Positions 1 through 48,750 of a stretch of DNA of 48,750 nt are shown here, piece by piece. The DNA lies in contig JBCNVA010000041.1 of assembly GCA_039630445.1 (NCBI GenBank), forward strand, positions 1-48,750, in the 5' to 3' direction. The notes beneath the pieces are model-generated. The model saw only the letters and a list, made by a program, of their open reading frames with translations. It did no database searches and had not been told where the DNA came from. The stretch's first letter is position 1; each line of letters begins with the position of its first letter. This DNA comes from Armatimonadota bacterium. Lineage in GTDB: Bacteria > Armatimonadota > Fimbriimonadia > Fimbriimonadales > GBS-DC. A program made the translations under genes and the position numbers.

Positions 1-24
1 TGAGCCAGCCGCCTTTGTTGCGCA

Positions 25-963
25 GTGCGCCTGAGCGCGCAGTGGCAACGGTTGAGCCAGCAGTTGTATGCGCAGTTGGTGGCGCCGGTGCAGGGGTGGC
101 TCAAGGGGGCGCAGCGGGTGCTGCTGTGTCCTGATGGGGTGCTGAGCCAGCTGCCGTGGGCGGCGTTGATTGTGAAAGTGCACGACGGCAAGCCGGTGTA
201 CTGGGTGGAGCAGGTGGCGTTGCATATCACGCCGTCGGTGGGGGTGTATCGGCAGGCGCAGCAGGTGTCGCCTGTCTCGGCGGGCGCGGCGATTGCGGCG
301 GTGTGGCGCTACACCAACGGCAAGCCGATTGAGCTGGCGCAGGGGCGGTCGGTGGTGGCGATGTTGTTGCGCCGTTCAGGGGCGGGCACGGTGCTGGAAG
401 ACCTGCGGCACGCGCCCAAAGAGCTGCAGGCGTTGCGAACGGCGTTTGGCAAAGGGGCGCAGGTGGTGGTGAACGCGCAGGCGACGCCGCAGCAGGCGAA
501 GCGGTTGGCCGCGCAGGCGCGGGTGGTGCATTTTATTTGTCACGCGCGGGTGGATAATGCTGATCCGTTGGGTTCGGCGTTGTTGTTGGCGCCTGCGGGG
601 GCGCCTGCGGGGCTGCTGACGGCGGGGGAGGTGTTGTTGGGGTGGCGGTTGCGGGCGGATTTGGTGATGTTGTCGGCGTGTGAGACGGGTTTGGGGGTGG
701 CGCGTCGGTATGAGGGGGTTTACAGTTTGGGGCGGGCGTTTTTGGTGGCGGGCAGTCGGAGTGTGGGGATGAGTTTATGGAAGGTGGATGATGCGGCGAC
801 GGTGGCGTTGATGAAGGGGTTTTATGCTCGGTATGTGGGGGGTCTGGGGAAGGACGAGGCGTTGCGTGGGGCGCAGTTGGGGTTGTTGCGGAATGCGAAG
901 TTTAGTGATCCGTTTTATTGGTCGGCGTTTGTGTTGATGGGGGATTACAGGCAGGGACGATAG
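25..963 (+). CDS. CHAT domain protein (caspase-like His/Cys peptidase fold), stand-alone 312 aa
   Basis: ORF track 25..963 with a GTG start. Entry motif LLCPDGVLSQLPWAAL, His motif VVHFICHARVD, Cys motif VMLSACETGLG and C-terminal FYWSAFVLMGD occur in the order typical of CHAT domains. An in-frame TGA at 1..3 means no N-terminal sensor/TPR part lies in this frame. Confidence 0.75.
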   Translation: MRLSAQWQRLSQQLYAQLVAPVQGWLKGAQRVLLCPDGVLSQLPWAALIVKVHDGKPVYWVEQVALHITPSVGVYRQAQQVSPVSAGAAIAAVWRYTNGKPIELAQGRSVVAMLLRRSGAGTVLEDLRHAPKELQALRTAFGKGAQVVVNAQATPQQAKRLAAQARVVHFICHARVDNADPLGSALLLAPAGAPAGLLTAGEVLLGWRLRADLVMLSACETGLGVARRYEGVYSLGRAFLVAGSRSVGMSLWKVDDAATVALMKGFYARYVGGLGKDEALRGAQLGLLRNAKFSDPFYWSAFVLMGDYRQGR

Positions 964-997
964 GGCGAAAAACAAAAGGTTGGTAGCCCACGGGAAT

Positions 998-1699
998 TCA
1001 AACCGCACGCCCAACCTCAGCAGCCGCACGAACCAGCAGGGGATCCTCGATGCCCGCTTCGGCAAAGCCCTTCGCACGCAGTCGGCAGGCGGGGCAAACC
1101 CCACAGGGCGGGAAACGTCCCTCATAGCAGGTGTGCGAGTATGCCAGCGCCTCCAGCGCACCCACCTCCCGCGCCAGCTGCACGCTCTGCGCCTTGCTGA
1201 GGAACATCAGGGGCGTGTGGATCCGAATCTCCCACTCCATCCCCAGCCGAATGGCTTGCTCCAGAGCGTCAATCGTCGCGCGTCGGCAGTCAGGATAGCC
1301 GGAATAATCGGTCTGGCACATCCCCCCAACCAGATCGTGGCACTCCAGTTGGTACGCCCATGCCGCCGCCAGAATCAGAAAGAGTAGGTTGCGTCCCGGC
1401 ACGAAGGTGTTGGGCAGATTGCCGCGCCCTCCCGTCTCCTGGATCGGCATATCCGACAGCAGTGCCGAGCCGCCCAGCTCCTCCAGCTCACTGATTCGGA
1501 GGATGCGGTGCTGCTCGACGCCCGCCATGCGGGCAATCACCTGTGCCGCCTCCAGCTCGATGCGGTGTCGCTGCCCGTAATCGAAGGTGAGGGCGTACAG
1601 GCGATCGAACCGCTGTTTCGCCCAGTAGAGGCAGGTGGTGCTGTCCTGCCCACCAGAGAGCAGCACCACCGCGGATGGCGCGATCTTTTCTACTGTCAT
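998..1699 (-). CDS. queC: 7-cyano-7-deazaguanine synthase
   Basis: PP-loop VVLLSGGQDSTTCL, FDYGQRH, and the C-terminal Zn-binding Cys cluster SHTCYEG...CGVCPACRLRAKGF. The length of 233 aa is typical for QueC. Confidence 0.9.
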   Translation of the reverse strand: MTVEKIAPSAVVLLSGGQDSTTCLYWAKQRFDRLYALTFDYGQRHRIELEAAQVIARMAGVEQHRILRISELEELGGSALLSDMPIQETGGRGNLPNTFVPGRNLLFLILAAAWAYQLECHDLVGGMCQTDYSGYPDCRRATIDALEQAIRLGMEWEIRIHTPLMFLSKAQSVQLAREVGALEALAYSHTCYEGRFPPCGVCPACRLRAKGFAEAGIEDPLLVRAAAEVGRAV

Positions 1700-1748
1700 A
1701 AGCGTTCACCGCCCCCTTCGCACGGGATCGAAGGGGGCAGCGAGTCCG

Positions 1749-2678
1749 TTAGCGCGGGTACTGCAACAGGATGTCGCGGATGCGGTTGATCATCCGCATC
1801 GCTTCGTCGTAGGGACGCTGCCAGATGTTGCGCCCGAAGATCAGCCCTGTCGCGCCCGCCTCCATCGAAAGGCGCACCTTATTCAGCACATCCTCATCGT
1901 TGCCTTTCTCGCCACCCGAAATAATCACGAAAGTGTTCGGGGCGGAGGCAATCACACGGCGGATGCGCGCCTCGTCGTCCTCCTCCAGCTCGTTATAGGG
2001 TTTGGGATGCAGGGCACGCTTTTCGGGGGGTGCGAGCTTGGGGAAGTTGATTTTGACCACATCGGCGCCCAGTTCGGCAGCCACACGCGCGGCATAGTCC
2101 ACTGCCCAGAGGCTGTCACGCCCCCCTTTGGCTTCCACCGCTTCCCCGCGCGGGTATGACCAGACGATGAGCGGCATGCCGTAGCGCTCCGCTGCCTCGC
2201 GCACCTCCATAAACTGGCGGAAATCCTCGTCCTGCCGAGGCGAGCCGACATAGAGCGTGTAGCCGACCGCATCGGCACCCAGGCGCACCGCGTCTTCCAC
2301 CCGCGAGTTCAACGGCGAGAGGGCATGCGCATCCGAGGGGATCTCGGTCTTGCCGTTCAGCTTGAGAATCAGGGGGATTCTGCCCGGAAACTTCGCGATG
2401 AACTTCTCGGCGATGCCGTACTGGAACGCAACTGCGGAGAAGCCCCCTTCAATCGCCAGCTGGCAAATGTATTCGGGGTCGCCCGAAGGCGGGTACGGGA
2501 AGAAGTCGCGCGGCCCATGCTCCAGCCCTTGATCATAAGGGAGAATCATCAGCGTACCGTTGGCGGGTCCGTACTGATACAGCATGCGATACAGGCGCGT
2601 GCGCTTGCCCGTGTTGAGATGCACCATTTCGTTCAGCGACACTCGCTTCACAGGGGTCGTCGTTACCATCGCTCTCAC
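1749..2678 (-). CDS. Class I fructose-bisphosphate aldolase, DhnA/FbaB (archaeal-type) family
   Basis: [12 protein letters not shown], the Schiff-base region VVKINFPK and GGEK...[11 protein letters not shown] match the DeoC/LsrF/DhnA aldolase family. A start at the internal Met (aa 4) is possible. Confidence 0.75.
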
Positions 2679-2756
2679 CTCTCTGGGAGTGATTATACCT
2701 GCTCATTCCCGATTTCTCACCCGCTACAACGCCCTCATGCTGGCGAGATAGAATGT

Positions 2757-2937
2757 TATAACCCAAGTTGCTACCTGTTGTTTTTGAGCGGTGAGATTCC
2801 TCGCTTCGCTCGGAATGACACGGCTTTGCTTGGAATGACCCGGCTTCGCTCGGAATGACAACGCGGGCTTGGTGAAAACGAACCTGTCATTCCGAGCCGA
2901 AGGCGAGGAATCTCAGATAGGTGGCAAGTTGGGTTAT
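2757..2937. repeat. Palindromic MITE/REP-like element, copy 1 (most complete)
   Basis: Outer inverted repeat ATAACCCAAGTTGCTACCT / AGGTGGCAAGTTGGGTTAT. Inner inverted repeat GAGATTCCTCGCTTCGCTCGGAATGACA / TGTCATTCCGAGCCGAAGGCGAGGAATCTC. Three tandem GCT(Y)(Y)GCT(Y)GGAATGAC sub-repeats on the left arm. The same 28-nt right arm recurs at 28593..28620 and 41593..41620. Confidence 0.75.
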
Positions 2938-2985
2938 CATAGTATTTAGTCATCGCCTCCTCCAGAACTGCATCCTTTCGCCCAC

Positions 2986-3705
2986 TTGCCCATCTTGGGG
3001 ATTGTACCTTCTGAAGGGTATAATGCATATGGTGGTATCGTGAATGCGCTAAATCGGGTTCCATTATTCCCGTTGGAGACGGTGCTCTTCCCGCACACGA
3101 TCATCCCGCTCCATGTGTTTGAGGCGCGCTACAAGGAGCTGGTCATCTATTGCTTGGAACACGATTCGCCATTTGGGGTGGTGCTGATTCGGGAAGGGGC
3201 AGAGGTGGGCGGCGGCGAGGTAGAGCCTTACGAGATTGGCACGCTGGCACGCATCGGGCGTCTGCGCCGCTTGGAGGATGGGCGGTTCCAGCTGCTGGCA
3301 GTAGGGGAGGAGCGGTTCCGCATTCGTCAACTCCATCGGGAACTAACCCCCTATTTGCAAGCCGATATCGAGCCGTGGCGCGACTTTCCGCCCTTCTCGC
3401 AAGAAGAGCAGCAGGCGCTGACCCAGGCAGTTACGGACTCTTTTGTTGAGTTCCTGCGTGCCGTGCTGGAACCTTACGGCTTGCGCCCCAGTGAGATTCG
3501 GCTGCCAGATGACCCTGTAGCCCTTTCGTTCTTTGTGGCGGGTGCGCTGCAGGCAAGCCTGCCGTTCAAGCAGTACCTGCTGGAGCTGCAGGATACCTGC
3601 GAGCGACTGCGACTGCTGCATCTTGTGCTGCAAGAAGTGGCGCACGCCTACGAGACCAAACCCTTCAACCCAGACAACTGGCCAGGCTTTTTCTCCAACA
3701 ACTGA
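2986..3705 (+). CDS. LON substrate-binding (Lon N-terminal, PUA-like) domain protein
   Basis: VPLFPLETVLFPHTIIPLHVFEARYKELV is the classic Lon N-domain opening. There is no AAA+ or protease part. The track start is TTG at 2986; the in-frame GTG at 3040 (giving MNALNRVPLFPL) is an equally plausible start. Confidence 0.75.
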   Translation: MPILGIVPSEGYNAYGGIVNALNRVPLFPLETVLFPHTIIPLHVFEARYKELVIYCLEHDSPFGVVLIREGAEVGGGEVEPYEIGTLARIGRLRRLEDGRFQLLAVGEERFRIRQLHRELTPYLQADIEPWRDFPPFSQEEQQALTQAVTDSFVEFLRAVLEPYGLRPSEIRLPDDPVALSFFVAGALQASLPFKQYLLELQDTCERLRLLHLVLQEVAHAYETKPFNPDNWPGFFSNN

Positions 3706-3707
3706 GG

Positions 3708-4967
3708 ATGGCATCGCGAGAGCCGTGCGTCGAGCTGGGCTTGAGGGCGAACTGGCGTCCGTTTGCGATGCTGGTGCTGATCAACGCCTTCGTGGGCGCG
3801 ATGGTGGGTCAGGAGCGCACCCTGCTGCCCCTGATTGCCGAGCAGGAGTTCCACCTCACTACCCGTACCCTCATCCTCACCTTTCTAATCAGTTTTGGCA
3901 TCACGAAGGCGTTGGTCAATTTTTTGGCAGGCTTCTGGGCGGATCGCTGGGGGCGCAAGCCCGTGCTGGTCGCTGGCTGGTTGGTAGGGCTACCCGTACC
4001 TGTGCTGCTGATGGTTGCCCCTTCCTGGGGGTGGATTGTGTTTGCCAATGTATTGCTGGGGGTGCAGCAGGGGCTGTGCTGGACGCTGACCGTGATGATG
4101 AAGATCGATCTGGTGGGGCGACGGCAACGAGGGCTGGCGATGGGGCTAAATGAGTTCGCGGGCTACCTCGCAGTGTCCGCGATGGCGCTCGTGACGGGCT
4201 ATCTGGCAAGTGCCTATGGGCTGCGCCCTGTGCCCTTCTTGCCCGGATTGGCGCTGGCGATAGCGGGACTGATCCTTTCACTGGTCAGTGTGCCAGAGAC
4301 CCAGCCGTGCGCCCGACTGGAACAGGCGCAGCACGCGGACGATCATCCCCATCCGGGCTTGCTGCCTGTGCTTGTGCAGGTGAGTGGGGGTGATCGGCGG
4401 CTGTTCGCTCTCTCGCAAGCAGGGATGGTCAACAACCTGAACGATGCGGCGGTGTGGGGATTAGTACCCCTGCTGCTGGCGCAGGCGGGCGCGAGCGTGG
4501 AACAGATCGGGTTGGTGAGCGCGTTCTACCCGGCGGTCTGGGGCGTGATGCAGATCCCACTGGGGGCACTGAGCGACTATTGGGGGCGACGCGGGCTGAT
4601 TGCGACAGGGATGGGGGTGCAAGCGATAGGCATCTGGCTGCTACTCAGCGAGCAAGGGCTGCCCGTTTGGCTCACGGGCGCAGGGCTGCTGGGATTGGGC
4701 ACGGCGATGGTCTACCCTACGCTGCTGGCAGCTGTCGCTGATAGAACGCCGCCGAGCTGGCGGGCGACCGCCGTGGGTGGCTATCGGCTCTGGCGGGATG
4801 CAGGCTACGCTGTGGGCGCGCTGGTGGGCGGGGCTGTCGCCGATCTGGTGGGCATGCGCACCGCGCTTGCCTTCGTCGCCACGCTGACCCTGCTGTCAGG
4901 GATCTGGGTCGCTGTTGCCTTGCGGGGCAAGGGTTATACCCATACTAAGAAACATCAGCGCGGTTGA
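3708..4967 (+). CDS. MFS transporter
   Basis: About 12 hydrophobic segments, and the MFS loop 2-3 motif GFWADRWGRKPVL is repeated as LSDYWGRRGL in the second half. The start lies 2 nt after the stop of the upstream gene. Confidence 0.8.
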   Translation: MASREPCVELGLRANWRPFAMLVLINAFVGAMVGQERTLLPLIAEQEFHLTTRTLILTFLISFGITKALVNFLAGFWADRWGRKPVLVAGWLVGLPVPVLLMVAPSWGWIVFANVLLGVQQGLCWTLTVMMKIDLVGRRQRGLAMGLNEFAGYLAVSAMALVTGYLASAYGLRPVPFLPGLALAIAGLILSLVSVPETQPCARLEQAQHADDHPHPGLLPVLVQVSGGDRRLFALSQAGMVNNLNDAAVWGLVPLLLAQAGASVEQIGLVSAFYPAVWGVMQIPLGALSDYWGRRGLIATGMGVQAIGIWLLLSEQGLPVWLTGAGLLGLGTAMVYPTLLAAVADRTPPSWRATAVGGYRLWRDAGYAVGALVGGAVADLVGMRTALAFVATLTLLSGIWVAVALRGKGYTHTKKHQRG

Positions 4968-5027
4968 AAACCGCTTCTACATTTTCCGTGGCAGGAATCG
5001 AGCGGGTATTATAAAAATCGAGAGAGC

Positions 5028-5933
5028 GTGCAGCGAGGGTATCTGGTGGTGAACCCCAGCGCGGGGGGAGGGCGTGCCACACAACGGTTGCGAGCGGTGC
5101 GCACCGCGCTGGAGGAATGGCGAACGGTCTGCACCCAATCGCTGGAAGACGGGATCAGAGTCGCAAAACAGATTGCCAAGGAGGGTGCAGTCTGCGTGGC
5201 TGTGGGTGGCGACGGCACACTCAGCAGTGTGGTCGGTGGCTACCTGCGCGCGGTCGAAGCGGGCGAAGTAGCGGACACCACGCGCATCGCCTGCTTACCT
5301 GTGGGTACAGCCAACGACGCGGCACGAGAGCTGGGCGTGCCCAAACGCCTGCAGAAGGTGCTGTCCGGACTTGCCCGCCCCACCTGCCAGACGCTGGATG
5401 CCGGCTGCATACGCCTCCCTGACGGAAGCGAGCACTACTTTTTCAATGTGGTGGGTGTCGGCTTCGACGCCCGTGTCAACGACGCCACCAGTGAACACCT
5501 CAAACGGCGATGGGGACGCCTCGCTTATATTGTTGCTATCCTGAAACAGCTGTGGCACTATCAGCCCGTGCATCTCCAGTTGGAAATCGATGGGCAGCGC
5601 ATCGAGCAGTCTGCGCTGCTGGTGGCGATCGCAAACGGGCGTAGCTATGGGGGCGGCATCCGCATCGCACCCTTTGCCGAGTTCGACGACGGCTGCTTCG
5701 ATGTGTGCTTGATCGAATATATCCCGCGGCTGGAGTTTCTGCGCCAGTTCCCGAAGGCGTTGCGCGGGGAGCATCTGGGGCATCCTGCGGTGCATAGCTG
5801 GCGGGCACGCAGCGTGCGCCTCTGGCTGCCCACCGTGGAACCCGTCTCAGTCGATGGCGAACTACTCTACACCAGCCACCTGCACTGCGAGGTGCTACCT
5901 GCCCGCGTGCCCTTCGCCCTGCCACAGGTATAA
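5028..5933 (+). CDS. Diacylglycerol kinase-family lipid kinase (YegS/DagK-like)
   Basis: LVVNPSAGGGRA, VAVGGDGTLSSVV and LPVGTANDAAREL are motifs of the DAGK catalytic domain. GTG start. Confidence 0.8.
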   Translation: MQRGYLVVNPSAGGGRATQRLRAVRTALEEWRTVCTQSLEDGIRVAKQIAKEGAVCVAVGGDGTLSSVVGGYLRAVEAGEVADTTRIACLPVGTANDAARELGVPKRLQKVLSGLARPTCQTLDAGCIRLPDGSEHYFFNVVGVGFDARVNDATSEHLKRRWGRLAYIVAILKQLWHYQPVHLQLEIDGQRIEQSALLVAIANGRSYGGGIRIAPFAEFDDGCFDVCLIEYIPRLEFLRQFPKALRGEHLGHPAVHSWRARSVRLWLPTVEPVSVDGELLYTSHLHCEVLPARVPFALPQV

Positions 5934-5942
5934 TCCTGCCCG

Positions 5943-6593
5943 ATGCAAGCCAATCACTGGGGCGAGATTGCAGAGCGCATTCGGCAGCAACTGGAGGAGC
6001 GGCATCTGGCGCGCGAGGATGCGCTACAGGCATGCCGCCGTGCGATTCAGCTATGTGCCCGTGCGGTGCGCAGCCTACACCGTCGCGAGTTCGACACCTG
6101 TCGCACCCTGCTCAGCGAAGCCCACCAGCAGATTCTGCATGCGCGCGCCCGCCTAATGCCCTATCCGATGCTCTATCATGCAGGCTTCCTGCAGGATGCG
6201 GAAAAGGAGTATGTAGAAGGCGAGGCGCTTTATGCGATTGTGCTGGGGAACGCGCTGCCTGAACCTGAGGAGCTGGATGTGGAGATTACTGCCTATCTGC
6301 ACGGGATGGCAGAAGCGGCGTCCGAGTGTCGGCGCTATGTGTTGGACCTGCTGCGGATGGGCGAGCTGACCCATGCTGAGACACTGCTGCGCGTGATGGA
6401 CGAGATTTACGACGAACTCATCACCTTTGATTACCCTGACGCGCTGACGATGGGATTGCGCCGTGCTTGTGATGCGCTTCGTGCCGTGCTGGAGCGCACC
6501 CGCGCCGACCTCACCGTCACGATGACCCAAAAGCAGCTCGAAGCCGCCTTAGCCAGTGCGATGGAAGCCCTCTCTCCCGAGAGGAGAGAATAG
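5943..6593 (+). CDS. Translin/TRAX-like family protein (putative C3PO-type nuclease)
   Basis: All-helical 216 aa. AEKEYVEGEAL resembles the conserved QEYVEA segment of translin/TRAX. AYLHGMAEAASECRRYVLD resembles the YLxGxxDxxGELxR segment. Recognised from memory of the family, not from a search. Confidence 0.55.
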   Translation: MQANHWGEIAERIRQQLEERHLAREDALQACRRAIQLCARAVRSLHRREFDTCRTLLSEAHQQILHARARLMPYPMLYHAGFLQDAEKEYVEGEALYAIVLGNALPEPEELDVEITAYLHGMAEAASECRRYVLDLLRMGELTHAETLLRVMDEIYDELITFDYPDALTMGLRRACDALRAVLERTRADLTVTMTQKQLEAALASAMEALSPERRE

Positions 6594-6595
6594 AG

Positions 6596-7702
6596 ATGAA
6601 CGCCCGTCCCTCCGCATCGATGGAGCGCGCCGTCGGCATCGTGGAGCAGATTGTGCGCGAGCGCGACGGCATCCAGTATCTCCATGTGCGTACCGAGCAG
6701 GGCATGCGCGATGCGCTGAACTATATCGCGCTGACAGGCAGGCTCCAGCCAGGTGTGCAGGTGCTGCTCAATACCACCGCTACGCGGTTGGAGCTGGGCA
6801 CGGGCGGATATGATTTTGTCATAGCAGCTCATCTAAGTGAGCCAGACTGTTCTGCTATACCCGACCCGCGCGATAAGGAGCGCCTACTGATGCGCCTGCG
6901 CTATACGCCGTTGCAGCTGGCTTTGCCCGCTGCGGAGTGCCTCTACCCCGATGCGCTGGCAGGCACGCTGGAAGGCACACCCGTCGTAGCGATTCTATTG
7001 CATAGCCACCTTGCGCCCGTTGTGGGCACGATCCACTACGCCCATCCCGATGCGCGAGTCGTCTATGTGATGACCGATTCCGCTGCACTTGCGCTCGATT
7101 TCAGCGAGACGGTGAGCTGGCTGAAGGCGCGGGGCTGGCTCGCAGGCACTATCACGATTGGGCAAGCGTTTGGCGGAGATTTGGAAGCAGTCAATCTCTA
7201 CAGCGCGCTGCTACTGGCGCGCCACACCCTGCATGCCGATTTTATCGTGGTGGGTCAGGGACCGGGTCATCTGGGCACGGGGACGCGCTGGGGCTTCTCA
7301 GGCATCGATCAGGGGATGGCGCTGAACGCGGCAGATACGCTGGGCGGGCTACCCATCGCTGCCTTGCGGATTAGCTTCGACGATCCGCGCGAACGCCATC
7401 AGGGGGTGAGCCACCATTCGCTAACCATCTTGAGCCGAGTCGTGCGCATGCCCTGCCATGTGCCTGTGCCCATGCTGCCAGAAGCTCAGATGGAGCGCGT
7501 GCTGCGCGATCTCGAACATGCGGGCATCCCAGAACATCACACGCTCCATTTTATGGATGCGAACGCCGCGTTCGAATGGCTTTGCCAGCAAGAGGTGCCG
7601 CTCGCCACGATGGGGCGCGATGCCCAGACCGAACGCGCCTACTTCTTAGCGGGATGCGCGGCGGGCTTACTGGCGGACGGTCTTTTCAAAGGCATGCGTT
7701 AG
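6596..7702 (+). CDS. DUF3866 family protein
   Basis: The N-terminal signature ALNYIALTGRLQPGVQVLLNTTATRLELGTGGYDFVIA matches the remembered DUF3866 core (LLNTTA..LGLGTGG). The size of 368 aa is typical. The start lies 2 nt after the translin-like stop. Confidence 0.7.
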   Translation: MNARPSASMERAVGIVEQIVRERDGIQYLHVRTEQGMRDALNYIALTGRLQPGVQVLLNTTATRLELGTGGYDFVIAAHLSEPDCSAIPDPRDKERLLMRLRYTPLQLALPAAECLYPDALAGTLEGTPVVAILLHSHLAPVVGTIHYAHPDARVVYVMTDSAALALDFSETVSWLKARGWLAGTITIGQAFGGDLEAVNLYSALLLARHTLHADFIVVGQGPGHLGTGTRWGFSGIDQGMALNAADTLGGLPIAALRISFDDPRERHQGVSHHSLTILSRVVRMPCHVPVPMLPEAQMERVLRDLEHAGIPEHHTLHFMDANAAFEWLCQQEVPLATMGRDAQTERAYFLAGCAAGLLADGLFKGMR

Positions 7703-8712
7703 TCTGCGCGCACCGCTACAATTCGGAAGTTGCGTGCCCAGCGCAGGGTCAACGGCGTAAGCACCATCCCCAGCGCGTTCACCAGGCGAACCAGCGGATT
7801 GCCCCCTGCACCGCCCAGGTAGGCATAGTGGCGAGCGCAAAACCCGAACCTCTCGATCTGGCGTGCCAAAGCGGCTGGGTCAAACAGCCGCTCCAGCACC
7901 GCACCCGTTTCCGGATTAACGGGACACTCCACAGGCACATAGACCGAATCGGGCAGCTCGCCACTATCAAGATAGCGCTGCACCGCCTCAATAATCTGTG
8001 GGCGAGTCATTCGGCTGGTGCGTCGCGCCAACTCCTGCACTAATGCCGAGTCCAGTTGGGGAAATGCTTCCTGAATCATTTCCGCACGCATCACCACATA
8101 GGGCTTCTTGATCAAGTGCCCCTCAAACGCCCCTGCGGGACCATTTTCGAATCGGAGCCAGAGTTCGCGTGTGTGGGCAGCCAGTCGCCGATTGGCGCCA
8201 TTATTGCCATCCGCAATCAGCAGAACGCCCCCGGGCTTCAGCAGGCGTGCCGCCTCCGTAAGAAAAGCGTCCACATCCTGATAATGCGAGATCGACTCGT
8301 TGGACAGGATCATATCAAACGAACCCGAGTCAAACTCCAGACGCTCTACGCTGGCAAGCTGGGCGTACAGGGGTGGGCTGAGTTGGAAATCCTCGATCAT
8401 CTGCTGGAAGGTGGGCAGGCGCGTGGTGGAGATGTCAACCCCGTACACCGCTTTTGCGCCCATTAGCCCCAGAACAACCGCCAGCGCCCCAAAACCGCAC
8501 CCCGCATCCAAGATGACTTTACCTTCGGGGTCAAAACGCGCCAGTCGGCAGAGGTCCACCACATAGCGGGTCAGCCGCTGGCAGCCTGCTAAATCGGCGA
8601 GATATCCGTAGTAGCGCCATAACTCCTCGTCATAACGCGCCTTGTTCGGCTCCGCCAGTGCCTGACTGTAGACGGCGTGCAAACGGCGGCTGACCCGCTC
8701 GAAGTCCCACAT
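7699..8712 (-). CDS. Class I SAM-dependent methyltransferase with C-terminal extension
   Basis: Motif I VILDAGCGFGALAV, then VYGVDIS, and post-I/II FDMILSNESISH...LKPGGVLLI. Confidence 0.8.
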   Translation of the reverse strand: MWDFERVSRRLHAVYSQALAEPNKARYDEELWRYYGYLADLAGCQRLTRYVVDLCRLARFDPEGKVILDAGCGFGALAVVLGLMGAKAVYGVDISTTRLPTFQQMIEDFQLSPPLYAQLASVERLEFDSGSFDMILSNESISHYQDVDAFLTEAARLLKPGGVLLIADGNNGANRRLAAHTRELWLRFENGPAGAFEGHLIKKPYVVMRAEMIQEAFPQLDSALVQELARRTSRMTRPQIIEAVQRYLDSGELPDSVYVPVECPVNPETGAVLERLFDPAALARQIERFGFCARHYAYLGGAGGNPLVRLVNALGMVLTPLTLRWARNFRIVAVRAD

Positions 8713-8730
8713 GGATACCTTTGCCCGTCG

Positions 8731-9045
8731 CTATTCGCTGACGATAGCCTGCACCTTCAGCCATGTAAGCGGCTGTCGGTGTCCCCAGCGCTTGCGCTCA
8801 TTCTTTTTGGGTTTATACTTAAAGCCAATAATCTTGGGGGCTTTACCTTGCCGCACCACCTCGGCAATCACCTTCGCCCCTTCGAGATAGGGTGCGCCGA
8901 CCCGCAGCTCGTTGTCGGTGCGAATCATCAGCACCTCGGTCAGCTCAATCTGGCTGCCTGGTTCCGCCTCGATTTTCTCCACACTAATCATCATGCCCGG
9001 TTCCACGCGATACTGCTTGCCACCTGTCTGAATGATTGCGTACAT
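8731..9045 (-). CDS. rplU: 50S ribosomal protein L21
   Basis: [17 protein letters not shown]...[19 protein letters not shown] is canonical L21 (104 aa). The ATG was verified at 9045..9043. The ORF-track extension to 9234 is rejected as a low-complexity upstream read-through. Confidence 0.93.
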
Positions 9046-9075
9046 TCCTTGTCTATCCCTCCGTCTGCGCTGGGC

Positions 9076-9105
9076 ATTATACCCGATAGGGTTCAAATGG
9101 CACAA
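9076..9105 (-). promoter_or_regulatory. Sigma70-like promoter upstream of rplU
   Basis: On the minus strand: TTGTGC, an 18-nt spacer, then TATAAT (plus-strand ATTATA at 9076..9081). This lies about 30 nt upstream of the rplU ATG. Confidence 0.35.
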
Positions 9106-9208
9106 GGCGACGGAAGTGCACGGATATAGACAAAATCCTGCCTGCGCGGGGTTTTTAGCTAGCGGAGGTTGGCTTCGTTTGAATGGGCGCGACTTCAGCC
9201 GACCAAGC

Positions 9209-10030
9209 TTACCTCTCCAGCAGGCTCCAGTCAATCGGCAAGGGTGTGCCGTCAGGAGTGCAGTTGTAGATGGAGAAATCGGTCACGCCCGCTTCGCGCA
9301 GTATATCCTCATCGAACCACACTTTGCCCGTGCAGGTGGACGGCTCGCGGCGCACCAGTTCATACACTGCATCCGCCATGATGTCGGCTTTGCGCCAGTA
9401 GCGCGGCTCACCCAGCTGAAACGCGATGGTCGCTTGACTCTCGATCAGCGTGCGGGGCCAAAGCGAGTTGACAGCAATATTGTGAGCGCGCACTTCCTCT
9501 GCCAGTCCATAGGTGAGCAGGGTCATGCCGAATTTGGAGATCATATACGCGATGCGCCCAGCCACGACCGAAGGCTCAATCGGGGGCGACATATTGATGA
9601 TGTGTCCCCAGCGCTGCTCGATCATGGTGGGCAACACCGCCTGCGCACACAGGAACGCCGCGCGCACATTCACGCTCATCACAAGGTCGAAGCGTTTGGC
9701 AGGCGTTTCCAGCAGCGGTTTCCACCAGAGCGCGCCCGCATTGTTCACCAAGATATCGATGCGTCCCCAGCGTTGTAGGGTTTGCTCCACCATCTGCTGG
9801 ATGGCGGTTTCGTCGCGCACATCGACGCGGATCGGCAGCGCTTCGCCACCCAGTGCCTGCACCTCCTCCGCTACGGTGTAGATGGTGCCGGGCAGGCGCG
9901 GGTCGGGTTCGGCGGTTTTGGCGGCGATCACGACGCGCACACCTTCGCGTGCTAGGCGCAGCGCAATCGCTCGCCCAATCCCCCGACTGGCTCCCGTGAT
10001 GATCGCCACGCGACCTCTCAGTTCACTCAT
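9209..10030 (-). CDS. SDR family NAD(P)-dependent oxidoreductase
   Basis: [20 protein letters not shown] (TGxxxGxG), NNAG, and the catalytic YxxxK in YMISK. The ATG at 10030 (the track gives TTG at 10033) overlaps the Uma2 stop by 8 nt. Confidence 0.85.
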
Positions 10031-10601
10031 CAAAGATCTCCTTTGGCTTAAGGTGCAGTTCGGGTAGCACGGTCGATAACACTGCTTCCTCGCCCGTGAA
10101 CCAGCCCAGCGAGCGATAGCTACGCTCCTCGTGCACCAACACCTCTATCTCACGCTTCTCGATATCGACCACCCACACTTCGGGCACGCCCAGGGCATGA
10201 TAGTCGCGCAACTTATCTCGCCACGCGCTGTAAGTGTCGGAGGGTGAAAGCACCTCGATCACGAGATCGGGAGCGATTTCTAACCGCGATTGTTCTATCA
10301 AGGAGTCTAAATCGCCTGCTCGCTCATAGGACAGGTAGAACAGATCGGGCTGGCGTGTGCGCAACGGCTGACGCTGAATGACAAAATCGAAGGGCGCGGG
10401 GAACAGCTCACCTGAACGCTTTCCCGCAACGAACTCGCCGATTTTCAGGCTCAGGCGCATCACGATGCGCTGGTGCTTCAACGTGGGTGTGGGCAACTTA
10501 ATGACCTCACCATCAATAATCTCGTAGCGTGTGAGCGGTAGGTTGAGATACTCCTCCCAGCTAACGACTCTATGCTTGACAGGTTGGGCAGCAGTCGCCA
10601 T
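10023..10601 (-). CDS. Uma2 family endonuclease (DUF820, PD-(D/E)XK fold)
   Basis: YEIIDGEV...PTLKHQRI...QPDLFY...APDLVIEVLSPS...YHALGVPEVWVVD is the typical Uma2 motif series. Confidence 0.8.
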   Translation of the reverse strand: MATAAQPVKHRVVSWEEYLNLPLTRYEIIDGEVIKLPTPTLKHQRIVMRLSLKIGEFVAGKRSGELFPAPFDFVIQRQPLRTRQPDLFYLSYERAGDLDSLIEQSRLEIAPDLVIEVLSPSDTYSAWRDKLRDYHALGVPEVWVVDIEKREIEVLVHEERSYRSLGWFTGEEAVLSTVLPELHLKPKEIFDE

Positions 10602-10701
10602 CTGTTTTTCACCTGACTTGTATTGTACCTATTGCAAAGTGAGGGCGGACTTTACCGAATGCCCATCAGGCGAAGCGCTGTGGTGCGGAGGCGAAACGCA
10701 A

Positions 10702-11565
10702 TCAGCCCTTGAGCGCCTCCGCACCGCTGACCACTTCGGCAATCTCTTTGGTGATCGCTGCTTGGCGCAGGCGGTTCATCACCAGCGTCAGCTCCTGAAT
10801 CATTTTGCCTGCGTTGTCGCTTGCCATCGACATGGCGGTCATGCGGGCGCCATGTTCGCTGGCACTGGCTTCCAGAAGTGCCTGTAGCACTTGCGTGAGC
10901 AGGTAGCGGGGCAACAGGCGTTGCAGCAGCACCTCGGCAGGTGGCTCGAAAATGAAATCGCGCATGCCGCCTTCCTCGCCCGTGGGCGGCTCGATGGGCA
11001 ACACCTGTTGCACCGTGGGACGCTGCGTCACGGGGTTGATGAAGCGGGCATACACAAGATAGACCCGATCCACCTGCTCGGTCTGGAACAGTTCGCTGAT
11101 GGCGTTGGTGACGGCGCGCGCCTCCTCCAGCCCTGCGCCGCCCGTGGGCATCGAGCGATAGAAGGCGATGGTATAACCCCGTTTGGCAAAGAATTGATAG
11201 CCGCGTCGTCCCACGCACACAAGGCGCACCTGCTCCTGACGAAGGTTCTGTTCCTGAATTGCGGTCTGCAGGGCGCGAATGAGGTTCATGTTGTACGCGC
11301 CGCATAGCCCGCGGTCGGAGGTTGCTAATACGAAGCCGACATGGCGCACAGGGCGTCGCTGGAGCAACGGATGGGCGGGCAGGTCGCCCGCACGCCCCAG
11401 CTCGCGCATGATTTCGTTCATCCGCTGGGCGTAAGGGCGCGCTGCCAGCACCCGATCCTGAGCGCGGCGCAGGCGCGCCGCGGACACCAGCTTCATCGCC
11501 CGCGTGATCTGCTGAATATTCTTTGCGGCGCGAATGCGCGACCGCATCGCCCGAAGGGTTCTCAT
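10702..11565 (-). CDS. atpG: F0F1 ATP synthase subunit gamma
   Basis: [30 protein letters not shown] at the N-terminus and [15 protein letters not shown] at the C-terminus. The start overlaps the atpA stop (ATGA). Confidence 0.93.
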
Positions 11566-13100
11566 GCCAGTCCGTGCTCCTGTTTGAAGAGGGCTTTATA
11601 CTCTTCGACGGCGCGGCGCAGGTCCGCTTCGGTGTCGCTGTCGATCTTTTGCTCGCGGCGGATTTTCTCCCCGATATCGGGGTATTTCTCCCGCATGAAG
11701 GGGTGGAAGCCGTCCTCGAAGGCGCGTACCAGCTCCACTGGGATGTCATCCAGGTAGCCCTGTGTGCCCGCAAAGATAATCATCACCTGCTCCTCGACGG
11801 GCATCGGCTGGAACTGGGGCTGTTTGAGGATCTCCTGCAGGCGCAAGCCGCGTGCCAGCTGCATCTGAGTGGCGCGGTCAAGGTCGGAAGCGAACTGTGC
11901 GAAGGCTTGCACCTCGCGGAACTGCGCCATATCCAGGCGCAAGCGTCCCGCCACCTGCTTCATCGCGCGGATCTGGGCGTCGCCGCCCACGCGGCTCACG
12001 GAGATACCCACATTGATGGCAGGGCGGATGCCCGCGTAGAACAGGCTCGGCTCCAGATAGATCTGCCCATCGGTGATGGAGATGACATTCGTCGGGATAT
12101 ATGCCGACACATCGCCCGCCTGTGTCTCGATGATGGGCAGCGCGGTCAGCGAGCCACCGCCTAACTCATCCGAAAGCTTCGCCGCGCGCTCCAGCAGGCG
12201 CGAGTGCAGGTAGAACACATCGCCCGGATACGCCTCGCGCCCTGGCGGACGACGCAGCAGCAGCGACACCGCGCGGTAGGCTTGCGCATGCTTGGACAGG
12301 TCGTCATACACCACCAGCGCGTGCATGCCATTATCGCGGAAATACTCGCCCATCGCGCAACCCGCATAGGGCGCAAGATACTGCAGACTGTTCGGATCGC
12401 TGGCGGACGCCACCACGACGGTGGTGTACTCCATCGCGCCGTACCGCTCCAGCGTGTCAATAAAGCGGGCGATCGCCGCCATCTTTTGCCCGATCGCAAC
12501 ATAGATGCAGTAGACGGGCGAATCGGTCTCGTGCGTGTATTTCTGGTTGATGATGGTGTCCAGCACGATGGCGGTTTTGCCAGTGGAGCGGTCGCCAATA
12601 ATCAGCTCCCGCTGTCCGCGCCCGATGGGGATCATCGAGTCGATGGCTTTGATGCCCGTTTGCAGCGGTTCTTTCACGGGCTGACGCTTGACCACGCCGG
12701 GCGCAATCACCTCCACACGGCGGTACTCCTCCGCCACGATGGGTCCCTTGCCGTCCAGGGGTCGCCCAAGCGCGTCGACCACGCGCCCCAGCAGCGCCTT
12801 GCCGACGGGCACCTCAGCGATGCGTCCCGTGCGTCGGACAGGATCGCCCTCCTTGAGTTCCTCATCCGAGCCGAGAATGATGCAGCCGATGCTATCCTCT
12901 TCGAGGTTCAGCACCAGCCCCATCACCTCGTGGGGGACCTCCAGCAGCTCGCCCATCTGGGCGTCGGGCAGCCCATAGACACGCGCCGTGCCGTCGCCCA
13001 CCTGCAGCACGGTGCCGACGCTTTCCGCCACTGGCTTCTGGTCTAACGCCTCAATCTCTTTAGCCAGAATGCTCGTAATCTCTTCAGGTCGGATTGCCAT
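11562..13100 (-). CDS. atpA: F0F1 ATP synthase subunit alpha
   Basis: Walker A GDRSTGKT and canonical alpha-subunit sequence throughout. The start was moved to the ATG at 13100 ([12 protein letters not shown]), verified in sequence. The track extension to 13148 is rejected. Confidence 0.95.
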
Positions 13101-13151
13101 GGTTGCACCTCGCCTTATTAGGAAGATGAAACCTTCTATTCTGCCCACATA

Positions 13152-13781
13152 TTACGAGGAAGGGGCAGGCTCCGATTCGGTGGAGGCTTCTCTCCCTGAT
13201 CCATCTGAAGCCCCCAGATAGACACGCCCACGGCGTGCAATTTCCAGGCGCACATGGTCATGGAGGCGTTCAAGGGCGCCGCGAATGCTGCCGTCAATCT
13301 GGTAGTCGCCAAGGCGCACCCGCACGCCTCCAATCAGGTTAGGGTCTACCTCAAAGGTTGCGATAATCCGCTTCCCCGTGCTGCTTTCCAGCCGCTGCAG
13401 CAGAGCGTGCTGTTCGTCGGGAGTAAGCGGTACGGCAGAGTAGATGGTGGCACGAACGACGCCTTCGTGTGCCTCACGCAGTCGCTGGAACTCTTCGCAG
13501 ATGGCTTCCAGCAGTGTTTCACGCCGCTTCTCGATGACCAGCTCCAGCAGGCGTAGGGTGACAGGCTGAAGGTCGCGCGCGAACAGCTCCTCGACACGCT
13601 GTTTTTTGCGGTCGCGCGGGATGAGCGGGCTGTGGAGGAAGGCGCGCAGCGCGTCGATCTCTTGCAGCGCGCTCCGCAGTCGGTTCAGGTCTTCGCTCAC
13701 CCGCTGTAGGGTATTGGTGTTCAGCGCGGCTCGGAACAGCGCGCTGGCATAGCGTCGCGCCACACGGATGTCTTTTTGCAC
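13152..13781 (-). CDS. atpH: F0F1 ATP synthase subunit delta (OSCP)
   Basis: VARRYASALF opening, its position between atpF and atpA, and the GG(V/I)RVRLGD C-terminal motif. It has a C-terminal tail of about 25 aa. Confidence 0.85.
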   Translation of the reverse strand: MQKDIRVARRYASALFRAALNTNTLQRVSEDLNRLRSALQEIDALRAFLHSPLIPRDRKKQRVEELFARDLQPVTLRLLELVIEKRRETLLEAICEEFQRLREAHEGVVRATIYSAVPLTPDEQHALLQRLESSTGKRIIATFEVDPNLIGGVRVRLGDYQIDGSIRGALERLHDHVRLEIARRGRVYLGASDGSGREASTESEPAPSS

Positions 13782-14333
13782 TTAGCGTACCCCCACCGTC
13801 TGGATGAATTCGTTGATGAGCCGCCGATGGCGCTCCTCATCGAGGCTCTCGCCCAGCACGCGCTCTACGGCAGCGAGTGTCAGGTCTGCCACATAGGTCT
13901 GCAACTCGGTGAGCAGCTTTTCTTGTTCCAGTCGCGCCTGCTCCTGCGCGCGGGCAAGGATCTCCTGCGCTTGGCGGCGGGCATCCTGCAGGATCTGCTC
14001 GCGCAGCTGTTGTGCCTCGCCGACGGCATGCTGGATGCGTTCACGCGCCTCCGCTTCGATCTGCGCCAGCCGCTGCTCATACTCGGCACGCAGCTCTTCC
14101 ATCGCGCGGCGGTCGGCTTCAAGCTTGTCATAGGTCGCATTGATGTCCTGCCGACGCGCCTCCAGCATCTGCTCGATCGGCTTCCAGAAGTAGCGCATCA
14201 TTAGCCACAGCAGCAATAGGAACCCAACAATCTGAATGAGAATGATGTCAGGACGGATTCCCAGCTGCTCCAGGATGCCGCCTCCGCCGTGTGTTTCCGC
14301 CGCGATCAGGTTTTGTACCACTAAAGTCCACAT
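13782..14333 (-). CDS. atpF: F0F1 ATP synthase subunit b
   Basis: Single N-terminal TM (IILIQIVGFLLLLWLMMRYFWKPI) followed by a long charged coiled coil. The operon position fits. Confidence 0.85.
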   Translation of the reverse strand: MWTLVVQNLIAAETHGGGGILEQLGIRPDIILIQIVGFLLLLWLMMRYFWKPIEQMLEARRQDINATYDKLEADRRAMEELRAEYEQRLAQIEAEARERIQHAVGEAQQLREQILQDARRQAQEILARAQEQARLEQEKLLTELQTYVADLTLAAVERVLGESLDEERHRRLINEFIQTVGVR

Positions 14334-14399
14334 GGTTTTCTCGGTTTATGCTCAGAGGCACGGGGCAGCGCAAGGGCGTCTACCCCCGTGCCAGGCTGA

Positions 14400-14678
14400 C
14401 TATTTGCGCAGAAGGTTCACCAGCGTGTCGATGGTTGGCAGCTTACCCTGCAACAGGATGAACACCACGAACGAGAACAGCACCAGCGACTCGATAAACG
14501 CAAGCGCGATGATCATGCCCGTCTGGATGCGCCCTGCCATCTCTGGCTGACGCGCCATACCCTCCATCGCGCCGCGTGCAGCAAGTCCTTGACCGATTGC
14601 AGCACCGATCACGCCAAATGGCAAGAACCCTGCCGATAGCGCCAAGCCCAATAGATAGAGACCCGTTCCTATCTCCAT
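14400..14678 (-). CDS. atpE: F0F1 ATP synthase subunit c
   Basis: Hairpin protein with a GxGxGxG helix 1 (AAIGQGLAARGA), the loop RQPE, and the carboxylate in AFIESLVLF. The start was moved to the ATG at 14678, preceded by GGAGGAA. Confidence 0.9.
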   Translation of the reverse strand: MEIGTGLYLLGLALSAGFLPFGVIGAAIGQGLAARGAMEGMARQPEMAGRIQTGMIIALAFIESLVLFSFVVFILLQGKLPTIDTLVNLLRK

Positions 14679-14843
14679 CGCTGTTCCTCCTTGCTTTAGG
14701 GTTTGGTTCCGCACTCCTATGCGGAACTCGCTCGTAGATGCTCACCTTCTAGTGAGCCATCCGCGTTTTGCCCTCTTTCAGCCCCTACCAAGAGAGAGCT
14801 GTAAAGGGCTAAACCACTCCTCTCCAAGCCGAGAGGAAATCGC

Positions 14844-15560
14844 CTAATGCGCATGGGCAACCGCATGCGCCTCATGTGCCTCTTCGTGATGCTCCGTCGC
14901 CAACGCCAGATAGATTAGCGTCAAAATCGAAAACACAAATGCCTGCACAAAGGCGACCAGCGTGCCCAATAACAGCACGGGAAACTGAATAGGCAGCGGG
15001 AAGTAGTACTTATGCAGGAGCGGCGCGGCAAAGGTCACAATCAGCGCCAGCGTGACCTGCTCCTTACCCAGCATGTTGGCAAACAGACGGATCGAGAGCG
15101 AAACGGGCTTCGCCAGCTCGCTGACTATTTCAATCACAAAAAGCAACGGCGTGAGCCAAAGGGGTACTTCCCCCACACGCGCGAAGTGCTTCAGGTAGCC
15201 CACGACACCCCGCGCACGGATTCCCTCATATTGCACATAGATAATCACGATAAGGGCTAATGCAATCGTGGTATTCAAGCTGGCGGTTGGGGCAATGTTC
15301 GGAGGGATCAAGCCCATCAGGTTGCAAAACAGAATGAATAAAAAGATAGTGCCTGCCAGCGGCACATATTTGCGCCCATGTTCCCCAACCACGCTGACTG
15401 CCAGGCTGTCAAAGAATTCATAGATAATCTCTGCCAGATTCTGTAGCCTTCCTGGGCGCTTCTGCATGTTGCGGGTTGATTGCAGCGCAAAAAGGATCAG
15501 CGCTACAGCTGCAACACCAGAGAGCGCCGAAAAGACCCATGGCGGTGTGTGATGTTCCAT
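14844..15560 (-). CDS. atpB: F0F1 ATP synthase subunit a
   Basis: The conserved Arg segment SLSIRLFANMLG, 5-6 TM segments, and first position in the atp operon. Confidence 0.9.
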   Translation of the reverse strand: MEHHTPPWVFSALSGVAAVALILFALQSTRNMQKRPGRLQNLAEIIYEFFDSLAVSVVGEHGRKYVPLAGTIFLFILFCNLMGLIPPNIAPTASLNTTIALALIVIIYVQYEGIRARGVVGYLKHFARVGEVPLWLTPLLFVIEIVSELAKPVSLSIRLFANMLGKEQVTLALIVTFAAPLLHKYYFPLPIQFPVLLLGTLVAFVQAFVFSILTLIYLALATEHHEEAHEAHAVAHAH

Positions 15561-15595
15561 ACCCAGTTGCCTCTCTCGTCTCCTTACGCGCTCCT

Positions 15596-15625
15596 ATTAT
15601 ACCCACCTCATGACAGCCGCGTCAA
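15596..15625 (-). promoter_or_regulatory. Sigma70-like promoter of the atp operon
   Basis: On the minus strand: TTGACG (15625..15620), an 18-nt spacer, then TATAAT (15601..15596). An AAGGAG Shine-Dalgarno follows, then the atpB ATG at 15560. Confidence 0.5.
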
Positions 15626-15631
15626 GGGGTT

Positions 15632-16771
15632 GTGCCTTTTTTCACAAAGTGGGCAGGAGGATCGAGGCTTTACGGGAATACTGGCTCCATGCGCAGAGTC
15701 AGGGCACGGATCGACTTTGACAGCGCATGGAAGTTCGCTGTCGAGACATTCCTTGAGCAGTGTATTGAGCTGCTCTTCCCGACGCTTCATACCCTTATTG
15801 ACTGGCGACAACCTGCTGTCTTCCTCAATACTGAACTGCGCAAAATCCGTCCTGAATCGCGCACCCATAAGCGTTTCGTCGATGTGCTGGCGCGCGTTGC
15901 CTTCCGCGATGGGCAAGAGCGTTATGTACTACTTCATATCGAAATCCAAGCACAACCTGATCCCCAGTTCCCCTTGCGCCTGTTCATTTACTACTATCGC
16001 ATCTTTGACACACTTCAATATCCAGAGATAGTCACTCTCGCCATCCTGGCAGATAGCGATCCGAACTGGCGTCCCGAAATGTTCGAGCGGTCGCTGGGTG
16101 GTTGCGAACTCACCTTCCGTTTCCCTACGGTGAAATTGCTCGATCTGGATGAGCAGGCACTGGAAACCCATTCTAATCCCTTCGCCCTGGTGGTACTAGC
16201 ACATCTGCGAGCGCTGAAGGCGCGAGGGAATGCCCAGCTACTTTTTGAGGAGAAGGTGCGCCTGATACGGCGTTTGGCGCGCCGAGGGTATAATCCGAGC
16301 GATGTAGAAAATCTCTATCGGGTGGTGGATTATCTGATGGCACTACCAAAAGAGCTGGAGGAACAGGTAGACGAAATCGTGCGCCAAGTGGCTCGTGAAC
16401 AGCGGTTGCGGAGACTCACGAACTTGGAGCGGTTTGCGCTGGAACGCGGTGCGCGTCAGGGTCTGCAAGAAGGCTTGGAACAAGGGCTGCAGCAAGGGTT
16501 ACAGCAAGGGTTACAGCAAGGGCTACAGCAAGGGCTACAGCAAGGGCTACAGCAAGGGCTACAGCAAGGGCTACAGCAAGGAGCTGTGCGCATGATTCTG
16601 ACGGTGCTTCGTGCTCGGTTTGGCGAGTTGCCACAGCAGATCGAGCAAGACTTGGGACGAGTGCAATCGCTGGAATCGCTGGAGATGCTGAGCATAGTCG
16701 CTGCGAACGCGGCAGACATAGATACCTTTGCACAGGCACTTGCACAGGTCATTCAGCAGCCGTCTACCTAA
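15632..16771 (+). CDS. Rpn-family PD-(D/E)XK nuclease / putative transposase with C-terminal DUF4351
   Basis: The N-terminal FDSAWKFAVETFLEQCIELLFP, then RFVDVLARV...YVLLHIEIQAQPD (nuclease D...ExQ core). The C-terminal MILTVLRARFGELPQQIEQDL...LESLEML matches DUF4351. An alternative ATG start is at 15689. Confidence 0.7.
   Translation: MPFFTKWAGGSRLYGNTGSMRRVRARIDFDSAWKFAVETFLEQCIELLFPTLHTLIDWRQPAVFLNTELRKIRPESRTHKRFVDVLARVAFRDGQERYVLLHIEIQAQPDPQFPLRLFIYYYRIFDTLQYPEIVTLAILADSDPNWRPEMFERSLGGCELTFRFPTVKLLDLDEQALETHSNPFALVVLAHLRALKARGNAQLLFEEKVRLIRRLARRGYNPSDVENLYRVVDYLMALPKELEEQVDEIVRQVAREQRLRRLTNLERFALERGARQGLQEGLEQGLQQGLQQGLQQGLQQGLQQGLQQGLQQGLQQGAVRMILTVLRARFGELPQQIEQDLGRVQSLESLEMLSIVAANAADIDTFAQALAQVIQQPST
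16457..16588 (+). repeat. In-frame 12-bp tandem repeat (CAAGGGYTRCAG) encoding (QGLQ)n
   Basis: Eight near-perfect units span 16481..16576, and five are identical (CAAGGGCTACAG, 16517..16576). They are flanked by degenerate units. The repeat lies inside the Rpn/DUF4351 CDS. Confidence 0.95.
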
Positions 16772-16817
16772 GCGCACCAAGCTGAGGGTACACTCTATCC
16801 CTGCGGAGGGAAAACGA

Positions 16818-18614
16818 ATGGCGCAAACCGTGTTGCCCCGCTGGGATATGAGCGTGGTCTATTCGGGACTGGACTCGCCAGAGTTCGAGCGCGATTTTCG
16901 CGCCTTTGTGCGCGGTCTGGATGAACTGGAAGGGCTATTTGGCGAAGCCCGCATCGATCGAACAGAGCAACCGTTGCCCCCCGAACTTGCTGCCCATCTG
17001 TTCGATAGCGTCGTGCCCGCCTATAACGCGCTTCAGGAGCAGGCGTGGACGCTGGGTGCATATATCTACAGCTTTGTCGCCACCGATTCGCGTGATGAGT
17101 TTGCCCAGGCACGGATGAGCGAGATGGAGAAGCAGGGCGTGCGCCTTGCCAAACTCACCACGCGCCTCACCGCCTGGGCAGGCACACAGGATGTCGATGC
17201 GCTCATTGAACGCTCAGAACGCGCACAAGCCCACGCCTACTGGCTCCAGCGTAGCCGCGTCGCCGCCCAGCACATGATGTCGCCTGCTGAGGAGGCGCTC
17301 GCCGCTGAGATGAGCCTGACGGGTAGCAGCGCTTGGAACAAACTTTACGGCAACCTGACCTCACAAATCATGGTGGAGGTGGAGCTGCGTGGCGAGCGCC
17401 AGACGATGCCGATGAGCATGGTGCGCAATCTGGCGTTTGACCCCGATCGGGAGGTGCGGCGCGTAGGCTATGAGGCGGAGCTAAAAGCCTGGGAGCAGCA
17501 TGCGCTGCCTCTTGCCAGCGCACTCAACAGCATCAAAGGTGAGACCAACCTGCTGGTGCGCAAGCGAGGCTGGCAGTCGGCTCTTGAGGCGTCCCTCTTT
17601 CGCAACGCCATCGACGAGGCGACGCTGGAGGCGATGCTCACCGCCGCCTATGAGTCATTCCCTGACTTCCGACGCTACCTACACGCCAAAGCGCGGCTGC
17701 TGGGCATCGAGCGATGCGCATGGTACGACATCTTTGCGCCCGTCGGCAAAGAGCCACGCCCATGGGACTATGCCGAAGCCACGCAGTTTATTATCGAGCA
17801 GTTCGCCACCTATTCAGATAAGCTGCGTGCGTTTGCCGAGCGCGCTTTCAAAGAGAACTGGATCGATGCGGAGCCACGCCCTGGCAAGCGCGATGGGGGC
17901 TTTTGCATGCGCCTGCGCCGCGACGAATCGCGCATTCTGGTCAACTATAAGCCAGCGTTCGGCGCAGTCAGCACCTTAGCGCACGAATTGGGGCACGCCT
18001 ATCACAATCTCTGCCTCGCTGAGCGTACCTACCTGCAACGCCAGACGCCCATGACGCTGGCAGAGACCGCCAGCATCTTTTGCGAGACGATTGTCCGCCA
18101 AGCCGCACTGCAGCAGGCCGATCGTGAGGAGCGGCTCGCCATTCTGGAAGCCGCGCTTCAGGGTATGTGCCAAGTGGTGGTGGACATCACCAGCCGCTAC
18201 CTATTTGAAAAGCAGCTCTTTGAGCGGCGGCAGGAGCGTGAGTTGAGTGTACGCGAGCTGTGCGAGATGATGCTCGGTGCGCAGCGAGAGACCTATGGTG
18301 ACGGGCTGGATGAAAATGCACTGCACCCTTATATGTGGGCAGCCAAGCCGCACTACTACGGCAGCGCGTTTTATAACTACCCCTACATGTTTGGCTTGCT
18401 GTTCGGGCTGGGGCTATACGCGCTCTATCTGGACGACCCGCAGGGTTTCCGCGCTCGGTATGATGACCTGCTCTCCAAAACGGGCATGGCAGACGCGGCG
18501 GACCTCGCCCATGAGTTCGGCTTCGATATCCGCACACCCACCTTCTGGCGCGGCAGCTTCGATGTGATTCGAGCGGATATCGAGCAGTTCGAGCAGCTGG
18601 CAACCACCTCTTAG
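16818..18614 (+). CDS. M3 family oligoendopeptidase (PepF-like)
   Basis: HELGHAYH zinc motif with a downstream E in ETASIF, and a length typical of M3B. The start was moved to the ATG at 16818, preceded by GGAGGG. The track extension to 16728 is rejected. Confidence 0.85.
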   Translation: MAQTVLPRWDMSVVYSGLDSPEFERDFRAFVRGLDELEGLFGEARIDRTEQPLPPELAAHLFDSVVPAYNALQEQAWTLGAYIYSFVATDSRDEFAQARMSEMEKQGVRLAKLTTRLTAWAGTQDVDALIERSERAQAHAYWLQRSRVAAQHMMSPAEEALAAEMSLTGSSAWNKLYGNLTSQIMVEVELRGERQTMPMSMVRNLAFDPDREVRRVGYEAELKAWEQHALPLASALNSIKGETNLLVRKRGWQSALEASLFRNAIDEATLEAMLTAAYESFPDFRRYLHAKARLLGIERCAWYDIFAPVGKEPRPWDYAEATQFIIEQFATYSDKLRAFAERAFKENWIDAEPRPGKRDGGFCMRLRRDESRILVNYKPAFGAVSTLAHELGHAYHNLCLAERTYLQRQTPMTLAETASIFCETIVRQAALQQADREERLAILEAALQGMCQVVVDITSRYLFEKQLFERRQERELSVRELCEMMLGAQRETYGDGLDENALHPYMWAAKPHYYGSAFYNYPYMFGLLFGLGLYALYLDDPQGFRARYDDLLSKTGMADAADLAHEFGFDIRTPTFWRGSFDVIRADIEQFEQLATTS

Positions 18615-18631
18615 GTAAACTAACCGGCAGG

Positions 18632-19468
18632 GTGAAATCGGTGGCGAAAACGGCGGTTCAGCAGGCGACCTCTCGAATCGATGAGCGGTTTCGTTCGCTT
18701 CGGCAGGCGGGCGAAGCGGCGCTGATTGTCTATATCACAGCGGGCGACCCCTCACTGGAGCGGTTGCCAGAAATTCTTCAGGTGCTGCAGGATGCAGGCA
18801 CCGATATGGTGGAGATCGGCTTCCCCTTCAGTGACCCGTTAGCCGATGGACCTGTGATTCAGGCGGCGATGGATCGGGCGCTGGCGAAGGGCACCACACC
18901 CCCGCGCATTCTGGAGGTGATCGCCCGCTGCCGCGAGCAGATTACGATGCCTCTCATCGCCTTTACTTACTATAACCCCGTGTTGCGCTACGGACTGGAG
19001 CGGTTCGCCCAGGATGCGCACGCTGCTGGCTTCGATGCATGCCTAATTACCGACCTACCGCCCGACGAAGCCGATGAATGGCTACCTCATGCCCGTGCCG
19101 TGGGGCTGCAAACCATCTTTTTGCTGACACCCACCAGCACCCCAGAGCGCATTCGGCTGGTGGCAGAGCGGGCACAGGGCTTTATCTACTGTGTTTCACG
19201 CACGGGCGTCACGGGCGCGCGCGACGAACTACCACCCGATCTGCCCGACCTGATTGCGCGGATTCGCGAACATACTGCCTTGCCGATTGCCGTCGGTTTC
19301 GGCATTTCCAAGCCGGAGCATGTGCGCACGGTGGCTCGCATCGCGGAGGGCGCCGTGATAGGCAGCCAGATCGTGCATTATTTGCACGAGTACGCCGATT
19401 CACCGCACTGGGCAAAGGTTATAGGCGATTTTGTGCGGGCGCTGAAATCAGCCTGCAAGCGGGGGTAG
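18632..19468 (+). CDS. trpA: Tryptophan synthase alpha chain
   Basis: EIGFPFSDPLADGPVIQ, YYNP and GFGIS motifs. GTG start. Confidence 0.9.
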   Translation: MKSVAKTAVQQATSRIDERFRSLRQAGEAALIVYITAGDPSLERLPEILQVLQDAGTDMVEIGFPFSDPLADGPVIQAAMDRALAKGTTPPRILEVIARCREQITMPLIAFTYYNPVLRYGLERFAQDAHAAGFDACLITDLPPDEADEWLPHARAVGLQTIFLLTPTSTPERIRLVAERAQGFIYCVSRTGVTGARDELPPDLPDLIARIREHTALPIAVGFGISKPEHVRTVARIAEGAVIGSQIVHYLHEYADSPHWAKVIGDFVRALKSACKRG

Positions 19469-20449
19469 TTCCATGTCGCTGCTGTGCCCAGGGAACATCT
19501 TTGCGCTGGGGTCCAGCATGTGCTTGGCGTGATTGACCGCGATGCACACCTCGCCAACGCCCGTCGCCAGCAGCTTGAGCTTGCCCTCATAGGTGCAGCC
19601 ATCACCTGCTGCGTAGACACCGGGCAGGTTCGTGCGCATTAGGTGGTCGACTTTAATCGCGTTGCCCTCCAGCTCCAGCCCCCACTGCTTGATGGGACCC
19701 AAGCTGGCAACGAAGCCGAGATTGAGAATCACGGCATCGACGGGAAGTTCCATCTCCTCTTGGGTTTTGTTGTGGAAAATGGTCGCGCTCTGCACCGTGC
19801 CGTCACCCTTCACGCGGCGCAGCTCGTAGGGTGTCAGCACGCGCACGGGTGATTCGAACAGCTGACGCACGCTCTGCTCGTGGGCACGGAACTCGTGCCG
19901 ACGATGGATCAGCGTCGTCTCGCGGGCAATCGGATAGAGGTTGAGCGCCCAGTCAACCGCCGAGTCCCCCCCGCCGACAATCAGCAGGCGCTTATCCGTG
20001 AAGTGTGCCTTCTCGCGCACGCCATAGTAGACGCCGTTGCCCTCAAACTCATCGACGCCCTCTGCGTTGAGGCGGCGCGGCGTGAACGCACCCACTCCTG
20101 CGCAGATGACCACGGTGCGCGTGTGATGCTCTACCCCCTTGCTGGTAGTGATGACCCAGTGGTCATCCACGCGCGTCAGTTGCTCAGCGCGTTCCTCCAG
20201 ACAGACCGTCGGCTGGAAGCGCATCGCCTGCCGAATCAGCTGCTCCGCGAGGTCTTTTGCCAGCACCTCGGGGAAGCCGGGCATGTCGTAGATGTACTTT
20301 TCGGGATAGAGCGCGACCAACTGTCCGCCCAGCTGGGGCAGGCTGTCGATAATCTTGGTACGCATGCCCCGCAGCCCGGCATAGAACGCACCAAACAAGC
20401 CAACGGGTCCCCCACCAATAAAGGTGATATCGTACAGCTCGTGATGCAT
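19448..20449 (-). CDS. Ferredoxin-NADP+ reductase, thioredoxin-reductase-like type (YumC family)
   Basis: ITFIGGGPVGLFGAFYAG, QLGGQL and a second GGGDSAVDWA dinucleotide motif. There is no CxxC redox pair, as expected for the TrxR-like FNR type. Confidence 0.8.
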   Translation of the reverse strand: MHHELYDITFIGGGPVGLFGAFYAGLRGMRTKIIDSLPQLGGQLVALYPEKYIYDMPGFPEVLAKDLAEQLIRQAMRFQPTVCLEERAEQLTRVDDHWVITTSKGVEHHTRTVVICAGVGAFTPRRLNAEGVDEFEGNGVYYGVREKAHFTDKRLLIVGGGDSAVDWALNLYPIARETTLIHRRHEFRAHEQSVRQLFESPVRVLTPYELRRVKGDGTVQSATIFHNKTQEEMELPVDAVILNLGFVASLGPIKQWGLELEGNAIKVDHLMRTNLPGVYAAGDGCTYEGKLKLLATGVGEVCIAVNHAKHMLDPSAKMFPGHSSDMELPPLAG

Positions 20450-20547
20450 CGCTCCCTTTAAAGTGTACCTGATGCACTCCTACGGAAAGAGCCGAGACAC
20501 CCAAGCAGAAGGGGGAAACGCGCGAAGGAGGTCAAAAGATACACGAG

Positions 20548-22092
20548 ATGAGCCGATGGCATAGGGCACTCTTTGTGGGCGTGCTGATACTGGGTGCGCT
20601 GGTATATGCCCCTCATCTCCCTGCACCCTTTGTGGCGGATGATCATTTCATCTTCTGGCGTCTGCAGGAGGGAGGAGCGTTTGGCTTCGCGACTCGCCCC
20701 CCTACGGGCTTTTATCGCCCGCTCATCTCGCTGCACTACTATTTAGACTATCTCCTTTGGGGGATACAACCGTTCTGGTCGCACTTAGTGGATGTGGGCT
20801 GGCATCTGCTGTGTGGAGGGTTGGTCGCGCTGTTTTGCTTGCGCTGGCAATTGGATAGGGGTTGCTCCCATGCGCAGGCAGTGCGCGCTGCGTTGCTGGC
20901 GATGGCGCTCTTTCTGGTGTTGCCTGCGCATGCGGAGGCGGTCGCATGGTTTGCAGCGCGGGCTGATATGGTGGCAACCGCCGCTGCGCTCGCTTGCCTG
21001 CTGCTCCTGCACATAGGCGTGCGCAGCGGGCGACCGATCTATCAGTGGCTGGCGTTGCTTCCGTTCGCGGGGGGCTTATTTGCCAAGGAGTCGTTGCTCA
21101 GCTTTCCCGTGATTGTCTGGCTATGGCTGCGATGGCTGGGTGTGTCGCGTGCAGGCTGGCATGTGTTGCCCTACTGGATGGTGCTGGGTGCGTTCTGGTG
21201 GTTGAGGTCGCAAGCGGTAGGCGGGCTGGGGGCTTATCCAGCGGCTTGGGAGACTCTCCACCAACCGTGGTGGCTGGTCGTCCATCTGGCGGTCTACCTC
21301 ATGCAATTGCCGATGCCTACCGTCCTGTTCGGGCTGGGACGCGATCCGCTGGACACTCTACTCTGGCTTAGCTGGGCAATCGCCCTCGGTCTGATCCTGC
21401 TTGGACTTTGGGGTCAATCGCCCACGCTCAAATCCAGGCGAGAGCACCTTGTGTTGCTAAGTTTCGCCCTGCTGGCACTGTTGCCTGTATTGGTGTTTAA
21501 GCCGTCGCCTTGGCACTTTCTAAACAGTCGCTACAGTTACTTCGCATCAGTATGGCTGGTGGTGTGGGTGGCAAGCCTGATCGTTTCGGGATGGGAGCGT
21601 CTGCCTTTGGTGCGCTGGGGTGCGATAGTACTAATAGCCGTCTATGCCATAGGCACGGCGCATCAGGCAAATGCATGGGCGGTTGCAGGATCCATCGCAC
21701 AAAGTACGCTGCAGTCGTTAGGAGATGTGCCCACTGACCGCTCTATAGTGCTAATTAGTGTGCCAGATCATTATCGGGGAGCGTATATCTGGCGGGCAGG
21801 GTTGGACGAGGCGCGAAGGCTCCTGCTGCCTGAGCGTGCGCATGTGCCTGTGTACGCTCTGAGCCGTTTCACCATGCGCCTCAAGCCCGATGCCGAGGTG
21901 ATTTACAGAGCAGGTGAAGCCCTTCTCTCGCATCGTGAGGACATCTTTTTGCTACCTGAGGGCTTACCATTGCCCCCAAACAGTGCGGGTAGGTGGCATG
22001 TCAGACCAGAGCGCGTTCGAATTGACCCTGACTGGGCACAGAACTATCAGCTGTTGCGCTATCAAGATGGGCGCTTCATCCCCATCCACTAA
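20548..22092 (+). CDS. Polytopic GT-C-type membrane protein (PMT_2/TMTC-like glycosyltransferase candidate)
   Basis: More than 10 hydrophobic segments. The N-terminal FVADDHFIF followed by FYRPLISLHYYLDYLLWG...SHLVDVGWHLL resembles the DD...YRPL...HL.N..LH pattern of PMT_2/TMTC-type enzymes. There is no C-terminal TPR. Confidence 0.5.
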   Translation: MSRWHRALFVGVLILGALVYAPHLPAPFVADDHFIFWRLQEGGAFGFATRPPTGFYRPLISLHYYLDYLLWGIQPFWSHLVDVGWHLLCGGLVALFCLRWQLDRGCSHAQAVRAALLAMALFLVLPAHAEAVAWFAARADMVATAAALACLLLLHIGVRSGRPIYQWLALLPFAGGLFAKESLLSFPVIVWLWLRWLGVSRAGWHVLPYWMVLGAFWWLRSQAVGGLGAYPAAWETLHQPWWLVVHLAVYLMQLPMPTVLFGLGRDPLDTLLWLSWAIALGLILLGLWGQSPTLKSRREHLVLLSFALLALLPVLVFKPSPWHFLNSRYSYFASVWLVVWVASLIVSGWERLPLVRWGAIVLIAVYAIGTAHQANAWAVAGSIAQSTLQSLGDVPTDRSIVLISVPDHYRGAYIWRAGLDEARRLLLPERAHVPVYALSRFTMRLKPDAEVIYRAGEALLSHREDIFLLPEGLPLPPNSAGRWHVRPERVRIDPDWAQNYQLLRYQDGRFIPIH

Positions 22093-22161
22093 ATACCCCC
22101 CTTGAAAAATCGTCCTACCAGTGGGTAATATTTAGCCACTCTAAATATCGGAGGTGGAGTG

Positions 22162-23058
22162 ATGAGCACGCAGGGGCTTTCTGAGGTGCTGGTCTCAACC
22201 GAGTGGGTGCAGCAGCACTTGAACGATCCAGCGATTCGGATCGTGGAGGTGGATGTCGACACGACAGCGTATGAGCAGGGGCATATCCCGGGTGCCCTTG
22301 CCTTCAACTGGCAAACCCAGCTGCAGGATCCGATTCGGCGCGACATCGTCTCGAAATCGGATCTGGAGCGGCTGCTGAGTGAACTGGGCATTGCTAACGA
22401 TCACCTAATCGTGCTGTATGGCGATAACAACAACTGGTTTGCGGCGTATGCCTTCTGGTTGTTGCAGCTGTACGGGCATGAGCGACTGGCGCTGATGGAC
22501 GGTGGGCGCAAGAAGTGGCTGGCAGAGGGGCGTCCGATCACGACGGAAGTACCTCGCTATCCGCGCACCGACTATCGCGCGAAAGACCCTGACCTCTCGT
22601 TGCGTGCTTTCTACCCGCAGGTACGCGAGAGTCTGGGTCGCCCTGATGTGGCGCTTGTCGATGTGCGCTCGCCTCAGGAGTATACGGGCGAGATCCTGGC
22701 GCCGCCCGGCTTGCTGGAAACGGCACAGCGGGGTGGGCATATCCCTGGCGCGCGCAACATTCCCTGGGCGATGGCAGTCCGCGAGGACGGCACTTTTAAG
22801 TCGCCCGATGAGCTGCGCCAGCTCTATGTACCGCAGGGCATCACCCCCGACAAAGAGGTGATCACCTACTGCCGTATCGGTGAGCGCTCATCGCACACTT
22901 GGTTTGTGCTGAAACACTTGTTAGGCTATCCGAAGGTGCGCAACTACGACGGCAGCTGGACTGAATGGGGCAACATAGTGGGTGCGCCGATAGAACGCGA
23001 GGTGCCGACCACAGTGCATGGTGGCAGCCAGAATGCCCCGTGCCCGCAGTCCGGGTGA
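22162..23058 (+). CDS. Thiosulfate sulfurtransferase (tandem rhodanese)
   Basis: Two rhodanese domains and the active-site loop [13 protein letters not shown]. The ATG at 22162 is preceded by GGAGGTGG; the track lists the GTG at 22159. Confidence 0.88.
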
Positions 23059-23078
23059 TTGCCCCAAAGGGGTTTTGG

Positions 23079-23423
23079 CTACGCCGCCTGTTGCTGCAGC
23101 CAGTTTTGGAGATAGCTTTGGAGCTGTGCCCACTGCGCGTGGAGCAGTGGTAGGGCTTCGGGTGCGCCTTGCAGCGTGCCCGATTTGCCTATCTGCTCCA
23201 GCGCTAGGGCTTTCTCGGCAAGCGATTCGGCGCCGATGGAGCGGGCGCTACCCTTGAGGGTGTGCGCGGCGCGGGTCAGCGCGGCGGCGTCGCCCTGCGC
23301 GATGGCTTGCTCAATCTGAGCGAGCAGCTCCGGGGCTACATTCAGAAAATCGCTCAGCAGCTCCGCGATGAACTCGCTATCACCGCCAGTGATTTCGTGC
23401 AGATAGTCCCAGTTCAACATCAC
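23079..23423 (-). CDS. Hpt (histidine phosphotransfer) domain protein
   Basis: The HTLKGSARSIGA phospho-His motif in a four-helix protein of 114 aa. It lies 9 nt downstream of the hybrid kinase. Confidence 0.85.
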   Translation of the reverse strand: MMLNWDYLHEITGGDSEFIAELLSDFLNVAPELLAQIEQAIAQGDAAALTRAAHTLKGSARSIGAESLAEKALALEQIGKSGTLQGAPEALPLLHAQWAQLQSYLQNWLQQQAA

Positions 23424-23432
23424 CGAACCTCC

Positions 23433-25700
23433 TTATGCAGCGTGAGAGGACGGCTCATGGAGCCATCGAGCCAGCGTGCGTTGTAGTTCATCAGGCTTGA
23501 TGGGCTTGGCGAGGTAGTCGTCCATGCCGCAGGCAAGGCATCGCTCGCGGTCGCCCTCCAGCGCGTTGGCTGTGAGCGCAACGATCGGGATGGCAACCCC
23601 TCGCGTCCGCAGCTGGCGTGTCGCCTCGTAGCCATCCATCTCGGGCATCTGACAGTCCATCAGAATTAAATCATAGGCGTTTGCGCTCGCTTTCTGCACC
23701 GCCTCAAGACCGTTCGTGGCGATTTCCACCTCCAGCTGGAGCTTGCTCAGCAAGTGCAGCGCAACCTTGCGATTCACCGCGTTGTCCTCCACCAGCAGGA
23801 TGCGCTTGCCCGCTGGAATATCGGGGAGCGCAGCAGCCTGCTCCGATTCTTGAGCGTGGGGCGTTTCGGCAGGTGGCAGCGGCAGGTCCACATAGAAAGT
23901 GCTGCCCACGCCGGGCTGGCTTTCCACGCCAATCTGCCCACCCATCAGTTCTGCGAGCCGCTTGCAGATGGTCAGCCCCAGCCCTGTGCCGCCATATTTG
24001 CGCGTGGTGGAGCTATCGGCTTGGGTGAACGGCTCAAAGATGGAGGCGAGCCTGTCAGGCGGAATGCCGATGCCCGTGTCGCGCACTGCAAGCCAGATCC
24101 CGTGCGGGTAATTTCGTGACGGTTCGACCATCACAGCCACCTCGCCTTGCTCGGTGAACTTAATCGCGTTGCTGATGAAGTTCGCTAGGATCTGGCGCAA
24201 GCGCACAGGGTCGCCCATCACCGCGGGCGGGGTCTCAGGGGCGATGTGGACATTCAGGCGTAAGCCCTTCGATTCGGCACGCGCTCGGAATAGGCGCACC
24301 GTGTCATGCACCAGCTCGCCCAGAGCCACAGGGAGGCTCTCTATATGCATCTTGCCCGCTTCGATCTTGGAGAGGTCTAAGATGTCGTTCAGCAAGCCCA
24401 GCAAATGGTCCGCGCTCACCCGCAGCGTATCCAAGTAATCGCGCTGTTCCTCGGTGAGTGGGGTGTCAGCCAGCAACTCCACCATACCCAGAATGCCGTT
24501 CATCGGCGTGCGAATCTCATGGCTCATGTTCGCAAGGAACTCGCTTTTGGCGCGATTCGCCGTTTCGGCAGCCAATGCCATCTCTTGGGCATGCAGGATC
24601 TGCATCTCCAGCTTCATGTTCAGCTCGGCGAGGCGCAACTCAGCGTGCTTGCGCTCCGTGATGTCACGCACCAGTGCCAGTACCCGATCCTTTTGGTAGG
24701 GCACAATCCGCGCTTCGTAGAAGCGTTCGCCTGAAGGCGTCATCTTCTCATATTCCAGCGTGTAAGGCTTGCCCGTCTCCAGCACCTGTCGGATGCAGTG
24801 AAGGGCATAAGTGGCTGTGTCTGGGCTGAGGCATTCGTGCAGGGTGCTGCTGATGAGCGGTTCGGGTGGTGTGTCAGGGTTCCTCTGGTCGGTCTTGCGC
24901 GTGTGGCGGATCACGCCTTCCCGATCCAGCACGACAATCAGGTCGGGCAGGGCATCCAAAATGGAGCGGCTGTAGGCTTCGCTTGCGGCAAGCTGCTCTT
25001 GCATACGCTTGTAGCGCGTCCAACTTATACCGACCAGCAAGCCCAGTATCAGAGCCAGCGCCGTGGAGAGCGCCAATCCGCGCCAGAAGGCATAGGAAGC
25101 GGCTCGTAGCTCCGCCAAGTAGCGATCGGCGGAGATGTCGACGCCGACTGCCCCTGTCACGCGCCCCCGACGATCCCGAAGGGGCACATACGCGCTCAAA
25201 AAAGTGCCCCAGCGGTCCGAGACCAAAGTGAGGTCTGCCTGTGGGACGCCCTTGCGAATCGTAGCGAACATCGCAGGGGTGGCTTCAAGATACTCGTCCC
25301 AGAGGTAGGATTTGTCATCGATACCATCGCCGTCATGGTCGCCCGGCGGTGTCGGATCCAGCAAAAAGTAGATTTTGCCGTTGCGCTCGGTGAAGGTGTA
25401 GACATAGCGAATGGAAGGGTACATCTGCTGAAACCGCGCCAGCGGCTCGATCGCTTTCCGATAGCGGGCGGTGTTCTCCTCGCCGGGCTTAAACTGTAGA
25501 TGCTGGTTCCCATCCACCAGCAAGGAGGCAGCCAGCGCCAGCTCCTGCAACCGCATTTTGACCGCCTCATCGAGGGTGTGCCTCGCTTGGCGGTACAGCG
25601 CATATTGACCCAGCGCTGCCACCGCGACGATGACCGTCGCCACCATCAGCCCCAGCCCAATCGCTTGCAGACCCGATGCCCTGCGTCGCCACAACCGCAT
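23433..25700 (-). CDS. Hybrid sensor histidine kinase/response regulator (Cache-like sensor, PAS, HisKA, HATPase_c, REC)
   Basis: TM, extracytoplasmic domain, TM, then PAS, H-box [14 protein letters not shown]-box [13 protein letters not shown], and a receiver domain (ILLVEDN...[13 protein letters not shown]...ALTANA). Confidence 0.9.
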
Positions 25701-25814
25701 CCAGAGGGGTTATTCCATAAGAGGGGCTGTTGAGGAAGCGTTCAGTAGGAAACCCGTTGAGGCAAGACACCTGCTCTGCCCCTGCAGGAGGGTTGTGAAA
25801 GGGGCAGAATCTGG

Positions 25815-28508
25815 ATGCCCATCATGTCAGGCTGGCGGATTCACCGTTTGCGCACGGAGGGGCTAATCAACCCGCTGGGGATCGACCGCAACCCACCGCG
25901 TCTCAGCTGGCAGTGGCAGACTTCACGGCGCGGTGCGCGTCAAACCGCCTATCACCTGCAGGCTGCCAGCACTCTGGAGCGACTGCTGGCGAACCAACCC
26001 GATTTGTGGGATTCGGGCTGGCAAGCGGGTGAGGATCCGACAGGCGTTTGGTATGGGGGTGCGCCCTTGCAGAGCCGCCAGCGCGTCTACTGGCGAGTGC
26101 GAGTTCAGGATGAGCGCGGGCGCATCAGCGCGTGGAGCGAACCTGCATGGTTCGAGATGGGCTTGCTGCATCCCACGGATTGGCAAGCACGGTGGATTGC
26201 GCCTTCAAGCGCGCGCGAGCCAGCAGTAGGTGTGTGTCGTGACCCCTTGCATCGCCCGCCCGCAACGCTCTGTCCCCGATTTCGCCTCGAGTTCGAGCTA
26301 CCTGCGCCTGTGCGTTCCGCTCGCGCCTATGCTACAGGACTGGGCTATTACGAACTCTATCTGAACGGGCGCCGGGTGGGCGATGCTGTGCTGGAACCCT
26401 CCTTCACGCGCTTCGAGCGGCGCGTGGAATATGCCACCTACGACATCACGCGCCTGCTGCGGGAGGGGCGCAACGCCGTCGGTGCGCTCGTCGGGCAGGG
26501 CTGGTGGCAGGGACCACCTTGCCTGCTGGTACAACTGGAGATCGAGCTGACAGATGGCAGACGGTTGGTGATCGCCACCGACAAGAACTGGTACTGGAGC
26601 GATAGCCCTATCGTGGAGAATTCGCTGTACGGGGGCGAGGTATACGACGCCCGGCGGGAGCAGCGGGGTTGGGCATTGCCGAATTTTCGCATGAAGCGTG
26701 GGGAGTGGCGACGCGCACGGCGCGTGCGGATGCCCCGCACGATGCAGCTCAGTGCCCGCATGCATGAACCAATTCGTGTGGTGGAAACGCTGACCCCGGT
26801 GCAGGTGCTGCAACCTAAGCCCGGTGTGCGGGTGTACGACTTTGGGCAGAACTTTAGCGGATGGTGCCGATTGCGGGTGCAGGGCACGCGCGGCGCGCGC
26901 GTCATCCTGCGCCATGCCGAACTGCTCTACCCTGACGGCACAGTCAATCAGGAGAATCTGCGCAGTGCGAAGGCGACCGATGTCTATATCCTGCGGGGCG
27001 GGCGTGTCGAGCAGTATGAGCCACGCTTCACCTATCACGGCTTCCGCTATGTGCAGGTGGAGACCGAACCCCCTGAAGGGCAGACCTCCGATCCCGCCCC
27101 GACAATTCTCGCGCTGGAGGGGCGTGTGGTGCACACCGCGTTTGCTCGCCGGGGCACCTTCGCCTGCTCCAATCCCCTGCTCAACCAGATTCAGCAGAAC
27201 GCAGTGTGGGGCTATCGCACCAATTTCCACTCGATCCCGACCGATTGTCCGCAACGCGATGAGCGGCAGGGCTGGCTGGGCGACGCGCACATGACCGCCG
27301 CGATGGGGCTGTTCAATTTTGAAGCCGAGCAGGCATATCGCAAGTTCCTGCGCGACATTGCAGACGAGCAGGGGCGTGATGGCTCTGTGCCTGACACTGT
27401 GCCCTTCGTGTTTGGCTCGCGTCCGGGCGACCCGATGTGGTCGGTCGCGTACCCGCTGATTTTGTGGACGCTTTATGAGCATACGGGCGATATTGCCCTT
27501 TTGCGTGAGCATTATGCGGGTGTACGGCGCTATCTGCGCTCGCTGGTGCGCGAGGCGCCTGACGGAGTGCTCACGCGCTGCTACTATGGCGACTGGGTCG
27601 CGGTGGAGGAGGGCACGCCGAAACCGCTGGTCGCCACGGCGGCATATGCCCTCACGGCGCGTCTACTCGCTCAGATTGCGCACGCACTGGGCGATGCGTG
27701 GGAGGAGGCATATGCTTGGCGCATTTTTAGGCGCGTTGCCCGTGCCTTCCATCAAGCGTTTTTCAACCCCTCGATAGGGCAGTACAACGAGGGCACACAA
27801 GCTTCCAACACGCTCGCGCTCGCTATGGATTTGGTGCCGCCCGAACACAGAGCGACTGTACTACAGGGGTTAGTAGACTCGATTCGCGAGCGGTATGGTG
27901 GTCATCTGGCGACGGGCTTCATCGGCACGCGCTTCCTGCTGGACACTCTCACGCGATATGGTCAAGGCGAGCTGGCGTATACGATTGCTACTCAGCGCAC
28001 CTATCCCAGCTGGGGCTTCATGATCGAAAACGGCGCGACCACTATCTGGGAGCTATGGCGGCTGGCGACTGGTCCTGGAATGAACTCGCATAATCACCCG
28101 GCGTTCGGCTGTATCAGCAGCTGGTTCTACGAGACGCTGGTGGGGCTGCGCCCGTTGCGGGGCTGGCGGCAATTTGTGGTGCAGCCGCATATTCTGGGCG
28201 ACCTCACTTGGGCGGAGGCGCAGGTGCAGACCCCACTGGGGCTTGTCTTCTGTCGCTGGGAGCGTCAGCCAAGCCAACTAAGCTTGATGCTGACCGTACC
28301 GCCATGCGCTCGCGCCACGCTCTACCTGCCCACGCTGGAGTTCCAGCAGCCGATGGTTGTGGAAAGGGATATGGTTCTCTGGAAAGAGGGGCGGTTATGC
28401 CGTTCGCGCCCAACGATTCGAGGCGGCGAGTGGAACGTCCATTGGATTCGGTTCGAGATCGAATCGGGCGCGTATGCGTTCCAAGTCCTGGGAAGCATGG
28501 CGGGCTAA
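25815..28508 (+). CDS. Alpha-L-rhamnosidase (GH78)
   Basis: The N-terminal domain has GLGYYELYLNGRRVGD. The catalytic-domain hallmark is IPTDCPQRDERQGWLGDA. The size of about 900 aa fits. Confidence 0.85.
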   Translation: MPIMSGWRIHRLRTEGLINPLGIDRNPPRLSWQWQTSRRGARQTAYHLQAASTLERLLANQPDLWDSGWQAGEDPTGVWYGGAPLQSRQRVYWRVRVQDERGRISAWSEPAWFEMGLLHPTDWQARWIAPSSAREPAVGVCRDPLHRPPATLCPRFRLEFELPAPVRSARAYATGLGYYELYLNGRRVGDAVLEPSFTRFERRVEYATYDITRLLREGRNAVGALVGQGWWQGPPCLLVQLEIELTDGRRLVIATDKNWYWSDSPIVENSLYGGEVYDARREQRGWALPNFRMKRGEWRRARRVRMPRTMQLSARMHEPIRVVETLTPVQVLQPKPGVRVYDFGQNFSGWCRLRVQGTRGARVILRHAELLYPDGTVNQENLRSAKATDVYILRGGRVEQYEPRFTYHGFRYVQVETEPPEGQTSDPAPTILALEGRVVHTAFARRGTFACSNPLLNQIQQNAVWGYRTNFHSIPTDCPQRDERQGWLGDAHMTAAMGLFNFEAEQAYRKFLRDIADEQGRDGSVPDTVPFVFGSRPGDPMWSVAYPLILWTLYEHTGDIALLREHYAGVRRYLRSLVREAPDGVLTRCYYGDWVAVEEGTPKPLVATAAYALTARLLAQIAHALGDAWEEAYAWRIFRRVARAFHQAFFNPSIGQYNEGTQASNTLALAMDLVPPEHRATVLQGLVDSIRERYGGHLATGFIGTRFLLDTLTRYGQGELAYTIATQRTYPSWGFMIENGATTIWELWRLATGPGMNSHNHPAFGCISSWFYETLVGLRPLRGWRQFVVQPHILGDLTWAEAQVQTPLGLVFCRWERQPSQLSLMLTVPPCARATLYLPTLEFQQPMVVERDMVLWKEGRLCRSRPTIRGGEWNVHWIRFEIESGAYAFQVLGSMAG

Positions 28509-28524
28509 GTTTTTAATCAAAAAA

Positions 28525-28620
28525 GATTCCTCGCTTCGCTCGGAATGACAAGGAGCGAGTGTTTTGACGGACTGGAAGCCCAAGCCACGCCTGTCATTCC
28601 GAGCCGAAGGCGAGGAATCC
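28525..28620. repeat. Palindromic MITE/REP-like element, copy 2 (core hairpin only)
   Basis: GATTCCTCGCTTCGCTCGGAATGACA, about 40 nt, then TGTCATTCCGAGCCGAAGGCGAGGAATC. It sits between the convergent GH78 and metalloprotease genes. Confidence 0.75.
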
Positions 28621-28630
28621 CCGTTATCTT

Positions 28631-40124: not shown

Positions 40125-41432
40125 CTACCACCAGCCCCAGCCTTTGCGGTAGGGCGGGCGCACATACCGCTCGGCGTCGGGCACATTTGTCACGCGCCCC
40201 TGTCGGGCATCGTAGTAAATCTTCTGCCCCACGCGGAACGCCACATTGCCCAACAGCACCGTTTCCGTGAGCAGCGTTGCGTATTCGAAGTTGCTAAAGG
40301 TCGGGCTACCCGTTTTGCACGCCCGAATCCACTCGGCGTGGTGTCCTTCGGGTTCTCGCGGGATGCTGGGCGCAGGCGGCTGGAAGTCGGCGAACTTCGC
40401 CCGCGGAAAGAGATAGCAGCGGTCGGCGTGCGGGAAGTAGATGACGCCCTTCTCGCCCACGAACAGCGTGCCGTTGGGCGCAAGCGGACGCCCCTCCACC
40501 AACTCATTACTGGGCTTGCGGTTGCCATCGTACCATATCAGGCGCACCGGTGGCATCCCCTTGCGCGCGGGGAACTCATACCGCACGATGCTCCACTTGG
40601 GACCCGTTTCGGGGTGGCGCGGCTCGCCCTCCGCCTCCACGCTGGTAGGCAGCCCCAGCTCCAGCGCCCAGAACGCTGTGTCCATAATGTGGCAGCCCAT
40701 ATCGCCCAACGCGCCCGTGCCGAAGTCCCACCAGCCGCGCCACGCGAAGGGGTGATAGGCAGGGTGATAGGGGCGTGCCGGCGCAGGACCCAACCATAGA
40801 TCCCAAAACAGTGTGCTGGGCACAGGCGGGGTATCCTGCGGGCGGTCGATGCCCTGTGGCCAGAAGGGGCGATCCGTCCAGCAATGCACTTCACGGATCG
40901 CGCCGATCACACCCGAGCGCACAATCTCCACCGCCTGGCGCAGGTTGTCGCTGGCATGCGCCTGATTGCCCATCTGCGTGGCGACCTTTGCGCGGCGCGC
41001 TGCCTCGCGCACCACCCGCGCCTCCCACACCGAATGCACCAGCGGCTTCTCGCAGTAGACATGCTTGCCCAGCTGCAGCGCAATCATGATGGGCAGCGCG
41101 TGGGTGTGGTCGGGGGTGCTGATGACTACAGCATCGATGTCCCGCTGGCGTTCCAGCATGCGCCGATAGTCCACATAGACCGCCGCCTTGGGGAAAGCTT
41201 GCACCGCAGGCGCAAGACGCTCCAAGTCGACATCGCACAAGGCGACGATGTTCTCGTTGCGAACCTCCTCCAGGTTGCCCCAACCGCGTCCACCTGTGCC
41301 GATGATGGCGATGTTGAGCTTATCGTTGGGCGATTTCCCCTTACCGAAGCCGCTCTTGAGAAAGAGCAGCCCCATGCCTGCCGTCAGCGTTTGCTTCAGA
41401 AACTCTCGCCGTGTCGTCTTCTGCGCCTCCAT
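40125..41432 (-). CDS. Gfo/Idh/MocA family oxidoreductase with twin-arginine (TAT) signal
   Basis: MEAQKTTRREFLKQTLTAGMGLLFL TAT signal, the Rossmann motif NIAIIGTGGRG, and EKP in VYCEKPL. The start was moved to the ATG at 41432 (verified). The track extension to 41597 reads through repeat copy 3 and is rejected. Confidence 0.85.
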   Translation of the reverse strand: MEAQKTTRREFLKQTLTAGMGLLFLKSGFGKGKSPNDKLNIAIIGTGGRGWGNLEEVRNENIVALCDVDLERLAPAVQAFPKAAVYVDYRRMLERQRDIDAVVISTPDHTHALPIMIALQLGKHVYCEKPLVHSVWEARVVREAARRAKVATQMGNQAHASDNLRQAVEIVRSGVIGAIREVHCWTDRPFWPQGIDRPQDTPPVPSTLFWDLWLGPAPARPYHPAYHPFAWRGWWDFGTGALGDMGCHIMDTAFWALELGLPTSVEAEGEPRHPETGPKWSIVRYEFPARKGMPPVRLIWYDGNRKPSNELVEGRPLAPNGTLFVGEKGVIYFPHADRCYLFPRAKFADFQPPAPSIPREPEGHHAEWIRACKTGSPTFSNFEYATLLTETVLLGNVAFRVGQKIYYDARQGRVTNVPDAERYVRPPYRKGWGWW

Positions 41433-41497
41433 CGCAGGCAACTTATTTCCCTGCTTAGGGAAAAGTTCCTGCAGGCTCCATAAGCGCGATCGACGGG

Positions 41498-41644
41498 CGA
41501 GGTTCCTCGCTCCGCTCGGAATGACAAGGCTCTGCTCGGAATAACGGTGCTCTGCTCGGAATGACAAGGCCTCTTCAAGCAGCAGCGAACTTGTCATTCC
41601 GAGCCGAAGGCGAGGAATCTCAGATAGGTGGCAGCTTGGGTTAC
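41498..41644. repeat. Palindromic MITE/REP-like element, copy 3
   Basis: GAGGTTCCTCGCTCCGCTCGGAATGACA plus two further GCTCTGCTCGGAAT(A/G)AC sub-repeats, a spacer, then TGTCATTCCGAGCCGAAGGCGAGGAATCTCAGATAGGTGGCAGCTTGGGTTAC. The right end is shared with copy 1; the left terminal repeat is absent. Confidence 0.75.
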
Positions 41645-41718
41645 GGGTATACTCTCACATGGCTACGCAGGCATGACGGAGCGTGCCGCTGCATCACAAG
41701 GAAGGAGGTTCAGGCGAT

Positions 41719-43722
41719 ATGGAGATAGCCCATCTCGTTCCCTATGTGGCGCCCGCATTAGGTGGCGCGGGCATTTTGATTGCTGGGCTGAACTATTATT
41801 CGGTCATTCGCCGTCCAGACGGCACGGAGGCGATGCGCACCTACGCGCAAGCCATTCACGACGGCGCGATGACCTTTTTGCGACGCGAGTACATCGCGAT
41901 CAGCCTCTTTGCACTGGTGCTGTTTGTGGTTTTGACGGTAGCGTTTTATCAGCAAGCACCCCTGATTGGCGTCGCCTATCTGTTTGGCGCGATCAGCTCG
42001 ATGCTGGCGGGCTATATCGGCATGAAGGCGTCGACGCGCAGTGGGGTGCGCTCGACGGAGGCGGCGCGTCAGGGTGGGATGGGCGCGGCGCTGGTGGTGG
42101 CGTTCACGGGCGGCTCGGTGATGGGGCTTGCCGTCGCCGCGCTCGGCTTGCTCGGCATCGGCTTGATTGTGCTGCTGGGGCTGGGGCTGGACACCAAGAC
42201 GCTGGTGCAGTACCTGACGGGCTACTCGATGGGCGCGTCGTCGGTGGCACTCTTTGCGCGCGTGGGCGGAGGTATCTACACCAAAGCGGCTGATGTGGGC
42301 GCAGACCTGGTAGGCAAGGTGGAGGCAGGCATTCCGGAGGATGACCCGCGCAACCCTGCTGTGCTTGCCGATAATGTGGGCGATAATGTGGGCGACACGG
42401 CGGGCATGGGCGCGGATCTGTTCGAGAGCTATGTCGGCTCGGTGGTTGCCGCGGCGGTCATCGGCGCAACTATAGCCGTTGCAGGTGGGCAACCGCTGGC
42501 GTATGTCATCCTGCCGCTTGCCCTGATCGCGCTGGGGCTGATCGCCTCGGTGATCGGCGTCTTTTCGATACGGCTGTTCCGCCAGATGGATCCACAGTGG
42601 GCGCTGAACGGCGCGACGCTGGTGGCGATCCTGCTCTTTCTGGTGGGCGCGGTGTGGCTGACACAGGCGATGGTGAACTCGCTGGCGCCCTACTGGGCGG
42701 TGCTGGCGGGGCTGTTCGCGGGCGTGTTCATCGGCGCGGTCAGCCAGTATTACACCAGTGGTCCTCCCATTCGGCAGATTGCCCGTTCCTCGCGCTACGG
42801 CACTGCGCCCAACATCTTGTCGGGCATCAGTGTCGGTTATCTCAGCACGGTGCTGCCGCTGCTGGGCATCGCGGCGGCGATTTGGCTTGCCTACGCTACA
42901 AACGGGCTATACGGGATTGCACTGGCGGGTGTCGGCATGTTGGCAACGATCGGCATCGTGATGAGCACCGATAGCTACGGTCCGATTGCCGACAACGCGG
43001 GCGGGATTGCCGAAGTCGCGGGCTTCGGTGAGAGCGTGCGCAAAATCACCGACCGACTGGACGCGCTGGGCAACACCACCGCAGCGATCGGCAAGGGCTT
43101 CGCGATTGGCAGCGCGGCGCTGACGGCGCTTGCCCTGTTCGCGGCGTATCAGAGCCAGACGGGGCTGAAGGCGATCAATCTGACCACGCCGCAGACGCTG
43201 ATTGGCTTGCTGATCGGGATCGCGATGCCGAATCTGTTCGCGGCGCTCACGCTGAAGGCAGTGGCGCGGGCGTCCGACCAGATGGTGGAGGAGGTGCGCC
43301 GCCAGTTCCGTGAGTTGGGACTGCTGGAGGGGCGCGGCAAGCCCGACTACAACCGCTGCATCGACATCGTGACGAGCGCTGCGCTGCGCGAGATGATCCT
43401 ACCCGGTGCGATCGCCGTGATTGCGCCGCTGCTGGTAGGCTACTTCCTTGGGGCAGAGGCGCTCGGCGGCTTCCTGGCAGGCGCGCTGGGCATGGGCGTC
43501 GTCACGGGGCTGATGATGGCGAACGCAGGCGGCGCATGGGACAACGCCAAAAAGTGGATTGAGGAAGGGCACGAAGGCGGCAAGGGCAGCGAGGCGCACA
43601 AAGCCGCTGTCGTGGGCGACACGGTGGGCGACCCGTTCAAAGACACCACAGGACCCAGCATGAACATCCTCATCAAGTTGATGAGCATCGTTGCGCTGGT
43701 GTTCGCCCCGCTGCTGGGATAG
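41719..43722 (+). CDS. hppA: Membrane-bound ion-translocating pyrophosphatase (K+-dependent sequence type)
   Basis: Canonical M-PPase motifs ([28 protein letters not shown]). [10 protein letters not shown] has Ala rather than Lys at the K+-dependence position. The ATG at 41719 is preceded by GAAGGAGG; the track start at 41683 is rejected. Confidence 0.93.
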
Positions 43723-43727
43723 AGACC

Positions 43728-45719
43728 TTACTGCCCGCGCTTTTTCAACTCGGCGGCGACTCCTGCCAGCGCATAGGTGCGCCATGAGGGATCGGCGATG
43801 CCGCGTGTCCATCGCGCCGCCGCGCGAAACTCGCCTTTCCTTGCCAGCCCGACGGCATAGCCCGCCTCATAGATTGCGTTCAGATACCGATCGACGCGCC
43901 CCGCCTCCCGACGCAGCCGTTCCGCCTCCTGAAGTCGTCCCACCTGCGCTGCTGCTGCCGCCGCGTACATCAGATATTTCCGACGCGCAACTTCGGACCA
44001 TCTGGGATCACCTTCAGAATATGCCAGCGCGGCTTCGCCCAAAAGCGGGTCATAAAACCGCTGATAAACCGCTTGTTCGGTCATCTCCTGCAGCGTGTAG
44101 CTAATTTGGATACCCAGTTTTTCCGCGCCCAGCCGCTGCTGATAGCGCAGTACCTGTAGCAGGTAGGGGTAGTAATCCGCCTCATGCAGCTGCAGAATGT
44201 TGTAAGCGGCGAGGGAGATGAATCTGGCAAGCAGCTCGTGCAAGGTTGATTCCGAGGCAATGAGTTTTTCAGGTTGCCAAAAAACAGCAGCCGTTTCGAA
44301 GGCTAACTCGTCGTGGTGTATCAGGGCATAGATAGGCTCTATCAACTCGGCAGGAAGCGCAAGCGGGGGCTGTTGCAGCGATTCGAGGGCGCGCCGTAGC
44401 CGTTGCGCCATACTGGGAGATGGCGCCATTTGCAGCAGCTGGCGTGCCTCCTGCACACGCCCCGTACGCGCATACCGAAGCGCTGCTTCAAGCCGCAGGC
44501 GCTCCTGAGCGATGGGCGATTCAACCTGACTTAGCAGTCGCCTCACCTGAGCAGTACGCCCTTGTGCTGCCATGCTTAGGATCAGCAGATCACGCGCCCT
44601 GTTGGCTATCCATGGGTCATTCAGAGCAGCGAGGAATTGCTCCAGCTCGCGCTCACGCCCAGACAGTGCCAGCCCATAGCAAAAGCCCGTCTCCAGATGG
44701 ACTTCGGCGCGCTCATAGCGCTCGACGGGGAGGCGGTTCAGCATCCGCTGCGTTGCATCGGAGGGTAGGGGAGCCGTCAAGCGCGCCGTAAGACGCGCTA
44801 ACAGCTTGAAATCGATGGTGGACGGATCGTGGCGATTCAGATAGTCGCGCAGGGTTCGCTCCGCCAGCATCAGGGCACGAGCCGTTTGCCCTCTCTGTGC
44901 CAGTGCATTCACCTGCCGCACTCGATCCTCCCATTCAGGAGGCAGGGGCGCGGAAATGTCCCCATCGAGCAGATTGCGTTCAGTGGAGGGCAGTTCTTCC
45001 AATCGTTGCAGCCACTGTTCGGCTCGGTCGTAGTCACCCGCCTGCAACGCCAGCCGTGCGAGGCGCAACCCCAACAGCAGATCGAGCGCTTCTTGAGGCG
45101 ACTGATCCATCACACGGGCTGCTGCTCCAAACTGATCCACTTCGGCGGCGCGGCGAACAATTGAACGGAGGTAGAGTGGAATCTTATCTTTTGCTTGCTT
45201 GTCAGCCTGCAGCATTTGCACGACTTCCAGCGCGTCGTTGAAGCGCCCCGCCTCTATCAGCGCACGGATCAGTCGCTGGAACAGAAGCGCGCTATTCGGT
45301 AGGTCGTCGTCATCCACCTGATGGCCAGCCACATTCTGCCGTGCATGGTACGAGCCGTACTGCCGATGGATGTGCCGCGCCACTTCAAGGGCATCATCCA
45401 GCCGATTGGTATCGAGAAGGGCGTGCCCAATCGCGTGCCATGCAAACGGCTGCACTTCGAGCGGCGCGTTCTGGGCGAACCGTCGTGCGCCTCGGAGGTC
45501 ATTGGCATGGACGAGTGCGCGGGCAATATGCGCCATCGCCACCGCCCGATTGCCTGCAGGTTCTATCGCCTCGGCAGTTGCACGCGCTTCCCGCATCATG
45601 GAGCGCGAGTTCACAGGCAGCAGCTCACGATAGAGACGCGGAAGCATCCACCACAGCAGTAGCAAGATTGCCGTCCCGATGACCAGCCATTTGCGCTTTC
45701 CTTGCCACATCCAGCGCAT
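43728..45719 (-). CDS. N-terminally membrane-anchored helical-repeat (TPR-like) protein, function unknown
   Basis: This is the lower two-thirds of track ORF 43728..46667. The start is placed at the ATG at 45719 (MRWMWQGKRKWLVIGTAILLLLWWMLP), preceded by a G-rich Shine-Dalgarno; the ATG at 45737 is an alternative. One TM is followed by about 630 aa of Leu/Ala/Arg-rich helical repeats. Confidence 0.6.
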   Translation of the reverse strand: MRWMWQGKRKWLVIGTAILLLLWWMLPRLYRELLPVNSRSMMREARATAEAIEPAGNRAVAMAHIARALVHANDLRGARRFAQNAPLEVQPFAWHAIGHALLDTNRLDDALEVARHIHRQYGSYHARQNVAGHQVDDDDLPNSALLFQRLIRALIEAGRFNDALEVVQMLQADKQAKDKIPLYLRSIVRRAAEVDQFGAAARVMDQSPQEALDLLLGLRLARLALQAGDYDRAEQWLQRLEELPSTERNLLDGDISAPLPPEWEDRVRQVNALAQRGQTARALMLAERTLRDYLNRHDPSTIDFKLLARLTARLTAPLPSDATQRMLNRLPVERYERAEVHLETGFCYGLALSGRERELEQFLAALNDPWIANRARDLLILSMAAQGRTAQVRRLLSQVESPIAQERLRLEAALRYARTGRVQEARQLLQMAPSPSMAQRLRRALESLQQPPLALPAELIEPIYALIHHDELAFETAAVFWQPEKLIASESTLHELLARFISLAAYNILQLHEADYYPYLLQVLRYQQRLGAEKLGIQISYTLQEMTEQAVYQRFYDPLLGEAALAYSEGDPRWSEVARRKYLMYAAAAAAQVGRLQEAERLRREAGRVDRYLNAIYEAGYAVGLARKGEFRAAARWTRGIADPSWRTYALAGVAAELKKRGQ

Positions 45720-45778
45720 GATAACCCCCCTTATCATATTACCCCGTGAGTGCCCCGTTGCCGAGCTGTGCAACCACC

Positions 45779-46660
45779 CTATCGCAGCAATAGCCAGAGG
45801 AGCAGCGCGGCGGTGCCCCCGACCACCAGCAAGCTCGCCAATAGCTCCTGACGGCTCAGGCGGAACTCGCGCCAGTTGACCGCCAGCACTACCACCGCCA
45901 TCGGCACCAGCGCAGGCAGCGCCGCTGCCACGCCCAGCATCACCACCACCAGATACGCCCATAGCACGAAAAAGAGCGCGATTGCCGTCGCCCCTGTGCG
46001 CAGCCCGAATCGATAGAGACACGCTGCATAGAGCGTTAGGAACACGAAATCGCCCACGCCCATCAGCACAATTGGCACCACGCGTTCGACAGTGGGCGCT
46101 GCTGCAGGTGCGGTCATCACAGCCACTGCGGCACGCTCCACCACCGCGGGCGCCTTCTCCACCATCTGCTTCACAAAGCCCATCGGAGTTAGCACCGTGA
46201 TGGCGTCCACCAGCGCAGCAAAGGGCGCAACGGGCACAAGCAGGTTCCTGTCCCGAATCAGGCGCGACAGCAGGCTGCCCAACCCAATCGCCGTGAGAAT
46301 CAGTAGATAGCCGTGAAAGGCGCGATAGAACACGGCAAGGGCGAGCGGAAGGGGACGCGAGGGCGAAACGCCCCACCACGCAGGCAGAAAGAACCAAAGC
46401 ACCAGCGCGGTCGCACCCCCGCCCAGCAGCACGAACACCAGCCAGCGACGCGCTTCGCACATACGCGCCAGCGAAAACACCAATCCCAGCATCGACGCCA
46501 TCAGCGCCAGCGTGCTGAGCAGCGTTCCAATCCAGACCCAGCCGATGGGCACACGCACAAATGGCGTGAGCGTCTGCAACAGCAGATAAGCCAAGCTCCA
46601 GCCTAACCACGCCCAGCCAGACCCGATGGATAGACGCGCGGCACTCCCCGTGGTCGCCAT
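45779..46660 (-). CDS. Polytopic membrane protein with presenilin/SPP-like D, GxGD and PAL motifs (putative A22 intramembrane aspartyl protease)
   Basis: About 9 hydrophobic segments. D152 lies in FAALVDAITVL (codon GAC verified at 46207..46205). G201-V-G-D204 lies in LMGVGDFVFLTLY (verified at 46060..46049). P249-A-L lies in ALPALVPM. The frame has membrane-protein composition, unlike the overlapping 979-aa frame. Confidence 0.6.
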   Translation of the reverse strand: MATTGSAARLSIGSGWAWLGWSLAYLLLQTLTPFVRVPIGWVWIGTLLSTLALMASMLGLVFSLARMCEARRWLVFVLLGGGATALVLWFFLPAWWGVSPSRPLPLALAVFYRAFHGYLLILTAIGLGSLLSRLIRDRNLLVPVAPFAALVDAITVLTPMGFVKQMVEKAPAVVERAAVAVMTAPAAAPTVERVVPIVLMGVGDFVFLTLYAACLYRFGLRTGATAIALFFVLWAYLVVVMLGVAAALPALVPMAVVVLAVNWREFRLSRQELLASLLVVGGTAALLLWLLLR

Positions 46661-46692
46661 CTCCCAATCAGCGGGAGTATACCTGCTCAGGG

Positions 46693-48477
46693 TCAGGAGC
46701 AGCTACCCAGGTCGAACAGCACAGCGAGGAGATCCGCCTCGTCCACCACGCCATCAAGGTTCACATCCGCGGCATGATCGCCTTCAGAAGGGTCAACCCC
46801 CATCGCCAGCAGCACCCTTAGCAGGTCAGCATCGTCCACGCAGCTGTCACCATCCACATCAGACAGATAGATCACCTCTGGCAGCTCATCGGTTTCCACG
46901 CATCGCCCAAGTGGCGTGTCGGGCGACCAGAGGAAGCTGCCGCAGTTGTAGGGGGTACAGGGCGGTGTCTGGTTGGGTGGCAGGGAGCCGATGCTTACTG
47001 TGCCCAGAACAGGCGGTCCCGCATAGCCCAGCCCGCTCACCGTGCAACCCAGATCGACGCGCAGCTCCTGACCGCTCAGGCGAATGGCAGGGTTGTTCAG
47101 CACCTGCCGCCGCGCCCCCAGCGTCAGCGTGCTGCCCGAAACGGTGACCTCGCGAATCTCATAGTGCAGGTGCGGTCCCGTGGAGTTGCCTGTACTGCCC
47201 AGCCGGGCAATTGGCTGACCTGCCACCACATCGGTGCCGTTGCTCACCAGAAAGTAGTTCAGGTGGGCATAGATCGTGGCGAGGTAGGTGTTGCTTGTGC
47301 CACTCACTCGGACATTGCTGACCAGCACGATGTAGTTGCCGTAGCCGCTGCAACCGCTCTGGGCACGGGTGTAGGCGCGTCCTGCATGCGAAGCCAGCAA
47401 CGGCTCGTTGCAATCCTGCAGCCAGCCCCCTGTGTAGGGACAGCTGGTGCGTGAGGAGGAGGCGCGGTTGAAATCGACGGCATGCAGAATGTTGCCCCCG
47501 CCATGCCCATCGTAGGTGGAAGGTGTCCAGTATTGTCCCTGTCGCCAGGGTGCAATCAGGTTCCAGAGGAACTGCTCCTCCGCCGTGCGGTAGACCGCGC
47601 GCAGCGTCTGGTTTTGGGTTATCGAAAGCGTAAGGGAACGGTTGCTGGTGTAAGGGACGCCGTTGCGCTCCCAGTGAACAAAACTGCCGCCATCGGGCGC
47701 GGTCTCAGGTGCGGTCAAGGTAATCTGGCTGCCCGCCACATAGGAGAGCGTGGTGGGTGTTGTTGCCGTGCCCGATGGGGGATTGCCCAGCAGGTCGCGC
47801 AGGCTGACGGTAATACCGACCCCGCTTACGCTCGATTCGAGGGTAAGCGTGTAGATGGGGCGGGCTGCTCCCAATTTCGCCAAGTAGACCCCGCTATAGA
47901 GGCGCGAATCGGCAGACCAGCCGACCTGTCCGCCGTTGGCATCGTCCCAGCGGATTTTCCACCACACGAGCCGATTTGCCGTGTCGATCACCACTTGATA
48001 CGCCCAGCCTGTCGCCCCTGCAGGCTTCTGGGTGAGGATGCCGTAGTTCAAGCCGGGACCCGTGCGCACATTCAGCGGGTTGCCGTCAGGTGCGACCTGC
48101 ACGGGATACGCACCCGATGCTGTGATATTGGGATAAGCTCCCTCACCCGGCATCGGTAGAAACTGCGGTTGGTTCATTAGCCTCTCGATGGACCAGCCGC
48201 GCTGACCATTTGACCACGCCACCTGCCACCAGGGCACACGGTTGCAAAGATCTGCTTCGCTCAGCACGATGCCGTCAGTGCCTGCAGGCGGACCGGGTTC
48301 GCGAATGGAGCCGCACGCACGCAGATGCACCCACAGCCGATTGCCTGATGCGGTGATACCCACGCGATCGCCTCGCTGAACCCCCTGTGCCTCCAGCCGC
48401 GGCAGGTAAACGCTTATCCCGATCAGCAGCGTTAGCCGTAGCCACCGCCCAGTGAACACCCTTTGTTGCCTCCTCAT
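46693..48477 (-). CDS. Secreted multidomain M23 metallopeptidase (SH3b x2, Ig-like repeat, M23, dockerin-like tail)
   Basis: Signal peptide. Two SH3b-like segments (VPWWQVAWSNGQRGWSIE; VWWKIRWDDANGGQVGWS). A FVHWERNG..L.A.Y bacterial repeat. The M23 core HAVDF...GYGNYIV...IYAHL...GSTGNSTGPHLHYEIR. The C-terminal repeats DVDGDSCVDDADLL and DVNLDGVVDEADLL. Confidence 0.8.
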   Translation of the reverse strand: MRRQQRVFTGRWLRLTLLIGISVYLPRLEAQGVQRGDRVGITASGNRLWVHLRACGSIREPGPPAGTDGIVLSEADLCNRVPWWQVAWSNGQRGWSIERLMNQPQFLPMPGEGAYPNITASGAYPVQVAPDGNPLNVRTGPGLNYGILTQKPAGATGWAYQVVIDTANRLVWWKIRWDDANGGQVGWSADSRLYSGVYLAKLGAARPIYTLTLESSVSGVGITVSLRDLLGNPPSGTATTPTTLSYVAGSQITLTAPETAPDGGSFVHWERNGVPYTSNRSLTLSITQNQTLRAVYRTAEEQFLWNLIAPWRQGQYWTPSTYDGHGGGNILHAVDFNRASSSRTSCPYTGGWLQDCNEPLLASHAGRAYTRAQSGCSGYGNYIVLVSNVRVSGTSNTYLATIYAHLNYFLVSNGTDVVAGQPIARLGSTGNSTGPHLHYEIREVTVSGSTLTLGARRQVLNNPAIRLSGQELRVDLGCTVSGLGYAGPPVLGTVSIGSLPPNQTPPCTPYNCGSFLWSPDTPLGRCVETDELPEVIYLSDVDGDSCVDDADLLRVLLAMGVDPSEGDHAADVNLDGVVDEADLLAVLFDLGSCS

Positions 48478-48534
48478 CGGGATTATACGCTGCCCAAAGG
48501 CGGTTTCCTTGCCTGTAAGGTATCATTCGCCCGC

Positions 48535-48750
48535 ATGGAGCGCGCAGCAGCGAGTGTACGACGGCTGGTCGCTGGGCTTTTAATCCTGTGGCTGAGCGTG
48601 GCGCTGGCACAAAGCGTGGAGGTGCAGATGCCGCGCGTGGCGTTGCAGGGCGTGCCGTTCGAAGTGAGCGCTTCGGGGCTGCCCCCCAAAGCCCAATTCA
48701 CCTTGCGCGTTATCCACGAGGGGCGTCCGCCTTTAACCTGGGAGCAAACC
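48535..48750 (+). CDS. Secreted protein, 5' fragment (runs off the window)
   Basis: Not in the ORF track. The ATG at 48535 opens a frame that stays open to the window end (72 codons). It begins with a signal-peptide-like RRLVAGLLILWLSVALAQS. It is divergent from the M23 gene. Function unknown. Confidence 0.4.
   Translation, partial: MERAAASVRRLVAGLLILWLSVALAQSVEVQMPRVALQGVPFEVSASGLPPKAQFTLRVIHEGRPPLTWEQT

Follow-up and report, generated by a model that had tools for sequence, protein, structure and literature searches.

The window analysed here is a stretch of 48,750 nucleotides of Armatimonadota DNA, and it carries on the minus strand a gene whose product is a presenilin/SPP-like polytopic membrane protein of 293 aa. 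A sequence-only reading had proposed this product and had seen it masked by a longer ORF. Both observations hold: the ATG-initiated 293-aa ORF is present in the ORF list, and a 979-aa ORF (43728..46667, minus strand) overlies it in a different frame. The features on which our argument relies are the following:

45779..46660 (stop codon included), minus strand: gene of the presenilin/SPP-like polytopic membrane protein (293 aa), with an ATG start in the ORF list
45720..46667, minus strand: 5' portion of the 979-aa ORF 43728..46667, judged spurious, with a GC3 of 0.49 and a Gly/Ala/Arg-rich translation
46232..46255, minus strand: motif R136-D-R-N139-L-L-V-P143, where the chain enters TM5 from the cytoplasm (P143 in 205/205 family members, N139 in 184/205)
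46190..46249, minus strand: predicted TM5, residues 138-157, RNLLVPVAPFAALVDAITVL, a helix in the AF2 model
46061..46189, minus strand: loop 158-200 between the Asp helices, predicted to be periplasmic from AF2 secondary structure and positive-inside counts
46010..46072, minus strand: predicted TM6, residues 197-217, with G201-V-G-D204 (46049..46060), from conservation and alignments
45878..45922, minus strand: predicted TM8, residues 247-261, opening with L248-P249-A250-L251-V-P253 (PAL at 45908..45916)
45845..45877, minus strand: N262 (45875..45877) and E272 (45845..45847), invariant by family conservation and flanking the cytoplasmic TM8-TM9 loop

Codon statistics separate the two frames clearly, with GC1/2/3 of 0.67/0.48/0.77 in the 293-aa frame vs a GC3 of 0.49 in the 979-aa frame across the same bases. 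When the 293-aa frame is compared with the homologous locus of its closest relative (L001), differences amount to 17%, 8%, and 43% at codon positions 1, 2, and 3, and the bias of substitutions to the third position of this frame is seen against all of L001-L003. Homologue searches with the 293-aa product recovered 73 close homologues and 482 cluster representatives. Because of the GC3 contrast, the third-position substitutions, and these hundreds of conserved homologues, the 293-aa frame is the real gene and the 979-aa ORF is spurious over the same bases, as the sequence-only reading had supposed. That the 979-aa ORF, the longest across these bases, is genuine and the 293-aa frame fortuitous has a probability close to nil, given that all three lines of evidence oppose it, that its N-terminal third translates into Gly/Ala/Arg-rich sequence, and that the real downstream gene, encoding a TPR protein, has its start at 45719 or 45737 after a AAGGGGGG ribosome-binding site, that at 45719 being a good one.

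Hydropathy and the AlphaFold models agree on nine TM-length helices (residues 13-34, 39-70, 73-95, 106-132, 138-157, 197/202-217, 222-241, 251-261, and 270-292), in line with the roughly nine hydrophobic segments first described; the last of these, TM9, is an extra C-terminal helix downstream of the PAL helix, by hydropathy and AF2 prediction. Translation of the exact codons places D152 at 46205..46207, GVGD 201-204 at 46049..46060, and PAL 249-251 at 45908..45916, in the order originally claimed, and the distance from D204 to P249 is indeed 45 residues, against 48 from D385 to P433 in presenilin-1 (PS1), whose reference sequence as used here matches PDB 5a63_B over residues 1-467. D152, the proposed first catalytic aspartate, sits toward the outer end of TM5 and is aligned with D219 of SPP, D257 of PS1, and D162 of the archaeal PSH in profile alignments and by hhalign. 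The proposed second catalytic aspartate, D204, lies at the start of TM6 and is followed by F205/F207 and R217-F218; this motif segment is aligned with GLGD in SPP and PS1, GFGD in SPPL2A, and GMGD in PSH. P249-A-L251 opens the second helix beyond the one with GxGD, helix 222-241 lying between the two in the AF2 model, and the PAL region is aligned with PS1 ALPALP and with QPAL in both SPP and SPPL2A. Between the two Asp helices, loop 158-200 contains P159-x-G161, a short amphipathic helix at 162-177 (VKQMVEKAP), and a β strand at 191-193 just ahead of GxGD. Around the first Asp, residues 149-171 weakly match positions 182-204 of the Pfam Presenilin profile, and hhalign pairs residues 144-172 with PS1 249-277. 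Other elements appear, from the sequences compared, to be family specific, namely the R136-D-R-N139-L-L-V-P143 motif, for which we know of no A22 counterpart, and the invariant N262 and E272.

The conservation of these residues was counted in an alignment of 205 family members. D152 occurs in 205/205, G201 and D204 each in 204/204, and F207 in 196/205; within and beside the PAL motif, P249 is found in 198/205, A250 in 166, L251 in 194/205, and P253 in 189; N262 and E272 are retained in 204/205 and 203/205, respectively. Both Asps, G201, and PAL hardly vary although overall identity is just 25-30%, and given this invariance in 205 members the three motifs exceed chance. Position 203, on the other hand, is Gly in 105 members and Ala in 99, which makes Gx[G/A]D the motif of the family, strict GxGD being confined to the subclade containing the window protein. 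Across the family, residue 151 varies among V, F, I, L, and A, with Y never predominating, so that the Tyr of "YD" is lacking. The members come almost entirely from Armatimonadota, with a few from neighbouring candidate phyla, and some belong to hot-spring organisms; repeating the homologue search with a broad alignment recovered essentially the same close relatives. In one member the C-terminus bears an F5/8 type C domain, which is normally extracytoplasmic.

Searches of Pfam, NCBIfam, and PDB sequences with the window protein and its family, by single sequence and by profile, gave nothing significant, and for this reason family members are annotated as "hypothetical." The window protein does not match PF01080, PF04258, PF06550, or the NCBIfam PSH profiles, the family consensus yields only noise against Pfam, and family members have no match in NCBIfam. 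Below threshold, 7/149 representatives match Presenilin (four) or Peptidase_A22B (three), with a best E of 0.0022. A recurrent sub-threshold match to DUF1206 (6/149) was taken as hydrophobic-helix noise, DUF1206 being without known function. The absence of an above-threshold Pfam match must be qualified, because known A22 subfamilies detect one another no better: SPP reaches PS1/PS2 at E=0.08-0.18, while a search with PS1 misses PSH. In a targeted test, a family profile (hmmbuild on the 205 members) was compared with chosen A22 proteins, window-shuffled sequences serving as decoys. Human SPP scored 16.3 bits (P=2.4e-7; 0/1997 shuffled decoys as high), in a single domain that spans D152/D219, GxGD/GLGD265, and PAL/QPAL in register. 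An SPPL2A fragment taken from the PDB output scored 12.0 bits overall and 13.8 in its best domain (P=5e-6; 1/2000 decoys), and PS1 scored 9.7 bits (P=2.5e-5; 1-2/2000 decoys as high), its residues 380-441 (GLGDFIFY...ALPALPI) forming a near-gapless alignment with GVGDFVFL...ALPALVPM. The top score among 978 unrelated flanking ORFs, used as a control, was 6.6 bits (P=2e-4). PSH was not significant with this profile by HMMER. With hhalign, P was 0.0035 for SPP, 0.0085 for PS1, and 0.0054-0.025 for the PSH alignment, the catalytic Asps being in register each time at probabilities of just 2-9%. In an unbiased, PDB-wide profile search the significance of the targeted test is lost, the top match being otopetrin-2 and not an A22 chain. 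The similarity to SPP, SPPL2A, and PS1 is nevertheless supported statistically over the catalytic region. The lack of a significant A22 profile match, which the sequence-only reading had named as grounds for rejecting it, is literally the outcome in the Pfam direction, where curated profiles gave recurrent sub-threshold matches only; the family profile, for its part, matched SPP, SPPL2A, and PS1 at P=2.4e-7 to 2.5e-5.

The structural comparison was likewise divided. An earlier AF2 model from a shallow alignment (pLDDT 77) gave no significant Foldseek result; the model from 64 diverse members reached a pLDDT of 90.4 and a pTM of 0.88, and its top PDB match was PS1 chain 8k8e_B (E=1.1e-3, probability 1.00, TM-score 0.34). 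PS1 chains are five of the top nine matches, with TM-scores to PS1 of just 0.28-0.35, and the best of them is in the substrate-mimetic-bound state, with the short helix after TM6 and β strands ordered. PSH (4hyg), PS2 (7y5x), and SPPL2A (9k92) are missing from the match list. In the model, D152 lies toward the C-terminal end of its helix and D204 and PAL at the N-terminal starts of theirs, all on the connecting-loop face, a geometry relative to the helix ends that is the same as that of Asp1, Asp2, and PAL in A22. Two attempts to recover the TM5-TM6 contact by mean-field DCA gave noise, with gap artefacts in one and an Neff of 37 in the other.

Presenilin/SPP (A22) enzymes are known from eukaryotes and archaea and cleave proteins within the membrane. 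In their canonical nine-helix arrangement, TM6 and TM7 carry the Asps and the final helix, TM9, carries PAL; in the 293-aa protein these elements are predicted on TM5, TM6, and TM8. K/R-rich loops in the family are L2, L4, L6, and L8 by positive-inside counts, and this enrichment predicts an SPP-like orientation, with both the catalytic loop and the C-terminus on the extracytoplasmic side; the F5/8 type C domain of one member agrees with this prediction. The SPP/SPPL enzymes (A22B, PF04258; HM13, SPPL2A, PDB 9k92), which give the strongest sequence statistics of every comparison made, share the Asp helix, the GxGD helix next to it, and PAL two helices on, at similar spacing. In each of them an "RF" pair follows the GxGD helix (LLRFD in SPP, CRRFD in SPPL2A, LYRFG here), the "(E/K)AP" element in the loop past the first Asp is also present, and their catalytic loop is exoplasmic, as predicted for the 293-aa protein. 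Five helices precede the first Asp helix in SPP/SPPL, whereas only four do so here, and the N-terminus is consequently predicted inside, vs outside in SPP. SPP/SPPL further differ in having no helix beyond the PAL helix, a Tyr ahead of Asp1, a non-bacterial host, and a GxGD in which half of the present family replaces the third-position Gly by Ala; moreover, there is no above-threshold Pfam match to them, weak matches occur in only 3/149 members, and SPPL2A is missing from the Foldseek list. For Presenilin-1 (A22A, PF01080; 5a63, 8k8e), D257-LVAVLCPKGPLRMLVETA resembles D152-AITVLTPMGFVKQMVEKA of the 293-aa protein, and PS1 provides the top structural match and the near-gapless GxGD-to-PAL alignment, yet the TM-score is only ~0.3, the Asp helices here are TM5/TM6, and its membrane orientation is opposite to that predicted for our protein. 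The long cytosolic loop of PS1 and its endoproteolysis site are missing, and partner subunits are not expected. The archaeal PSH/MCMJR1 (PF06550, 4hyg) is a prokaryotic enzyme that, like the one proposed here, stands alone and has a comparable size (301 aa), with its Asps in hhalign register and a KAP element common to both after Asp1; its orientation, however, is presenilin-like, unlike our prediction, and its HMMER comparison is not significant. PSH also carries PPL in place of PAL (PMC2947513), as seen in its sequence.

Taken with the SPP, SPPL2A, and PS1 profile matches, the hhalign register, and PS1 as top structural match, the original presenilin/SPP (A22) reading is the best available. 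We consider it probable that the 293-aa protein is a stand-alone di-aspartyl intramembrane protease of an unannotated, nearly all-Armatimonadota family, remotely related to presenilin/SPP (MEROPS A22, clan AD) and nearest to the SPP branch. By analogy with those enzymes we infer proteolytic activity, juxtaposition of the two Asps, and a class of substrates. D152, close to where TM5 ends on the outer side, and D204, where TM6 starts on that side, would face one another across a cavity open to water. There they would activate a water molecule, which would hydrolyse a peptide bond of a substrate TM helix that comes in laterally out of the lipid. P249-A-L, with which TM8 opens, would pack against the active site, and the loop between the Asp helices, with its short helix and β strand, may help to hold the unwound substrate. 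With the catalytic loop outside, N-in/C-out (type II) helices would be expected as substrates; candidates are signal peptides that stay behind in the membrane once signal peptidase has cut, or else signal-anchored proteins.

A polytopic membrane protein of other function, such as a transporter or ion binder with two buried aspartates whose motifs are convergent or due to chance, is unlikely. It would fit the lack of any database profile at threshold, the global TM-score to PS1 of about 0.3, a helix arrangement unlike that of A22, and further invariant polar residues on the cytoplasmic side without A22 counterpart (N139, N262, E272), but it would have to explain why three motifs agree in order, spacing, and position relative to helix ends and fall within single profile alignments to three A22 proteins (P=2e-7 to 2.5e-5), with decoys and the 978 control ORFs well under the SPP score, PS1 chains dominant among the top structural matches, and no transporter family recurring among the weak matches. 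A catalytically dead or non-proteolytic presenilin/SPP relative, acting as a scaffold or pseudoprotease, is more doubtful still: the near-invariance of both Asps, G201, and PAL at 25-30% identity is the pattern of a working active site, and the window protein itself has the full GxGD. This alternative draws on the Ala found at the second Gly in half of the family, a Gly reportedly required for PS1 function, to judge by the title of Steiner 2000 (cited in PMC2947513). It is very improbable, finally, that we are dealing with a diverged type IV prepilin/preflagellin peptidase (A24, PF01478), the known bacterial family of polytopic di-aspartyl GxGD proteases, of clan AD as proposed here. Besides the shared GxGD, the L001 homologue adjoins a pilD-pilC-pilT cluster, in convergent orientation; yet the Pfam-confirmed PilD in the L001 contig means that the closest relative has its own A24 enzyme, and comparison of the family with this authentic PilD gives an hhalign P of 0.47. 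A24 enzymes lack the PAL motif and have no detectable similarity to the 293-aa family, and PAL, like the long loop that separates the two neighbouring Asp helices, is a feature of A22. The sequence-only reading had named a better A24 match as an outcome that would overturn it; in the 149+89 members scanned there were 0 Peptidase_A24 matches, even weak, which leaves its preference for A22 over A24 in place.

Returning to the presenilin/SPP reading, we lean toward a model in which Armatimonadota and a few neighbouring candidate phyla have their own branch of these proteases, ancient or horizontally acquired, consisting of a compact stand-alone enzyme with 4 + catalytic 4 + 1 helices, an outward active site, and a role as signal-peptide peptidase or in regulated intramembrane proteolysis. 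Presenilin/SPP proteases play a central part in the biology of Alzheimer's disease, in Notch signalling, and in the clearance of signal peptides, and archaeal PSH has been the prokaryotic model in use to date. If the model is true, A22-type proteolysis is not limited to archaea and eukaryotes, and in bacteria the new family would join site-2 proteases, rhomboids, and SppA-type peptidases as a fourth class, by mechanism, of intramembrane protease whose targets are ordinary TM helices. The minimal presenilin catalytic core would then be the four-helix unit of Asp helix, GxGD helix, spacer, and PAL helix; a bacterial family with the three motifs, another number of helices, and a natural Gly/Ala polymorphism at GxGD would define this minimal core for the superfamily. 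Such a family would also bear on the origin of presenilin/SPP enzymes, for which an archaeal source is said to be argued, going by the title of Raut et al. 2021. It would supply small candidates for structural and mechanistic work, hot-spring members being possibly thermostable, and would give a name to a conserved Armatimonadota "hypothetical protein."

Literature searches found no presenilin-like proteins reported in Armatimonadota. For the genomic context, related loci were located by patterns from a narrower alignment, which recover the GxGDF subclade only; among the 33 loci examined, no neighbour is conserved beyond subclade synteny and there is no operon clue to the substrate. Recurrent neighbours, their sequences judged by eye, are a radical-SAM protein resembling a menaquinone (Mqn) enzyme and a heme A synthase-like protein.

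Our findings support a model where the 293-aa product represents a new bacterial family of di-aspartyl intramembrane proteases, a reading we regard as probable. This family is most likely remotely related to A22 (presenilins PS1 and PS2, SPP, SPPL2A and archaeal PSH), nearest to SPP, with an outward-facing active site. Its three motifs, announced by the sequence-only reading, were read codon by codon:

45779..46660, minus strand: 293-codon ORF, ATG start (ORF listing)
46205..46207, minus strand: D152
46049..46060, minus strand: G201-V-G-D204
45908..45916, minus strand: P249-A-L251
43728..46667, minus strand: 979-codon ORF in a different frame (ORF listing)

D204 and P249 are 45 residues apart, against 48 in human presenilin-1 (query agreeing with PDB 5a63_B over residues 1-467), both as first noted. 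The 90%-identity clustered collection holds 73 homologues, all labelled "hypothetical protein"; the named ones are all Armatimonadota, mostly Fimbriimonadales, many being hot-spring MAGs. Searched exhaustively with a profile, 1.84 billion representatives yielded 482 clusters at E<1e-3 (359 at E<1e-10), and named members and GTDB loci place the wider family in Armatimonadota (Fimbriimonadia, Abditibacteriaceae) and candidate division WS1. Among 205 members, with identity to the window protein down to 25-30%, conservation is highest at P143 and D152 (205/205 each), G201 and D204 (204/204 each), G128 and N262 (204/205 each) and E272 (203/205), followed by P249 (198/205), F207 (196/205) and L251 (194/205). 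At position 203, where GxGD has its second Gly, 105 members carry Gly and 99 carry Ala; thus, the family motif is Gx[G/A]D (consensus I-G-P-A-D-F-x-F-L), and the GxGD originally proposed holds for the window protein (GVGD204) but not across the family, its strict form being confined to the window protein's subclade. One homologue, P0065 (347 aa), is alone in bearing a precomputed Pfam label (PF28006.1), and our search of it against Pfam found no family. Another, P0073 (161 aa), is a fragment 98% identical to part (14% of length) of the window protein, from a MAG labelled Thermoleophilia (Actinomycetota); its source is probably a mis-binned contig belonging to the organism of the window itself or to one very closely related.

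The window protein alone matched nothing in Pfam, NCBIfam or PDB sequences, and profile searches of the PDB retrieved nothing relevant (best in one, otopetrin-2, on the N-terminal helices). The profile search against Pfam A22 families suggested at the outset gave no match above threshold: among 149 representatives scanned singly, the recurrent sub-threshold families were DUF1206 (six; best E=8e-4), Presenilin (four; 0.024) and Peptidase_A22B (three; 0.0022), and NCBIfam returned scattered noise only. Residues 149-171 of the window protein weakly match (E=0.95) Presenilin profile positions 182-204. Sequence searches do no better at linking known A22 subfamilies: in the PDB, human SPP recovers PS2 and PS1 with E no lower than 0.08-0.18, and a PS1 search does not retrieve PSH.

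By HMM score, targeted comparison bore out a relationship to SPP, SPPL2A and PS1, not to PSH. With filters off, an HMM from 205 full-length members was used to score A22 proteins one at a time. Human SPP (the query matched SPPL2A 9k92_A at 72 bits, confirming it as SPP-like) scored 16.3 bits in a single domain (P = 2.4e-7), a score reached by 0/1997 window-shuffled decoys (best 9.0-10.5 bits), with lvDiflV aligned to IYD219VFWV, iGpaDflF to LGLGD265VVIP and aLPAL to AQPAL. An SPPL2A fragment from PDB search output scored 12.0 bits (domain 13.8; P = 5e-6; decoys 1/2000), its alignment taking in GFGD, RFD and PALLYLVP. Presenilin-1 scored 9.7 bits (P = 2.5e-5; decoys 1-2/2000), residues 380-441 (KLGLGDFIFY...ALPALPI) aligning nearly gap-free; PSH was not significant. 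In a real-sequence null of 978 ORFs flanking the 33 homologous loci, the maximum was 6.6 bits (P = 2e-4). With hhalign, P was 0.0035 for SPP, 0.0085 for PS1 and 0.0054-0.025 for the PSH alignment, at calibrated probabilities of just 2-9%; the first Asp was in register every time, and the second wherever the alignment extended to D204. We judge the main rival unlikely, namely a membrane protein without protease activity whose motifs arose by convergence.

A type IV prepilin peptidase (A24) is effectively excluded: Peptidase_A24 matched 0/149 representatives, and the family profile did not match (hhalign P=0.47) the prepilin peptidase of the contig carrying L001, the locus of the closest relative, bacterium HR15, where Pfam confirmed A24_N_bact and Peptidase_A24. 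HR15 thus has a separate A24 GxGD protease, which served as negative control. At L001 (6887..10375, minus strand) it lies after the homologue, convergent, with two ORFs PilC-like and PilT/PilB-like by eye from their N-terminal sequences.

Hydropathy and two AlphaFold models agree on nine TM-length helices, matching the approximate count made from sequence. The AlphaFold model predicts:

residues 13-34: TM1
residues 39-70: TM2
residues 73-95: TM3
residues 106-132: TM4
residues 138-157: TM5 (D152)
residues 158-200: loop with short helix 162-177 and strand 191-193
residues ~197-217: TM6 (GxGD)
residues 222-241: TM7
residues ~247-261: TM8 (PAL)
residues 270-292: TM9

The model made with 64 diverse members (pLDDT 90.4, pTM 0.88) partly answered the proposed structural comparison with PSH and gamma-secretase. 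Foldseek's top PDB match was presenilin-1 8k8e_B, from a gamma-secretase complex with a substrate mimetic (E=1.1e-3, probability 1.00), and PS1 chains were 5 of the nine best; TM-scores were all just 0.28-0.35, and PSH, PS2 and SPPL2A were absent from the match list. We interpret this as a local core in common (in the model, Asp helix, short helix, strand, GxGD helix, spacer helix and PAL helix) within a bundle that differs overall, a result that does not demonstrate the fold.

Family-wide, K and R are frequent in the short loops L2, L4, L6 and L8 (0.9-1.7 K+R in 4-8 residues) and sparse in L1, L3 and L7, which predicts a cytoplasmic N-terminus, with L5 and the C-terminus outside. One member, P0153 (399 aa), carries an F5/8 type C (discoidin) domain after TM9 (residues 288-384, E=2e-7). 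As this domain type is normally extracytoplasmic, P0153 agrees with the C-out topology; the fusion points to a C-terminus outside the cytoplasm and, possibly, to targeting towards carbohydrates. D152, D204 and PAL are all predicted in the outer half of the bilayer, on the connecting-loop side, the same side as in SPP and the mirror image of presenilin. Such an outward active site should accept type II (N-in) helices, for example remnant signal peptides. As in A22, Asp1 lies near the C-terminal end of its helix, and GxGD and PAL at N-terminal starts. However, A22 enzymes have five helices ahead of the first Asp helix and the window protein a predicted four, with a predicted extra helix behind PAL; its Asps fall on predicted TM5/TM6 instead of the canonical TM6/TM7. 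The family also lacks the Tyr before Asp1 and has additional cytoplasmic-side residues, P143, N262, E272 (invariant) and N139 (near-invariant), for which we know of no A22 counterpart. Given this layout and the curated-profile result, we file it inside the superfamily but outside existing families.

The adjoining genes are:

46693..48477, minus strand: M23 peptidase with InlB-type repeat and dockerin, 32 nt upstream
43728..45719, minus strand: TPR protein (663 aa), 59 nt downstream
41683..43722, plus strand: complete membrane H+-translocating pyrophosphatase (Pfam H_PPase E=6e-251), adjoining the TPR gene

That a longer spurious ORF masks the 293-aa gene was upheld by codon statistics and mismatches. 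GC1/GC2/GC3 of 0.67/0.48/0.77 match expectation for a coding frame in ~61% GC sequence. Mismatches against L001-L003, three homologous loci, fall at 17-23%, 8-13% and 38-44% of first, second and third positions, a bias indicating purifying selection on this frame. Over the same bases the 979-aa frame has GC3 = 0.49; its first ~310 residues are Gly/Ala/Arg-rich, and the downstream gene has a sound start of its own (ATG at 45719, AAGGGGGG ahead), giving the TPR protein, whose N-terminus forms a hydrophobic anchor. The 979-aa ORF is thus chimeric, joining the real TPR gene to a spurious 5' extension, and is effectively excluded as a gene over the 293-aa stretch.

No tRNA genes were found in the whole 48.75-kb window. 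The M23 neighbour is the only one to recur, and in L001 alone (78% identity); neighbours in other clades are unrelated, and local synteny accounts for them. Gene order yields no substrate. In the 594-aa M23 product the Peptidase_M23 domain is accompanied by a divergent InlB B-repeat and, C-terminally, by a type I dockerin; the dockerin is unusual for this phylum. The TPR protein's N-terminus (MRWMWQGKRKWLVIGTAILLLLWWML...) resembles an uncleaved signal anchor, as in type II membrane proteins, from which an SPP-like enzyme would be expected to draw its substrates; the TPR gene's pairing with the 293-aa gene did not recur in L001 or the other loci examined. In L009-L021, a subclade at 52-56% identity, the homologue follows, by 15-60 nt, a ~384-aa radical-SAM protein (CNKGCKFC motif; menaquinone/futalosine-pathway-like by eye) and, by about 1.2 kb, a ~305-aa protein heme A synthase-like by eye, an arrangement that looks like plain synteny rather than a functional operon.
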